The notes: generated by a model from the letters alone, not told the origin. A stretch of 64,000 bases of DNA from Dehalococcoidia bacterium (GCA_963667465.2 CAXXDN010000002.1:480001-544000), one strand, 5' to 3'; counted from the stretch's first letter, positions 1 through 64,000 are shown. Numbers and translations: made by a program.

Positions 1-104
1 CAAGGTGAAAGGTGAACGGCGTCGACGTCTTCCACCCGAACACCGGCGAGGTGCGCAGCGACGGCCCGGAGGGCATCGCCTGCTGGTTCATCGACACCGA
101 CTAC
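1..104 (+). pseudogene. Fragment of the C-terminal region of a site-specific DNA methyltransferase (type III Mod-like)
   Basis: Reads VNGVDVFHPNTGEVRSDGPEGIACWFIDTDY, recalled from the C-terminus of large Mod-like MTases. Homology breaks at ~104 and the start is cut by the window edge. Confidence 0.6.
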
Positions 105-487
105 CGGTTGAAGTCAGTGGCGTGAGCCTCGTAGTTGAAGGCGCAGGCGATGAGCACGTCGAAGCCAGCGTCGGCGGCCTCGCGGGCGGCTTCGACGAGG
201 TCCGGCCGCGACACTGTGCCGAACTCCGGCCCGATGAAGATGCCGGCGCGCTTCTCGGCGCCCGTGCCGTTGGAGCCGGCGCCGTTCTCGGCGTAGCGCC
301 CCTCGGCGCAGACCATCTCGCCCGGCCACGGGGTCACAGAGGAGAACTCGATGCGGTCTTCCTTGTGCGCCTGCTGGACGCCGGCGGTCTGGAGGTGCTC
401 GATGATCGTCGAGCCAAAGTCCTTCGGCTCGAGGTACGTGGGCGAGCGCTCGGCGACGCCGTCGATGAGCTCGTCGTCCTGCTCGTC
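105..487 (-). pseudogene. Second, inverted fragment of the same DNA methyltransferase family
   Basis: Minus strand reads DDELIDGVAE...LQTAGVQQAHKEDRIEF...WPGEMVCAEGRY...KRAGIFIGPEFGTVSRPDLVEAAREAADAGFDVLIACAFNYEAH. No proper start, truncated at both ends. Confidence 0.6.
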
Positions 488-697
488 GTGACGCCGCCGC
501 GTACCGGCGAGCGCACGCTCGTCGCCGTCGAGAACCTGCTCGGCTCGATCGCGCTCCCGGAGCCGTTCGCGCTGGAGATCGCCGGCGACGCCGACGGCGT
601 CTCCGTGCTGACCCGCTGCGGCGAGCGCTCGCTCGCGCGCCAGCAGCTCGAGGCCTACTACCCGCAGGCGCGCATTGCCGAACTCAGTGATGACCCG
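479..697 (+). pseudogene. Fragment resembling the N-terminus of a type IV coupling protein (VirD4/TraG-like) of Chloroflexota
   Basis: LLVVTPPRTGERTLVAVENLLGSIALPEPFALEIAGDADGVSVLTRC...QQLEAYYPQARIAELSDDP. Coding-like codon usage, no start, degenerates after DDP. Family call is from memory. Confidence 0.4.
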
Positions 698-768
698 TCA
701 CACCGCCACCGAAGCCGGCACGCGCGTGCACGCGCACATCTGCACATCAGCCTTGCCGCCCGGATCGA

Positions 769-795
769 GATTCCCGCGCTGCGCGCAGGTATGAC
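769..795. repeat. REP-like imperfect palindrome, possibly the terminator of the ABC operon
   Basis: GATTCCCGCGCTGCGCGCAGGTATGAC resembles GTCATTCCCGCG..GCGGGAATC-type REP elements and lies just past the stop at 811. Confidence 0.35.
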
Positions 796-810
796 GAGTG
801 GTTCCGTGGC

Positions 811-3747
811 TCATGTTCTGGCGAGTTGGCGCTCGATGAGGTGACGGAAGGGGCCCTCGACGTTCGATAGCTCGTCGAAGTCGCCGACTTGGACGACGCG
901 GCCCCGCTGCATCACGTAGATGCGGTCGGCTTGGCGAATCGTCGACATGCGATGCGCAATCACAATGCGAGTCGCGGCGAGCCGCTCGATGCTCCGCATC
1001 ACCTGCGCCTGACTGCGGGAGTCGAGCCAGCTGGTCGCCTCGTCGAGCCAGATGACGCGCGGATTGCGGACGAGCGCCGCGGCGATCCGGAGGCGCTGGG
1101 TCTGTCCGCCGGAGAACGTGGCCGAACCCTCGGTGACGACGGTGTAGAGCTGCATCGGCATCTGCGAGATCTCGTCCTCGATGGCGGCCTCACGAACGGC
1201 GCGCCACGCGTCTTCGATCGTGAGCTCGTCGCCCATGCCGATGATGTTGTCGAGCAGGCTTCCAGGCTGCAGTGCTCCGTCTTGCATGACCACGCCGAGC
1301 TGGCGTCGCAGCGCTTGACGATCGAGCGAGGCGAGGTCCCGACCGTCGTAGTAGATGCTGCCAGCGGTCGGATCCTCGAGCCCCAGCGCGAGCCGCATCA
1401 GCGTGCTCTTGCCCGAGCCTGACTCGCCCACGATGGCGATGAACTCGCCCGCCCGAGCGGAGATTGAAACGTCCTCGAGCAATGGCGTATCAGGCTGGTA
1501 ACGAAAGCTGACGTGGTCGAAGCGGACGTCGCCCTGTGGTGAGATCGGGGCGCCGCTGAGCGCGCCGGTCTCGGGCAGCTCGTCCAGAACTGGCTTGACC
1601 TGCTCGTAGCCGGGCAGCGCGGCGGCGATCGCTTCAAACGAGCGCCCGAGGTTGGCGGCGGCCGCGAAGAACGTCATCACGATTGCGTAAACGACGAGGA
1701 AGTCGCTGATCTGAAGAACATCGGCGTCGCGAGAGAGCGCGACTGCGAACAGCGCCGCGCCGACGAGCACGGGGGTCGCGGCGCTGAGCGAGACGAGGTG
1801 TTCGTTCAGCCGCGAGATCTGAATGCCGGCGAGATGTTGCTCACGATAGTGTCGGGCCCAGGCAGCGAAGGCCGAAGGCTCGGCGCCCGCGCCTCTGAGC
1901 TTGCTGATCCCGTTGATGAACTGAAGGAGCTCGCCGGCTAGCCGACGCTCGGCGGCGAAGCTGCGTCGTTGTGGCCGGAGTTGCCAGAGTCCGATGATCG
2001 CCGTGAGCAGCATCATCGCGACGGCCAACGCAATGCTGACCATGGCGAGCGTGACGTCGTAGAAGAAGAGAATCGCCAGTGTCGGCAGGAGGAAGACGAA
2101 CGAGAGCAACGCGTTCGCGACGACGCCCGAGATCTGGTCGCGCATGAGCTGGAACGTCGCCATGCGGATCGCGAGCTCGCCAGCGGTGAAGCGCCGGAAG
2201 AAGGTCGGTGAGAGCGTGAGGAGGCGATCCCAGACGGCAGCGCTGACACGAGCTGCGCCGCGTCCCTCGAGGCGCATCATCGAGGTGCCTTGCAGCACCT
2301 GAAACAGCACGCCCACGACACCGAAGGCGCCCAGCGCGATCATCAGTTGGAGCAGGATGTCGCCAGCGGCGGAGGCGAGCACCCAGTCGGTGAGGACGCC
2401 GACGACGATCGCTGGCGCCTGCAACAGCAACGCCGCTAGTAGTCCCGCAAGCGCGAAGCGGACGAAGCTCCCCGCGGCGCCTTGTCCGCCGATGCGGGCC
2501 AGATCAGTTGCGCCGACCGTGCGCTCTGTGGGCAACGTTGGGTAGCAAAGCCAAGCGTCGGAGTGGAGCTGGGCCGCGCGCGACTCATCCACTCGGACTC
2601 GCGCTCCGCTGGTGGCATCGATCATCCGATAGCGACCGCTCCAGTGCGGCAACAGCGCAACGGGCCGACGTTCCTCGCCGTGGAAGCCGATCATTGCGCC
2701 GCTGTCGCCGCGCCACCAGCGATCCTCCGGTTGGAGGCGCACCTGTCGGGCGCGGACTCCTGACGCGCTCAACACCGCGGCGAGCGTCGGTTCCTCGGCG
2801 ACCAAACCTGGTTGCGGAGCAGGTCGCTGGAAGCGCAGGCCTTCGTGATCGCCGATCAGCGCGAGCGCCGACATCAGCGCGGAGCCATCGTGGGCGACAG
2901 TGTCGCGCTCGCGGGCGAGAAGTTGATTGAGCCCAGCCCGAGCCTGCTCGGCGTCGCGACGACGGAGCGCCTCGCGCGCGGTCTGCTCGTTGACGACATC
3001 GGCCTGGAGCAGCAGTCGATTGAGCTGCTCGGCGCCGATTGCGAGCGCGTGGAATTCGTCCAAAGCCTGCAGCAGCCGTCCCGATTGCGCGAGCTGGCGC
3101 GATCGGAGCACTTCGAGCGCCGTCTCGGCCGAGAACGTGAGCCACGTGTCGAAGCTGAGCGGAGCGAGTCCGATGTCGTCGGGCGATGGAGTCTCCGTGC
3201 CGAGATAGGCTGCCTCACCCTGGTCGACGCCGATCCAGACCACCGCTCCGGCACGGGTCGAGAGCACGCTGTTCGCGTCTGCGTGGATGGGGGAGCGATT
3301 CGCGGGGTCAACGACAAGCGTCGGACGTGGTCGAGGATCGATTCTCACCGCCACGGCGCTGCCGATCGCGCTGACCCAGCGGTCGACCTGGTCAGCGAGC
3401 TCATCCGCGAACTCGCGTGCCGCGAGCGCCGATCTCCGCAGCTTGGCCAAACGCGCGCCTGGCAGGCCCTTGGCAATGGCTACCAACGGCGTGCCGTGCG
3501 AGCCGATTCCGAAGAGCAGCTGTCCCGCCTCGGCTCGAACGATGTGTCGCGCCGACGAACTGGTGAGACCGTCCGCTTGCTCAAACAGAAACACGTCGAC
3601 CGCACCCTCGAGCACGAGGTAGGCGACTGACGGATCGCCGAGTGTGATCGGATGGTTGGCGGCGCTCGCGACCGCCTCACCCTCGCTGAGCGCGAAGCTC
3701 ACGAGTCGGGATTGCTCACGAGCATCGGTGGTTTGGTGAGTCGTCAT
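811..3747 (-). CDS. NHLM/NHLP bacteriocin-system ABC transporter, permease/ATPase subunit with N-terminal cNMP-binding-like domain
   Basis: 978 aa. YLVLEGAVDVF cNMP-like N-terminus; family motif GVRARQVRL..RWWRGDSGAMIGF; Walker A GESGSGKST; FSGGQ; WLDEATS; IAHR. Overlaps the upstream gene by ATGA. Confidence 0.9.
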   Translation of the reverse strand: MTTHQTTDAREQSRLVSFALSEGEAVASAANHPITLGDPSVAYLVLEGAVDVFLFEQADGLTSSSARHIVRAEAGQLLFGIGSHGTPLVAIAKGLPGARLAKLRRSALAAREFADELADQVDRWVSAIGSAVAVRIDPRPRPTLVVDPANRSPIHADANSVLSTRAGAVVWIGVDQGEAAYLGTETPSPDDIGLAPLSFDTWLTFSAETALEVLRSRQLAQSGRLLQALDEFHALAIGAEQLNRLLLQADVVNEQTAREALRRRDAEQARAGLNQLLARERDTVAHDGSALMSALALIGDHEGLRFQRPAPQPGLVAEEPTLAAVLSASGVRARQVRLQPEDRWWRGDSGAMIGFHGEERRPVALLPHWSGRYRMIDATSGARVRVDESRAAQLHSDAWLCYPTLPTERTVGATDLARIGGQGAAGSFVRFALAGLLAALLLQAPAIVVGVLTDWVLASAAGDILLQLMIALGAFGVVGVLFQVLQGTSMMRLEGRGAARVSAAVWDRLLTLSPTFFRRFTAGELAIRMATFQLMRDQISGVVANALLSFVFLLPTLAILFFYDVTLAMVSIALAVAMMLLTAIIGLWQLRPQRRSFAAERRLAGELLQFINGISKLRGAGAEPSAFAAWARHYREQHLAGIQISRLNEHLVSLSAATPVLVGAALFAVALSRDADVLQISDFLVVYAIVMTFFAAAANLGRSFEAIAAALPGYEQVKPVLDELPETGALSGAPISPQGDVRFDHVSFRYQPDTPLLEDVSISARAGEFIAIVGESGSGKSTLMRLALGLEDPTAGSIYYDGRDLASLDRQALRRQLGVVMQDGALQPGSLLDNIIGMGDELTIEDAWRAVREAAIEDEISQMPMQLYTVVTEGSATFSGGQTQRLRIAAALVRNPRVIWLDEATSWLDSRSQAQVMRSIERLAATRIVIAHRMSTIRQADRIYVMQRGRVVQVGDFDELSNVEGPFRHLIERQLART

Positions 3748-5960
3748 TGGGACTGCACCAGTTGGGCGTAGATGCCGTCGCGATCGGCGATCAGGTCCTC
3801 ATGCACGCCACGCTGCACTTCGCGACCCTGATCGAGCACGATGATCTGGTCGCAGTCGCGGATCGTGCTGAGTCGGTGCGCCACGATCAGGCAGGAGCAG
3901 CCGCGGCGGCGCAGTGCGTCGTCGATCCGCTGCTCGGTGACTGCGTCGAGAGTGCTCGTTGCCTCATCCAGGAAGAGCAGCGACGGTCGGTTGACGAGCG
4001 CCCGCGCGATCTCGAGGCGTTGGCGCTGTCCGCCACTGAAGTTCCGTCCGCCTTCCTGGACATGGGCGTCGTAGCCACCGCTCCGACCGACGATCTCCTC
4101 GTGGATCATGGCGTCGCGAGCGGCGGCGACCATATCGGCTTCAGCGATGGCAGCGTTCCACATCTTCAGGTTGTCGCGGATGGTTCCGTCGAAGAGCGCG
4201 ATCTGCTGGTCGACCGTCGCCAGAGACGCAGTCAGGACGGAGCGTGGAACATCGCGCATGGGCACGCCGTCGAAGTGGATCTCGCCCGACCAGAGGGTGT
4301 ATTCGCCAGTCAGGAGTCGCAGCAGGGTCGATTTGCCGGAGCCGGTTGGTCCGACGATGGCGACCCGCTGACCGGGCTCGATTGTGAGGCTGACGCCGTC
4401 GATCAGCGGGTCGGCGTTACGTCGGTAGCCGAAGCGGACATCGCGCAGCTCAAGTCGGCCCGCGAGTCGGAGCCGACCGTTGAGGCTGGCCACCGCGCCG
4501 TCCTGACGCTCCCGCTGCGACGACTCGGCGGCGGTGAGCGCTACGTCTTCCTCGGCGCCAAGGATGTCGGCGACGCGTTGGAGGTCGGCCTCGAGCAGCT
4601 GGAAGGAGTCGGCGAACTGGACGAAGCGTCCGATCGGTGCGAGGAAGTTGCCAGCCAACACGTAGACCGCAATCAGCTCACCGATCGTGAGGTCGCCCTC
4701 GATCACGCGCCAACCGCCGAGTCCGAGCACGGCCATTCCGCCCATGAGCAAGAACAGTCGCGGCAACGCCGCATTGACGTAGCCAAGCTCGACGAAGCGC
4801 TGTCGGGCTGCCAGTTCCCGCGCCTGGTAACCGCTCCAGCGAGCAAAGAAGTCGTTCTCGGCAGCGGTGGCGCGGAGCGAGTCAATCTGTCGCAGTCCGG
4901 CTGTCTCGATCCCGAAGAGCAACGCCTGCTCGCGACGTAGCTGTCGATTCTGGTCCAGCCGACGCTGACTCAAGACGCGCGCCACGAGCACATTACCAAC
5001 GGCAATCGTGAGCACGACCAAGCCGATCAGCGGGTCATAGACGACGAGCAGCGCAAACAGGAGAGCGCTCATAATCAGCTCGACGACCACACCCACGAGC
5101 TGTTGCGCAGCGCCTGCGGCGATCTGATCAACGAGGCTGAGTCGGGCAGCGAGCTCCCCGGCGAATCGATGTGCGAAATACTGTATGGGTAGTCGGAAGA
5201 GTCGCCAGAGCAGTCGCTGCGACTGGGTCACGGCGAGCTGGATCGTGATCTTGCGCAGCATCACCTGTTGCAGCCACGTGAGCACGTAGACCGTGAAACC
5301 AGCGAGCACCATCGCGCCGACAATCCAACCTCCCCAATCGCGCTGACCGCCGATGAGGACGTCGTCGACGAAGATGCTCAGAAGGATCGGCAGCGCGAGC
5401 GCCGGGATCGCGAGCAGCAGACCGGCCAGCGTGACATAGGCCAGCGCGCCCTGAGCCTCCCGCAACCAAGGCCAGAGCGCGCGCCAAATGTTGGGCGGCT
5501 CGCCACCGGGACAGAACGATTCCGTTGGCTCGGCCGTCAGGACGATTCCAGTGAACGCCTCGCTGAAGGTCTCGCGGCTCACCGTGCGTCGGCCGTTGGC
5601 GGGATCGTTGAGGTGGAAGCGATCCTCAGACATCCCCTCTAGCACGAGGAAATGGTTGAACTCCCAGAAGAGAATGGCGGGAAGATTGACCTCACTGAGT
5701 GACTCCACATCCTTGCGCCAACCGCGGATACGGAGGCCGTAACGCTCACCGGCGCGAACAATGCCCGCGGCATTGGAGCCGTCGCGGCTGACGCCGCAGG
5801 CCTCGCGCAGCTCCTCAAGCGGGACCCAACGTCCGAGGTGCGCGAGGACAATCCCGAGCGAAGCCGCACCGCATTCGGCTGCCTCAAGCTGCGGGATAAT
5901 CGGCGTGCGCAACCGACGTCGGCGGAAGGATGGCCAGCCTGGTCTGGAGAGGATCGCCAC
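3744..5960 (-). CDS. NHLM/NHLP bacteriocin-system peptidase-containing ABC transporter (C39 peptidase/permease/ATPase)
   Basis: RTPIIPQLEAAECGAASLGIVLAH..LEELREACGVSRDGS with catalytic Cys; WEFNHF His; LNDPA Asp; GPTGSGKST; FSGGQRQRLEIARAL. GTG start at 5960 preceded by GGAG. Confidence 0.92.
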   Translation of the reverse strand: MAILSRPGWPSFRRRRLRTPIIPQLEAAECGAASLGIVLAHLGRWVPLEELREACGVSRDGSNAAGIVRAGERYGLRIRGWRKDVESLSEVNLPAILFWEFNHFLVLEGMSEDRFHLNDPANGRRTVSRETFSEAFTGIVLTAEPTESFCPGGEPPNIWRALWPWLREAQGALAYVTLAGLLLAIPALALPILLSIFVDDVLIGGQRDWGGWIVGAMVLAGFTVYVLTWLQQVMLRKITIQLAVTQSQRLLWRLFRLPIQYFAHRFAGELAARLSLVDQIAAGAAQQLVGVVVELIMSALLFALLVVYDPLIGLVVLTIAVGNVLVARVLSQRRLDQNRQLRREQALLFGIETAGLRQIDSLRATAAENDFFARWSGYQARELAARQRFVELGYVNAALPRLFLLMGGMAVLGLGGWRVIEGDLTIGELIAVYVLAGNFLAPIGRFVQFADSFQLLEADLQRVADILGAEEDVALTAAESSQRERQDGAVASLNGRLRLAGRLELRDVRFGYRRNADPLIDGVSLTIEPGQRVAIVGPTGSGKSTLLRLLTGEYTLWSGEIHFDGVPMRDVPRSVLTASLATVDQQIALFDGTIRDNLKMWNAAIAEADMVAAARDAMIHEEIVGRSGGYDAHVQEGGRNFSGGQRQRLEIARALVNRPSLLFLDEATSTLDAVTEQRIDDALRRRGCSCLIVAHRLSTIRDCDQIIVLDQGREVQRGVHEDLIADRDGIYAQLVQSQ

Positions 5961-5965
5961 GGCCG

Positions 5966-6478
5966 TTACTCCAGCCCGAGTGGAGCGGCGCTGATCACGG
6001 CGATCAGTCGAATCGGCGATTCGCGGCTGGTAACGATGCGCAGGTGGCAGGTGTCGCCGTCGCGCCACGCTTCCGACGGCGCGTCCGACAGGCTGACTTG
6101 GATCAGTGGTCGGCGCTCGTTGGCGTCCGAGGTCTGGATTGCGACCTGGGAAACCTGACCAGCGAGCGCTCTGTCGGAGCCAACGCGGCTGACTCGCGCC
6201 GACATCCCGACCGCGACCCGTCGCGCGTCGGCGGTGGAAAGTTGCGCCTCAGCGGCGGGCTCTCCGGCCGGGGTTGAGACGAGGACGCAGGGCGCGGAGA
6301 GCCCGCGTTCGATCGTGCCAAACACAGCCCAGAGCAGGACGCCAACCATCGCGCAGCCGAGCATCGCCAAGAAAAGCCACTCGTGCGGAGCGGTAATGCG
6401 GAGCAAACCATCGATCGGTTCGCTGCGTCCGCGTCGGGCGAAGGCTTCGTCGCGATACAGCCGCCGACGCTCGGACAT
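5966..6478 (-). CDS. Short NHLM-system secretion (membrane fusion/HlyD-like) protein lacking the coiled-coil hairpin
   Basis: N-terminal LYRDEAF..EPIDGLLRITAPHEW plus one TM helix, and C-terminal GDTCHLRIVTSRESPIRL, match the ends of NHLM secretion proteins. Only 170 aa. GGAGG SD upstream. Confidence 0.75.
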   Translation of the reverse strand: MSERRRLYRDEAFARRGRSEPIDGLLRITAPHEWLFLAMLGCAMVGVLLWAVFGTIERGLSAPCVLVSTPAGEPAAEAQLSTADARRVAVGMSARVSRVGSDRALAGQVSQVAIQTSDANERRPLIQVSLSDAPSEAWRDGDTCHLRIVTSRESPIRLIAVISAAPLGLE

Positions 6479-6737
6479 CGCAGAACACCCTCCGCCAGCT
6501 CAAGTCAGGAGCCGAGCTTGGGTCAGGCTAACGCGCTGATCGAGAACGCTATGCGTCGCTGTAGCGGAAACGGCAAGTTTCCCAGGCCATACGGATCTCT
6601 GTAGGTGACGTCCCGTCTTGGGCCTCGGCGCGCGATGCTCAAAGGTAGGGCTCGACGGGACCTGGAGGGCTCGCGGTCGTCGGCCTTCGGTTCATCGACC
6701 GCTCGGTCATGGCCATACCCTGCTGGACTTCAATGTG

Positions 6738-6917
6738 CTACGTCTTGTTCGACGATGATCCGCTGCCCGCGTTGTGATACGTGTGTGACGACGCAGGCGA
6801 GCTTGCCTTGCCGGCGGCGCTGATCTGATTCAGCTCCTCAGCGCTGAGCTCGTCGACGTTCGCGGCAACGGCTTCCTTGGCCTGGTCCCTGGTTGCTGCG
6901 TCAGTCTGCTTTGCCAT
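6738..6917 (-). CDS. Precursor peptide B (59 aa), double-glycine-type leader
   Basis: MAKQTDAATRDQAKEAVAANVDELSAEELNQISAA-GKASSPASSHTYHNAGSGSSSNKT. AGGTG SD before the ATG at 6917. Leader is paralogous to peptide A. Confidence 0.85.
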   Translation of the reverse strand: MAKQTDAATRDQAKEAVAANVDELSAEELNQISAAGKASSPASSHTYHNAGSGSSSNKT

Positions 6918-6967
6918 ACTGCACCTGTTCCCGAACACTGACCACCCGTTGGGAACCGGATCGTGCC

Positions 6968-7141
6968 CTAGTCGATCGTTGCCTGCCACGGCTGCTGCGC
7001 GTTGTTGTAGGAGCTGCGCTTGCCGGCGCCCGTGCCACCGCTGACGTCTTCAAGCTCCTCGGCGCTGAGCTGCTCATCAACCCGAGCGGCGACGGTTTCC
7101 TCGGCTTCGTCCTTGGTTGTCGCGTCAGTCTGCTTTGGCAT
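6968..7141 (-). CDS. Precursor peptide A (57 aa, not in the ORF track), double-glycine leader
   Basis: Hand translation: MPKQTDATTKDEAEETVAARVDEQLSAEELEDVSGG-TGAGKRSSYNNAQQPWQATID*. Canonical LSxEELxxVSGG motif; AGAGGTGA SD. Confidence 0.9.
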   Translation of the reverse strand: MPKQTDATTKDEAEETVAARVDEQLSAEELEDVSGGTGAGKRSSYNNAQQPWQATID

Positions 7142-7164
7142 GCCTCACCTCTTGTCGAGCCCGA

Positions 7165-7192
7165 ATCGTATCAGTCCGAATCAGGTTGTCAA
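7165..7192 (-). promoter_or_regulatory. Sigma70-type promoter of the peptide/export operon
   Basis: Minus strand TTGACA-N16-TACGAT with extended -10 TG, ending 23 nt upstream of the peptide A ATG. GATTCGG occurs twice, in the spacer and overlapping the -10. Confidence 0.75.
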
Positions 7193-7289
7193 TACGCAAC
7201 TGGCGCAAAGCCGGATGTCGGCCTCCACGACGGGACGCACCATCCGGGCGATGCGCCCGCGCCGGGCCCTGATGCCCCGCAGGACGCGC

Positions 7290-8082
7290 CCCGGTAATGC
7301 AACGCCACCTGGATGCCGTAGTCCACCGTGAGACTGATGATGAGTATCGGGATGATCACCGAAATGCCGCTCGGCCGGCCGAGGAGGCCGAGCCCGTTCG
7401 GCCCCAGCCAACCCTCCGCGCCGACGACCCACACGATGGCCATCAGCAGGCCTGTGAGCGAAAGCACCACGTCCGATGGCGACCTGAGGAAGAGAAACAT
7501 CAGAACCGCGATCAGCAGAAATGATGCTCCGATGAGCGGGGTGATGTCCTCCCGGTACGACCGCTGATACTCGTCCTCGATCACCGCCTGGGACACACTG
7601 CTCACGAGCAGCGGGCTGGTTTCGCCAGCCACGATCTCGTGAATCGTGCGCTCAGCGTCCTTTATTCGCTCGTCGCCGGTGTCTCGGAGGCGGATCGCGG
7701 CGATCGCGACCGGTGTGCCGTCGGTGTCGGTTCCGGTCAGCGAGTTGAGAGCGCCCTCGATCTCGGGAACGCTGCGTACGGCGTCAATCCGTTCCTGTGA
7801 GAGCGACTCGAGACCGTCTGCCCCGAGCACGGATTCGATGATCAGAGAGGGTGCGGCGATCGGGTCGGTTGGCGCGAACAACTCCGCCAGCTCGGGGTCG
7901 CTCGCGATCTCCGCAATCAGGCCGGACATCTGCGAGAGTCCGTCGGGGGTCAGCGCCTCCCCGCGGAAGAGCAGCGTGACCACGTTGATCTCGCCCGACT
8001 CTCCGAAGAGCTCGCCGATTTCGTCCAGTGCCCTGGCGACAGCATTGTCGCGGGGAAAGTACCCATCCGTCTCGTCGAGCTC
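7290..8082 (-). pseudogene. Internal fragment of an MMPL/RND-family transporter
   Basis: GYFPRDNAVARALDEI..., FLRSPSDVVLSLTGLLMAIVW, IPILIISLTVDYGIQVALHYR. No own start and TM1 missing; homology ends abruptly after HYR. Confidence 0.75.
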
Positions 8083-8263
8083 AGCGCGTAGCTCGCGCTC
8101 GTCGCCGCCGTGGCCGCGCAGTCGCCGCCCCACGCCGCCAGCTTGTGCCCGTCCGCAGCGGTCGCCGTGACCGTGACCGCAGTGCCCGCTACGTAGCCCG
8201 GTCCGGCCGGGTCCGCGCTCAGGCTCCCGCCCGCACCCGCCGCGAGCGTCAGCGTGTAGGTCG
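8081..8263. repeat. Direct repeat copy 1 (~183 bp; copy 2 at 9175-9357)
   Basis: Near-identical nucleotide sequence at an offset of 1094 bp. Confidence 0.9.
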
Positions 8264-8486
8264 CGGGTGTCGCCGTGGCGGTCGGCGTCGATGTGGCCGT
8301 CGCGGTTGCAGTCGGCGTGGGTGTCGGCGTCGCCGTGGCGGTTGGCGTCGGCGTGGCCGTTGTCGTCGGGGTCACGGTCGCCGTGTGGTCGGCGGCGACG
8401 CGCGGCGGCTCGCCGCCGCCGAGGCTCGCCGCGGCGGCCACGGCCAGCGCGAGCACCACGATCGCCGCCAGCGCGCGCCCGCTCAC
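8082..8486 (-). pseudogene. Truncated secreted surface protein (signal peptide, TP/TA linker, divergent InlB-B-like bacterial repeat)
   Basis: GTG overlaps the LRR gene stop (GTGA). MSGRALAAIVVLALAVAAAAS signal, TPTA repeats, YTLTLAAGAGGSLSADP...WGGDC, then a break into MMPL sequence. Confidence 0.7.
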
Positions 8487-10237
8487 TTGCCCCCGCCCGC
8501 GCGCCGCAGCGACTTCACGATCGCGTCGAGGATCGCGCCCACGTCGCGCCCGCCCTCGCTCGCCTGCGCGGCGTCGGCCGCTACGCCGGGCCGCCAGCGT
8601 CCAGAGGGCGTGAGCGTGGTGGTGTTGATCTCCTGGTGCCAGCCGCTCGCCACGTCCTCGAAGCTCACGTAGGCCTCGGCGTTGACGTAGCCCCAGCCCA
8701 CGTAGCGCAGGCGCGTGCCCGCGGGCACGTCGATCACGGCCCCGTCGCCGATCTGCCAGGCGCGCCCGCCCTCGATCACGTTGTCCGGATACAGCGTGGG
8801 GATGCCGCCCCCGCCGATGAAGGCGGGGCTGCCCTCGACCGCCGCGGAGGGGCTGCCCGCGAGCGTCCCGGCGACGGCGCGCAGCTGCCAGTGGTGGGCG
8901 TGGCGCACCCCGCCGGGGTTCAGCCCGCTCACGCGATGGCTGCGCGTCGCCGCGCCGCTGCCGGGCACGTCGGTCCACGCCCCCCAGGGCTTGAGCTCGT
9001 ACCGTTGCAGGCGCAGCCGGTACTGCCACTTGGTGACGCCCGCGGCGTCGCCCGTGGGGGTCCACTCGAGCAGCACCTCGCCGGCGTTGCCGGTCGTCAC
9101 GGCGAGCAGCACGGGCGCGGCGGGCGGGCCCAGCGCGGCGAAGCTCGCCGACACCGTGCGGTCGCCGTCCAGCATCAGCGCGCAGCTCGCGCTCGTCGCC
9201 GGCGTCGCCGCGCAGTCGCCGCCCCACGCCGCCAGCTTGTGCCCGTCCGCAGCGGTCGCCGTGACCGTGACCGCCGCGCCCGCGACGTAGCCCGGTCCGG
9301 CCGGGTCCGCGCTCAGGCTCCCGCCCGCACCCGCCGCGAGCGTCAGGGTGTAGGTCGTGGCCGTCGCCGTGGCGGTCGGGGTCGGGGTGGCAGTCGCCGT
9401 AGCAGTCGCCGTAGCAGTCGCCGTCGCGGTCGCAGCCGGCGTGGGGGTGGGCGTGGCGCAGTCCTTGATCGAGAGCTTCCCGAGGTCGTTGCTCGACACC
9501 TTGCGCAGCACGGGCGGCACGCAGCCCGTGAAGGCGTTGCCCGAAACCTTCAACGTCGAGAGCCCATCCAGGTTCGCGGGCAGGCTGCCGCTCAGCTTGT
9601 TGCCGTTCACGGTCAGGTGCCGCAGCGAGGCCGACTGACCCAGTTCCTCTGGGATGGACCCGCTCAGCTGGTTGCCGGCCAGGTGCAGCGCCCACAGCGG
9701 TGGGCCTGACCCCAACTCCTTCGGAATGCCCCCCGTGAGCTGGTTGCCGGTGACGTTCAGGTAGCTGAGCGCCTTGAGTTGCGCCCACTCCTTCGGAATG
9801 CCGCCCGTGAGCTGATTGTCGTTCAGGGCCAAGCTCACGAGAGCGGTCAACTGCGAGAGGCTGGGGGGCAGCGTGCCCGCAAGCCCCCTGTCGATGAGGT
9901 TCACGGTCGTGACCCGCCCCGACTGCACGTGCACGCCGTCCCAGCTCGCGATCGCGAGGTCGGGGCTCCAGTTGAGGGCGTCGGTGACCGTCCCCTCGAG
10001 GTCAGCCTGGACGGCCAGCAGCACGGTGCAATCCGCCACCAGGCCGGGATTGCTAGTCGGGTCGGGGACCGCCCCGTCCGTCGCGCAACCGTCGTCCGCG
10101 GCGTCCAGTGCCCCGCGCACGCCCGCGATCGTCAGCGCCAGCGTGAACAGCACCGCCAGTGCCAGCGTCAGGCCCGCCCCCACCGTGCCCACCAGGCCCG
10201 CGCCTATGAGTCGTCCGCCCCACCGTGTCCGCAGCAT
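8483..10237 (-). CDS. Secreted/membrane-anchored plant-type leucine-rich-repeat protein with TA linker, bacterial repeat and FN3-like domain
   Basis: Cys-capped N-terminus (CATDGAVPDP..GLVADC..LNWS...WDGV); repeats of LxLxxNQLTGGIPKE; poly-(AT) linker; FN3-like VLLEWT..WQYR..W..VPGS..SHRVSGL. GGAG SD before the ATG at 10237. Confidence 0.85.
   Translation of the reverse strand: MLRTRWGGRLIGAGLVGTVGAGLTLALAVLFTLALTIAGVRGALDAADDGCATDGAVPDPTSNPGLVADCTVLLAVQADLEGTVTDALNWSPDLAIASWDGVHVQSGRVTTVNLIDRGLAGTLPPSLSQLTALVSLALNDNQLTGGIPKEWAQLKALSYLNVTGNQLTGGIPKELGSGPPLWALHLAGNQLSGSIPEELGQSASLRHLTVNGNKLSGSLPANLDGLSTLKVSGNAFTGCVPPVLRKVSSNDLGKLSIKDCATPTPTPAATATATATATATATATPTPTATATATTYTLTLAAGAGGSLSADPAGPGYVAGAAVTVTATAADGHKLAAWGGDCAATPATSASCALMLDGDRTVSASFAALGPPAAPVLLAVTTGNAGEVLLEWTPTGDAAGVTKWQYRLRLQRYELKPWGAWTDVPGSGAATRSHRVSGLNPGGVRHAHHWQLRAVAGTLAGSPSAAVEGSPAFIGGGGIPTLYPDNVIEGGRAWQIGDGAVIDVPAGTRLRYVGWGYVNAEAYVSFEDVASGWHQEINTTTLTPSGRWRPGVAADAAQASEGGRDVGAILDAIVKSLRRAGGGK
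9175..9357. repeat. Direct repeat copy 2 (bacterial repeat domain inside the LRR gene)
   Basis: Matches 8081-8263 with a few substitutions. Confidence 0.9.
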
Positions 10238-10460
10238 CGGCTCCCGCCTCCGCCAAGCTCCGCAGCACCGCAGGCCTATGCCGCCTCTTGCGAACATAGG
10301 GCAGCGCTCGCAGATCAGCGCGCTCGTACTCGACGCTGCCGAACGAATGCTGTTGTACGGGGCGCCTCCCGCGGGTCGCACCCCCATGATCGCAGCAACT
10401 CATCCCTCTGGTGAGTTGTTCAGACCCATCCCTAAGGGTGTTGCGCCCTATGATCGGTGC

Positions 10461-11894
10461 ATGAGGTGGCGGGGCTCGCAACAAGAGTGGCCTGCGGTTG
10501 GCGCGGAGCCGGACGACGTTCCGCTCCTCGCGAAGCGCTGCCCGCGCTGCGAGGCGCAGATGCCGGCCGACAGCCGGATCTGCCATCAGTGCCTGACGAG
10601 CCTCAGCGACATCGCCCCGACGCCATTCGAGCGACCGCCGGAGGAGGCGGAGCCGACTGGCCTGCGGCGCTACCTGCGCCGCGTGCAGCGGCGCCGCGTG
10701 CTCCAGTTGCTCCTGCTCGCGATCGTCGCCGGGTTCGTCTACGTGCAGTGCTTCTGGCCCGCGCCCTCGCGGGACGAAGCGAGCGGTTCGCGATCGCTCG
10801 CGTCCGGAGCGGCCGTCTGGGCCGCGCCGGGCGCCGATGCCGGCGCGCGGCGTGTCAGCGAGGCGAGTCCGCCGCTCCGCGGAGAGACCGCCTGGACCCG
10901 CACGCTGGACTCGGAACTGACGGCGGCGCTCGTCACCGACGGGATCGCGATCTACGCCGCCCACAAGGACGCGCTGCTGGTCGCCTACGCGACCGCCGAC
11001 GGCAGCGAGCTCTGGAGATTCCCGGTGCCGGGCCAGCTCGACGACTCGCCCGTGGTCGCCGGTGACACCGTCTACGCCTCGTTGCGCAGCGGCTGGCTGG
11101 TCGCCCTCGACGCGCGCAGCGGCCGCGAGCGCTGGAGGAGCGACACCGGCCAGGACATCCTCAGCGGCCCGATGGTCGTGGACGGCGTCGCCTGGGTCGG
11201 CGGGCGCGGCGTGATGCTGGCCTACGACGCCGAGACCGGCGAGCTGCTGGGCGGCGACCAGTCCGGCGACGACGTGCTCGCGCTCGGCGGTCCCGTCCTC
11301 GGCGACGAGCGGGTCATCCTTCGCTCCTGGCGGCGCCTGCACTTCTTCGACATCGAAACCGGCCGCCACGAGTTTTTTGCGCGCTTCTTCCGCGCGAGGT
11401 ATGCGGCGGCGGGCTACGGCGTCGTGATCGGCGTCTCCGACCTCTGGGTCCTCGCCTTCGACGAGGACGTCGGCCAACCGTGGTGGGAGGGGCTGCGCAT
11501 GGCGTGGTTCTGGGCGGACCTCTGGGGGGTGGCCCCGCCGACGCCCGACCAGCCGTTCCGCTGGGCAGCGACGCTCGAATGCGCCTCGCTCGCGCCGGTG
11601 CTGCAAGCCGAGCAGGTGATCCTCTCGTGCGAGGGCGGGCGCGTGTTCGCGGCCTCCCTCGAGGACGGGCGCATCCTCTGGGAGCGCGAGCGGGATCCGC
11701 TCGCCGATGCGCCGGCGCTGATCAGCGACGGCCTGCTGCTGATCGAGGAGTCCGCCTTCGTCGTCCTCGATCCCGCAACCGGGGAGGAGATCGACCGGCG
11801 GGATCTCGACGGCGTGTCGATCTCGCAGGCGCTGGTCACCAGCGAGGGCGTGTACCTCGTGACCGCGGACGGCGAGCTGCGCGCGCTGCGCTGA
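10461..11894 (+). CDS. PQQ-like/BamB-type beta-propeller membrane protein with N-terminal zinc ribbon
   Basis: CPRC..CHQC, one TM helix, repeated LVAxDAxxGxExWR propeller blades. TATGAT lies 6 nt before the ATG. Confidence 0.8.
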   Translation: MRWRGSQQEWPAVGAEPDDVPLLAKRCPRCEAQMPADSRICHQCLTSLSDIAPTPFERPPEEAEPTGLRRYLRRVQRRRVLQLLLLAIVAGFVYVQCFWPAPSRDEASGSRSLASGAAVWAAPGADAGARRVSEASPPLRGETAWTRTLDSELTAALVTDGIAIYAAHKDALLVAYATADGSELWRFPVPGQLDDSPVVAGDTVYASLRSGWLVALDARSGRERWRSDTGQDILSGPMVVDGVAWVGGRGVMLAYDAETGELLGGDQSGDDVLALGGPVLGDERVILRSWRRLHFFDIETGRHEFFARFFRARYAAAGYGVVIGVSDLWVLAFDEDVGQPWWEGLRMAWFWADLWGVAPPTPDQPFRWAATLECASLAPVLQAEQVILSCEGGRVFAASLEDGRILWERERDPLADAPALISDGLLLIEESAFVVLDPATGEEIDRRDLDGVSISQALVTSEGVYLVTADGELRALR

Positions 11895-12015
11895 GCGCGC
11901 TCGAAGTCCAACCCGCAGGCCCCCCGGGGTCCCGCAATCACGTATTGTCGGGGGAAGGCGGTTGCGTGGCGGGTGGCGATGCGGCCCGGCCTGAGACGGC
12001 GGCTGGACAGGAGCC

Positions 12016-13704
12016 ATGGTCGAGCTCAGCGGCGGCGAGGCGCTCGCGAAGTCGCTCGCGCGAGAGGGCGTCGAGGTCGTCTTCGGGATTCCGGGCATCC
12101 AGACCTACGGGATCGTCGCGGGCCTGCGCGACGAGCCGGGGATCCGCCTGATCTCAACCCGCCACGAGCAGGCCACGACGTACATGGCCGATGGCTACGC
12201 CCGCGCCTCCGGGAAGCCGGGCGTTGCGCTGGTGGTGCCCGGCGTGGGCCTCTACAACGCCGCCTCCGGCCTGGCCACGGCGTACGCGCGCTCCTCGCCC
12301 GTACTCGTGATCGCCGGCACGGTCCCGCGGGGCGCGATCGGCAAGAACGCCGGGGCGGTGCACGAGGTGCTGGACCAGGCCGATACGGTGCGCTCCGTGA
12401 CCAAGTGGCAGCGTGCGGCGATGAGGCCTCGCGAGATTCCCGCGGCCGTCGCCGAGGCCTTCAGGCAGATGCGCAGCGGCCGCCCCCGTCCCGTGCTGAT
12501 CGAGGCGCCGCCCGAGGCCGGCGTGGAGCGGGAGGACGTGGAGCTGTGGGATCCGGCGCCCGTCTCGCCGATCGTGCCGAGCCCGGACCAGCTGCGGGAG
12601 GCGGCCCGCGTCATCGCCGAGGCCCGCCTGCCCGTCATCTACGCGGGCGGCGGCGTGGCGCGATCGGACGCGGAGGACGCCCTCGTCAGGCTGGCAGAGG
12701 CGACGAACATCCCCGTGATCACATCGAGCGGCGGCAAGGGGACGATCCCGGATAGCCATCCGCTTGCGTACGGCTCCTGCTTCAGCCCTCGGGGCGAGCG
12801 CCAGGAGATGAACCAGCTGTTCGAGGTGATGCAGTCGGCGGACGTCGTGATCGGCATCGGCGCGCGCTTCTCGCTCGGCAACCCGGCGGGCAACACCTCC
12901 ACGCTTGTGAACATCAACGTCGACGACAGCGAACTGATGCGGGTCCAGTCCAACACGATCCCTCTGCACGGCGACGCCAGTGCGACCATCGAAGCGCTGC
13001 TCCCCTACCTCGATGAGGCCGGGGCGGGCGATCGCCCCTCGCCCGCCGAGGCCGTCGAGGCGGCGCGCAACCTGATCGCGTACTACGACATCCGGCGGCA
13101 CGAGCCGCAGTACCCGGTGCTGGAGGCGATCCAGGGCAGCATCCCGGAAGACGCGTTCATCGTCTGGGACGTCACGCAGTTCGGCTACTACGCCCGCACG
13201 CATTACAAGGTGAACCACCCGAAGACGTACATCGACTCCGGCTATCAGTTCAACGTCGGCTACTCGTTCCCGACGGCGCTGGGAGTGAAGGTGGCCCAGC
13301 CCGATCGCCCGGTGGTCTGCATGGTTGGCGACGGCGGGTTCCTCTTCAATGCGTCCGAGCTCGCTACCGCCGTCCAGTACGGGATCAACGTCGTGACCGT
13401 CGTCTTCCGGAACGACTCCTACGGCAACGTCGCGCGCGATCTGGACCTGGCGTTCGGCGGCGCCTACGGGACCGACCTGCATAACCCGGACTTCGTGAAG
13501 TTCGCCGAGTCCTTCGGCGCGGTCGGGATGCGGGCGGCCGATCCGCTGGAGCTGGAAACGCTGCTTCCGGAGGCGCTCGAGCGAGACGCCCCCGTGATCA
13601 TCGACGTGCCGTTCGGCGACATGCCGATCCCGCGCGCCCCGCAATTCGCGCCCGTCTATCACCTGCCCTGGACGCAGCCCCAGGATGGGCTGATCGAGTC
13701 CTGA
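12016..13704 (+). CDS. Thiamine pyrophosphate-binding enzyme (acetolactate synthase large subunit-like)
   Basis: GVEVVFGIPG, RHEQATTYMADGYAR, GDGGFLFN...N TPP motif. AGGAG SD. Confidence 0.92.
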   Translation: MVELSGGEALAKSLAREGVEVVFGIPGIQTYGIVAGLRDEPGIRLISTRHEQATTYMADGYARASGKPGVALVVPGVGLYNAASGLATAYARSSPVLVIAGTVPRGAIGKNAGAVHEVLDQADTVRSVTKWQRAAMRPREIPAAVAEAFRQMRSGRPRPVLIEAPPEAGVEREDVELWDPAPVSPIVPSPDQLREAARVIAEARLPVIYAGGGVARSDAEDALVRLAEATNIPVITSSGGKGTIPDSHPLAYGSCFSPRGERQEMNQLFEVMQSADVVIGIGARFSLGNPAGNTSTLVNINVDDSELMRVQSNTIPLHGDASATIEALLPYLDEAGAGDRPSPAEAVEAARNLIAYYDIRRHEPQYPVLEAIQGSIPEDAFIVWDVTQFGYYARTHYKVNHPKTYIDSGYQFNVGYSFPTALGVKVAQPDRPVVCMVGDGGFLFNASELATAVQYGINVVTVVFRNDSYGNVARDLDLAFGGAYGTDLHNPDFVKFAESFGAVGMRAADPLELETLLPEALERDAPVIIDVPFGDMPIPRAPQFAPVYHLPWTQPQDGLIES

Positions 13705-13740
13705 TCGATTGCCCGGGTTGGTCCGGCCTCGCCGACCGGC

Positions 13741-13935
13741 CTACCAGAAGCCGATGCGGTAGCTCAGGCCGCGGTGCGTGTGGCCCCGTGCGCCCGCCTT
13801 GTCGAGGCGCTTGAGGTGCTTGCCGCAAAGCTCGATCGTCGTGCGCTCGAGATCGTTGGGGTCGTCGCGCCAGCGTGCGACGGCGACCTCGCGCACGGGC
13901 CGTACGGTGCAGAACTCGCAGCGGGGGAGCGGCAT
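13741..13935 (-). CDS. Small putative zinc-binding protein (64 aa)
   Basis: CEFC...LCGKH ligand set, GC3-rich codons, TACCAT 6 nt before the ATG. Confidence 0.65.
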   Translation of the reverse strand: MPLPRCEFCTVRPVREVAVARWRDDPNDLERTTIELCGKHLKRLDKAGARGHTHRGLSYRIGFW

Positions 13936-14018
13936 TGGGCAATGGTAGCGGGGTCCGCGGCCGGTGTCGCACGCGCCCCGTCCCGGCTGGGGCTCGTCCC
14001 GGCTGGGGCGCCTCGCGC

Positions 14019-15107
14019 TCAGGCCCTGCGGATCAGCATCACGCCGTCGCGGATGGTGAGCAGTACCTGCTTGACGCGCTCGTCCGCGGCGACGTGCGCG
14101 TTGAAGGCGGCCATCCGCTGGCCGGACCGCGACTCCGGGTTCACCACACGCCCGTTCAGCAGCACGTTGTCGACCGCGATGATCCCGTCCTCGGCGAGCA
14201 GCTCCAGCGCCGCCTCGTAGTAGTCGATGTACGGCTCCTTGTCGGCGTCGATGAAGACGAGGTCGAACGGCCCCTCCAGGGTCTTGAGGGTCTCGGAGGC
14301 GGGGCCGACGCGAATCTCGATCTTGTGGCCGTCCGGGCCCTCGTCGGCGTACTTGCGGGCGACCGCGGCCGTCTCCGGGTCGATCTCGCAGGTGATGATT
14401 TCACCGTCGCCGGGGAGGGAGGCGGCCATCATCTGGGCGCTGAAGCCGGTGAAGCAGCCGATCTCCAGTACGCGCCGGGCGCCCGAGGCCCAGGCGAGGA
14501 ACTGCAGCAGCCCGCCCTCGATCGGGCCCGAGAGCATCAGGCCGTACTCCAGCTCCTCCAGCGTGAAGCGGGAGAGCTCGGCGAGGTGCGGGGGCAGCGG
14601 CGTGGTGTGCCGGCGTGCGAACTCCTCGATCTCCTCGGGCACCAGCGTCAGCAGCGTGTTGCGAGGGCGTTCGGCCGCGTCCGGCGGCGGCCCGTCGCGG
14701 TCGCGCGGCTCGCTGCGAGCGCGGAACTGGATGCCCCAGTGCCCGTCGACGTTGGTGACGATGTAGATGATGTTGCCGGAGAGGTAGCGCGCGCCGTCCT
14801 CGCCGTAGCGGCTCCAGTCGACGCTGAGACAGACCTTGTCGTCGCGCGTCCAGATCGGATGGATGCGGTCGAGGCTGCTGCTGTGCCAGCCCTGCCCCTC
14901 GCGCAGCCGCTCGAACGGGGACTCGAACTCCTCGGGTGTCGCGCGCACCTCGACGTGGCCGGGGAAGAGCGAGACGTGCGGGTAGTTCATCGTCCCGTGC
15001 AGCGTCGCGAGGTCGCCCTCGCTCCAGGCCTGGTAGAAGGCCTCGACGGCGGCGACGGCGGCGACGGCGGCCTGTTCCGCCTCGGCGCGCCCGCCACCGT
15101 CCGTCAT
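14019..15107 (-). CDS. SnoaL/NTF2-like domain fused to a class I SAM-dependent O-methyltransferase (caffeoyl-CoA OMT family)
   Basis: N-terminal AVEAFYQAWSEGD; C-terminal VLEIGCFTGFSA, FDLVFIDADKEPY, DNVLLNG, LTIRDG. GGAGG SD. Confidence 0.85.
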   Translation of the reverse strand: MTDGGGRAEAEQAAVAAVAAVEAFYQAWSEGDLATLHGTMNYPHVSLFPGHVEVRATPEEFESPFERLREGQGWHSSSLDRIHPIWTRDDKVCLSVDWSRYGEDGARYLSGNIIYIVTNVDGHWGIQFRARSEPRDRDGPPPDAAERPRNTLLTLVPEEIEEFARRHTTPLPPHLAELSRFTLEELEYGLMLSGPIEGGLLQFLAWASGARRVLEIGCFTGFSAQMMAASLPGDGEIITCEIDPETAAVARKYADEGPDGHKIEIRVGPASETLKTLEGPFDLVFIDADKEPYIDYYEAALELLAEDGIIAVDNVLLNGRVVNPESRSGQRMAAFNAHVAADERVKQVLLTIRDGVMLIRRA

Positions 15108-15173
15108 GCGGCCTCCGTCCCGAGGGGCGCGCCCGCGCCCGTTGCGGCTAGCTGTTCTTCCCAGGACCTACAG

Positions 15174-16871
15174 CTAGCCCCGCCGCAGCTCCTCGATGCT
15201 GCGTACGGGCTCGCCGTGGCGGTTGGTAATCGCGACCGTCTGGGGGAGCGACATGTCGCCGAAGCCCGGCATCCACGAGGAGTGCTTGCCCGGCCCGCCG
15301 GCGACGATGATGTGAATCGACTCGCGGTTCGCCGCGATCGGCAGCCGCGAGTCCTTCAGGAACGTCGGCGTCTCCGGGTCGATGCGCTCGTTGATGTGGT
15401 CGATGAACTCCACCGAGAGGTGGTCGGCGGGGAAGCGGGCCAGCTCGAAGATGTGCTCCCGCATCTTCTCGCGGTCCCAACCGTCGCCGGCCAGCACCGC
15501 GGCGTGCTCCGGCGTGACCGCGAGCAACGTGTCCCCGCGCGCGAGGATGTTGTTGCTGCCCGCCTGGCCCATGGAGCCGACGACCGTCTGCATGATGCCG
15601 AGGCCGGTGTTGCTGCCGTGGTCCTCGATGTTGTGCGGGGCCTCGCAGGCGTAGACCGTGACGGTGCTGTCCTCGGCGCTGAAGCCGCGCGTCGTCTGGA
15701 ACGGCGCCCAGGGGCTTTCCGCCTCATTCTCCGCGAAGCAGAAGGTGAACTTGGCGGGCGTGCCCTGCGTGGCGCGGTCGCCGAGGCCGGGCGTGGCCCC
15801 GCCGATGTTGAGCTGCACCAGGCGCAGCGCCCGCCCGAGGGTGGCGTTCGTCTCGAAGGTGGGCCCGAAGCAGCCCATCCCGCCATGCGCGCCGATCTCG
15901 CGGGCGATCGGGCCGTTGAGCAGCATCAGCACCGTGTTCGGGTGCGTCGTGGCGTTGACGCCGCTGACGTTGAACTCCTCGCGGCCGATGCCCTGCACGG
16001 CGGCGACGAGCGCCGGGAACATCCGGGGCTCGCAACCGGCCATCACGGCGCAGACGGCGGTCGCCTGGACCGTCGCTTCGCCGCGCCGCGGCGCGATCAC
16101 GCCGAGCACCTCCAGCGGGTCGCGATCGCAGTACTCGAGCATCGCCTCGACGCGCTCCTCGGTGGGCGCGATCACGGGCAGGCCGTCGGACCAGGTGCGG
16201 CGCGCGAACTCGCGGCGCAGCGCCTGCTCGTCGGCAGGCAGGTCGACCATGACGTTCGCGCGCCCGAGGTCGCTCGCGGCCGCGGCGCCGCCGGCGCCGT
16301 TGGCGCGCGCGCCGTTGCTGCTCGCGTAGGGCTTCGTGAAGGCCTCGATCAGCTCGCCGGTGACGGCCTGGGCCTTCGGGCCCATCGCGTCCGCGTGCAG
16401 CCCGCCGATCGGGTGCGAGACGACGACGTAGCGCAGGTCCTTCAGACCGCGCTGCTCAGCCTCCAGGTGCAGCAAATCGACGAAGGCGGGCGTGGTGACG
16501 TTGACGGTCGGGATCCCGAGCTCTTCGAGGACGATCGCAGCGTGGACACTCCACGCGGTGCAGGATCCTCAGTCGCTTGTCCCGACCAAGGCGAAGTCGG
16601 CGCTCTCTTTCATGCTGTCGACGATGCGCTGAATCGGCGGGCCATTGGAGGGCTTGCTCTCCACGACCGGCGCCGAGGCGAGCGAGACCGCGCCGGCGAC
16701 CTCGCCCATCATCGCCTCCAGCAGGGCGCGGGCATTCATCTTGCGGTTCGTGAGGATGCCTGGTCGCAGGCCCTCGAGGCTCTGCGGCCGTGCGGCCGGC
16801 TGGACGGGGATGATGCGCGGGTGACCGGTCGGGTCGTAGACCCGCGTGGTGGTGGCGGCGACTGTGGTCAT
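15174..16871 (-). CDS. UGSC-family selenoprotein (Sec at codon 101) fused to a conserved DGLP-motif hypothetical domain, 565 aa
   Basis: ORF 16569-16871 ends GTSD-TGA and continues in frame as GSCTAWSVH...GIPTV...HPIGG into ORF 15174-16475 with no other stop, giving the U-G-S-C motif. Confidence 0.85.
16529..16568 (-). promoter_or_regulatory. Putative bacterial SECIS element
   Basis: Directly 3' of the UGA: GGATC-CT-GCA-CC-GCGTGGA-GTG-TCCACGC-TGC-GATC-GTCC. Perfect 7-bp upper stem, G-starting apical loop 19 nt after the UGA. Confidence 0.7.
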
Positions 16872-17029
16872 GGGGCTGTTCCTTCGCTGCTGGTGCGGCC
16901 TGCGGCATGCGGGGCGCGGCTGCGCTCCGTGCGCCCTGCCGGCGCACCCCTGCCGTTCCCTCCCGTTCTACACCGGAGCGGGCGCTGCTCACAACACGCA
17001 AGCGTATCGAGGGCGGCCCGCGTGCGGCG

Positions 17030-17366
17030 CTACCCGGGCATGAGCGTGAGGCAGTGGTCGAGGTAGCGCTGCACAGCCCTCGAGCCGCTCCTCCTCGAAA
17101 TCCGTTGCCGGGCCGACGCACAGCCAGCCGCGCAGCGGGCGCCCGGTCATGTCCATCGGCTGCGCGAACCGTTCGCCAGGGGCGTCCTCGGCATCCTCCG
17201 GCGAGAGCCGCGCGATCAGCTCGGAGCCATGCACGCCGCAGCACATGTTGCCGCTCGCCATGAAGGCGCCGCCGCCGAACATGCGCTGCTCGCGAACCGC
17301 GGCGGCGTCGCCGAGATCGGCAAGCAGGTCGCGCACGCGCTCGGCGAGCGCCTCGTCGCAGGCCAC
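17030..17366 (-). pseudogene. TfoX/Sxy N-terminal-domain family protein, frameshifted near the C-terminus
   Basis: MACDEALAERVR...EQRMFGG.AFM..GNMCCGV...MDMTGRPLRGW. The typical tail (VQRYLDHCLTLMPG*) is in another frame after ~17076. Confidence 0.7.
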
Positions 17367-17505
17367 GGTGGCTCCCTCCCCGGATCGCGGATGACGATTG
17401 GATGATACGGGGGGCACGATTCGGCTAGAGTGACCGACGGGGGCCGGCGCGATCCAGTAGGCGCACCCTTCTGGAGGTGGCCCGATCTCCGCACCCCACG
17501 ATCCC

Positions 17506-20500
17506 TTGCCTCGATACTGCTCCGCCTGTGGCGCCGAACGGCCCTCGGACGCCACCGTCTGCGCTGAGTGCGGCGCGCTCGACGAGTCCATCGCTATCGG
17601 CCAGACGGCCGAGTCGGTCACGGCGCTGCTCGACGAGATCGACATCTGGCGGGCTGCGGGTCTGCTCGATGCCGTCTCGTTCGAGCGGCTAAGGGGCTAC
17701 TACGAACGCCGCCGCGCGGAGCTGCTTCCCTCGCCGGCGCCGTCCGCTGCGCCGGACGAGCCCGTTGCCGCGCCACCTGACACCGCGGAGGCGCGCGTCC
17801 TCGTGCCTCCCGATTCGCCGCCTCCCCAGCGTCCGCCCGCGCTGTCCATCGGCGAGTGGGCTGCGCGCCGGCAGGCGGACATCCTGCTCTACCTTGGCGC
17901 CTTTCTGCTGGTGAGCTCCGCGCTGATCTTCGCCTCGAGCCAGGACGATGCCCTGTCCGGCGGCTGGCGTGTGCTGTTGCTCGCCGTCTACACCGCCGCG
18001 TTCATCGCTGCCGGGGCGCTGCTCCAGCGCTGGCCGCGGGTGCGCGAGGCAGGCCCGGCGTTCCTCGCAATCGGGGCGCTGCTGACGCCGCTCAACTTCC
18101 TGTTGCTCCACAACGAGGTGCTCGGCGACCGCGATGTCTCCGGCGCGCTGGTCTGGTTCGCGGCTTCCGTCTACAGCACGGCCTTCTACGCCTTCCTGTT
18201 CGCCCGTGGCCACGGGCGGCTCTACGCCATTCCCGCAGCGATCGCGCTGCTGAACGCCTGGGGATCGCTCGCGGTCGCCGTCGGGCTGCCGCTCGAGTGG
18301 GGTGGGGCATGGTGGATGGGGTTCGCGCTCGCCGCTACGGTCGTCCTCTCCTATACACGCCGCTGGAGTGTCGCCGCGGCAGTGCCCGTCGCCGTGATCG
18401 CCGCGCTGTCGCTCGTGATCGCGATCCTGATCGTCGCCTTCGACGCCTCCACCGAGCACGGCTGGCAGCTCCCGGCTGCGTCCGCGCTGCTGATGGCGCT
18501 CGTGGCCGTTGCCGGCTGGTCCCTGCGCCAGCCGCTTGTGCTCCTCGCCGTCGTGGCGCTTGCCGCTGTGACCGGTCTTGGAGTGGTATGGGCGGCGGAG
18601 TTGCCCGAACAGTGGTACAGCGCGCCGCCGCTGGCTGCCGTCGTGCTGCTGCTGCTCAGCCGCGACCTCTGGAGCGGCTGGAGTGCGCAACTCTCGCGCG
18701 GTTCGTGGCTGCTCGTCGCGGCCGGCTTGCTGTGGCCGTTCCTGCTCACGGAGACCCAGCTCGATGGCGATAGCTGGGGGGCCGCCGCCGCCTTTCTCGC
18801 CGCAGCCCTGCTGGCGGCAGCCGTCGTGTGGCGCAACACCAGCGACGGTGTGTACGGGCCGGACTGGAACCTGCGGTCCTCGACGCACCCGGTGGAGCGC
18901 GTCGCGTTCGCGTGGCTCGGCTTCATCGCCGCGCTGGTTGCCCTCGGCTTCGCGCAGCGCGCGCTCGAGGTCGCCCGTCCGGATACGGGCTGGGCGTTCG
19001 CCGCGGTCGCCCTCGTGCTGTCGGTATCGCTCGCCGCCAGCGCGCGCCGAGCACCCAACCTGCTGTGGGCGATCCTCCCGCTGTTGCTGCTCGCGACGGC
19101 CGGTTCGATTCAGCAGCCGGTCGACCGCTTCGCGGGGCACGACGCCGTGCTGCTCGCCCTGCCCGCCGCGCACCTGCTCGCCGCCTTCGTGCTGCTGCGC
19201 CGCTGGAGCCTCGCCGCCGTCGCGGTGGCGCTGGGCATGCTCGCGCTGGCGGCGCTCTGGGAGGCGCAGGCGTGGCCGTGGTGGCGCCTCGCCGTGCTCT
19301 ACGCGGCGCTTGCCGTCCCGCTGTTTGGCGCGCTCACGCCGCTCCGCCGCTACGAGGCGCCCGAGCCAGCCGGGGCCGAGCGCTCGCTCGCCGTGCAGGC
19401 GCTGTCCTGGGTGATGCCTGCCGTCGCGGTGCTGACCGCGGCGATCGCCCTCGACGCCCGACTCGCCGGCGCGGGCATCGGGGCGCCCGGCACCGCCGAG
19501 TACCGCGCGCTCGTCCTCGTCACGCTGCTGTTCGCGCCGCTGTTTGCCTACGAGGCGTGGCGCTTGCGCCGCTGGGAGTTCGCGGTCCCCGCGCTCGCCG
19601 TCGTGCTCTGCAGCGCGGCCGCGCTCTGGCCGGTCTTCGAGTGGCCGACGTGGACACTGGCAGTGGCGTACTCGCTGGCGGGTGCGGCCACCTTCCTCGC
19701 CCTCGCTCGTTGGCGCCGCCTTGGCGACGACTCCGCCGCGCTGGCTGTCCAGGCGCTCTCCTGGGCGGGCCTCGTGCTCGGGCCGCTCACCGCGCTGCTG
19801 GCGGTCGGTGTCCGCCTCGAGACGATCGATGTGAATCCCGCGACCCTGGTCGAGTTCCGCGTGCTCACCGCGCTGTTCCTGCCCCTCGCCGCGGCCGTCG
19901 AGTTCGATGGGCGGCGGCTCGGGATCGGCTGGGCCGCGCTGCCAGCGTCGGCGCTGATCATGGTCGCGCTCGAGCTTGCGATCGCGACGCTGGAGCCCGC
20001 GAACGTCCAGGCCCACACCATTCCGGCCGCCCTCTACCTCGCCATCGTCGGACTGCTCGCACGCACCCCGGAGCGGCTTTCCCGCCAGCTCGGCTGGCAC
20101 GAGCTGCTGCAGCTCGCCGGAGCGGCGCTGCTGGTGTTGCCGCAGGCCGAGCAGGGCTTCGATCCGGGCGGCGCGCGCTGGGGGCTGGTGCTGCTGATCG
20201 AGGGCATCGCGCTGCTCGGGATTGCGATGGTGCTGGGGGCGCGCTGGCTCGGCGTCTCGGGGGTGTTCACGCTCTCGGGAGTCGCGCTGCGCTTCCTCTG
20301 GGTCAACCGCGACAGCGACGCCGTCCCCTACTGGGTCATGCTCGCCGTCGCCGGATTCGTCCTCCTCGCCATCGGCCTCATGGTCCTCCTGCAGCGCGAC
20401 TGGTGGGACCGCACCCGGCTCCGCCTCCAGACCTGGTGGCGCCGGGACGCGGTCCTCGATGCGCGCTCGCCGCTCGCCGTCCCCGCGCCGGTGCTGTTCG

Positions 20501-20550
20501 CGGCGCTCGCTCCCGTCCTCGCGATTCTCGCCGTCGGGAACCCCGACTGA
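17506..20550 (+). CDS. Very large polytopic membrane protein with N-terminal zinc ribbon (DUF2157/SCO7613-like)
   Basis: CSAC..CAEC; EIDIWRAAGLLD..FERLRGYY; ILLYLGAFLLV; more than 25 hydrophobic segments. Start uncertain. Confidence 0.75.
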   Translation: MPRYCSACGAERPSDATVCAECGALDESIAIGQTAESVTALLDEIDIWRAAGLLDAVSFERLRGYYERRRAELLPSPAPSAAPDEPVAAPPDTAEARVLVPPDSPPPQRPPALSIGEWAARRQADILLYLGAFLLVSSALIFASSQDDALSGGWRVLLLAVYTAAFIAAGALLQRWPRVREAGPAFLAIGALLTPLNFLLLHNEVLGDRDVSGALVWFAASVYSTAFYAFLFARGHGRLYAIPAAIALLNAWGSLAVAVGLPLEWGGAWWMGFALAATVVLSYTRRWSVAAAVPVAVIAALSLVIAILIVAFDASTEHGWQLPAASALLMALVAVAGWSLRQPLVLLAVVALAAVTGLGVVWAAELPEQWYSAPPLAAVVLLLLSRDLWSGWSAQLSRGSWLLVAAGLLWPFLLTETQLDGDSWGAAAAFLAAALLAAAVVWRNTSDGVYGPDWNLRSSTHPVERVAFAWLGFIAALVALGFAQRALEVARPDTGWAFAAVALVLSVSLAASARRAPNLLWAILPLLLLATAGSIQQPVDRFAGHDAVLLALPAAHLLAAFVLLRRWSLAAVAVALGMLALAALWEAQAWPWWRLAVLYAALAVPLFGALTPLRRYEAPEPAGAERSLAVQALSWVMPAVAVLTAAIALDARLAGAGIGAPGTAEYRALVLVTLLFAPLFAYEAWRLRRWEFAVPALAVVLCSAAALWPVFEWPTWTLAVAYSLAGAATFLALARWRRLGDDSAALAVQALSWAGLVLGPLTALLAVGVRLETIDVNPATLVEFRVLTALFLPLAAAVEFDGRRLGIGWAALPASALIMVALELAIATLEPANVQAHTIPAALYLAIVGLLARTPERLSRQLGWHELLQLAGAALLVLPQAEQGFDPGGARWGLVLLIEGIALLGIAMVLGARWLGVSGVFTLSGVALRFLWVNRDSDAVPYWVMLAVAGFVLLAIGLMVLLQRDWWDRTRLRLQTWWRRDAVLDARSPLAVPAPVLFAALAPVLAILAVGNPD

Positions 20551-20622
20551 GCGGGCGTCAGGATCGGTCGATCCCGCCGGCGCGAGGGCGTCCAGAACCG
20601 CCGTCTCGGATACACTGGACCC

Positions 20623-20835
20623 GTGATTGACGAGACGCCGCAGGTCGCCTACCGCAACGCCTGGGAGGGCTGGCGCGAGCAGCTCGATCAGGTCCACGCC
20701 GTGCTGCTCGAGGGCGAGCGGGTGCACCCCTCGAAGCTCAAGGGGTTGCTCAACCGCGAGGCCAACGCCAAGGACCGCTACGACGCGGCGCGCCGCCGCC
20801 TGCTCGGCATCCCGGACCCCGGAGAAGAGGAATAG
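20623..20835 (+). CDS. Small helical hypothetical protein (70 aa)
   Basis: Good codon bias, TACACT 6 nt before the GTG, stop 4 nt before the ccdA ATG. Confidence 0.75.
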   Translation: MIDETPQVAYRNAWEGWREQLDQVHAVLLEGERVHPSKLKGLLNREANAKDRYDAARRRLLGIPDPGEEE

Positions 20836-20839
20836 CGCC

Positions 20840-21625
20840 ATGACGGCAGCGGCCGGTTCGGCTCCGTCCTCCTGGTACCGCAGCGGCTACCCGCGCTCAT
20901 TCGCGATCGGCGCCGCGTTCTCGGTCGCGTGGTCGCCCTGCATCGGCCCGATCCTCGGGGTGGTGCTGACGCTCGCGGCGACGTCCGGGACGGCGGTGCA
21001 GGGTGCGCTGCTGCTGATCTTCTACTCGCTCGGCCTCGGGGTCTGGTTCCTCGCCTTCGGGGCGGCGTTCGGCTGGTTCGCGCCGAAGGTGCGCAAGCTG
21101 CAGCCCTACATGCCGAGCCTGATGGCGGTGAGTGGCGCGCTCTTCATCATCGTCGGCGCGCTGATGCTGCTCGGCGAGTTCGGGCGGCTCAACACCTACT
21201 TCCAGTCGTTCGGCTTCCTCTTCGATCAAACCTCGTCCGCCGAGGAGAACCTGTCGCAGGGCACGGACGGGATCGCCGGTCCGGCGATTGCCTTCGTCGG
21301 GGGCATCGTCTCCTTCCTCTCGCCCTGCGTGCTGCCGCTGGTGCCGGTCTACCTCGCGAACCTCGCGGGCGAGGTGTTCCAGCTGTCCGGCAGCTCGGTC
21401 TCCGCGCGCCGCCAGCTGTTCATCCACTCGATCGTCTTCGTCGTTGGCTTCACGCTGGTCTTCGCCTTCGTCGGCGCGTCGGCGGGGTTCGTCGGCGGTC
21501 AGGTGCAGGAGCACCTGGACACCGCGACCCGCGTCGGAGGCGTCCTGCTGGTTGTGTTCGGACTGCAGATGAGCGGGTTGATCAACATCCCGTACCTGGA
21601 CCGCACCTACCAGCTCCCGGGGTAG
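20840..21625 (+). CDS. ccdA: Cytochrome c biogenesis/thiol-disulfide transporter CcdA, circularly permuted
   Basis: Both PC motifs are present but in reversed order: AWSPCIGPILG first, GIVSFLSPCVLPLVP second. Confidence 0.85.
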   Translation: MTAAAGSAPSSWYRSGYPRSFAIGAAFSVAWSPCIGPILGVVLTLAATSGTAVQGALLLIFYSLGLGVWFLAFGAAFGWFAPKVRKLQPYMPSLMAVSGALFIIVGALMLLGEFGRLNTYFQSFGFLFDQTSSAEENLSQGTDGIAGPAIAFVGGIVSFLSPCVLPLVPVYLANLAGEVFQLSGSSVSARRQLFIHSIVFVVGFTLVFAFVGASAGFVGGQVQEHLDTATRVGGVLLVVFGLQMSGLINIPYLDRTYQLPG

Positions 21626-21694
21626 CACCCGGCGCAACCGAGGCATAACGACGCCAAACCGGCGTTCTCGCGCCGTACCCGTTGTGAATGTCGC

Positions 21695-22168
21695 ATGACG
21701 TTTGCTACGCTTCCTGCGATGCCAGGCGAGTTCAGCGGACTCGACATTGAAGAGATGGGCCGCGTCATCGACGAGGCCGGGGTCCTGATCATCCGCTTCC
21801 ACGTCATCCCGCAGCGCCTGCTCGTGGACACCCGCGAGTCGGCCGAGGACAGCCCGCAACTGCGTCTCGTGCCGCCGGTCTCCTCGGCAGAGGAGCGCTA
21901 CCGCTACCTCCAGAAGCTGCGCCCGGGCGTTCCGCTGCCCGACCAGATCACCGTCCTCAGCTGGCCTCGCTACATCGAGGTGATGCGCGAGGCCGGACTC
22001 TGGCAGCGGCTTGAGCAGCGCATGTTCGAGCTGGGCGGCGCCGCGCTCGCCCGGCGTTGCGGCGAGGTCTTCGACGAGGTCCGTTCGGCCGAGCGCGCCG
22101 AGGTCGTCTCCGCGATCATCGGCGGCGAGGGCTACGAGTCGCTCTGGGAGCGTGCTCCCACCACGTAG
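21695..22168 (+). CDS. Hypothetical protein
   Basis: Coding-like 157 aa ORF (RLLVDTR...SAEERYRYLQKLRP). Start may be 21719. Confidence 0.7.
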   Translation: MTFATLPAMPGEFSGLDIEEMGRVIDEAGVLIIRFHVIPQRLLVDTRESAEDSPQLRLVPPVSSAEERYRYLQKLRPGVPLPDQITVLSWPRYIEVMREAGLWQRLEQRMFELGGAALARRCGEVFDEVRSAERAEVVSAIIGGEGYESLWERAPTT

Positions 22169-22255
22169 TCCGCTGTCCCGGCACGGCGATCTCAACCGTC
22201 CCCTCTGCTAGCCTCCACGGCGGCCCGTTGTGGCCTCGGCGTTGGGAGTAGCTGC

Positions 22256-23008
22256 GTGCGGATGCCCTTGATCGCGGCGCTGCTGGTCGTGCTCGGTAGC
22301 GCCTGCGCAACCGGCGGCGCGGGTGGCGGAGACACCGAGGACATCGTCCGCGCCGTCCCCTTCGGCGACGGCGAGCGCCTTGTCTACGAGCTGGTCGACG
22401 CCGACGGCGCGGTCGTCGGGCGCGGCATCTTCACGACCACGGCACAGGACGACGCCTTCGGGCTCGTGCAGACCTATGAGGAGAACGAGACACCCTCCGG
22501 CGAGCGGCCGATTGTTGACGTCGCGACGGTCGTCGTGGACGCGGCGACGCTCAAGCCGCGCCTCGCCGAGCGTACGATCCAGCGGCGCGAGCCCTCCGAC
22601 GACGAGTGGTACCTGGCGAAGTACGCAGCCGGCGACGGCGAGCCGCAACTCGTCATCACGCAGCACAGTGGCGGGAGCGAGCGCACGCGCGAGCTCACGC
22701 TGCGCGAGCACCACTACGACAGCCAGTCGTCGCTCTGGGTCTGGCGTACGATCGCCCTCGCCGAGGGCTTCGAGGCGAACTACGTCTCGGTCAACCCGCG
22801 CGACGCCTCGCAGGTCACGGCGCGGCTCGTGCTGGTCGACCGCCAGACCATCGAGGTGCCCGCCGGTACGTTCGAGACGTGGCGGCTGCAGGTGCGCAAC
22901 GGCCGCGATACGCGCATCGCCTGGATCCACGCCGAGCCCCCGCACGAGATCGTGCAGTGGGACAACGGCACGCTGTTCCTGCGTCTTGTCGAGACGGACG
23001 GGCCCTGA
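22256..23008 (+). CDS. Lipoprotein, DUF3108-like
   Basis: Lipobox-like LGSAC, GERLVY, and EVPAGTFETW motif. Confidence 0.7.
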   Translation: MRMPLIAALLVVLGSACATGGAGGGDTEDIVRAVPFGDGERLVYELVDADGAVVGRGIFTTTAQDDAFGLVQTYEENETPSGERPIVDVATVVVDAATLKPRLAERTIQRREPSDDEWYLAKYAAGDGEPQLVITQHSGGSERTRELTLREHHYDSQSSLWVWRTIALAEGFEANYVSVNPRDASQVTARLVLVDRQTIEVPAGTFETWRLQVRNGRDTRIAWIHAEPPHEIVQWDNGTLFLRLVETDGP

Positions 23009-23020
23009 TCGGGTGCCCCG

Positions 23021-23602
23021 CTACGAGTGGAGCAGCGGGGCGATCGCGTCGCGCAGGCTCTCGCCGAGTTCGCCCCACGAGGCGCGCGCTGCGCTGAGCG
23101 CCTGAGCGAACGGCTCCGGTTGGCTCGCGGGTACGAGGACGACACCGGCAGCGCGGAAGCGCTCGCGCTCCTCGGTGGTTGGGCCGGCCGCTGCCTGACC
23201 CGGGAGCGCGTCGATCGCCGTGAGCAGATCGCGCACCTGCCACTCGAAGGTGGGTGGCTCCGCGGGGAGCCCGAACGCCCAGAGGGCCGCGAGGCCCTCG
23301 ACATTTGCCGGCGGCCCGGCCTCCACGCTCGCCGCCGCGCTCCACATCCCCGTCGAGTGCCTCGCGACGCCCTCGAGCACGAAGCGCAGGTGCGGCGCCG
23401 AGGAAGCGAACGCCTCGAGGTCGTCCGTGGAGCCCAGCCAGGTCGCGGTGATCAACTCGCGCTCAGAGCAGGCGGCGAGCGTCGCCTGAGCGCCCTCGGC
23501 GGAGGCGAGTGCGCGGGCGAGCGTGGCGAGTTCGGTGCGTTCCGCCTCGTCCAGGTCGTCCCGCAGGCCCGCGACCACCAGGTGCAGCAGCGCAGGGGCC
23601 AT
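23021..23602 (-). CDS. Hypothetical protein (possible duplicated dimeric alpha-beta barrel)
   Basis: 193 aa, last gene of the ABC operon; DLEAFASSAPHLRFV resembles Dabb-type motifs. Confidence 0.55.
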   Translation of the reverse strand: MAPALLHLVVAGLRDDLDEAERTELATLARALASAEGAQATLAACSERELITATWLGSTDDLEAFASSAPHLRFVLEGVARHSTGMWSAAASVEAGPPANVEGLAALWAFGLPAEPPTFEWQVRDLLTAIDALPGQAAAGPTTEERERFRAAGVVLVPASQPEPFAQALSAARASWGELGESLRDAIAPLLHS

Positions 23603-23608
23603 CGCGAG

Positions 23609-24361
23609 CTACCCCGCGGCCTGTCCGCCGGGCGGGGGCCCGGCCATCGGCAGCGCGCCGGGCGCCTCGGCGAACGGGGTGGCCGGACGCAGCCGGCCGT
23701 CCTCGATGGCGAGGCGGCGTGTCGCGAGGCCGCCTGCTGCCTCCCGGTCCGTGGTGAGCAGCGCCGCCCCGCCGCGCGCCGTGAGCAGCGCGAGCTGCCG
23801 CTCCAGCATCGCCAGCGCCTCGGCGTCCAGCGCGGCGGCGGGCTCGTCGGCGAGGAGCAGGCGCGGTTCGACTGCCATGGCGCGGGCCAGCGCGGCAAGC
23901 GCGCGTTCGCGCGGCGTCAGCTCGTGCGGACGGCGCGCGGCGAGGTGTGCGAGGCCATTCGCGGCAAGCTGCTCGCCTCGCCGGGTGGCGCGCTCGCTCC
24001 TCCCGAGGCCCGCGATACGCATCGCGAGGTCGATCTGCTCGGCGACGGAGAGTGTCGGATGCAGCCCGCCGCCCTCAGGCAGCAGGGCGATTGAGCCACC
24101 GCGTAACGCGCGCCGCCTCGACGCCGGGACTGCCGCCAGATCCTCACCGTCGAAGTGCACCGTGCCCTCGTCGGGCTCCAGCAGCCCGGCTGCGACCCGG
24201 AGCAGCGAGGTCTTCCCCGCTCCCGGCGGACCCTCGATGCTGACGATCTCGCCCGCCCGCGCCGCCACGCCGGCCCCGCGTAGCGCCTGCCGCGCGTAGT
24301 CGCGCGTGCGATACGCGAGCGAGACGCCCTCGATGGCGATCAGTGGCTCGTCGGATGTCAC
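23609..24361 (-). CDS. LolD/FtsE-like ABC ATP-binding protein with degenerate motifs
   Basis: Walker A GPPGAGKTS and Walker B LLADEP present; signature reads LTPRE; no Q-loop Gln or switch His. Confidence 0.8.
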   Translation of the reverse strand: MTSDEPLIAIEGVSLAYRTRDYARQALRGAGVAARAGEIVSIEGPPGAGKTSLLRVAAGLLEPDEGTVHFDGEDLAAVPASRRRALRGGSIALLPEGGGLHPTLSVAEQIDLAMRIAGLGRSERATRRGEQLAANGLAHLAARRPHELTPRERALAALARAMAVEPRLLLADEPAAALDAEALAMLERQLALLTARGGAALLTTDREAAGGLATRRLAIEDGRLRPATPFAEAPGALPMAGPPPGGQAAG

Positions 24362-25272
24362 CGGCGTCTCCAGGGCGGTCGCGGGTCCGGAGGCGGGCGG
24401 TCGGGCCAGACGCCGACGTGGTCGCCCTCGTTCGTGACGCGCGCGCGCCGCCCGATGCCAAGCGCCGCGCGCTGGTCGGGTGCGATCTCGACGCGTCCGT
24501 CGCGGTCGAGGACGGCGAGTTCGTCGGTGCGTTCACCCTCGCCACGGGAGAAGGCCGAGCGGCGCACCAGCTCCGAGACGATCCGGCCCTCGCGCATCCT
24601 CACCTCACCGCCGATTCGGCGGGCGAGCGAGGCGTCGCGGGTCGCGACCAGCACCGTGAGCCCGAGGTTGCGGTGCAGCCGCCGCAACACATCGACCAGC
24701 TCCTCGCGCTCGTCCAGGTCCAGTGCGACCGCTGGTTCGTCCAGCAGGAGCAGGCCCGGCTCGTGCGCCAGCGCCACGGCGATGGCCGTTCGGATCGAGG
24801 CGAGCGGCGGCAGCCGCTCCGCGCGCACGGCAGCCATCTCCTCGAGGCCGGTGAGCGCGAGCAGGTCCGCGGCGCGCCGCCGGGCGCGCCCGACCGGGAC
24901 GCCGGTGAGGCGGAGCGGCAACTCGACGTTCGAGGCGACGCTGCCTCGCAGCGCCGGACCCCCGCTGCTCGCGAGTCCCACGGACCCGCGCCGCAGCTCG
25001 CGCAGCTCCGCCTCGCTCGCGAGGGAGAGTTCGAGGCCATCTACACGGACGAGCCCGAAGTGCGGGCGGACGAGCCCCGCGATCACGCGCAGCAGCGAAG
25101 TCTTGCCCGATCCGGCGGGGCCGAGCAGCGGGCGCAACGCGCCGCGTTCGAGCGTGAAGGAGAGCTCCCGCAGTGCGTACCCGCGCCCGTTCGCGGCCTC
25201 CAATGTGAGTCCGCTGCATTCGACGTGGCTCGCGAGGCCCATGTCGGCGGTCGGCTGCTGCGCTGCGGCCAT
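24358..25272 (-). CDS. LolD/FtsE-like ABC ATP-binding protein with C-terminal AbrB-like extension and degenerate motifs
   Basis: GPAGSGKTS, LLLDEP, signature LPPLA, VATRD; C-terminal VLDRDGRVEIAP...ALGI. Confidence 0.8.
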   Translation of the reverse strand: MAAAQQPTADMGLASHVECSGLTLEAANGRGYALRELSFTLERGALRPLLGPAGSGKTSLLRVIAGLVRPHFGLVRVDGLELSLASEAELRELRRGSVGLASSGGPALRGSVASNVELPLRLTGVPVGRARRRAADLLALTGLEEMAAVRAERLPPLASIRTAIAVALAHEPGLLLLDEPAVALDLDEREELVDVLRRLHRNLGLTVLVATRDASLARRIGGEVRMREGRIVSELVRRSAFSRGEGERTDELAVLDRDGRVEIAPDQRAALGIGRRARVTNEGDHVGVWPDRPPPDPRPPWRRR

Positions 25273-25273
25273 C

Positions 25274-28200
25274 TCAGGCCTCCCCGACGGGCACGATGCG
25301 GGCCGGCGACGGTCGCACGGCTCGCCCTCGATACCGTAGCGCCGCCGCGGCCACGGTCACAACGACGCCTGCCGCGAGCGCGACCGCGGCAATCCAGAGC
25401 GGCGCGCCCTCCAGTTGCATGCGCAGCGGCGGCTCGATCATGGTCCCGCTCGCGTCGCGCGCGAGGATCGCGAGCAGCCAGTCCGCCAGCACGACGCCGG
25501 TCGCCACGCCGACAGCGGCGGCGCCGCCGAGCCGGAACAGCGTCTCGGTGGTGACTCCACCCAGCCAGCCGGCCGGCCTGCCGCCCAGCGCATCGATCGC
25601 CGCGCGTTCGGACTCGCGCTCCGCGCGGCGCAGCGCGATATCCAGCAGCATGCCGGCGAGGGCCGCGACGACGAGCGCTCCAAAGGCGAACGTGAGCACC
25701 GTGCGCCAACCGAGCGCCGCGGCCTGTTCCCGGCCCAGGGCGGCGCGCAGCGATTCGCGGTCGATGACCGTCCCCGCCTCGAGTGGCGCGCCCCGGAGGA
25801 CGGTGGTGGCGCGTGCGGGCGGCGCGCTCGCGAACCACGCCTCGTTCGTCGCCAGTGGATCGCTGCGCGGAGAGGCGTTGACCGCGGCGAGAAGCCGGTC
25901 CAGCCCGGCGACGACGAAGGCCGAGCCGGCCGGGAACGTCGGGAAGCCGTCCAGCGCGCTCGCCAGTTGGGCGTGCAGGACTTCCCCGCCAACCGCGAGC
26001 GTGAGCTCCTCGCCTGGCTCGATCGCGAGCTCCTTGACCGTGGCTCTTGAGGCGTAGACCAGCACGGGCGCGCCGTCCGTCTTCTGCCGCAGTCCGCGCA
26101 GCGCGGACGCGCCGGGCTCCGCCGACGCGTCCCAGTCGAGGTGCTGCGCCCCGCGGATGCCCGGCGGGGAAGCGAGCGTGTTGCGCGCGATCACCTGTGC
26201 GTCCCCGGCGGCGCTCCCGCTGATCGCCTCGAGGTCTTCGAGGCTGCGCATGTCGTGGACGGTCGAGCGCTCCCCGAACGCCTCACCGGCGCCGGCGAGG
26301 CGGTTGATGCGATCGCGCGGCGCGGCCGGTGCGTCCGGCGTGGCGAGCACCGGGCCGAGCAGCGCGCTGCCGGGCGTTGCGGAGGCCTCCTCGCCGAGCA
26401 GCAGGTAGTAGCCGTGCAGCGTGAGCGGCCCGGCCGTGTGCTGCGCGGGAATCGCCACGCCGTCGGGTCCGAGCGGCGTCGTGAGATCGGCCGCGTGGAA
26501 CGCCCAGCGCCCGCTGCCCGGCTCGGCGAGGGCGACGCCCAGCAGCAGCTGCAGGTAGCGCCCGCCCTCGTTGCGCAGGGAGAGCACGATGCGCACCTCG
26601 CCGCTCGTGTCGGTGAGCCTCACCCAGGCGCCGAGCTGGCGGGTGTTCGGCGGCACGGGTCGCCCCTCGAGGGCGGCTGCGTTCGCGCTGAGGGCGGAGA
26701 GAATCGCCGGCAGCGGGTCCGTTGTCAGGTCGGGCCGCACGTTCGCCACGGCGCCGAAGGTCGCCGGGTCGATGCCGAGCACCGCGACGGGCATGCTCGC
26801 GCCCTCGCGGCCGAGCGCGCCGCTCGTCCGCACAAGCGGCGATCCTGCAGCCATGCCCGCGCCGGCGATCGCCGCCCGGCGCTCCGCCTCACCCGCGTCC
26901 GCGAGGCCCGTCAGGCCGCTCGCCCGTACGTCACCTCCGGCGGAGTGCGCCGCGCGATCGACGGACGAGCGCTCGAGCGTGCCCGGCAGCGCCGCGAGCA
27001 ACAGCGCGACGGCAGCGGCAAGCACCACGAGCGGGAAGGCGACCCCCACGGACCCCCGCGCGACGCCTCGCAGGCCGCCGATCAGCGCGATCCCTCGCGT
27101 CAACGACGCCGGCCGGGCAAGCAGCCGGGCGATCAGCGGGACGAGCCGCCACGCCAGCAGTGCCGCGGGCGCCAGCAGTGCGGCGGGCGCGACCAGCAGC
27201 GCGTAGCGCGTCTCCCCGCCCTCGAACAGCGTCTCCTGGCGCGTGAGCGCCCAGAACAGCGCGCCGCCACCGACGGCCGCCGTCGTCAGCCAGACTCCCC
27301 GACCGGCCGCCGTGCGGTCGGCGAGGGCGGATGCCGTGAGCGCGAGGACGAGCACCGCCAGTGCGCCCGCGCCCGCCCACGGCAGGTCGCGCTGGATCGA
27401 GATCGTGAATGCGTCGCCGAGCGACTCGAACCCCTCGAGGCGGCCGAGGGTGGCGATGGCGAGCGCCGCCACGGGCGCACCAGCCACGAGGGCCAGCAGC
27501 GCCGCGGGCAGGGCGGCGAGCACTTCGAGCGCGGCGATCTGGTTGCGCGATGAGCCGGTCAGCCGCAGCCCGTCGCGCACTCGTCCGCGCCGCTGCGCCA
27601 GCAGCGAGGCCGCGCCGAAGACGAGCACCCCCAGCGCCGCCGCAATCTGCCCGAAGCGCAGCGCGAGCCCCGGCAGGTCGAAGCCCGGCAGGTCCGCCGC
27701 GTTCTCGATCGCTTGCGGAAGGCTGCTCTCGAGCTCGGCGCCGCCGAGGGCGGCGAGCTGCCTCGGCAGTTCGCGCACGCGGGCGGCGATCTCCGTCACG
27801 TCGCCGGCCTGGATGCCGGCCGGGTCCACCGCGTAGGTCGACTCAAACGCCGCGCTTGCGCCGCTGAGCAGGTCGGGCAGCGCGCCGAAGAAGGTCGTCT
27901 CCGGTACGAACAGGGCGAACGCGCCGCTCGTCGTGCGATCGAGCAGGCCGGGCCGCCCGCTCCAGTACGCGCTCGCGGGGTCGCGGGGCTCGGCGATGCC
28001 GGCGATCACGATCGGGAACCTGGCCGCGATGGACGAGCGCGGTATGAGCACCAGCTCCTGCCCCGGCGTCAGGCCTGCCTCGCGCGCGCTGCCCGGAGCG
28101 ACCAGCACCGGGACGGGATCGCCGACGCCGCGCGGGAGCGCCTCGGGGAAGCGCCCCTCCAGGAGCGTGACGTGCGCCTCGAGGTCGGAGCGGAAGCGCA

Positions 28201-28603
28201 GCGCGGCCTGCCCGAGGGTCTCAGCGATTGCGTCCGGGAACGGGCCGTCGCCCCCGCGCACAGTGGCGAGCGAGAGCACGCTCGTCGCGCCGCTGCGCCT
28301 TTGCCCGGCGACCGCGTCGCCGAGCGCAGCGGCGACCGCCTGATCGAGGGCGGCCTGCGCGCCGAGGTAGGCGACGCGGTCGAGGGCGATGCCATCGCGG
28401 CTGACGCGCAGCTCGAGCGCGCCGGGCGGAGCCGTCGCCAGGGAATCGCGCAGCGCAACGTCGCGCAAGCGCTCGTGGGTGATCGGGACCGCCGCGATCG
28501 CACTGCTCAGCAGCAGTGCGCCGAGCAACAGCGCGAGCGTGATCCGCCACTGCTCGCGGAGACTGCCCAGCGCCAGGGCGATCAGCGGTCCAATCGGCTG
28601 CAC
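25274..28603 (-). CDS. Large FtsX/MacB-like ABC permease (1109 aa)
   Basis: N-terminal TM, large extracytoplasmic domains (LLEGRFP; VLGIDPATF), two TM clusters; in an operon with two ATPases. Confidence 0.8.
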   Translation of the reverse strand: MQPIGPLIALALGSLREQWRITLALLLGALLLSSAIAAVPITHERLRDVALRDSLATAPPGALELRVSRDGIALDRVAYLGAQAALDQAVAAALGDAVAGQRRSGATSVLSLATVRGGDGPFPDAIAETLGQAALRFRSDLEAHVTLLEGRFPEALPRGVGDPVPVLVAPGSAREAGLTPGQELVLIPRSSIAARFPIVIAGIAEPRDPASAYWSGRPGLLDRTTSGAFALFVPETTFFGALPDLLSGASAAFESTYAVDPAGIQAGDVTEIAARVRELPRQLAALGGAELESSLPQAIENAADLPGFDLPGLALRFGQIAAALGVLVFGAASLLAQRRGRVRDGLRLTGSSRNQIAALEVLAALPAALLALVAGAPVAALAIATLGRLEGFESLGDAFTISIQRDLPWAGAGALAVLVLALTASALADRTAAGRGVWLTTAAVGGGALFWALTRQETLFEGGETRYALLVAPAALLAPAALLAWRLVPLIARLLARPASLTRGIALIGGLRGVARGSVGVAFPLVVLAAAVALLLAALPGTLERSSVDRAAHSAGGDVRASGLTGLADAGEAERRAAIAGAGMAAGSPLVRTSGALGREGASMPVAVLGIDPATFGAVANVRPDLTTDPLPAILSALSANAAALEGRPVPPNTRQLGAWVRLTDTSGEVRIVLSLRNEGGRYLQLLLGVALAEPGSGRWAFHAADLTTPLGPDGVAIPAQHTAGPLTLHGYYLLLGEEASATPGSALLGPVLATPDAPAAPRDRINRLAGAGEAFGERSTVHDMRSLEDLEAISGSAAGDAQVIARNTLASPPGIRGAQHLDWDASAEPGASALRGLRQKTDGAPVLVYASRATVKELAIEPGEELTLAVGGEVLHAQLASALDGFPTFPAGSAFVVAGLDRLLAAVNASPRSDPLATNEAWFASAPPARATTVLRGAPLEAGTVIDRESLRAALGREQAAALGWRTVLTFAFGALVVAALAGMLLDIALRRAERESERAAIDALGGRPAGWLGGVTTETLFRLGGAAAVGVATGVVLADWLLAILARDASGTMIEPPLRMQLEGAPLWIAAVALAAGVVVTVAAAALRYRGRAVRPSPARIVPVGEA

Positions 28604-28659
28604 GGATCGATCCTATGCGATGGCACGCGCCGGGAGGCGGCGCGGGCGCCTCGGAGCTG

Positions 28660-29088
28660 CTACGGGAAGTCGTGGCGGAGGGTGCGGCTGGCGAATCGCC
28701 AGCCCTCGGCGGTGCGCCGCCACTCGTCGTAGTAGACGCCGCTGCTCGGCGGATCGCCCTCCGGCCCCACTCGCGAGGTAAGCAGCATCGTGCGCGTCCG
28801 TGCGCGATCGCCGTCCAGTTCCTCGAAGAGCGTGCCGCTCTGGTGGTGGCGGACCTGCACGCCCGGCTTGCGCGCGTCCATGCGCTCGCGCGCCCAGGCG
28901 CGGATCGCCTCGTGGCCGTGCGCGTCCACGCTTGGCCCGCCCGGCAACTCCGGATCCACGACGAAGCCGGCGTCCTCGACGAACAGCGCGACGTACGCCT
29001 CGAGGTCGCGGTCGTCCCAGGCGTAGGAGTAGCGTGCGATCTGCTCGATGATCGCGAGCCGGTCGGTGGTCTGCGTCTCAGCCTGCAT
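28660..29088 (-). CDS. SnoaL-like (NTF2 family) protein
   Basis: DRLAIIEQIARYSYAWDDRD...LFVEDA...GVYYDEWRRTAEGWRFASR. AAGGA SD. Confidence 0.88.
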   Translation of the reverse strand: MQAETQTTDRLAIIEQIARYSYAWDDRDLEAYVALFVEDAGFVVDPELPGGPSVDAHGHEAIRAWARERMDARKPGVQVRHHQSGTLFEELDGDRARTRTMLLTSRVGPEGDPPSSGVYYDEWRRTAEGWRFASRTLRHDFP

Positions 29089-29116
29089 CACATGGTCCTT
29101 TCCGTGTACGTGTGGA

Positions 29117-29503
29117 TCAGCGGTGGCCGAGGCGGCGCCGCTGGAAGCGCCAGCCGTCGGGCGTCCGTACGAGCTTGTCGTGGTAGACACCGAAGTGCGT
29201 CGCCACCGGCCCATCCCGGAGGTCGATTACGAGCAGGTAGAGCGTCATGCTCGCGGCGTCGCCCGAGCCCTCGATGACGATGTTGTTGTTCCAGTGGACG
29301 GCGGGGATGTCGCGCGCGATCAGCCGCTCCATGAACGCGATGAGCTCCGCCCGCCCGTTGGCCTGGAGCCTGGCGCCGCCGTCGAAGACCCCGTCGGGAG
29401 TGAAGCACCCCGCCCAGCCCGCGGCGTCGCGGCTGTCCATCAGGTGGTTGTAGCGCGCAGCGAGATCGAGGATCTCGAACCGGTCCGCTACCGATAGCGC
29501 CAT
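29117..29503 (-). CDS. SnoaL-like (NTF2 family) protein
   Basis: DRFEILDLAARYNHLMD...FTPDG...GVYHDKLVRTPDGWRF. Confidence 0.88.
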   Translation of the reverse strand: MALSVADRFEILDLAARYNHLMDSRDAAGWAGCFTPDGVFDGGARLQANGRAELIAFMERLIARDIPAVHWNNNIVIEGSGDAASMTLYLLVIDLRDGPVATHFGVYHDKLVRTPDGWRFQRRRLGHR

Positions 29504-29610
29504 GTTGCACCCCGTTCCACTCGGATGGTAGCGCTCCTGCGGACATGAGCGAGCGCGGCGCGTTGACCGGCCTTGATGGCTGCGCCAACCTCGGCGCGAG
29601 GGGAGCGGCG

Positions 29611-30579
29611 ATGACACAGCTCGGCATGGTGCTGCATCACGGCATCGAGGACGGGGCGCAGCTGCGCGGCTTCGGGCAGCTCACGGAGCGCCTCGGCTAC
29701 GACTCGCTGTGGGTGACGGAGCGCTACTTCCACGAGGAGACCGCCGCGCTGCTCGGCTTCCTCGCCGCGGGGACGGAGCGCGTCGACCTCGGCGTCGGCG
29801 TGGTGAACCCCTACACGCGCCCGCCAGCGCTGCTGGCGATGGCCGCGGCCACGCTCGACCGCCTCTCCGGCGGCCGTCTCGTCCTCGGCCTCGGCCGCAG
29901 CGAGCGCGAGGTGATCGAGGGCGCCCTGGGCATCCCCTACGGCCGCCCGCGCGAGCGCCTGCGCGGGGCCGTCGAATCGGTGCGCGCGCTGCTCGCCGGC
30001 GAGGCTGTCGAGGGCGTGCGGCTGGCGCTCACGCCGAGCCGCGAGCGCGTCCCGATCTACGTCGCCGCGATCGGGTCGCGCGCGCTGCGCCTCGCGGGGG
30101 CCGTCGCCGACGGGGTGGTGCTCAACGCCTACGCTCCCGCGGCCTACGTGCGCCGCGCCGTCGCCGAGGTGCGCGACGCGGCCCGCGAGGCCGGCCGCGA
30201 CCCCGGCGCCGTGCGCATCGCCTGCATGCTCGTCGTGCGCCTCACTGACCGGCCGGACGAGCTGCTGCCGCAACTCCGCGAGCGGCTCGCCGGCCTGCTC
30301 GCCGAGCCGCACACCGGCGAGCTGCTGCTCGAGTGGGGCGGCTTCGACTCCTCGTTGCCTGCACGGCTGCGCGAGACGATCGCCTCGGAGGGCCCGTCCG
30401 AGGCCGCGCGCCTCGTCGGCGACGAGCTCGCCGCCGCCCTTGTCCTGCTCGGCCCGGCGGAGCGCTGCCGCGAGCGGATCGAGGAGTACCGCGCGGCCGG
30501 GGTGCAAGAGGCGCTGTTGCTGCCCCGCCTGCCAGACTTCGAGCGGGTCGCACGGGCGCTCGCGCCCCAGGGTAGCTAG
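29611..30579 (+). CDS. LLM-class flavin-dependent oxidoreductase (Mer-like)
   Basis: GYDSLWVTE, GVVNPYTRPPALLAMAAATLDRLSGGRLVLGLG, PIYVAAIG..ALRLAGAVADG. Confidence 0.9.
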   Translation: MTQLGMVLHHGIEDGAQLRGFGQLTERLGYDSLWVTERYFHEETAALLGFLAAGTERVDLGVGVVNPYTRPPALLAMAAATLDRLSGGRLVLGLGRSEREVIEGALGIPYGRPRERLRGAVESVRALLAGEAVEGVRLALTPSRERVPIYVAAIGSRALRLAGAVADGVVLNAYAPAAYVRRAVAEVRDAAREAGRDPGAVRIACMLVVRLTDRPDELLPQLRERLAGLLAEPHTGELLLEWGGFDSSLPARLRETIASEGPSEAARLVGDELAAALVLLGPAERCRERIEEYRAAGVQEALLLPRLPDFERVARALAPQGS

Positions 30580-30599
30580 TCGCTTGCGCCCGCGGCCGG

Positions 30600-31823
30600 T
30601 TAGTCGCGGAGCTGGATGCGGCGGAAGACGACGAGCAGGGCGGCGTCGTAGCCGGCCTTGAGCGCGCCACCGACGAGCAGCGGCAACCCCCACGGTCCAA
30701 CCGCGAGCAGCGCGCCCCCGAGCGCCGGGCTCGCCGCCGCCGAGAGCGTGCGGACCACGTTCGTGACGCTCGCCGCGGGGGCGCGTTCCTCGGGGGTCAC
30801 GACCGAGACGATCAGTGTCGTGCGCGGCGCGATGTCGATCGGCGAGAGCGCCTGGCGCACGAACAGCGCGACGAGGACCAACGGCAGCGTGGGCATCAGC
30901 GGGGCGACCATCAGCGCGATATTCGCCGGCAGATGGGCGTAGGCCATCGTCTCGATGATCCCGATGCGCGCCGTGATCGGCGGCGCCAGGAGCAGCGAGA
31001 ACGTGCTGAGCAGCCGCGCGGCGAAGAAGATCACCGCCGCCTCCTCGAGCGAGATGCCGAAGCGATCGAACAGCCAGACGGCCATCACTGCCTGCACGGC
31101 GAGCCCGCCCCCGAAGGCGTCGACGGCGAACAGACCCGAGAGGCGGAACACCGTGCCTCGCGACTCTCGCAGCTGGCCGCGAGACGCCGTGCCGGTGGTC
31201 TCCAGCTCAACGGCCCGGCTGAGCGGGCGGTAGGTCGCGAGCATTGCGATGCCGGTCAGGCCGTAGAGCGCGAAGGCCCAGCGCAGAGTCGTGGCGAGAT
31301 CGACGCCGGTGGCGTCGGCGACGGGTCCCGCCGCGCCGCTGGCCAGCGAGCCGAAGGCGAAGGCAATCGAGCCGAACAGCGTGTAGCGGGCGTACACCCA
31401 GGTCCGCCGCGATCGCTCGGTAGTCGTCGCCAGCGCCGCCTGCTCCACCGGCTGGAACAGCGAGAAGTCGCCCGCGCTCGGGCTCATCGTGCCGAAGAAG
31501 GCAACGACCAGTAGCAGCCAGTACGGCTCGGAGAGGGCGAACGCGACCCCGCTCGCGCTCACGAGCAGCGACCCCGCCATCAGCGTGCGCCGCCGCCCGA
31601 AACGGTCGACGACGAAGCCCGCGATCAGCGTCGCCACGGACTTGCCGAAGAGCGCGACGGTGACGAGCGCGCCGATCTCGAAGGCATTGAAGCCGCGCTC
31701 GCTCAGGTAGGCGGCGAGGGCGACGCTGGCGAAGCCGTCGCCGAGGGAGCGGATCGCCCTCGTCGCGACCATCCGGCGCGCATCGGCGTCGACGCCCGGG
31801 AGCAGTGCATTCGTCACGCGCAT
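30600..31823 (-). CDS. MFS transporter
   Basis: About 12 TM segments; motif A GFVVDRFGRR. Start approximate. Confidence 0.88.
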   Translation of the reverse strand: MRVTNALLPGVDADARRMVATRAIRSLGDGFASVALAAYLSERGFNAFEIGALVTVALFGKSVATLIAGFVVDRFGRRRTLMAGSLLVSASGVAFALSEPYWLLLVVAFFGTMSPSAGDFSLFQPVEQAALATTTERSRRTWVYARYTLFGSIAFAFGSLASGAAGPVADATGVDLATTLRWAFALYGLTGIAMLATYRPLSRAVELETTGTASRGQLRESRGTVFRLSGLFAVDAFGGGLAVQAVMAVWLFDRFGISLEEAAVIFFAARLLSTFSLLLAPPITARIGIIETMAYAHLPANIALMVAPLMPTLPLVLVALFVRQALSPIDIAPRTTLIVSVVTPEERAPAASVTNVVRTLSAAASPALGGALLAVGPWGLPLLVGGALKAGYDAALLVVFRRIQLRD

Positions 31824-31883
31824 CGCCGCCAAGGGAAGCACGCCGCGCGCCTGACCGCGACGGTGGCGGGCTGTTGCCGGGCC

Positions 31884-32318
31884 TCAGTGCACAGGCGGCG
31901 GGATATCGAGGTGGAGGGCGCGGCGGGCGAAACGCCAGCCGTCGGGCTCCCGCACCCAGTCGTCCGTGTAGACGCCCTGCGTCCAGGGCCTCGGGATCTG
32001 CCGGTCCGGCAGCATGCGCGACTCGAGCAGCATCGTGCGCGTGCGCGCCGTGTCGGTCGTGAGCTCGTCGAAGACGGTGCCGCTCTGGTTATGGCGCGTC
32101 TGCGCGTCGCCCCAGCGCTCCATCGTCGCCCGGACCCATTCGAGGATGCCGGCGTGGCCCTCGGCGTGGATGAACGGCTCCGGGTGTGCGACCGACGTGA
32201 CCTCGAAGACGCCGCGTATGCTGAACAGCGCCGTGTACGCCTCGACGTCGCGGCTGTCGACGGCGTACGAATAGCGCTGGATCGCCTCGATAATCGCGAG
32301 CCGGTCGTCGGCGCTCAT
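31884..32318 (-). CDS. SnoaL-like (NTF2 family) protein
   Basis: DRLAIIEAIQRYSYAVDSRD...GVYTDDWVREPDGWRFARR; close paralog of 28660-29088. Confidence 0.88.
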   Translation of the reverse strand: MSADDRLAIIEAIQRYSYAVDSRDVEAYTALFSIRGVFEVTSVAHPEPFIHAEGHAGILEWVRATMERWGDAQTRHNQSGTVFDELTTDTARTRTMLLESRMLPDRQIPRPWTQGVYTDDWVREPDGWRFARRALHLDIPPPVH

Positions 32319-32388
32319 GGCGCAAGCCTCGCCGCCCCGCCGCGAGAAGGCAAGGGCCGCCGGGCTGCGCCCCCGAGGGAGGCCCGCG

Positions 32389-33432
32389 ATGCCCATTGTC
32401 CAGAGCAGCGACCTGCACGACTTCATCGTGCGGATGTTCACAGCCGTCGGCTCACCCGATCACGATGCGCGCGAGCTGGCCGACCACCTGATCGACTCCA
32501 ACCTCGCCGGCCACGACTCGCACGGCGTGATCCGCGCGCCGCAGTACCTCGGGCAGATCGAGACCGGGCTGATCGTGCCCGGCGCCTCGTCCGAGGTGGT
32601 GCGCGAGACGGAGACGACGACGCTGCTGCGCGGAAACTGGAACTACGGCCAGGTCGTCGGCCGCGAGGCGATGGACGCCTCGATCGCGAAGGCGCGCGCC
32701 CACGGCATCGGCATCACGGTCGCCTGGGAGCTCTCGCACACGGGGCGGATGGGTACGTACGGCGAGCAGGCGGCGCGCGCGGGGATGCTGGCGATCGCGA
32801 CGGTCCAGGGCCAGGGCCGGAGCGTCGCGCCCTTCGGCGGCGCCGAGGGCCGGCTCTCCACCAACCCGATCGTCGTCGCCGCGCCAACCCCCGACCCGGA
32901 GCAGCCGTTCGTGCTCGACATGGCCACCTCGGTGGCCGCGGGCGGCAAGGTGAAGGTGGCGGACGCCGCCAACTCCGAGCTGCCGCCGGACTGGGCGATC
33001 GACGCGGAGGGCCGTCCCACGCGCGACCCCTCGGCGATCGAGGCGGGCGGCGCGATCCTCCCCCTCGGCGGTCCGGCAGGGCACAAGGGCTTCGGACTCT
33101 CGCTGGCGGTGACGGCGCTCGGTGCGCTCACCCCCGAGATCGAATTCGGCAAGCACCGGGGCAGCAGCACGGTCATGCTCGCGGTGGACCTGAAGCGCTT
33201 CCGCGAGCCCTCGGAGTACACGCGGGTGTTCGGCGCCTTCCTCGACTTCGTCCGGGAGACGCCGCTGCAGGAAGGTGTCGAGGAGATCGTCGTCCCCGGC
33301 GAGCTGGAGCGCCGTAACCGCGACCGTCGCCGCCGCGACGGCATCGACCTCGACGACGGCACCTGGCAGCGCCTCGCGGACGGCGCGGTGCAGACGGGGA
33401 TCGAGCCACTGCCGGGGATGAGTGGCACGTAG
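32389..33432 (+). CDS. Ldh_2 family (malate/L-lactate/sulfolactate-type) oxidoreductase
   Basis: NLAGHDSHG, HTGRMG, STNPI, VLDMATS, GHKGFGL, PGELE. GGAGG SD. Confidence 0.9.
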   Translation: MPIVQSSDLHDFIVRMFTAVGSPDHDARELADHLIDSNLAGHDSHGVIRAPQYLGQIETGLIVPGASSEVVRETETTTLLRGNWNYGQVVGREAMDASIAKARAHGIGITVAWELSHTGRMGTYGEQAARAGMLAIATVQGQGRSVAPFGGAEGRLSTNPIVVAAPTPDPEQPFVLDMATSVAAGGKVKVADAANSELPPDWAIDAEGRPTRDPSAIEAGGAILPLGGPAGHKGFGLSLAVTALGALTPEIEFGKHRGSSTVMLAVDLKRFREPSEYTRVFGAFLDFVRETPLQEGVEEIVVPGELERRNRDRRRRDGIDLDDGTWQRLADGAVQTGIEPLPGMSGT

Positions 33433-33476
33433 TCCGAGCGCCCCGCTCAGCGACTCGTGTGGTACAGTCCGTCATA

Positions 33477-33504
33477 TATGGCACTATTGAGTTGACGTGC
33501 CATA
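33477..33504. promoter_or_regulatory. Putative VapBC autoregulatory operator
   Basis: TATGGCAC-N12-GTGCCATA perfect inverted repeat in an AT-richer stretch; a further GTGCCA half-site at ~33516. Confidence 0.6.
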
Positions 33505-33522
33505 CAGTGATCAAGGTGCCAC

Positions 33523-33771
33523 ATGGAGCAGACTGCGACCAAGGTCGACCGGCACGGCCGGATAGTCATCCCCGCCGAGTACCGGCGTGCCCTCGGACTT
33601 CGCGAGGGCGACCCGGTCACGGTTCAGCTTGATGACGGTGAACTGCGAATCCTCACGCGGGCCCAGGCGATCCGGCGCGCGCAAGAGATCCTTGCCAAGT
33701 ACGTACCCCCCGGGAGGTCGCTCGTCGACGAACTGATCGCCGAACGCCGCGCCGAGGCCGCGCGTGAGTAG
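33523..33771 (+). CDS. vapB: AbrB/MazE/SpoVT-family antitoxin (VapB)
   Basis: KVDRHGRIVIPAEYRRALGLREGD...SLVDELIAERR. Confidence 0.9.
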   Translation: MEQTATKVDRHGRIVIPAEYRRALGLREGDPVTVQLDDGELRILTRAQAIRRAQEILAKYVPPGRSLVDELIAERRAEAARE

Positions 33772-34153
33772 TTGGGTTCTGGATGCCTCGGCACTGATGG
33801 CCGTGGTCAACAATGAACCCGGCGCCGGGCGCGTTGAAGAGGCGCTCGATGCGGGCGCCATCATGAGTACCGTGAATCTCTCGGAGGTCGTTTCGAAGCT
33901 CGCCGAGGTGGGCTTGCGGGAGAACGAGCTCCTGGCAGTGGTTGGTCCCGCGGGTCTTCAGTTCGCGGTCTTCGATGCCGACGACGCGCTCGCTGCCGGG
34001 CTGCTCCGGCCGTCCACCCGATCGGCCGGACTCTCGTTCGGTGATCGCGCCTGCCTCGCGCTTGCATCGCGGACAGGCGCTGCGGTTCTTACGGCCGACA
34101 GGGCCTGGGCGGAGCTTCATCTCGAAGGCATCGAGGTCCAACTCTTCCGCTAG
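33764..34153 (+). CDS. vapC: PIN-domain toxin VapC
   Basis: VLDASA..NEPG..VNLSEV..GLSFGDRACLALA..LTADRAW; overlaps the antitoxin. Confidence 0.92.
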   Translation: MSSWVLDASALMAVVNNEPGAGRVEEALDAGAIMSTVNLSEVVSKLAEVGLRENELLAVVGPAGLQFAVFDADDALAAGLLRPSTRSAGLSFGDRACLALASRTGAAVLTADRAWAELHLEGIEVQLFR

Positions 34154-34174
34154 CCTCGCGGCCCGCTCGGTCCG

Positions 34175-35221
34175 CTACAGCGCGGGCAGGACCTCGTCGC
34201 GGAGCAACTCGAGGTGGCGGAGTTGGCCGGCGCCCCAGGCGAACCAGACCTTGTCGATACCTCGTGACTGGAGCTCGCGGAGGCGGGCGGCGAAGGCGGG
34301 CGGGTCTCCGACGACGCCGTAGCGCTCGTAGAAGTACTCCGTGAGGCCGGACTCCTCCATGCGCCGCACGTTGTCCCCGTGCGCGAACTGGTGCTGCGTG
34401 GTGTCGTAGCTCGCGACGAAGCGCTCGAGCTGCGGGGCCAGCTCCGGCGGGACGTTCTTGCCCTCGAATCCGAAGCGCATCGAGTGGTTGCCCGCGGAAG
34501 AGATGCTTCCCTTCGCGACCTCGATCGCCTCGTCCATCGTTCGCTCCAGCGACGGTCGTGCCGTCCACCAGATGTCGAGGTCGTCGAGCGTGCGGCCGGA
34601 CTCCCTCGCGCCTGCCTCGATGCGCTCGAGGGCGTCCTCGATCGTTTCCGGGAGCAGGCCCGCGCCGATCACCACGCCGTCGCCGATGCGGCCCGCGAGG
34701 TGCAGCATCAGCGGGCCCTCGGCGAGGATGTAGATCATCGCCTCCGGCCGGTACGACCACTGCGACCAGCGGACCACCTGCTCGCGGCCCTGGTAGCTGG
34801 CGCGCCCCGTGCGGATCAGGTCGCGCATGCACTGCACGTAGTCCTCAATCACCGCGCGCCGTCCGGGCTTGAGCCCGGCGTTGTAGGCGGCCGTGTCGCC
34901 TGAGGCCATCACCAGGCAGGCGCGCCCCTTCGAAAGCGAGTCAAGACCCGCGAGCACCGAGGCCATCACGCTCGGCTCGCGCGTGACCGGGTTCGTCGGC
35001 GAGATGCCGATCAGCGCCTGCTCGGTCTGCTCGGCCATCAATGTGGCGACGATCACCGCGTCGAAGTGCGACCACTGCGAGTCGCCGATGGCGATCCGCG
35101 AGATACCGACCTCCTCGGCGATGCCGAGCATCGCGCTCAGCCGCGCGCGCTCGGCGTCCTCGAGGTCGTCGATGCGGAAGGAGATGCCGAGGTGCGGCCT
35201 CCCGCCGGAGCCGAAGGTCAC
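34175..35221 (-). CDS. LLM-class flavin-dependent oxidoreductase
   Basis: IGDSQ, TNPVTREPSV, LDSLSKGRA, AEGPLMLHLAGRIGDGV. Confidence 0.88.
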   Translation of the reverse strand: MTFGSGGRPHLGISFRIDDLEDAERARLSAMLGIAEEVGISRIAIGDSQWSHFDAVIVATLMAEQTEQALIGISPTNPVTREPSVMASVLAGLDSLSKGRACLVMASGDTAAYNAGLKPGRRAVIEDYVQCMRDLIRTGRASYQGREQVVRWSQWSYRPEAMIYILAEGPLMLHLAGRIGDGVVIGAGLLPETIEDALERIEAGARESGRTLDDLDIWWTARPSLERTMDEAIEVAKGSISSAGNHSMRFGFEGKNVPPELAPQLERFVASYDTTQHQFAHGDNVRRMEESGLTEYFYERYGVVGDPPAFAARLRELQSRGIDKVWFAWGAGQLRHLELLRDEVLPAL

Positions 35222-35222
35222 G

Positions 35223-35879
<657 letters not shown>

Positions 35880-36060
35880 CGCTGCGCCTCTCGCTGCGAA
35901 CACGGGTTGTGGATCGCGACGAGCCCGCCGAACTCTCGATCGTCGAGGGCGCCCCGCCGCCGCGCGATCCATGGTAGCGGTTCCGGAGATGCTGCGTGTT
36001 GGACGGGCGTCGGCTAGGCTTCGCCGCCGGAACACGACGGCACGCCGGGGAGGCGCGGAC

Positions 36061-37269
36061 ATGAAGATCGACATCTTTTGCGAGGTCCAGAAGGCCGAGG
36101 AGTCCTGGGGCGAGGACCATGAGCAGGTTCTGATCCAGGAAACGCTGGAGCAGGCGCGGCTCGCCGACGAGCTCGGCTACGGCTGCTGGTGGGAGGTGGA
36201 GCACCACGCCGCCGGCATCTTCAGCCACAGCTCGGCGCCGGAGATCATGCTGACGACGATCGCGAACCAGACGAAGAACCTCCGCGTCGGCCACGCTGCC
36301 GTCCTTGCGCCGTTCAACTTCAACCACCCCGTGCGTGTCGCGGAGCGCGCCGCCTTCCTCGACCACGTCAGCCGGGGCCGCCTCGAGGTGGGACTCGCGC
36401 GCTCGACCGCTCCGGAGTGGCGGCTGTTCGACATCGAACCCGACGACGCCCGCAACCAGATGCAGGAAACCTTCGAGATGCTGCCGAAGATCTGGACGGA
36501 AGAGGAGTTCTCCTGGAACAGCGAGAGCTTCCAGATTGACCGCCGCAACATCGTCCCGAAGCCCTACCAGAAGCCGCACCCGCGCCTCTGGCAGGCGGTC
36601 GGCACCGCCGGAGGCTTCCAGCAGGCCGGGCGCAACGGCGTCGGCGTGCTGCTCACGACGGTCAACTTCCCGATCGAGGCGGTCGCCTCGATGCTCTCGA
36701 TCTACCGCGAGGAGATCAAGAACTGCGACCCGGTCGGCAAGTTTGTGAACGACCAGGTCGCGCTGTTCACCTTCGTGCACTGCGCCGAGACCGAGCAGGA
36801 GGCGATCGACAACGGCGCCGCCGCCGCGGCTGCCTGGTACGTCAACACCGTGTCCGACTTCTTCGAGGTGCGCGAGTTCATGCTGCGGGCCGGCGATGAA
36901 CTCGCCGCCGCCGTGTCCGCCAACCCTGACAGCGCGCTTGCGGACTGGGCCGCCATGCAGGAGGAGGCTGCCGCGAATATCGAGGAGACCGAGTTCACGC
37001 AACTGCTCAACCGCATGGTTTCCGGCGAGCACATCAGCAACGAGGAAGCCTACGAGATCCTCAACAAGCAGGACACGGTGATCATCGGCGACGTCGACAC
37101 CTGCCGGAAGAAGATGCAGCGCTACCGCGACATCGGCCTCGACCGCCTGATGTGCTTCCAGCAGGTCGGCAACCTCACCCCCGAGGCGATCAAGAAGAGC
37201 ATGCGCCTGGTCGGCGAGCAGTTGATTCCCGAGTTCGATCCGGAGGCGACGCCCGCGGGCGCCTCGTAG
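36061..37269 (+). CDS. LLM-class flavin-dependent oxidoreductase (luciferase-like)
   Basis: [49 protein letters not shown]. Confidence 0.92.
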
Positions 37270-37377
37270 CCGCGTCTCGGGCGCCTCGGGCGCATCGGGC
37301 GCTGCCCGATGCGGGCGGCGGCTTGCTATGCTGCGCCCGCGTCGGGCCGCCAGGGCGGTCCGGGAAGGAGTGCGGTC

Positions 37378-37794
37378 ATGACACTGCCCGTCGAGGACCA
37401 CCTCGCAATCCTCAATCTCGCCTACCGCTACGCGCAGGCCTTCGACTTCATCCAGCCGGACGACTACGCGAACTGCTTCACGCCGGACGGCGTCTTCGAC
37501 GCGCGGCCCGTCGGCCTCTTCGAGGGCCACGCCGCGCTGAGGGCCTTCTCGGCGAGTGCGGGGGAGACCGGCGGCGACACCGGCAGCCGCCACTGGATGG
37601 GCAACCCCGTCATCGACGGCGATGGCGACGAGGCGTCGATGACCACCATGCTGATGATGGTGAACACCGGCGCCGCCTCCAGCACGGGCGTCACCGGCGT
37701 TTACCGCGACAAGCTGGTCAAGGTCGACGGCGAGTGGAAGATCAAGCACCGCCACCTGACGTTCGAGGAGCCGCCGGAAGGCTACGAGGAGTAA
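37378..37794 (+). CDS. SnoaL-like (NTF2 family) protein
   Basis: DHLAILNLAYRYAQAFD...FTPDGVF...GVYRDKLVKVDGEWKIKHR. AAGGAG SD. Confidence 0.88.
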   Translation: MTLPVEDHLAILNLAYRYAQAFDFIQPDDYANCFTPDGVFDARPVGLFEGHAALRAFSASAGETGGDTGSRHWMGNPVIDGDGDEASMTTMLMMVNTGAASSTGVTGVYRDKLVKVDGEWKIKHRHLTFEEPPEGYEE

Positions 37795-37884
37795 CGCACT
37801 GCCCGGTGGGGCGATCCGCCAGGCCAACTGACCGCGCGAGGGCTGTTGTTCGCCCTCGCGCCCTCGCGTACGATCCACGCGCGC

Positions 37885-37960
37885 GCCGAGGTAGCTCAGT
37901 TGGTAGAGCACGCGACTGAAAATCGCGGTGTCGGCAGTTCAAATCTGCCCCTCGGCACCA
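37885..37960 (+). tRNA. tRNA-Phe (GAA)
   Basis: GCCGAGG acceptor stem, AGCTCAGTTGGTAGAGC D-arm, CGCGA-CTGAAAA-TCGCG anticodon arm, GTTCAAAT T-loop, encoded CCA; 76 nt. Confidence 0.98.
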
Positions 37961-38009
37961 CCACGCCGGGCGCGACGCAATACGGGAGGGACGTGACGAG
38001 GATGCCGCA

Positions 38010-38858
38010 ATGCCGCTGATCCTCGTCGCCGGATCCGCCGAGGCAGGCGCGAGCACCGTTGCCGCCGGGTTGGCGCACCGGCTCGCCGCCTCCGGGCGGA
38101 CCGTGCGCCTCGAACGTCTCACCGGGGACGCGCGCGCCGAGGCAGACGCCACGGCCTTCGCCGCACTTGAATTCGCCCGCGCCGGCGGGACGCCCGTCGT
38201 GGCGGCCGCGCTCTCCGCCGAGGGCGACGAGGTCGTGATCGCCGAGGCGCCCGCGGGCGCCGACGGCGAGGCGCTTGCCGCCGAACTCGGCGCGCGACTC
38301 GTCACCGTCTCGCGCGAGGGTGACGCAGCCGCCTCGAACGGCGCGGTCGCCCTCGCCACGCACGCGCGGGCGGCCAGCCCGCTGGCGCTGCCCGAGGACC
38401 GCCTGCTCGCCGCCCCGACCGTCGGCACGCTGATCGCCGTGAGCGGCGCGCAGGTGCTCGCCCGCTCGACCGAGGGCGACGCGGCAATCTGCGAACACGT
38501 AGTCGTCGGGCCGATCGCCTCGGACGCCGGAGACGCCTACTTCGGCCGCTTCCCGCGCAGCGCCGTCGTGACGCGTGCAGAGAAGGTCGACGTCGCTCTC
38601 GCCGCGCTGCGCGTGGACCCGGAGTGCCTGATCCTCAGTGGCGGCGGCGAGCCCAGCCCCTACCTGCTGGACCGCGTCGCCTCCTCGCGGCGCACGACGC
38701 TGCTGCTCGCGCCCGAGGGCACGGTCGAAACCGTGCGCGACATCGAGGGCAGCTTCGGCCGCTCCGCGTTCGCCGGCGAGGCCAAGGCCGAACGCGCCGG
38801 CGAGTTGATGGCCGCCGCCGTCGACGACGACACGCTCGCCGGCCTCCTCGCGGGCTGA
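38010..38858 (+). CDS. DRTGG-domain protein (phosphotransacetylase N-terminal/BioD-like)
   Basis: LPEDRLLAAPTV, AVVTRAEKVDVALAAL, CLILSGG; degenerate P-loop GSAEAGAST. Confidence 0.75.
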   Translation: MPLILVAGSAEAGASTVAAGLAHRLAASGRTVRLERLTGDARAEADATAFAALEFARAGGTPVVAAALSAEGDEVVIAEAPAGADGEALAAELGARLVTVSREGDAAASNGAVALATHARAASPLALPEDRLLAAPTVGTLIAVSGAQVLARSTEGDAAICEHVVVGPIASDAGDAYFGRFPRSAVVTRAEKVDVALAALRVDPECLILSGGGEPSPYLLDRVASSRRTTLLLAPEGTVETVRDIEGSFGRSAFAGEAKAERAGELMAAAVDDDTLAGLLAG

Positions 38859-38867
38859 CGCTCCCGG

Positions 38868-39416
38868 CTACGACCCGGGCTCGCTCGCAGGCTCGGCCGG
38901 CTCCGGCTCGGCGCCCTCCTCGAAGCTTCCCGCGAGATCGCGCAGATAGCCGTCGATCGTGCGCGTGTGGCCGATCACGAAGCGGCTGATCACGCGGAAC
39001 AGCGGGTGCTTCACCTCGCCGTGCTCGGTCACCGCGACGATCGCGCCGCCCGCGCCGTCGGCTGTCAACTCGATGGTCCACGAGCCGCCGAAGGGCAGCG
39101 TCTCGTCGGCGATGCGGCGCACGAGCCTGCGCGGAGCATCGGCCGCGAGGGTCTCGAAGGTCAGCGCCGAGCGGCCCTGCACCTCTTTCCAGCGCTCGCG
39201 GCCGCCCTCGTCGGGCAGGCGCTCGACACGGTTGAGCTTCGATCGCCAGCCGGGCTCGGCGGCGTGGTCGCGGATGCGCGACCACACCTCCCCGGGCGGC
39301 CGGCGCAGCCGCACGCGGCGCGCCGCCACGTGCGCGCGAGGCAGTGCGAACCCGACGCCGATCAGCGCCAGCAGGGCGGCGAGGACGACCGCGACGGGGG
39401 CGACAAGCCAGACCAT
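38868..39416 (-). CDS. SRPBCC/polyketide cyclase family membrane-anchored protein
   Basis: N-terminal TM, LPRAH, VWSRIRD..PGWR, PFGGSWTIEL, TEHGEV. Confidence 0.8.
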   Translation of the reverse strand: MVWLVAPVAVVLAALLALIGVGFALPRAHVAARRVRLRRPPGEVWSRIRDHAAEPGWRSKLNRVERLPDEGGRERWKEVQGRSALTFETLAADAPRRLVRRIADETLPFGGSWTIELTADGAGGAIVAVTEHGEVKHPLFRVISRFVIGHTRTIDGYLRDLAGSFEEGAEPEPAEPASEPGS

Positions 39417-39438
39417 GCCGGGCGCTCCGCCTCGAGGC

Positions 39439-41670
39439 CTACTCGCGCGGATCGAGCGGCGCGAGCGACAGCAGCAACTGCTTCACGCCCTTGCCCTCGA
39501 AGGCGACGGTGACCTTCTGGTCGCCGCGCAGCAGCTCGCAGGAGATGACGACGCCGGGGCCGAACGTTCCGTGCTGGACCTTGTCGCCGGGTGCGTAGCG
39601 CGGCTCATCGACGGCGCCGTCGTCTGCCTCGCCCTGGTCAGCACTCTGCCAGTGTGCGATCTCGGCGCGGCGCTCGCGGGCAGTGCGCTCCGGACGGGAG
39701 GGAGCGCGGCTGCCGCTCGCGCTCATCGTGACCCCCTCGGGGAGATCGTCGAAGAAGCGCGAGGGCAGGGCGCCCTGGTAGCGGCCCTGGCGCTGCCGCC
39801 GCCGCGCCCTCGTGAGGTAGAGGCGCTCCTGGGCGCGCGTGATGCCGACATAACAGACGCGCCGCTCCTCCTCCATCTCCGACGGATCGTCGAGCGACCG
39901 GAAGTGCGGCAGCAGGCCTTCCTCGAGGCCCGGCATGAACACCACCGGGAACTCCAGGCCCTTCGCCGCGTGCAGCGTCGTCAGCGTCACGGCGTCCGGC
40001 GTGTCCGCGCCGGGGTCGTCGACATCCGCGACGAGCGCGACCTCCTCGAGGAAGGTGGAGAGCGAGGCCCCGCCCTCGAGGTCCTCGTACTGGGCGGCGA
40101 CGTTAAGCAGCTCCTGCACGTTCTCCCAGCGCAGCTCGGCGCGCTCTTCCTCGGATCGTTCGAGGTGGTCGCGGTAGCGGGTCTCCGCCAGTACCTCGCC
40201 CAGCAGCCCGGAGACCGACTGGTCGCCCGCAGCGGCGCTGAGGCGGTCGATCAGCGCCACGAAGTCGCGCAGCGCGAGGCGGATGTCGCCGCGCAGCTGG
40301 GGCAGCTCGGCGTCCTCGTCGCCGCGCGCGATCATCGCGGCGACTGCGAGGAGCGGGCGCTCGAGTTGCTCGGCGGCGTGCTGGATGCGCTCCAGCGACG
40401 TGGCGCCGATGCCGCGAGCGGGGACGTTGACGATGCGGCGGAACGCCATCGCATCTGCGTGGTTGTGGATCAGCCGCAGGTACGAGAGCAGGTCGCGGAT
40501 CTCGCGGCGGTCGTAGAAGCGGGTGCCGCCGACGATGCGGTAGCGGATGCCCTGCTGGATGCATGCCTCCTCGATGGCGCGCGACTGCGCGTTGGTGCGG
40601 TACATCACGGCGAAGTCCGCGAACTGGCGGCCCTCCTCGCGCATCTGGCGCGAGATCTCGAGGGCGACGAAATGGCCCTCTTCGTCGCCGTCGTAGAGCT
40701 CTTCGACGATGATCGGGTCGCCCTCGGGGTTCTCGGTCCAGAGCTCGCGCTCGCGCCGTTCGCTGGCGCGATCGATCAGCGCGTGGGCGGCCTGCAGGAT
40801 GCGGCCGGTGGAGCGGTAGTTCTGCTCCAGCAGGATCACCTGTGCGTTGGGGAAGTCGCGCTCGAAGTGCTGGAGGTTGCGCACATCGGCCGCGCGCCAG
40901 GAGTAAATCGACTGGTCCGGGTCGCCGACGGCGGTGATCGCGCCGTGCGTGCTCGCCAGCTCGTGGGCGAGGCGGTACTGCACCAGGTTCGTGTCCTGGA
41001 ACTCGTCGATCAGCACGTGCTGGTAGCGCCCCGCGTAGCGGTCACGCACGTCCGGGTGCTGCTCGAACAAGCGCAGTGTCTCCCCGAGCAGGTCGTCGAA
41101 GTCGACCGCCCCGCTGTTGCGCAGCGCCTGCTGGTAGTGCTCGAAAGTACGGCCGACGAGTTCCTCGAAGTACGAGCCGGCGTCGCGCAGCGTCGTCGAG
41201 GCGTCGCGCCGCTCGTTCTTCGCGGCGGAGATCGCGGAGAGCAGCGCGCCGGGCGGCCAGCGCTTCGGGTCGATGCTGAGCGTCTGCTGCGCCCGCCTGA
41301 TGAGGCCGAGCTGGTCGTCGCGGTCGTAGATCACGAAATCGGGAGGCAGGCCGATCACCTCGCCGTCGCGTCGCAGGATGCGGGCGCAGGCGGAGTGGAA
41401 GGTGCCGAGCGTGACGCCGTGCGCGTCGCCGTCGAGCAGCAGCGCGGTGCGGTCGCGCATCTCGCGGGAGGCCTTGTTGGTGAAGGTCACGGCGAGGATG
41501 CGCCACGGCTCGACGCCGGCGACGCGCACCAGCCAGGCGATGCGATGCGCGATCACGCGCGTTTTGCCGGAACCGGGGCCGGCGAGGATCAGGAGGGCCC
41601 CATCCGGGGCCTCGACGGCCCGGCGTTGCGCCTCGTTCAGGCCGTGCAGGAGATCAGTGGCGGCGCTCAT
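39439..41670 (-). CDS. pcrA: ATP-dependent DNA helicase PcrA/UvrD
   Basis: LNEAQ, AGPGSGKT, TFTNKA, DEFQDTN, GDPDQSIYSWR, LEQNYRS, TLHAAKGLEF, EERRVCYVGITRA, Tudor-like C-terminus. Confidence 0.96.
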   Translation of the reverse strand: MSAATDLLHGLNEAQRRAVEAPDGALLILAGPGSGKTRVIAHRIAWLVRVAGVEPWRILAVTFTNKASREMRDRTALLLDGDAHGVTLGTFHSACARILRRDGEVIGLPPDFVIYDRDDQLGLIRRAQQTLSIDPKRWPPGALLSAISAAKNERRDASTTLRDAGSYFEELVGRTFEHYQQALRNSGAVDFDDLLGETLRLFEQHPDVRDRYAGRYQHVLIDEFQDTNLVQYRLAHELASTHGAITAVGDPDQSIYSWRAADVRNLQHFERDFPNAQVILLEQNYRSTGRILQAAHALIDRASERRERELWTENPEGDPIIVEELYDGDEEGHFVALEISRQMREEGRQFADFAVMYRTNAQSRAIEEACIQQGIRYRIVGGTRFYDRREIRDLLSYLRLIHNHADAMAFRRIVNVPARGIGATSLERIQHAAEQLERPLLAVAAMIARGDEDAELPQLRGDIRLALRDFVALIDRLSAAAGDQSVSGLLGEVLAETRYRDHLERSEEERAELRWENVQELLNVAAQYEDLEGGASLSTFLEEVALVADVDDPGADTPDAVTLTTLHAAKGLEFPVVFMPGLEEGLLPHFRSLDDPSEMEEERRVCYVGITRAQERLYLTRARRRQRQGRYQGALPSRFFDDLPEGVTMSASGSRAPSRPERTARERRAEIAHWQSADQGEADDGAVDEPRYAPGDKVQHGTFGPGVVISCELLRGDQKVTVAFEGKGVKQLLLSLAPLDPRE

Positions 41671-41796
41671 GGGGCCTTCGCATGGGGGTGGGGAGCGGTA
41701 CTGAGGCCGGGAGTGCGCCGACGGCGACCCCGACGGCCTCATGGTACGCTTTGTGTGCTGGCGGGGCGAGCGTGCGGGACGAGCGAAGGAGCGCGC

Positions 41797-42465
41797 GTGG
41801 AGACCCTGATCGACAGCCTGCCGGGCAACCTGTTGACGATCCTCAAGGTCGTCGGCGGCGTGATCGGCGTGTACCTCTTCCTGATCTGGGTCGCCTCGCT
41901 GTTCTGGGCCTACCGCGACATGCGCAGCCGCACGCGCGATTTCGTGACCCGGTTGGCCGGCGTCTCCGTCATGCTCTTCCTGCCGCTGATCGGCTACCCC
42001 GTCTACCTCGCGGTGCGGCCCTCGCTCACCCTGCGCGAGGCCTACGACCGCCAGCTCGAGCAGGAGGCAATCCTCTCCGAGCTGCACGCCGCCCCCACCT
42101 GCCCGGAGTGCCGCCGGCCGATCGAGGGCGAGTGGATGATCTGCGCCTTCTGCAGCAACGCGCTGAAGCAGCCCTGCCAGGGCTGCGAGCGCCTGCTGAT
42201 GAACTCCTGGCGACACTGTCCCTACTGTGCCGCGCCTCGTGAGCTCATAGCGCCCGAGCCGGCCGAGGAGCCCGCCGCCACCGAGGAAGAAGGCGCCCCC
42301 GTCGAGGACCAACCGACCCGCCGGCGCCGCCGCGCGGCCCGGGCCGCCGCCGCGAGCACCGTGATCCCGCCAGTCACGCGCCCTCCGCGGCCCGACTTCC
42401 AGGCGGAGGCGGGACGCGAGCCGGCGGCGGGCCCGGTCGGCGGATCGGCGTCCAGCCAGGTCTGA
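41797..42465 (+). CDS. Membrane protein with double zinc ribbon
   Basis: Two TM segments (WAYRDMRSR; YLAVRP) then CPEC, CAFC, CQGC, CPYC. AAGGAG SD before the GTG. Confidence 0.85.
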   Translation: METLIDSLPGNLLTILKVVGGVIGVYLFLIWVASLFWAYRDMRSRTRDFVTRLAGVSVMLFLPLIGYPVYLAVRPSLTLREAYDRQLEQEAILSELHAAPTCPECRRPIEGEWMICAFCSNALKQPCQGCERLLMNSWRHCPYCAAPRELIAPEPAEEPAATEEEGAPVEDQPTRRRRRAARAAAASTVIPPVTRPPRPDFQAEAGREPAAGPVGGSASSQV

Positions 42466-42555
42466 GGCGCGATTCACCCGCTCGCGCCCCGGTGTATCCT
42501 CGATGTCCGGCACCCGTCGCGGGCGCCGCGTTGAGCGCAACCGCAGGAGGATCCA

Positions 42556-43143
42556 ATGACCAGCGAGACTTCCGTCGTCACCCCTGACCGCTTCGCCAGC
42601 GGCATCGATTCGTTCGGCAAGTGGATGGACGAGATCGAGGGACGAGACGCCGAGTTCCAACGCCACTACGACGAGTACGAGCCGGACCCGGACGACATCG
42701 CTGCCGTCGCCTCGCTCGTCGAATCGCATGGCGTGAAAGCGCTCGTGCTCGGCGAGCACTGGTGCCCCGACGTCTGGCGCGGGCTGCCCGTCATGGCGAA
42801 GATCGCCGAGGGCGCGGGCATGGAACTGCGGATGTTCTTCCGCGACCAGAACAAGGACATCATGTCCGAGTTCCTCAAGGATGGTGAGTTCGAGTCGATC
42901 CCCGCGATCGTCTTCTACGACGCCGACCACAACGAACTCGGCCACTGGATCGAGCGGCCCGCGCTCGCCAACGAGGAGATGGCCCCGTTGCGCGAGATTA
43001 TGGAGGGCGTCGAGCGCGGCAGCCCGGAGTTCGACGACGCTCGCGCGCGCTACATGGATGCGACGTGGGAGCGCTCGGTGGGCTGGCGGCACGCCCAGCT
43101 AAGCGAGCTGCGCGCCCTGCTCGAGAACGCGCTCGGCGGCTAG
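42556..43143 (+). CDS. Thioredoxin-family protein (single-Cys WCPD type)
   Basis: EHWCPDV..LP, SIPAIVF, WIERP. AGGAGG SD. Confidence 0.85.
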   Translation: MTSETSVVTPDRFASGIDSFGKWMDEIEGRDAEFQRHYDEYEPDPDDIAAVASLVESHGVKALVLGEHWCPDVWRGLPVMAKIAEGAGMELRMFFRDQNKDIMSEFLKDGEFESIPAIVFYDADHNELGHWIERPALANEEMAPLREIMEGVERGSPEFDDARARYMDATWERSVGWRHAQLSELRALLENALGG

Positions 43144-43922
43144 CCGGACCCGGCTCCCGCGGCCGCAGCGGCGACAGCTTCGATATAGCGCTCCGCGCGC
43201 TCGCGTAGCGCGCTCTCCGCGTCGAGGTCGTGCGCGCGGGCGTAGCGCGCGACGGCCCAGAGCAGCGTTCCCAACGCCTCCTCGCGCGCTCCCGCAGCTG
43301 TGGCGCCGTCCGTGCCGTCCTGTGCCCGCAGCGCCTCGACGGCGTCGCCGAGCGCCTCGAGGGGCGGCGCGTCGCCGGGAGCGATGCCGGAGCGCTCGGC
43401 GCGGCCGATCAGCGACTGGGCGCGTTGCAGCGCGGGCAGCGCGCGAGGCAGCGAGGCGAGCGCGCTCGCGGGCGACTCGTCCGCGCCCGACGCGGCGCGC
43501 TCCTGCGCCTTGATCTGCTCCCAGCGCGCCCACACCTCGCTGCTGTCGGAGGCCTGCTCGCCACCGAAGACGTGCGGGTGGCGGCGCAGCATCTTGAGGC
43601 AGATCGCCTCAACCAGCTCGTCGAACGTGAACTCGCCCGCCGCCTCCGCGATCGTCGTGTGGAAGACGATCTGCATCAGCAGATCGCCCAGCTCCTCGCT
43701 CAGTCCCGCGAGGTCGCCGCGATCGATTGCCTCGACGGCCTCGTAGCTCTCCTCGATCAGGGAGCTGCGCAGCGACTCGTGCGTCTGCCCGGCGTCCCAG
43801 GGGCAGCCGCCCGGTGCATAGAGGCGCGCCATGATGGCGCGCAGTCCTTCGACGGTGTGTGTGTCCTCGATCGCGGCGTCCGGCGAGGCCGCGCCACGAG
43901 CGGCGCCTGGTTCGGCGCTCAT
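43140..43922 (-). CDS. mazG: Nucleoside triphosphate pyrophosphohydrolase MazG
   Basis: GCPWD..QTHESL..LIEESYE, EELGDLLMQIVFH, RRHPHVF, WEQIK, LPAL. Confidence 0.92.
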   Translation of the reverse strand: MSAEPGAARGAASPDAAIEDTHTVEGLRAIMARLYAPGGCPWDAGQTHESLRSSLIEESYEAVEAIDRGDLAGLSEELGDLLMQIVFHTTIAEAAGEFTFDELVEAICLKMLRRHPHVFGGEQASDSSEVWARWEQIKAQERAASGADESPASALASLPRALPALQRAQSLIGRAERSGIAPGDAPPLEALGDAVEALRAQDGTDGATAAGAREEALGTLLWAVARYARAHDLDAESALRERAERYIEAVAAAAAGAGSG

Positions 43923-43962
43923 TGCCACGGACCGTGAATCATGGCGCGAGTATACTCGCGAC

Positions 43963-44685
43963 GTGCTGACACTTCGCTGGGCCGCAACGGCACTGTTCGT
44001 CGTCGCGCTGCCCCTCTTCCTCGTGCTCACGAACGTGCGGATCGCGACCCTCTGGCCGCCCGTGCACGAGTACTCGTTCGCGCGCTACGACGCCGAGGCG
44101 ACCACCGGCGTAGAGCGCGCCGAGCTCGACCGTGCTGCGCGCGAGATCATCGACTACTTCCGCAACGACGCGGACCTGCTCGACATCGAGGTGATGGTCG
44201 CTGGCGAACCGGCGCCGCTGTTCAGCGAGCGCGAGGTGCTGCATATGCGGGACGTGAAGTGGCTTATGCAGGCCGCCTTCCGGGTGCATGAGGGCGCGCT
44301 CGCCGTCCTCGTGCTCTACGTCACGGTGGCGCTGGTGCGCAGTCGGGGGCAGGCGGTCGCGCAAGTCGCGGGGCTGCTGCGGGTTGCGGGCGTGCTGACG
44401 GTGGTGCTGCTCGGGGTGGCGGCTGCGGCGGTGGTGGTCGGCTTCGACGACCTGTTCCGGCAGTTCCACGTGATCTCGTTCGCGAACGATCTCTGGAAGC
44501 TCAGCCCGGCCCGCGATCACCTGATCCAGATGTACCCGCGCGGCTTCTGGTTCGACGTGACGCTCGCGGTCGGCCTCATCAGCGCCATCGAGGGCGCCCT
44601 GCTTGCTGCTGCCGGACATGCCTGCCTGGTGTCCGCACAACGCGAGCACCGCCGGGCGCCGGGCGCAGCAGCGGGAGCGGTGTAG
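43963..44685 (+). CDS. TIGR01906/DUF1461 family integral membrane protein
   Basis: FSEREVLHMRDVK, FDDLFRQFHVISFANDLW, LIQMYP. TATACT 6 nt before the GTG. Confidence 0.85.
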   Translation: MLTLRWAATALFVVALPLFLVLTNVRIATLWPPVHEYSFARYDAEATTGVERAELDRAAREIIDYFRNDADLLDIEVMVAGEPAPLFSEREVLHMRDVKWLMQAAFRVHEGALAVLVLYVTVALVRSRGQAVAQVAGLLRVAGVLTVVLLGVAAAAVVVGFDDLFRQFHVISFANDLWKLSPARDHLIQMYPRGFWFDVTLAVGLISAIEGALLAAAGHACLVSAQREHRRAPGAAAGAV

Positions 44686-44736
44686 CGCCGGGCGCCGGCC
44701 CCGGCAGGTGCGCGAGGATCGAGGAAGGTTCGGCGG

Positions 44737-45024
44737 CTAGAAGCCGTCCATGCCGGGCGGCATACCGCCCATGCCGGGCGGCATACCGCCCATGCCCTCC
44801 ATGCCGGCCATGTCCTCCAGGCCTTCCATGCCCTCGAGGTCGCCGAGATCGAAGTCGCCGCCACCTCGGGAGACGCCGACGAGGGCGAACGACATGCTGA
44901 CCTGGCGCTCGCCGGTGGTCGTGTTGCACTCGGGGCAATCGCTCAGTTCGTCCATGGCAGCCATGCTGCGCCGCTGTTCGTACTCGTGCCCGCACCCCTT
45001 GCAGCGGTACTCGTAAATCGGCAT
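44737..45024 (-). CDS. FmdB-family zinc-ribbon protein with Gly/Met-rich tail
   Basis: MPIYEYRCKGCGHEYE...CPEC; tail GMEGMGGMPPGMGGMPPGMDGF. GGAGAGG SD. Confidence 0.9.
   Translation of the reverse strand: MPIYEYRCKGCGHEYEQRRSMAAMDELSDCPECNTTTGERQVSMSFALVGVSRGGGDFDLGDLEGMEGLEDMAGMEGMGGMPPGMGGMPPGMDGF
44748..44796. repeat. 21-bp tandem repeat (about 2.3 copies) encoding the repeated GMGGMPP unit
   Basis: CCATGCCGGGCGGCATACCGC twice, plus CCATGCC. Confidence 0.9.
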
Positions 45025-45102
45025 CTCGATCCTCTCCGAAATGGCGCGGCGCGCTTCGTCGGGCGCGCCGCGCCGGTCAGTCCGGCCGTCTGCTGCGGCC
45101 GT

Positions 45103-46842
<1,740 letters not shown>

Positions 46843-46864
46843 CTCGTCCCCCCGTTCCGCTCGT

Positions 46865-48865
46865 TCACTCTGCGCCCTCCGGCGCATTCAATCCACCATT
46901 CGCATCGCCGTACGTCTCCACCGGCTCGCCGGCCGAGGCGAAGGCGCGAGCCAACTCGCGCTGCTGCCGGCTCAGCTCGACAAAGCTTGTGGCCAGTTCG
47001 GCCTCCTCGCCGGCGGCATCCGCCGGAAGCGCGCCGCGCTCCGCGGCGCTGCGCGCGAACTCGAGCACCCCGGCGCCCTCGCGCCGCGCATCCGCCATCT
47101 GCTCCGCGACCGCGCCCGCCTCGGCGCGGATGCGTGCCTGCTGACGGCGGGTGCGAAGCTGCCAGGCCGTGCCCTCGATGATCTCGCGGAGTTGCTGCGC
47201 CGTCATCTGCTCGTACGCCTCCGGCAGTTCTCCCGCGCTCAGCGAGGCGTGTAACTCGCGCAACTCCTCGTCCATTTCTGCGATGCGTTCGTCGAGGTCT
47301 TCGTGGTCGCGCCAGGCCTCGAAGAGGCGGCGGTACTCGCTGTCCTCGAACGTGTCCGCGTCGAGCGCCGCTCCGGCGTCGCGACAGGAGGGATAACGCA
47401 GCAGCAGCCTCAGAAGTTGCGTCTCGCCCGGGTTCGTGTCGCTGGCCGGGGGCGTTCCCGGCGGCGGCTGCTGGCGGGCGGCGGCCGCGACTTCCCGCGA
47501 GGACGGCACCGGCTCCGGGCGGACCGGGCCGCGCCCGCGCGCGACCAGCGCCTGCGCGGCCGCCTCGCTGATGCGGCCGAGGCGCGCCAGCCGTTGCAGC
47601 CAGTGCGCCCGGACCACCGCGTCCGCCATTGCCGCGACCGTCGGTGCGAGCGCCTCGACTGCCTGCGAGCGGGCGCGCGGATCCTCAAGGTTCGTGCGCT
47701 CCTCGATCGCGTCGAAGAGGTGGTCGGCGACGGGCCGGGCGGCGTCGATCAGTGCGCGCAGGTCGTCCGGGTCCTTGCGCGCCAGCGAGTCCGGGTCCTC
47801 GCCCTCGGGCAGGGCGGCGATGCGGATGTCAGCGCGCAGCACGTCCTGGTAGGAGACCAGCCCGCGCCAGTTGATGGTGGCGACCGTGTCGTGATCGGCG
47901 GCCCCGGCGGCGACGCCGACCGCGCGCAGGGTGGCCTCGGAGCCGGCGTTGTCGGCATCGAGGGCGAGTACGAGGTTGGGCGTGAAGCGCTTGACGAGGC
48001 GCATTTGGCGCTCGCTGATCGCCGTGCCCATCGAGGCGGCGACGTTGCGCAGGCCGGCCTGCCAGCAGCCGATCACGTCCATGTAGCCCTCGACGACGAT
48101 CAGTTGCCCGGCGCGGCGCGCCTCGGGGCCGGAGCGGTCGAGGCCGTAGAGCGTGCCGCTCTTGTCGAAGAGCGGCGTCTGCGGGGTGTTGAGGTACTTC
48201 GGCTCCTGATCCTCGAGCAGCGCACGCCCGCCGAAGCCGGTGAGGCGGCCGCGCTCGTCGCGAGTGGGGAAGATCAGCCGCCCGCGGAAGCGGTCGTAGG
48301 GTCCGCGGTCGCCCTGCGCGGCGAGGCCGGCGGCGATCAGCACGTCCGCGCCGTAGCCGCGCGCGCCGAGGTGGTCCGTGAGCGCCTGCCAGCTATCCGG
48401 CGCGTAGCCGATCTGCCAGTCGCGCCGCGCCCCCGCGTCCAGCCCGCGCCCCTCGGCGTAGGCAAGCGCCGAGGCGCCCTCGGGACTGTCGAGGGCGGCC
48501 TGGAAGAAGACGGCGGCGGCCTCGTTGGCGCTGAGCAGTTGCTCGTGCTGTTCGCGCTGCTCGCGCTCGGCTCGCGTCGGCGGGCGCAGCTCGACGCCGG
48601 CGCGCTCGGCGCAGCGGCGCAGCGCCTCGCGGAACTCGAGCCCCTCGAAGCGGCGCACGAACTCGATCACGTCGCCCCCGGTCGAGCAGGCGCCGAAGCA
48701 GTGCCAGGTGTTGCGGCCGGGGTCGACGATGAATGAGGGCGTGCGCTCGTTGTGGAAGGGGCAGTTCGCCTTCCACGTACGGCCGCTCCGCTTGAGGTTC
48801 GGCACGTAGTTGCCAACCGTCTCGACGATATCGAGACGCGCTTTTACTTCTTCGATGGTACTCAT
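46865..48865 (-). CDS. dnaG: DNA primase
   Basis: CPFH..TPSF..HCFGAC zinc finger, [24 protein letters not shown]. Confidence 0.97.
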
Positions 48866-48924
48866 GGTCTAGCTGTTAAGACACCACAACCGCCCGATCG
48901 TTACGGTCGGCTGCACGGATTCCG

Positions 48925-49383
48925 CTACGCGTCCTCCGCGCCGTCCCCAAAGCGGGCGCGGATCGCGGCGGCGGCCTGCTCCTCGCGCCCGGCGACCGCG
49001 CGCAGTGCTGCCAGCGGGTCGCCTCCCACGCCTCCTGGCGCCTCGATTGCATCGAGGGCGAGCAGCGTCCGCCGACGTGCTCCGGCGAGGTCGTGGACCA
49101 TTTGGGGCGCCATCATCGCGTCGCGGCGCCGTCCGGCGCCTGTCTCGTCGCCGCTGCCGGCAGTGCCGGCTGTAGCGGCAGCGGCGTCGGCCCGCTCCGC
49201 GGGCGCGAGCTCGCCGAGCAGGTCGAGCACGCTGCGCCCTTCCTCGATCTCGCTCGCGAAGTCCCGCTCCGTGAGACTCGCGAGCGCCTCGAGCAGCGCG
49301 GACCGCGATCGCTCGAGGCGTTCGCGCAGCGCGGCGATGGGGTCGTCGCGCGATTGCAGCGCGTCCTTCGGCTGCTCGTTCAC
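48925..49383 (-). CDS. Hypothetical helical protein (DinB-like)
   Basis: LERSRSALLEALASLTERDF...SVLDLLGEL; co-oriented in the operon. Confidence 0.6.
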   Translation of the reverse strand: MNEQPKDALQSRDDPIAALRERLERSRSALLEALASLTERDFASEIEEGRSVLDLLGELAPAERADAAAATAGTAGSGDETGAGRRRDAMMAPQMVHDLAGARRRTLLALDAIEAPGGVGGDPLAALRAVAGREEQAAAAIRARFGDGAEDA

Positions 49384-49392
49384 TGCAGCACC

Positions 49393-50343
49393 TCAGCGCG
49401 GTCCCCGCCGGGGGAGCAAGTTGTTGGACGCATCGGCATCGTTGATCGCGTCGGTCGAGATGATCACCTGCACGGACTCCAGCGGCGCCGCCGTGATTGC
49501 CGGGAACTCGAACGCCTGCGTCGCGCCCCGTTCGACATCGAGCTCGCGCGTCTCGCGCAGCAAGAGCTCGTCCTCGGCCGAGAACTCCCGGATCGCAATC
49601 GTAACCTCGCCGGTCAGCGGAATCGGGCTGCGGTTGCGGATGGTTGCGATCAGGTGGGGGCCGCTGCCCCCGTAGGTGATGTCGATGACCGCGAGGTCGT
49701 TGGGCACGTCCGGCGTGACTACCCCGACGAAGATGTTGTTCCCGGCGTTGCGCTCGACGATTGAGGCGGTAGGCCGCACGGTCACCACCACCTGCCCCCG
49801 GCGCTGCACGTACTCGCCCTCGATCGGGTACTGGAGGAAGTCGCCCGGCCGGAGCGCCTTGCCGGTGTCGATCGGGTGTGGAGGGCCGCCGTCGATGCTG
49901 ACCTCGACCACGCCGTCGGCGTCGGCGTTGCCCGCGTTGGCGACGACGACGAAGAGCTGGTTGAGGCGCGAGAACACCTCCCGCACGACGAGGTCCGGGT
50001 AGTCCGTTCGCGACGGATCGGGCGTGGGGCGCGCCTCTTGCGAGGGCGTCGGCGTGGGCGAGGTCGCCGGAGAGGCTGTCGCCGCGGGAGTCTCCGTCGC
50101 AGGTGGCGCAGGGGACAGCGATTCGGTAGCGGGACTCGCGCTCGTGTCGGGGCTCGGGCTCACGCTCGGCGTCGCCGTCGCGACTGCGGCGGGGCTCGCC
50201 ACGGGCGGGACGGGGTCCTCGGCGGAGGGGCTGCCGAAGAACAGGAGCGCCCCGCCGGCAGTGACTGCTGCGGTCACGGCCAGCACCAGGGGCGGCGCGA
50301 GCCAGCGCCAGCGGCTGGAGCCTCCCTCGGGAGTGCCCCGCAC
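49393..50343 (-). CDS. Membrane-anchored protein with P/T/S linker and CARDB-like Ig domains
   Basis: N-terminal TM, PT-rich linker, PDLVV..VANAG...ERNAGNN and NDLAVIDI..IRN...NDADASNN. Confidence 0.7.
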   Translation of the reverse strand: MRGTPEGGSSRWRWLAPPLVLAVTAAVTAGGALLFFGSPSAEDPVPPVASPAAVATATPSVSPSPDTSASPATESLSPAPPATETPAATASPATSPTPTPSQEARPTPDPSRTDYPDLVVREVFSRLNQLFVVVANAGNADADGVVEVSIDGGPPHPIDTGKALRPGDFLQYPIEGEYVQRRGQVVVTVRPTASIVERNAGNNIFVGVVTPDVPNDLAVIDITYGGSGPHLIATIRNRSPIPLTGEVTIAIREFSAEDELLLRETRELDVERGATQAFEFPAITAAPLESVQVIISTDAINDADASNNLLPRRGPR

Positions 50344-50665
50344 GATCAGGTCCGCGCGCCCGGGCGGGCGCGTTCACGGCTGTGCGGTGTCTCGATGACT
50401 GCGCCGCTGCTGTGCACGATCCCGTTCCAGCGCCGGCGGCTCATCGGCAGGCGCGTCGTTCCGGTTCGCCCTCGGTGAACGTCCGATTCGGCCGGGCGAG
50501 GGTCGTCCCTCACCGATCCGGGCCGTGGCGGGGACAGTGTATCAAGGCGAAAGCATCATCCCGCGGCGCCAATCCCGGCCGCAGTCAGAGCGAGGAGTCG
50601 TTTCCGCTGCGGGGCCGCTCGCGGTACGCTGGGTGCGACGTGGGGGGCCGGCGAGGAGCGCGGCC

Positions 50666-52513
50666 ATGTGCGGAATCATCGGCTACAGCGGCGAGCGGCC
50701 CGCGGGGCCCATCCTCCTCGAAGGACTGGGCCGGCTCGAGTACCGCGGCTATGACTCCGCCGGTATCGCGCTCTTTGACGAGCAACACCGCCTCTACTGC
50801 GCCCGCGCCACCGGCAAGCTCGAGCGGCTGACAAACCGCATCGAGGGCGTCCTGCCCCCGGCCGTCGCGGGCATCGGACACACCCGCTGGGCCACGCACG
50901 GGAGGCCCTCCGAGGCCAACGCGCACCCGCACCTCGATCCCTCGGGCCGCGTCGCCGTCGTGCACAACGGCATCATCGAGAACTTCGCCGCGCTGCGGGA
51001 GCGCTTCACCGAGCGCGGCGCCCACTTCGCCTCCGAGACCGACACCGAGGTGCTCGCGCACCTCGTCGCCGATGCACTGGGCAAGGGGGCCGATCTCGCC
51101 GAGGCGCTGCGGGTCACGCTCGCGGAGACCGAGGGCGCGTACTCGGTCGTCGTGATCGCCACGGACGATCCCGGGCGGCTGGTGGCGGCGCGGGCTGGCA
51201 ACGCAGGCGGCCTGGTGATCGGCCACGGCGAAGGCGAGCAGTTCGTCGCCTCGGACCTCGCCGCGCTGCTCCCGTACTCGCGGCGCGTTACCTTCCTCAA
51301 CCCCGGCGAGATCGCAGACATTCGCCGCGAGGGCGTCACGCTGACCGATGCGGACGGCGCAGCCGTCGAGCGCGCGCCGCAGCTCCAGCCGTACGACCCG
51401 GTCGCGGCGGTCAAGGGGCGCTACCGCCACTTCATGCTGAAGGAGATCCACGAGCAGCCCGATGTCGCCCTCGACACGATGCGAGGGCGCTACCTGCAGG
51501 ATCCGCCCCGCGTCGAGTTGGACGACGGATCGCCGATCGCGGCCGCCCGGGCCCAGGAACTGCAGCGCGCGGTGCTGGTGGGCATGGGCACCTCCCAATA
51601 CGCCGCGATGGTCGGGCGGCACTACATCGAGCGTTTCGCGCGGCTGCCCGCCGAGGTCGACAACGCCTCCGAGTTCGGCTACCGCCGGCCGGTGTTGGAC
51701 CCGCGCACGCTCGTCGTCTCCGTCGCGCAGTCGGGCGAGACGGTGGACACGCTGCTGGCGATGGAGGAGGCGCGCCGCGATGGCTGTCCGCAGCTCACGG
51801 TCTGCAACACGCCGGGATCGCAGGCGACGCGCATCGCCGACGGCGTGATCTACACGCGCGCCGGCCCGGAGATCGCGGTCGCCAGCACGAAGACAATGAC
51901 CGCCTCCGTGATCGCGCTGCACGCTATGGCGCTGCACCTCGGACGGCTGCGCGGCGCGCTCGATCCGGCCCTCGAACGAGCCGAGATCGAGGCGGCGCTG
52001 CGGCTGCCGGCGGTGCTGGGTGAGGCGCTGCTGCTCGAGGAGCGCATGGCCGCGGTCGCGCGCCGCTACGCACAGTTCGAGGACTTCCTGTTCCTCGGCC
52101 GCGGGCTCTCCTACCCGGTGGCGCTCGAGGGCGCGCTGAAGCTCAAGGAGGTCTCCTACATCCATGCCGAGGGCTACGCGGCCGGCGAGATGAAGCACGG
52201 GCCGATCGCGCTGATCGACGAGCGGCTCGCCACCGTCGCGATCGCCACGCGCGACGAGGTGCGCGACAAGATGCGCTCGAATGTCGAACAGGTGAAGGCG
52301 CGCCGAGGCCCCGTGATCGCCCTCGTCAGCGAGGGCGACGACAGCCTCGACGGCCTCGCTGACGAGGTGATCGCCGTCCCCGCCTTCGAGGGCGCGCTCG
52401 CGCCCGTCGTGGCCCTCGTGCCGCTGCAGTTGCTCGCCTACCACATCGCGCTGGAGCGGGGCGCGGACATCGATCAGCCGCGCAACCTCGCCAAGACCGT
52501 CACTGTCGAGTAG
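50666..52513 (+). CDS. glmS: Glutamine--fructose-6-phosphate transaminase (isomerizing)
   Basis: MCGIIG, LEYRGYDSAG, GHTRWATHG, HNGIIEN, EGALKLKE, PRNLAKTVTVE. Confidence 0.98.
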   Translation: MCGIIGYSGERPAGPILLEGLGRLEYRGYDSAGIALFDEQHRLYCARATGKLERLTNRIEGVLPPAVAGIGHTRWATHGRPSEANAHPHLDPSGRVAVVHNGIIENFAALRERFTERGAHFASETDTEVLAHLVADALGKGADLAEALRVTLAETEGAYSVVVIATDDPGRLVAARAGNAGGLVIGHGEGEQFVASDLAALLPYSRRVTFLNPGEIADIRREGVTLTDADGAAVERAPQLQPYDPVAAVKGRYRHFMLKEIHEQPDVALDTMRGRYLQDPPRVELDDGSPIAAARAQELQRAVLVGMGTSQYAAMVGRHYIERFARLPAEVDNASEFGYRRPVLDPRTLVVSVAQSGETVDTLLAMEEARRDGCPQLTVCNTPGSQATRIADGVIYTRAGPEIAVASTKTMTASVIALHAMALHLGRLRGALDPALERAEIEAALRLPAVLGEALLLEERMAAVARRYAQFEDFLFLGRGLSYPVALEGALKLKEVSYIHAEGYAAGEMKHGPIALIDERLATVAIATRDEVRDKMRSNVEQVKARRGPVIALVSEGDDSLDGLADEVIAVPAFEGALAPVVALVPLQLLAYHIALERGADIDQPRNLAKTVTVE

Positions 52514-52606
52514 CGGCCCGTCGCGGGCTGCGGGATGCTCGGGCCGGATTGGCCGGGCAGCTGGCCCGCGAGCCACACTGCTGACCGAACGGCAGGGACG
52601 TTCTTC

Positions 52607-54202
52607 GTGACTGGTCCCGAACTGACGCTTGCCAACTGGCTGCTGGCCGCTGCGCCGGTCGTCCTGCTGGTGGTGACGATTCTCGCCCTCGACTGGAGCG
52701 CGCCACGGGCGGGGGCGGCGGCCTGGGTGCTGGCGTTGGCGCTCGGCCTCGCGGTCTTTGGCGCGGCGCGGGACCACGTGGCGATCGCCAGCGCGAAGGG
52801 CCTCAGCCTCGCGCTGTTCGTGCTCACGATCGTCTGGGCCTCGGTCTACATGTTCAACCTGGTCGACAGGCTGAAGGGCATCGACGCGATCGGGCGTGCG
52901 CTGGCGCGGCTGGCCGACGACCGGCTCACGCAGGCGCTGCTGATCGGCTGGGGCTTCTCGAGCTTCATCCAGGGCATCACCGGCTTCGGCGTGCCGATCG
53001 CCGTGGCCGCGCCGCTGCTGATCATGCTCGGCTTCTCGCCCGCGCGGGCCGCGGGCATGGCTCTCGTCGGCCACGGCTGGGCCGTCACCTTCGGCTCGAT
53101 GGGCTCGTCCTACTACACGATCCAGCTCGTCACCGGCATCGAGGGCGACGTGATCGCGCCGCACATGGCGCTGCTGTTCGCGCCCGTGATCCTCGTGAGC
53201 GGCGCGCTCGTCGCCCACATCCAGGGCGGACTCTACGCGGTCCGGCGCAGCCTGCCGATCGTGATCGTCGCCGGAGTGGTCATGGCGGCGGGGATGTACC
53301 TGCTCGCCCTCGCGGGCGCGCCGCAGATCGCCTCGAGCGTGCCTGCTGTCCTCGGGATGGTCGCGATCGCCCTCGTTGCCCGAACCCCGCTCTTCCGAGG
53401 CGAGCCCGGCACTCCCGAGGCGCCCCCGGAGCCGGACGGTGACAGTGGCGAGGGAATGCCGTTCTGGCTCGCGTTCATGCCCTACCTGCTGCTGATCACG
53501 CTCAGCGTCATCTCGCAGATCGGGCCGATCAAGGAGGCCGTCTCTGGTCTCCGCTGGGCGCTCGACTACCCGGGCTTCGTGACCGCCGAGGGCTTCGCCG
53601 TCCCCGCCGTCGACGACTACGCGCCGATCCGGCTGCTCAACCACCCGGCGCCGCTGATCGCCCTCTCCGTGGCAGTCAGTGCGGGTCTCTACGTCCTCGC
53701 CGGACGCTGGCGGCGTGGCGTCGCCTGGGAGGCGGCGACGCTCACCTACTCGCAGTGCCTCGGCACCACCATCGGCGTCGCGACGATGGTGATGATGGCC
53801 GTCGTCATGGCCGACTCCGGTATGACGGTGCTGCTGGCGAGGGGCATCGCCGACGCCTCGGGGCCGGTCTTCCCGCTCGTCTCGCCCTTTGTCGGCCTGC
53901 TCGGCTCGTTCATGAGCGGCAGCAACACGAACTCCAACGTGATGTTCGGTCTGCTCCAGCTGGAGACCGCGAGGGCGCTCGACATCGGCGGCGTGACGAT
54001 CTCGAGCATCCAGTCGATCGGCGCCTCGGTCGGCAGTCCGATGGCGCCGGCGAAGGTGCTTGTCGGCGCCGCCGTCGTCGGCCTCGCGGGCCGCGAGCGC
54101 GAGATCTTCCGGCTCGTGATCCCCTATATCCTGCTGCTCGTGCTGATCGTGGGCATCGAGGCGATCATCGTCATCGAACTGCTGCCGGGACTGTCGAGGT
54201 AG
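52607..54202 (+). CDS. L-lactate permease family transporter
   Basis: GITGFGVPIAVAAPLL, AVTFGSMG, GSFMSGSNTNSNVMFG; many TM segments. Confidence 0.9.
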   Translation: MTGPELTLANWLLAAAPVVLLVVTILALDWSAPRAGAAAWVLALALGLAVFGAARDHVAIASAKGLSLALFVLTIVWASVYMFNLVDRLKGIDAIGRALARLADDRLTQALLIGWGFSSFIQGITGFGVPIAVAAPLLIMLGFSPARAAGMALVGHGWAVTFGSMGSSYYTIQLVTGIEGDVIAPHMALLFAPVILVSGALVAHIQGGLYAVRRSLPIVIVAGVVMAAGMYLLALAGAPQIASSVPAVLGMVAIALVARTPLFRGEPGTPEAPPEPDGDSGEGMPFWLAFMPYLLLITLSVISQIGPIKEAVSGLRWALDYPGFVTAEGFAVPAVDDYAPIRLLNHPAPLIALSVAVSAGLYVLAGRWRRGVAWEAATLTYSQCLGTTIGVATMVMMAVVMADSGMTVLLARGIADASGPVFPLVSPFVGLLGSFMSGSNTNSNVMFGLLQLETARALDIGGVTISSIQSIGASVGSPMAPAKVLVGAAVVGLAGREREIFRLVIPYILLLVLIVGIEAIIVIELLPGLSR

Positions 54203-54204
54203 CC

Positions 54205-54375
54205 GTGCTGCCAGACGCCACGAAGCAGAAGCTGCGGCACGTCGTCCTCCTCGGGACGATCGTCAGCTTCCCGCTGCTCTACCTGGGGCCCGTGACGCTG
54301 GAGAGCGCGGTCGTGACGGTCGCCGGCCTCGCCGTCGCTGCTGCGACGGCCATCCTCGCCTGGCTGGCGTTCTGA
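54205..54375 (+). CDS. Small two-TM membrane protein (56 aa)
   Basis: GTG 2 nt after the permease stop, preceded by GAGG; MLPDATKQKLRHVVLLGTIVSFPLLYLG...AWLAF. Confidence 0.6.
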   Translation: MLPDATKQKLRHVVLLGTIVSFPLLYLGPVTLESAVVTVAGLAVAAATAILAWLAF

Positions 54376-54391
54376 GGCGGTGGCGTACGCG

Positions 54392-57106
54392 CTACTCCCC
54401 CGCGACCGCGGCCTGGGCCGCCGCGAGTCGGGCGATCGGGACGCGGTAGGGGGAGCAGGAGACGTAGTCGAGGCCCGCGCGGTGGAAGAAGCCGACCGAG
54501 GCCGGGTCGCCGCCGTGCTCGCCGCAGATGCCGAGCTTCAGGCCGGGCTTCGCCCCGCGCCCTCGCTCCGCCGCGATGCGCACGAGGCCGCCGACGCCCT
54601 CGGTGTCGATCTGGACGAAGGGGTCGACCGACAGCACCTGCGTGTCGATGTAGTCCGACAGGAAGCGCCCCGCGTCGTCGCGCGAGAGCCCGAACGTCGT
54701 CTGCGTGAGGTCGTTCGTGCCGAACGAGAAGAAGTCCGCGTGCCCGGCGATGCGGTCCGCCACGATGCAGGCGCGCGGCAGCTCGATCATCGTGCCGATC
54801 AGGTAGTCCGGGCGCAGCCCGCGCTCGTCGATCACCGCCTCGGCGACGGCGGTGACCTGCTCGCGCAGCCGCCGCAGCTCCTCCTCGATGCCGACGAGCG
54901 GGATCATGATCTCCGGCAGCACCGCGACGCCCTCGGCCGTCAGCGCGCAGGCCGCCTCGAGGATGGCGCGGGTCTGCACCTCGTAGATCTCGGGGAAGCT
55001 GATCGCCAGCCGCACGCCGCGGTGGCCGAGCATCGGGTTGAACTCGTGCAGCGCGTCGAGGCGGCGGCGAATCTCGGCGCCGTCGATGCCGAGCGCGTTC
55101 GCGACCTCGGCGATCTCGGCCTCGCCCTGCGGCAGGAACTCGTGCAGCGGCGGGTCGAGCAGGCGGATCGTGACCGGGAACCCGGCCATCGCACGCAGGA
55201 TGCCGGCGAAGTCCTCGCGCTGCATCGGGAGGATCTGGTCGAGCGCCTCGCGGCGCCCCGCCTCGTCGGCCGCGAGGATCATGCGGCGCACGGCGAGGAT
55301 GCGGTCCTCGCCGAAGAACATGTGCTCCGTGCGGCAGAGGCCGATGCCCTCCGCGCCGAAGGCGCGCGCCCCCGCGGCGTCCTCGGGGGTGTCGGCGTTG
55401 GCGCGCACGCCGAGCTGGCGCCGGCTGTCCGCCCAGCCCATCAGCCGCCGGTACTCGTCGGGCAGCGAGGGCTCGACGAGCGGTACCGCGCCGAGCAGCA
55501 CCTCGCCGCTCGTCCCGTCGATCGAGATCGTGTCGCCGAGGTTCACGGTGTGGGTGACGCCTCCGGGCGTCTCGACGCTGAAGCGCTCGCGCGCGTAGTC
55601 GATCGCCAGCGCGCCGCAGCCGGCGACGCAGCACTTGCCCATGCCGCGCGCGACGACCGCCGCGTGCGAGGTCGCGCCGCCGCGGGCGGTGAGGATGCCC
55701 TGCGCCACCTGCATGCCCGCGAGGTCCTCGGGGCTGGTCTCGACGCGCACGAGCACGACCTGTTCGCCGCGGCCGGCCCATTCGGCGGCCTGCTCCGCGG
55801 AGAAGACGACGCGCCCGACGGCCGCGCCCGGCGAGGCGCCGAGGCCGGTCGCGATCACCAGCCGCTCGGCGGCGGGGTCGAAGGTGGGGTGCAGCAGCTC
55901 GTCGAGCTTCTCGGCTTCCTGGCGCGCGATCGCCTCGTCGAGGTCGATCAGCCCCTCGTCGACGAGGTCGACGGCGATCTTGACCATCGCCTGGCCGGTG
56001 CGCTTGCCGGAGCGTGTCTGGAGCACCCAGAGCCGCCCTTGCTGGACGGTGAACTCGATGTCCTGCATGTCGCTGAAGTGGCGCTCGAGGCGCTCGCACG
56101 CCTCGGCCAGCTCGCGCTGCGCGTCGGGCATCAGTTCCTCGAGGGAGTCGCCCGCGCCTGAGGCGAGCAGCGGTTGCGGGGTGCGGATGCCGGCGACGAC
56201 GTCCTCGCCCTGGGCGTTGATCAGGTACTCGCCGCTGAGCCGCCGCTCGCCGGTGGCGGGGTCGCGCGTGAAGACGACGCCGGTTGCGCAGTCCTCGCCG
56301 AGGTTGCCGAAGACCATCGCCTGCACGGTGACTGCCGTGCCCCAGTCCGAGGGGTATCCGTAGAGCTCGCGGTAGACGACGGCGCGCGGGTTCTCCCAGG
56401 AGTTGAAGACCGCCCCGATTGCGCCCCAGAGCTGCTCCCATGGGTCGTCGGGGAAGGCGAGGCCGGTGTGCGAGGCGATGACCGCCTTGAACTCGGCGAC
56501 CAGCTCGCGCAGCGCTGCCGCGTTCAGGTCGGTGTCGAGCTCTACGCCGCGCGCGTGCTTCTTGCGCTCGATCAGCGCCTCGAACGGGTCCTCTGCGGTG
56601 TCCGACTCAGCGCGCACGCCGAGCACGACGTCGCCGTACATCTGCACGAAGCGGCGGTAGGAGTCGTAGGCGAAGCGCGGGCTGCCCGAGCGCCGCGCGA
56701 GGCCCTCGGCGGTTTCGTCGTTGAGCCCGAGGTTGAGGACGGTGTCCATCATCCCCGGCATCGAGACGCGCGCGCCGGAGCGCACGGAGACGAGCAGCGG
56801 GTTGTGAGCGTCGCCGAAGCCCGCGCCGACGAGGCCGCCGACCTGTTCGACGGACTCGCGCACGGCGTCCTCGAGGCCGTCGGGGTAGCGGCGGCCGAGG
56901 GCGTAGAAGGCGTTGCAGACCTCGGTGGTGATGGTGAAGCCCGGTGGGACGGGGATGCCGAGGCTGCTCATCTCGGCGAGGCCGGCCCCCTTGCCGCCGA
57001 GCAGGTTGCGCATCGAGGCGTCGCCGTCGGCGTTGCCGGCGCCGAAGCGATAGACCGGCGGGAGGGTGGTAGCCGCGGTCGTGCCTTCGGGCGCGGTGGT
57101 GGTCAT
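54392..57106 (-). CDS. ppdK: Pyruvate, phosphate dikinase
   Basis: LLGGKGAGLAEM, SMPGMMDTVLN, GGATSHAAVVAR, GIGLCRTEHMF, SFGTNDLTQ, GICGEHGG. Confidence 0.98.
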   Translation of the reverse strand: MTTTAPEGTTAATTLPPVYRFGAGNADGDASMRNLLGGKGAGLAEMSSLGIPVPPGFTITTEVCNAFYALGRRYPDGLEDAVRESVEQVGGLVGAGFGDAHNPLLVSVRSGARVSMPGMMDTVLNLGLNDETAEGLARRSGSPRFAYDSYRRFVQMYGDVVLGVRAESDTAEDPFEALIERKKHARGVELDTDLNAAALRELVAEFKAVIASHTGLAFPDDPWEQLWGAIGAVFNSWENPRAVVYRELYGYPSDWGTAVTVQAMVFGNLGEDCATGVVFTRDPATGERRLSGEYLINAQGEDVVAGIRTPQPLLASGAGDSLEELMPDAQRELAEACERLERHFSDMQDIEFTVQQGRLWVLQTRSGKRTGQAMVKIAVDLVDEGLIDLDEAIARQEAEKLDELLHPTFDPAAERLVIATGLGASPGAAVGRVVFSAEQAAEWAGRGEQVVLVRVETSPEDLAGMQVAQGILTARGGATSHAAVVARGMGKCCVAGCGALAIDYARERFSVETPGGVTHTVNLGDTISIDGTSGEVLLGAVPLVEPSLPDEYRRLMGWADSRRQLGVRANADTPEDAAGARAFGAEGIGLCRTEHMFFGEDRILAVRRMILAADEAGRREALDQILPMQREDFAGILRAMAGFPVTIRLLDPPLHEFLPQGEAEIAEVANALGIDGAEIRRRLDALHEFNPMLGHRGVRLAISFPEIYEVQTRAILEAACALTAEGVAVLPEIMIPLVGIEEELRRLREQVTAVAEAVIDERGLRPDYLIGTMIELPRACIVADRIAGHADFFSFGTNDLTQTTFGLSRDDAGRFLSDYIDTQVLSVDPFVQIDTEGVGGLVRIAAERGRGAKPGLKLGICGEHGGDPASVGFFHRAGLDYVSCSPYRVPIARLAAAQAAVAGE

Positions 57107-57275
57107 GGTGGCCTCTCGCGGGCGCGTCGGCAGCGCGCTCCGTGGGGAATGGCTGATGGGAATGCAAGAGACGCGCGCCGCCACGGGCTCGCGCTGCCCC
57201 CGCACTCTGCACGCAGTATAGGCGGTCCCCGCGCAACGCTCGCCACGAGGCGTAGCCGCTGCCCTCCACGGCCGG

Positions 57276-57311
57276 TTGCGTTGAATTGGGTAGCGTTTAT
57301 AGTGACACTAT
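57276..57311 (+). promoter_or_regulatory. hicAB promoter with overlapping operator palindrome
   Basis: TTGCGT-N16-TATAGT with the ATG 6 nt later; palindrome ATAGTG-A-CACTAT at 57299-57311. Confidence 0.65.
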
Positions 57312-57578
57312 GACGCCTCCACGGCCGCGAGACCTGTCTGCTCTGCGGCTGCGGGTCGGCAGCCTGACCGCGCGAGACTTGATCCGCGAGGCCGAGGCGC
57401 GCGGCTGGGTGGGCGCGGCTGGGTGGAGGTGCGGCGGCGCGGCAAAGGGAGCCATCCGGTCTGGGCGAAACCCGGAGGATCACGGATCGTGATTCCGGCA
57501 AGACCAGCCCGGCCGACCGTGCTGCGCATCCTCGCGATGCTCGACGAGGGGAGCGATCCCGATGACCCACATGGATGA
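57310..57578 (+). pseudogene. hicA: HicA toxin frameshifted by a 14-bp tandem duplication
   Basis: Removing one GCGCGGCTGGGTGG copy restores 84 aa: ...LTARDLIREAEARGWVEVRRRGKGSHPVWAKPGGSRIVIP...TVLRILAML..., with the GSH motif. Confidence 0.85.
57399..57426. repeat. Perfect 14-bp tandem duplication
   Basis: GCGCGGCTGGGTGG at 57399-57412 and 57413-57426. Confidence 0.95.
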
Positions 57579-58014
57579 AGCGAGCGCCATCACGGCCGCG
57601 CGGTTGGGGCCGTACGCGAGAGTCCTCACGCGTGACGAGGACGGCCGCTACGCCGCCGAGGTGCTTGAGTTCCCGGGCTGCTTCTCCAGCGGCGACGACG
57701 CCGAAGAAGCGATGGCGAATCTCGACGAGGCGATCGAAGTCTGGGTCGGGGGGACGCTCGAAGAGGGGGCCGGGGTGCCGCCCCCGATGCTGCACGGTGA
57801 GTTCTCGGGCCGCGTCACGCTGCGTCTGCTGCCCTCCGTCCACGAGCGCGCCTCGATGCTCGCGCGCCGCGAGGGCGTGAGCCTGAACCGCCTGCTCTCG
57901 AACGCGGTTTCGTACTACGTCGGCTATCTCGGCGGTGTGAATGACGCCGCACTGCTGCGCGACGCGCCCCGGCCGGCGTACGTGGCGGAGGAGCCCCCAA
58001 CCTACGAGGCGTAG
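57562..58014 (+). CDS. hicB: HicB antitoxin with C-terminal ribbon-helix-helix
   Basis: YAAEVLEFPGCFSSGDDAEEAMANLDEAI; FSGRVTLRLLPSVH..AREGVSLN. Confidence 0.92.
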   Translation: MTHMDEASAITAARLGPYARVLTRDEDGRYAAEVLEFPGCFSSGDDAEEAMANLDEAIEVWVGGTLEEGAGVPPPMLHGEFSGRVTLRLLPSVHERASMLARREGVSLNRLLSNAVSYYVGYLGGVNDAALLRDAPRPAYVAEEPPTYEA

Positions 58015-58020
58015 CCGCTG

Positions 58021-58743
58021 CTACGGCTTCCCGGCCGTCTCCGTCCCGCGGGCGACGACGATCTCGCCCTCGCTGGCGGAGCCGTAGGCGCCCTGGTAAC
58101 CCTCCGGCAGCAGCGCGGCGATGTGGCGCATCAGCAAGTCCGTCGCCTCCTCGGCCCGGCTGGCGGTCGCGGCGCCGTCGCCGAGCGAGAACGGCTCGCC
58201 GAAGCGCACGCGCACCGTGGGCCGCCCGCGCAACAGCCCACCGAGGATGGCGCGAGGCCCGCTCAGCGCCTCGGTGCCGGTCACGGCGACGGGCACGACG
58301 GGTGCGTCGCCCAGCAGCGCGAGCATCGCGGAGCCGGGCAGGGCGGGCATCAACGCCTGCGTCCGCGATCGCGTGCCCTCGGGGAAAACGAGCACGGCGC
58401 GGCCGGCCACCAGGTGGTTGCGCCCCACGCGCAGCGCGCCCATGTCGGCGGAATGACGCCGCACGGGGAACGCGCCGTAGGCCCAGACCGTCCAGCCGAC
58501 CAGCGGCGTCTCGAACATCTCGCGTTTCGCCATCGTCCGCACCCGCCGCGGCGAGCAGGCGGCGACCAGCACCGGGTCGAAGTTGCTCAGGTGGTTCGCG
58601 ACGATGAGCACGCGGCCATCCGCCGGCACATTCGCGGCGGCGACCACCTCGAGGCGGGCGAAGGTGCGGATCAACCAGTAGATGGCGCTGGTCGCCATCC
58701 AGTAGGCGAAGATCGAGAAGCGACCCCGGACCCAGCCGGTCAC
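58021..58743 (-). CDS. plsC: 1-acyl-sn-glycerol-3-phosphate acyltransferase
   Basis: NHLSNFD, MAKREMF, FPEGTRS, VPVAVTG. Confidence 0.92.
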   Translation of the reverse strand: MTGWVRGRFSIFAYWMATSAIYWLIRTFARLEVVAAANVPADGRVLIVANHLSNFDPVLVAACSPRRVRTMAKREMFETPLVGWTVWAYGAFPVRRHSADMGALRVGRNHLVAGRAVLVFPEGTRSRTQALMPALPGSAMLALLGDAPVVPVAVTGTEALSGPRAILGGLLRGRPTVRVRFGEPFSLGDGAATASRAEEATDLLMRHIAALLPEGYQGAYGSASEGEIVVARGTETAGKP

Positions 58744-60308
58744 GGGGCGTTCGCCCGCTCGTAGGCTTCGAGGGCGCGCGCGACGACCTGCTCGATGCCG
58801 AGGCTGTCGGTATCGAGGATCACCGCGTCCGGCGCGGCCTGCTCCGGGTGGATCGCGCGCTTGCCGGTCTGGTCAAGGCCGTCGCGGCGCGCGGTTTCCT
58901 CGATGACGCGCTCCAGGTCCGTCTCGCGGCCGGCGGCCAGCTCCTCGGCGAGGCGGCGGCGGGCGCGCACCTCGATCGAAGCGGCAAGGAAGATCTTCGC
59001 CCGCGCGTCGGTGAGCACGCGCGTGCCGATGTCGCGCCCGGCCATCACCACCGGGCTGCGCTCGGCGACTGAGCGCTGCAGCCGCACCAGCTCGTCGCGC
59101 ACCTCCGGCACGCGCGAGATCAGTGAGACGCTCGCCTCGATCGCCGGCTCGCGCAGGCCCTCGGTCACGTCCTCGCCGTCGACCGAGACGCGAGGCGTCT
59201 CCGGCTGCGGCCACGTCACATCGAGGTCGGCCGAGCGCACGCGGGCGATCACGGCCGCGGAGTCCGCGGCGTCGATGCCCGCGTCGAAGACGGCGCGCGT
59301 GCAGGCGCGGTACATCATGCCGGTATCGAGGAAGCCGAAGCCGAGCCGCCGGGCGAGCGCGCGCCCGACGGCGCTCTTGCCGGAGGCGGTCGGCCCGTCA
59401 AGCGCCAGGCTGCGCGCGGCCGGCTCGCTCGAGGCCTCGCCTGCCTGGGGTGGCGGCACGGGGGATTGTGGCGACGGGGATTGGGCAGCGATCGCGCGTG
59501 CCTCCGTCCCCGTACCGGCGGTCGCCCTCGAGGCGTCCGCGGCCAGCGTGCGCCGCGATGATATGGAGGCCGCCTCCGGCGAGTCCAGCAGCCCGACCAG
59601 TGCGAGCAACGCCCGCTCCTCGGCGGCGTCGAGTGGCCGCGAGGCGCCCGCCGCGAGATCGCCGAGTTCGAGACCGCCGACGGAGGTGCGGATCAGCCGC
59701 CGCACCGGGTGGCCGACGGCGTCCAGCATGCGCCGTAGCTGGCGCTTGCGGCCCTCGTGCAGCACGAGGCGCAGCCAGGCGCCGCGGCCATCGCGGCGCA
59801 GCAGCTCCGCCCCGGCCGGTGCGGTCGGGCCGTCGTCCAGCTCGACGCCCTCGCGCAGGCGGGCCAGCGCCGAGGCGTCCGGGACGCCATCGACGAGCGC
59901 CTGGTAGGTCTTGTCGACGCGATGGCGGGGGTGCATCAGGCGGTGCGCCAGCTCGCCGTGCGTGGTCAGCAGCAGCAGGCCCTCGCTGTCGCGGTCCAGC
60001 CGCCCGACGTGCCGCAGGCTCGCCGGCGGGTCGTCAAGCAGGTCGAACACCGTCGCGCGGCCGCGCTCGTCCGAGGCAGTCACCAGGACGCCTCGTGGCT
60101 TGTGCAGCAGCAGCGTGAGCTCGGGCGGGAGCGGGGGCAGCGGCGAGCCGTCGACGGTGATCACGCTGGCGGCGGAGTCGGCGCGGCGGCCGAGCTCGGC
60201 GACGGCGCCATCGACGCTCACACGGCCGTCGCTGATCAGCGCCTCGACGCTGCGGCGGCTGCCGAAGCCGTGGCGAGCGAGGATCTTCTGGAGCCGCTCC
60301 TCGGTCAC
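58740..60308 (-). CDS. rluB-cmk: Fused pseudouridine synthase (RluB/RsuA family) and cytidylate kinase
   Basis: ERLQKILA..SRR S4 domain, VGRLDRDSEGLLLLT, EGRKRQLRRM; ~60-aa linker; DGPTASGKS, LDTGMMYRA, GRDIGT. Single frame, no stop. Confidence 0.88.
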   Translation of the reverse strand: MTEERLQKILARHGFGSRRSVEALISDGRVSVDGAVAELGRRADSAASVITVDGSPLPPLPPELTLLLHKPRGVLVTASDERGRATVFDLLDDPPASLRHVGRLDRDSEGLLLLTTHGELAHRLMHPRHRVDKTYQALVDGVPDASALARLREGVELDDGPTAPAGAELLRRDGRGAWLRLVLHEGRKRQLRRMLDAVGHPVRRLIRTSVGGLELGDLAAGASRPLDAAEERALLALVGLLDSPEAASISSRRTLAADASRATAGTGTEARAIAAQSPSPQSPVPPPQAGEASSEPAARSLALDGPTASGKSAVGRALARRLGFGFLDTGMMYRACTRAVFDAGIDAADSAAVIARVRSADLDVTWPQPETPRVSVDGEDVTEGLREPAIEASVSLISRVPEVRDELVRLQRSVAERSPVVMAGRDIGTRVLTDARAKIFLAASIEVRARRRLAEELAAGRETDLERVIEETARRDGLDQTGKRAIHPEQAAPDAVILDTDSLGIEQVVARALEAYERANAP

Positions 60309-60317
60309 GGGCGGGCG

Positions 60318-60608
60318 CTAGCCCTGGCGTCGGCGGAAGCGCTCGACGATCAGCCAGTCGGTGATCTCGGTGCGCGTGATCGCGCCGGAGCGGAAGGGCG
60401 AGAGCACTCGCAGGAGCGTTCCGCCGAGGGCAACCCGCAGCGCGTACTCCGCGGCGAGCGCCGCCCCAGCCACGAGCAGCGAGCGTTGCACCACGGGCAG
60501 CACGCCCGCTGGCACGAGGCTCACGACGCGCGCCGGGAGCCCTTCGCGACGCCGCACGAGCCCCCTTCGGCCCGTCGGCCGCGGCGCCGGCAGATAGCGC
60601 TCCGCCAT
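60318..60608 (-). CDS. Hypothetical protein (96 aa)
   Basis: GAGGAGGG SD; stop just upstream of the rluB start. Confidence 0.65.
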   Translation of the reverse strand: MAERYLPAPRPTGRRGLVRRREGLPARVVSLVPAGVLPVVQRSLLVAGAALAAEYALRVALGGTLLRVLSPFRSGAITRTEITDWLIVERFRRRQG

Positions 60609-60713
60609 GCCCTGCCCTCCTCGTGGGGACGCCGTCAGCCTAGCGTGCGGGCTTGTGTCGGGCTAGAAAGGTCATGCGCAAAGCGCCAACGGTCGCTACA
60701 CGAGGAGGAAGGC

Positions 60714-61232
60714 ATGCTGCAACGGGGAACGGCACTGGCGGTCGGCCTGGCGCTGGCTCTCGTCCTCGCCGCCTGCGGCGGGTCGGACGGGGACCCGCCC
60801 GGCGACGAGGCCACCGCAACACCGGCGTCCGCACCGGTGGCCACTGCCACGCCCACGGCGGAGCCCACACCTGCCGAGGCCGCGACCGGGGAGGCCGCAG
60901 CTGCCGGGGGCGTGGACATTGTGGAGCACCTCCGCGAGAAGACCATGCAGCTGTGGGAGGTCTACAACACGTACGACGCCGACGCCCTCGCGGCCTTCTA
61001 TGAGCCGGGCTACTGGGCGGAGCAGGAGGAGGAGGTCCGGGCAAACCTGCGGCCCTTCAGAACCTTTGGCACAAAGGTCGACGCCGAGGAAACATCGTCG
61101 CCCACGGAGATCGAGCCGGGCAAATGGGAGACCAAACACACCGCCAGCTTCAGCTTCGGTTCAGTGAAGATGATCTTCATCTGGGAGCAGTTCGACGGCG
61201 AGTGGCTGCTCACCTACGCCGAAGACCAGTAG
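60714..61232 (+). CDS. Lipoprotein with PT linker and NTF2-like domain
   Basis: Lipobox LAAC, GAGGAGGAAGG SD, WEVYNTYDADALAAFY...DGEWLL. Confidence 0.8.
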   Translation: MLQRGTALAVGLALALVLAACGGSDGDPPGDEATATPASAPVATATPTAEPTPAEAATGEAAAAGGVDIVEHLREKTMQLWEVYNTYDADALAAFYEPGYWAEQEEEVRANLRPFRTFGTKVDAEETSSPTEIEPGKWETKHTASFSFGSVKMIFIWEQFDGEWLLTYAEDQ

Positions 61233-61256
61233 GACGGCTGTCCTGCGTGGCCGATT

Positions 61257-62081
61257 CTAATGGTCTGTAATCTCGTTGTCCGGGCTCTTCGACTGATGGG
61301 GCGGCGATTCAATGGCCGATCGTGTTACGCGCCTGCTGACGAGCGAACTGCGCATGACTGACTTCACAACTTCGGCGAACCACGGCGCGACGTCCGGCGA
61401 GAGGATAATTGCCTTCACTAGGATTTCAAGATCTACAGGTACGTATCGGCCTCGCTGCGCGGCTACATCCGGATCAAGGGGAACATCCGATGCTGCCTGA
61501 GGATAGCCTTTGAGCCATTCGTCAAATGGTGGCCCAGGCAGAACGGCGCGCACCTCATCTTCTCCACGGTATTCGATCCGCTTATGGAAGAGTGGTGCCC
61601 AACCAAGCCTTGGCACTTCTCTCCTTCGGTAGTCAACGTACTCGACTTGTCCGAATGTGACCGGCGGCGCGCCAACCGAGCGAATCGACTTCTGTAAGTC
61701 TTCGAAGGTGGTTCGAATCGCTACTCCCTCCGAGCCGGCGTAGGCGTCCCACATTAGCCTTGACTCATGGCAGGATTCCGTCCAGCAGCTTATCAAGGAG
61801 GCCTGCGTAATCTTGCGCAGGACTTCGTGGCCGAGGCGCTCGGCTTGTTGCAGCCGCTCTTCTCGCTCTTGGGGTGTTGGCGGGTTGATGAATCCTTCGT
61901 ACTTGTCCTCCATGTCTCCGACCAGGGAGAAGAACAGTGCCTTCCGTTCCAGCAGGGAGCAGAACTTTGCGAAGCTCATGTAGCGCCATAGCGTGGCAGT
62001 TGCCTCTGGTGCCGACGGCTCCCAGGAGTCCCCCCAACGGGCGTCAACACCGGAAAACAACCGTTGAGCGCCCAAAGCCAT
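61257..62081 (-). CDS. DUF2971-like protein with visibly lower GC
   Basis: LWRYMSFAKF..L..KALFF...DKYEG, ISCW...MWDAY...GVAIRT, VEYVDY, FHKR..YRGEDEVRA. Start uncertain. Confidence 0.75.
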   Translation of the reverse strand: MALGAQRLFSGVDARWGDSWEPSAPEATATLWRYMSFAKFCSLLERKALFFSLVGDMEDKYEGFINPPTPQEREERLQQAERLGHEVLRKITQASLISCWTESCHESRLMWDAYAGSEGVAIRTTFEDLQKSIRSVGAPPVTFGQVEYVDYRRREVPRLGWAPLFHKRIEYRGEDEVRAVLPGPPFDEWLKGYPQAASDVPLDPDVAAQRGRYVPVDLEILVKAIILSPDVAPWFAEVVKSVMRSSLVSRRVTRSAIESPPHQSKSPDNEITDH

Positions 62082-62146
62082 CCCGATCAGCGGCTTCCCA
62101 TACTCGTATGTCAATCTCGTAGTCCCCTTCAGCCTTGGGTGCGTAG

Positions 62147-62965
62147 CTACGCGCGCCCCAACTGCGCGTCCACCTCCGCCGTCAGGTCCGCGGGCTCCGC
62201 GCGGGCGCCCTCGGCGTCGAGGATGAGCGGGCCCTCGACGCGGCGGCGGGCGGCGGCGAACTCGGCGAGGGTGGCGACGACCAGCGGGGCCTCGCGGGCG
62301 ACTCCGCGCGCGCGGATCGCGGCGAACAGCTCGGAGGCGTCGAGGGTTGCGTCGTCGAGGTCGGCGGGGGGGCCGGGGAGCTGCTTGCGCAGGGCTTCGA
62401 GCTCGGGGTCGCCTAGCGAGTAGCGGCAGTAGGCGACCACCGGACCCTCGTCCACCTCGGCGATGGCGCGGTGCAGCATCACGCCGCTCTCCTCCGCGCC
62501 CTCGCGGATCAGCTGGCGGATCACGGCCTGCCACATACCCGCCGGGCCCGTCGGCAGCGCCGGGTGCAGGTTCAGCACGGCGTGCCGCTCGACGAACTCG
62601 CGCTCGAGGATCAGCATGTAGCCGGCCAGCATCCCGATGTCGAAGGGGTGCGCCGCCAGGTCCTCGTCCACCAGCCGGTCGTACTCCAGCCGCCACGCGG
62701 GCAGCGGCTCGCCGGGGCGCGAGAGCTTGCCGTCGACGGACCGCCGGTAATGGACCGAGGAGCGTGTGACCAGCGGCGTGCCGCCCTCGGCGACGAGGTC
62801 GAAGAAGGAGTCGGTCGCCCCGGACTCGCCGCGCTCGCGGTTGCAGAAGACGACGGCCAGCTCGGCGTCCATCGCGCCGGCGTCGATGGCGGCGCGCACG
62901 GCCTCGAACATCGCGCGTGACCCGGGACCGCGCGCGGTCGTGAACCAGCCGATGCGCAGCGTCAC
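62147..62965 (-). CDS. purN: Phosphoribosylglycinamide formyltransferase-like protein
   Basis: VVFCNR, LAGYML, LNLHPALP, SGVMLH..EVDEGPV. Confidence 0.8.
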   Translation of the reverse strand: MTLRIGWFTTARGPGSRAMFEAVRAAIDAGAMDAELAVVFCNRERGESGATDSFFDLVAEGGTPLVTRSSVHYRRSVDGKLSRPGEPLPAWRLEYDRLVDEDLAAHPFDIGMLAGYMLILEREFVERHAVLNLHPALPTGPAGMWQAVIRQLIREGAEESGVMLHRAIAEVDEGPVVAYCRYSLGDPELEALRKQLPGPPADLDDATLDASELFAAIRARGVAREAPLVVATLAEFAAARRRVEGPLILDAEGARAEPADLTAEVDAQLGRA

Positions 62966-62978
62966 CGCGGCCTCGCCG

Positions 62979-63227
62979 TCATCGCGCGTCCGACTCGCCG
63001 GCGTAGGCCTCGCGCAGCTGCTCGATGCGCTGTTCGGCCTCGCTGAGCAGGCGCTGGCAGCGCTGGGCGAGCGTCATGCCTTCCTCGTAGAGCGCGACGG
63101 CGCGGTCGAGCGCGACGTCGCCGGTCTCGAGCTGTGCGGTGACTTCCTCGAGGCGCTCGAACAGTGCCTCGAAGGATTCGCCGGCTGCTTCCGGGGTGGT
63201 TGGGTCCGGGAGTTCGGCCTGGGCCAT
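62979..63227 (-). CDS. xseB: Exodeoxyribonuclease VII small subunit
   Basis: SFEALFERLEEV..LETGDVALD.AVALYEEGM.LAQRC..LL.EAEQRI. Confidence 0.95.
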   Translation of the reverse strand: MAQAELPDPTTPEAAGESFEALFERLEEVTAQLETGDVALDRAVALYEEGMTLAQRCQRLLSEAEQRIEQLREAYAGESDAR

Positions 63228-63262
63228 GGTGTCCCTTCGCTTCTTCTTCGGTCGGCTGGGGA

Positions 63263-63370
63263 CCCCCTCACCCCCGCCCTCTCCCGCCGGGGGAGGGGGG
63301 GCCGGAGTGGAGGGGACCGCCTCACTTCCGCCTTCTCCCTCGGGGAGAGGGGGCCGGACGGAGGAGGGGG
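63263..63370. repeat. Pair of REP-like G/C-rich palindromic elements between xseA and xseB
   Basis: CCCTCACCCCCGCCCTCTCCCGCCGGGGGAGGGGG and CCTCACTTCCGCCTTCTCCCTCGGGGAGAGGGGG, each followed by GCCGGA..GGAGG. Confidence 0.75.
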
Positions 63371-63395
63371 TTCGGCTGCGGCCGTCCGCGCCCCG

Positions 63396-64000
63396 TCAGT
63401 CCTCGATGCGCGCGCGGCGGAGGCCGTCGCGCAGGCGCAATGCTACCGCCTCGCCGCGCTGCAGGGCCGCCGCCGAGGTTGCCAGCGTGCCGTCGGCGTG
63501 CTCGACGATGGCGTAGCCGCGCTCCAGCGTGGCCTGCGGCGAGAGCGCGCCGAGCCGCCCGGCGATCGCTGCCGTGCGCTCGCGCGCGAGGCCGAGGCGA
63601 TCGCCGAGGGCGCTCGCGGCCGCCGCCTCGTGCCACTCGATCGCGCGCCGCCATTCGGGGAGATCGGGCAGCGCGGCGTCGAGCGCCGCGCTCTGGCGGA
63701 CGGTGCGCTCGTGGGCGTCGCGCAGCAGGCGCGCCAGCCGGGTCTCGCCACGGCGCGAGATGGCGTCGATGCGCTGGGCGACCTCGCTGCGGTCGGGCGC
63801 GACCAGCTCGGCGGCGGCCGAGGGGGTGGGCGCGCGCAGGTCGGCGACGAGGTCGGCGAGCGTGGTGTCGGTCTCGTGGCCGACGGCGGAGACGACGGGC
63901 ACGGGCGATGCGAAGATCGCGCGGCCGACCGGCTCCTCGTTGAAGGCCTGCAGGTCCTCGGCGGCTCCACCGCCTCGCGCGAGAATGATCACGTCCGGCT
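63396..64000 (-). CDS. xseA: Exodeoxyribonuclease VII large subunit (3' part; runs off the window)
   Basis: [53 protein letters not shown]. Confidence 0.96.

What the first reader, a model, noticed from the sequence alone, without database searches (positions are those of the whole stretch)
811..7192. Self-contained peptide export operon: two novel double-glycine precursors plus an NHLM cassette, with no maturation enzyme
Seen: a TTGACA-N16-TACGAT promoter (extended -10) drives peptide A (6968-7141, below the ORF-track cutoff) and peptide B (6738-6917). A secretion protein, a C39-peptidase ABC transporter with intact Cys/His/Asp and a second ABC transporter follow. Both flanks are broken genes, so the whole unit is visible. 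The two leaders (35-36 aa) are clearly paralogous: M[PA]KQTDA[TA]T[KR]D[EQ]A[EK]E[TA]VAA[RN]VDE(Q)LSAEEL. Their cores diverge and contain no Cys. Known: NHLM cassettes usually go with longer NHLP/Nif11 leaders and with cyclodehydratase, LanM or radical-SAM enzymes. Inference: this is an undescribed short-leader peptide family in Chloroflexota, either unmodified bacteriocins/signals or RiPPs matured in trans.
Basis: partly seen in the sequence, partly recalled or inferred. Interest (0 to 1): 0.85.

Follow-up and report, generated by a model that had tools for sequence, protein, structure and literature searches.

The report
Mobile enzyme-free peptide export cassette
A 6.4-kb gene cassette that makes, cuts and exports a few short water-soluble peptides, with no modifying enzyme, has hopped between distantly related sponge-type Dehalococcoidia; the machinery is of a known kind, but the peptides match no curated family.

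Summary
On the minus strand, a sigma-70-like promoter (7192-7165) precedes two paralogous ~58-aa precursor genes. A 170-aa HlyD remnant, a C39-peptidase ABC exporter (TIGR03796, above cut-off) and a second ABC exporter (TIGR03797, above cut-off) follow. Both flanks are gene fragments.

- A third precursor gene (pepC) sits between pepB and the HlyD gene. It is destroyed here by two deletions but intact in relatives.
- pepB carries Ala-Ala-Gly, not Gly-Gly.
- The cassette is 89-91% identical in DNA in genomes whose rpoB loci are only 71-76% identical. It lies in a different context each time, and its G+C content (65%) differs from the host's (70.7%). It is therefore horizontally mobile.

The peptides match no Pfam or NCBIfam model above cut-off. 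A profile search of 1.84 billion proteins found about seven related clusters. Cores are cysteine-free and strongly hydrophilic. SPASM, YcaO, PqqD and MNIO maturases were not found in any carrier genome searched.

Best reading: unmodified exported peptides of unknown role. Enzyme-free three-gene cassettes with non-NHLP precursors are already described in cyanobacteria, so this is a new member of a known kind. Interest is moderate.

The parts
7165..7192 (-). sigma-70-like promoter with extended -10, at the upstream edge of the cassette
   Evidence: the only such site in 500-7600, 10 of 12 matches, TG present; partly conserved in L023 and L024, not in L025.
6968..7141 (-). pepA: 57-aa precursor with a 36-aa acidic leader ending VSGG and a 21-aa hydrophilic Cys-free core
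   Evidence: Core motifs (QQPWQATI and others) are kept even where the leader diverges. Leu/Leu/Val stand at -12/-7/-4. dN/dS is 0.17-0.39.
6738..6917 (-). pepB: 59-aa paralogous precursor; the leader ends ISAA(G); Ser/Gly/His-rich Cys-free core
   Evidence: All 5 orthologues read have AAG here, while the distant B-type P0010 has GG. dN/dS is 0.33-0.60.
6639..6716 (-). remnant of pepC, the third precursor gene, destroyed by a 13-nt and a ~112-nt deletion
   Evidence: pepC is intact (57 aa) in L023, L024 and L051 and N-terminally shifted in L025. The remnant is identical in three further runs.
6479..6638 (-). conserved non-coding spacer before the HlyD gene, with a Shine-Dalgarno-like GGAGGG
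   Evidence: Conserved in sequence; only 2 of 40 predicted pairs covary, so no RNA structure is claimed.
5966..6478 (-). mini-HlyD: 170-aa membrane-anchored adaptor remnant that lacks about 110 residues present in relatives' HlyD
   Evidence: It matches TIGR03794 positions 6-48 only (32.4 bits) plus a weak HlyD_3 hit. It is 170-182 aa in all cassette copies. dN/dS is 0.20-0.54.
3744..5960 (-). ABC1: C39 peptidase, permease and ATPase (PCAT), 738 aa from GTG 5960
   Evidence: dN/dS is 0.05-0.13. It is the only family member above cut-off in the genome.
811..3747 (-). ABC2: second half-transporter, 978 aa, with an N-terminal CRP-like effector-domain fold and a C39-like, probably non-catalytic, domain; its start overlaps the ABC1 stop by 4 nt
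   Evidence: TIGR03797 720.2 bits against 709.4; model of mean pLDDT 58; Foldseek E about 2e-4 to CprK/CAP and 1.4e-3 to 3zua. dN/dS is 0.10-0.13.
770..7215 (-). the whole mobile cassette; the limits are where similarity to the other carriers starts and stops
   Evidence: DNA identity is 89-91% in four genomes. G+C is 65.6% against a host mean of 70.7%, which puts it in the lowest 2.1% of 2955 windows.
7189..8133 (-). upstream flank (not part of the cassette): truncated MMPL/RND gene
101..337 (-). downstream flank (not part of the cassette): fragment of a site-specific DNA methyltransferase gene

Best explanation
This is a horizontally mobile peptide-secretion cassette of about 6.4 kb that carries no maturation enzyme. 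One promoter drives the precursor genes (three ancestrally, two intact here) and then three export genes.

Each precursor has a short acidic helical leader with hydrophobic residues at -12, -7 and -4 and small residues at -2/-1. The C39 domain of ABC1 binds that helix and cuts after Gly-Gly in pepA and, by register, after Ala-Ala in pepB. ABC1, probably paired with ABC2 and helped by the membrane-anchored mini-HlyD, then pumps the core out.

The products are most likely unmodified linear peptides of 21-27 residues. They are very hydrophilic and cysteine-free. Because they lack any hydrophobic or amphipathic stretch, they probably do not act as membrane-permeabilising bacteriocins. I read them as extracellular interaction factors between co-resident microbes or with the host: signals, or peptides taken up by their target.

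Shown: the genes, the domains, the conservation, the mobility, and that the usual maturases were not found. Inferred: cleavage, export, the ABC1-ABC2 pairing, the lack of modification, and the biological role.
For: Machinery:
- ABC1 and ABC2 exceed the curated cut-offs of TIGR03796 and TIGR03797.
- The C39 domain is closest to the solved double-glycine protease 6mpz (E 9e-40), with the three motifs aligned.
- The leaders carry Leu/Leu/Val(Ile) at -12/-7/-4. These are the positions LahT recognises (PMC10885120, passages).
- ABC1 is the only PCAT in the genome. No NHLP-leader gene was found in any of the 4 carriers searched, against 25 in congener G013. The pep genes are therefore the only evident substrates.

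Selection: dN/dS is 0.05-0.13 for the ABC genes, 0.20-0.54 for mini-HlyD and 0.17-0.74 for the peptides. A-type and B-type core motifs persist in distant members whose leaders have diverged.

No maturase:
- None lies within 10 kb in L023, L024, L025, L051 or L052.
- SPASM, YcaO and PqqD were each found in 0 of 5 genomes (G000, G123, G124, G125, G013).
- MNIO/DUF692 was found in 0 of 5 (G000, G123, G124, G125, G281).

Mobility:
- Cassette DNA identity is 88.7-91.2% between genomes whose rpoB loci are 70.7-75.6% identical. G123 and G124 are 95.8% identical in rpoB but only 90.3% in the cassette.
- The flanks differ in every genome.
- The peptides were found in 1 of 99 genomes of the host's order and 3 of 401 genomes sampled from the class.
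- Cassette G+C is 65.1-65.6% everywhere, against 70.7% in G000 and 61-64% in the other flanks.

A trans-acting enzyme would have to be waiting in each recipient.

Cores: GRAVY is -0.7 to -1.5, 57-74% of residues are S/T/N/Q/G/P, and there is no Cys.
Against: - No expression data: no RNA run is listed for this DNA.
- No product has been seen.
- Only a handful of maturase families were searched. P450, ATP-grasp, glycosyl-, methyl- and acyl-transferases, non-SPASM radical SAM enzymes and unknown families were not.
- The LanC-like search is uninformative because its control rang nowhere.
- G000 is 93.6% complete, so a gene could be missing from the assembly.
- Tight conservation of core motifs with aromatic, Asn, Ser and Thr residues would also suit an enzyme recognition site.
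- Ala-Ala is not among the canonical GG/GA/GS sites (PMC10885120, passages), so processing of pepB is uncertain.
- No immunity gene, receptor or regulator is in the cassette, so the role is a guess.
- Signs of decay exist: pepC is lost here, the pepA start codon is changed and pepC frameshifted in L025, and one copy in G281 has an internal TAG.
Confidence: 0.55

Rival explanations
1. The peptides are RiPP precursors modified by an enzyme encoded elsewhere in each genome before ABC1 cleaves and exports them.
For: The transport genes belong to families named for NHLP-type RiPP systems. Core motifs are more constant than leaders across distant members, as expected if an enzyme or a fixed product shape constrains them. 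A congener (G013) pairs the same kind of cassette with 25 NHLP-leader precursors. Stand-alone LanM enzymes working with group V clusters are reported in Prochlorococcus (PMC3140520, passage).
Against: There is no Cys. SPASM, YcaO, PqqD and MNIO were each found in 0 of 5 genomes searched. No enzyme gene lies near any copy. The cassette moves alone between lineages whose rpoB loci are only 71-76% identical and lands in unrelated contexts, so a partner enzyme would have to pre-exist in each recipient. G013 also lacks those maturases.
Confidence: 0.22
2. The cassette is a decaying, no longer functional remnant of a larger biosynthetic cluster.
For: pepC is deleted here. In L025 the pepA start codon is ACG and pepC is frameshifted. 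G281 has copies with an internal TAG. G125 holds a partial second locus with a peptide and mini-HlyD only. The HlyD is a third of the family's length. The flanks are wreckage.
Against: All three export genes are intact in every full cassette read (six), and dN/dS is 0.05-0.13 for the ABC genes of the four compared. The short HlyD is itself conserved, even in the G370 cassette whose ABC1 is only 78% identical. pepA and pepB keep open frames, Shine-Dalgarno-like sequences and dN/dS below 1. No larger version with an enzyme was found anywhere.
Confidence: 0.1
3. The peptides are classical unmodified class II (two- or three-peptide) bacteriocins that kill by membrane permeabilisation.
For: They have a Gly-Gly-type leader and a dedicated PCAT, there are several co-encoded peptides, and there is no modifying enzyme. 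The weak best hit of pepA is to the class IIb lactobin A/cerein 7B model (E 0.012, below cut-off).
Against: Only 0-14% of core residues are V/I/L/M/F/C and GRAVY is -0.7 to -1.5. No amphipathic or hydrophobic stretch is evident. No immunity gene is in the cassette, although it spreads to naive hosts. TIGR03949 scores 15.3 bits against a cut-off of 21.5.
Confidence: 0.08

Closest known systems
Three-gene NHLP/NHLM bacteriocin export cassette (NCBIfam TIGR03794, TIGR03796, TIGR03797; the original description by Haft and colleagues, 2010, is recalled, not read)
   Same: There is a C39-ABC and a second ABC, both above the curated cut-offs, with a HlyD-type gene in front and precursor genes adjacent.
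   Different: The precursors are not NHLP or Nif11. The HlyD is a 170-aa remnant far below cut-off. No cyclodehydratase, LanM or radical SAM gene lies nearby, and none of the maturase families searched was found in the genome.
Cyanobacterial 'group V' bacteriocin gene clusters (Wang, Fewer, Sivonen 2011, PMC3140520; passages read)
   Same: They have HlyD, a short-type C39 ABC transporter and an additional ABC transporter with a CAP_ED-type domain and no peptidase. They have several tandem double-glycine precursors and no LanM, and 16 of 37 precursors are typed 'Other'. The N-terminus of ABC2 here gives CRP/CAP-like fold hits.
   Different: The phylum differs (Chloroflexota, class Dehalococcoidia). 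The peptide family differs. The adaptor is miniaturised. Recent transfer between distantly related lineages is demonstrated here. The supplementary tables of that paper, which list its precursors, could not be seen.
LahT/LahA system and the LahT150 double-glycine protease (PDB 6mpz; PMC10885120, passages read)
   Same: It is the closest solved relative of the C39 domain (E 9e-40). One PCAT serves several precursors with a similar leader and diverse cores. The recognition residues at -4/-7/-12 are present here.
   Different: LahA peptides are lanthipeptide precursors with Cys and a LanM. Here there is no Cys and no synthetase was found.
ComC/ComAB and other unmodified double-glycine peptides of Gram-positive bacteria (PMC10885120, passages; PMC7595303, search listing only)
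   Same: They are short leaders with an unmodified core, cleaved and exported by a PCAT. ComA structures match the C39 domain at E 1e-17.
   Different: Those loci come with a sensor kinase and regulator, or with immunity genes. None is in this cassette. The cores here are far more hydrophilic.
NHLP-precursor arrays with the same type of cassette in a congener (G013)
   Same: The genus is the same. The cassette has the same three-gene export set, and its ABC1 is 54% identical. The cores are short and Cys-free, and there is no maturase nearby.
   Different: The leaders are long NHLP ones (TIGR03793 above cut-off in 24 of 25 matches). The HlyD is 299 aa. The cores are Trp/Tyr-rich and there are 25 precursors in two arrays.

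Membership tests
TIGR03796 NHLP-family export ABC, peptidase/permease/ATPase subunit | whole-protein score above the curated cut-off (853.3 bits) | tested here: met
   920.7 bits, model positions 1-710
TIGR03796 / Peptidase C39 | C39 domain with the Cys, His and Asp motifs | tested here: met
   PF03412 E 1e-33. The motifs align to 6mpz. That these are the catalytic residues is recalled.
TIGR03797 NHLP export ABC, permease/ATPase subunit | score above the curated cut-off (709.4 bits) | tested here: met
   720.2 bits, residues 289-975
TIGR03794 NHLP bacteriocin system secretion protein (HlyD) | score above the curated cut-off (156.2 bits) over the ~421-position model | tested here: not met
   32.4 bits on positions 6-48 only. 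About 110 residues present in the HlyD of G013 and G039 are missing.
NHLP leader family (TIGR03793) | match to the ~77-position nitrile-hydratase-like leader | tested here: not met
   No hit at E <= 1 for pepA or pepB. There were 0 matches in G000, G123, G124 and G125 against 25 in G013.
Nif11-type leader (Pfam/NCBIfam models) | match to the Nif11 domain | tested here: not met
   Not among the hits at E <= 1 in either library
Class IIb bacteriocin, lactobin A/cerein 7B (TIGR03949); CTB family (NF038167); HaaA cyclophane RiPP (NF041708) | score above each curated cut-off (21.5, 32 and 55 bits) | tested here: not met
   15.3, 15.5 and 13.3 bits for pepA; nothing for pepB
Double-glycine-type PCAT substrates (functional class) | GG, GA or GS at -2/-1 | tested here: inconclusive
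   pepA and pepC have GG. pepB has AA followed by G in 5 of 5 orthologues. AA is not a listed motif (PMC10885120, passages).
Double-glycine-type PCAT substrates (functional class) | hydrophobic residues at -4, -7 and -12 of a helical leader | tested here: met
   L/L/V in pepA and pepC. L/L/I in pepB if cleavage follows AA. Helicity was not tested.
Double-glycine-type PCAT substrates (functional class) | cleavage and export by the cognate transporter | not testable with these tools
   This needs an in-vitro cleavage or a secretion assay.
Cyanobacterial group V bacteriocin cluster (PMC3140520) | HlyD + short C39 ABC + second ABC with a CAP_ED-type domain and without peptidase + precursors, no LanM | tested here: met
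   The CRP/CAP-like fold of ABC2 residues ~10-130 rests on a modest model (mean pLDDT 58, Foldseek E about 2e-4). Pfam cNMP_binding itself did not hit.
RiPP | a post-translational modification enzyme acting on the core | tested here: inconclusive
   None is adjacent in any of the six further cassette loci read. SPASM, YcaO, PqqD and MNIO were each found in 0 of 5 genomes. The LanC-like control was silent. Many enzyme families were not searched.

The most novel reading that the evidence does not exclude
The cassette is a self-sufficient, freely exchanged 'peptide broadcasting' module of sponge-associated Dehalococcoidia. Unrelated symbiont lineages acquire the same three hydrophilic peptides, which serve as a shared signal among co-resident symbionts or towards the host. 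If so, this is a non-bacteriocin, non-RiPP use of a PCAT system with a stripped-down adaptor suited to a cell without an outer membrane. Its repeated landing beside restriction-modification and toxin-antitoxin wreckage leaves open a link to defence islands.
Probability: 0.12. Interest if true: 0.7.

Novelty: new member of a known kind. Interest (0 to 1): 0.42.

Why it matters
Dehalococcoidia of sponges are uncultured, and almost nothing is known about what they secrete. Here is a compact cassette whose products can be predicted to the residue, which makes it directly testable by mass spectrometry or by synthesis.

It has clearly been passed around between distant lineages, which argues that it pays its way. 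It also shows that NHLM-type exporters are used with short-leader, cysteine-free, apparently unmodified peptides outside cyanobacteria. Genome-mining tools keyed to maturases or to NHLP/Nif11 leaders will miss such loci.

It is not a new mechanism.

Tried and rejected
- JGI metagenome scan with the A-type alignment: 588 pattern matches, none confirmed.
- Sequencing runs: 16 holders in 5 studies, no RNA holder listed. Nothing can be said on expression.
- RNA structure in the spacer 6479-6638: consensus fold with only 2 of 40 pairs covarying, so none is claimed.
- Terminal direct or inverted repeats at the cassette ends: none found.
- No integrase or transposase was seen in the ORF lists of the flanks, but these were not searched systematically.
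- Empty site in congeners: a DNA search with 7230-11000 found only paralogous MMPL genes (best 79%) and dispersed repeats, and no syntenic empty site.
- Downstream flank against the flanks of the other loci by blastx and tblastx: no hits.
- ABC2 N-terminus: no PDB sequence hit. Atlas scores of 0.84-0.87 are a lead only. There is no sequence similarity between the ABC1 C39 domain and the corresponding ABC2 region. The C39-like call for ABC2 therefore rests on one weak fold hit (rank 50).
- Earlier findings of this scan: nothing by place, sequence or words.
- Cluster look-up of seven family members: all unnamed, from ENA or NCBI assemblies.
- Literature: four term searches listed no paper on these peptides or on double-glycine peptides of Dehalococcoidia. 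These are word searches and cannot find a sequence.
- Considered and dropped as a specific lead: pepA as a cyclophane (HaaA-like) precursor, because the score is far below cut-off and no SPASM enzyme was found.
- Not run: complex prediction, the second structure job and two protein searches, because the expected answers would not have moved the odds.
Full report
WHAT IS THERE

All genes lie on the minus strand of the window. They are preceded by the only sigma-70-like site found in 500-7600: TTGACA, 16 nt, TACGAT at 7192..7165, with TG before the -10. In order, the genes are:

- pepA (6968-7141, 57 aa) and pepB (6738-6917, 59 aa).
- A 25-codon remnant of a third precursor gene, pepC, at about 6639-6716.
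- A conserved 160-nt spacer.
- A 170-aa HlyD-like gene (5966-6478).
- ABC1 (3744-5960 from a GTG; 738 aa as in relatives).
- ABC2 (811-3747, 978 aa), whose start overlaps the ABC1 stop by four bases.

ABC1 and ABC2 exceed the curated cut-offs of TIGR03796 (920.7 against 853.3 bits) and TIGR03797 (720.2 against 709.4 bits). The HlyD-like protein reaches only 32.4 bits against 156.2 for TIGR03794, and only on model positions 6-48.

The C39 domain of ABC1 (PF03412, E 1e-33) is closest to the solved double-glycine protease domain 6mpz (E 9e-40). The Cys, His and Asp motifs align.

- 7189-8133 gives one partial MMPL hit (positions 3-227 of 333). Full-length paralogues in the genome give two hits each.
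- 101-337(-) is a 78-aa piece 68% identical to plasmid site-specific DNA methyltransferases.

The stretch 6300-7400, including the pepC remnant, stands without any difference in contigs of three further runs from two other studies. It is therefore not an assembly artefact.

THE SMALL GENES ARE REAL

- pepA has seven homologous clusters at 77-91% identity among 5.8 billion proteins.
- A scan of species-representative genomes found the whole cassette in three more genomes: two Dehalococcoidia MAGs and one labelled Candidatus Spongiisociaceae (L023, L024, L025).
- A sample of 401 genomes of the class added two more, G281 and G370.

In L023, L024 and G281 the cassette holds three different precursors (A, B, C), each of 57-59 aa. 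In the window, a 13-nt and a ~112-nt deletion have removed the Gly-Gly site and most of the core of pepC.

Pairwise dN/dS (Nei-Gojobori):

| Gene | dN/dS |
|---|---|
| ABC1 | 0.05-0.13 |
| ABC2 | 0.10-0.13 |
| mini-HlyD | 0.20-0.54 |
| pepA | 0.17-0.39 |
| pepB | 0.33-0.60 |
| pepC | 0.22-0.74 |

The counts for the peptides are small.

THE FAMILY

Neither peptide reaches the cut-off of any Pfam or NCBIfam model.

A profile of 14 members was searched against 1.84 billion representative proteins and gave 15 hits at E <= 0.001. I read seven as family members (P0002, P0008-P0013). The other eight are unrelated proteins or peptides that share only the generic ELSxEELxxVSGG-like stretch.

The distant members keep the A-type core motif (QQ.WQATI) or the B-type motif (SSHTYHN) while their leaders diverge.

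G370 carries a more distant cassette, with ABC1 78% identical. It has three other short-leader precursors on the opposite strand and one orphan elsewhere.

All eight cores examined are cysteine-free. Their GRAVY is -0.7 to -1.5, 57-74% of residues are S/T/N/Q/G/P and 0-14% are V/I/L/M/F/C.

The leaders carry Leu, Leu and Val/Ile at -12, -7 and -4. LahT reads these positions (PMC10885120, passages). In that register pepB would be cut after Ala-Ala. It has AAG in 5 of 5 orthologues, while the distant B-type P0010 has GG. Ala-Ala is not a canonical site.

MOBILITY

The cassette is 88.7-91.2% identical in DNA among G000, G123, G124 and G125. The rpoB loci of G000 and the other three are only 71.9-75.6% identical. 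G123 and G124 are 95.8% identical in rpoB but only 90.3% in the cassette.

Similarity begins about 45 nt upstream of the -35 hexamer and stops 30-40 nt after the ABC2 stop codon. Beyond those points every genome differs:

- A methyltransferase plus a DEAD/MZB helicase in L024.
- A 1775-aa PPDK_N/Calx-beta protein in L023.
- SRP54 in L051.
- An MMPL fragment and a methyltransferase fragment in the window.

The peptides were found in only 1 of the 99 genomes of G000's order. TIGR03796 was above cut-off in 3 of 61 relatives.

Cassette G+C is 65.1-65.6% in every host. G000 averages 70.7%, which puts the cassette in the lowest 2.1% of 2955 windows. The other hosts' flanks are 61-64%.

No terminal repeats were found.

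NO MATURASE

No enzyme gene lies in or beside any copy read. Searches of five genomes gave 0 of 5 for each of:

- SPASM, YcaO and PqqD/RRE (G000, G123, G124, G125, G013).
- MNIO/DUF692 (G000, G123, G124, G125, G281).

The LanC-like search also found nothing, but its control rang nowhere, so it says nothing.

No NHLP-leader gene was found in the four carriers searched. The congener G013 has 25 NHLP-leader genes in two arrays, one of them beside an NHLM cassette of its own (ABC1 54% identical, HlyD 299 aa).

THE ACCESSORY PROTEINS

The mini-HlyD keeps the N-terminal tail, the membrane helix and a C-terminal beta-rich part. It lacks about 110 residues that the HlyD proteins of G013 and G039 have. 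It is 170-182 aa in all cassette copies, including the diverged G370 one. The short form is therefore maintained, not a local accident.

A model of ABC2 residues 1-430 was built from six sequences (mean pLDDT 58). It is confident only for residues ~10-130 and ~290-420.

- Foldseek matches the first part to CRP/CprK/CAP effector domains (E about 2e-4).
- It matches the second part, weakly, to the C39-like domain of HlyB (3zua, E 1.4e-3, rank 50).

This agrees with the cyanobacterial description of an additional ABC transporter that has a CAP_ED domain and no peptidase (PMC3140520, passages). Pfam cNMP_binding itself did not hit.

HOW IT MOST LIKELY WORKS

The steps in this paragraph are inferred. 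The promoter transcribes the precursor genes and, through the conserved spacer, the export genes. The C39 domain binds the leader helix and cuts at the small-residue pair. ABC1, probably with ABC2, exports the core. The mini-HlyD assists in a cell that is thought to lack an outer membrane (recalled for Chloroflexota, not tested).

I put 0.55 on the products being unmodified linear peptides. The reasons are that the maturases searched were not found, the cassette travels alone, and the cores have no Cys. Their extreme hydrophilicity argues against membrane-active bacteriocins. The role (signal, target-imported antagonist or host-directed factor) is open.

Rivals and their weights:

- Trans-modified RiPPs: 0.22.
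- A decaying remnant: 0.10.
- Classical class II bacteriocins: 0.08.

COMPARISON AND NOVELTY

The export machinery and the gene order are those of the NHLM three-gene cassette and of the cyanobacterial group V clusters. In group V, 16 of 37 precursors are neither NHLP nor Nif11 and no LanM is present (PMC3140520, passages).

Short Gly-Gly leaders with PCATs are widespread (PMC10885120, passages).

What is new:

- The peptide family itself, which is small, unnamed and known only from a handful of assemblies.
- Its occurrence in Dehalococcoidia.
- The miniaturised adaptor.
- The clear evidence of recent transfer between lineages with highly diverged rpoB.

This makes it a new member of a known kind, not a new kind. 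Four literature word searches listed nothing on it. The supplementary precursor tables of PMC3140520 were closed and could bear on the novelty of the leader.

Noticed in passing
window 10322-10434: A stretch of about 113 nt recurs in dozens of copies (78-93% identity) in G000 and in most genomes of the genus. It looks like a MITE-type dispersed repeat (query positions 3093-3205).
   Followed up: no
window 8483-10387 (-): A 634-aa ORF with plant-type leucine-rich repeats and a Thr/Pro/Ala-rich linker. It is a eukaryote-like protein of the sort reported from symbionts. Pieces of it recur elsewhere in G000 at 86-94% identity.
   Followed up: no
L034 (G013:C1:568000-587500) and G013:C1:773.7-777.3 kb: A genome of the same genus carries 25 NHLP-leader precursor genes in two arrays, one of them next to an NHLM cassette. 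Their cores are very short, Cys-free and Trp/Tyr-rich. SPASM, YcaO and PqqD were not found in that genome.
   Followed up: partly
L037 (G125:C1:1915000-1934500), 8900-9775 (-): A second, partial locus in G125 has an A-type precursor and a mini-HlyD gene but no ABC genes. It lies beside a HigA-like antitoxin ORF; that identification is by eye and was not tested.
   Followed up: partly
L052 (G370:C1:456000-475500) 3605-10362; L053 9831-10028 (-): A diverged version of the cassette (ABC1 78% identical) has three other short-leader precursors transcribed away from the export genes, one of them with GV instead of GG. An orphan precursor lies 440 kb away next to MFS transporter genes.
   Followed up: partly
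window 1-340 and L038 11870-12125: Pieces of one DNA methyltransferase gene seem to lie on both strands here, which suggests an inversion as well as a truncation. Only the minus-strand piece was tested. The plus-strand assignment is by eye.
   Followed up: partly
L038 6324-10406 (-) (G000:C2:474324-478406): A 1360-aa secreted-looking protein with repeated Calx-beta-like modules lies just downstream of the cassette region. Similar giant proteins flank the cassette in L023 and L025.
   Followed up: no
L051 (G281) 10169-11000 (-); G281:C2:375097-375497: G281 has four tandem precursor matches, and two of them have an internal TAG in the matched frame. They could be pseudogenes or mis-framed matches; this was not resolved.
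   Followed up: no
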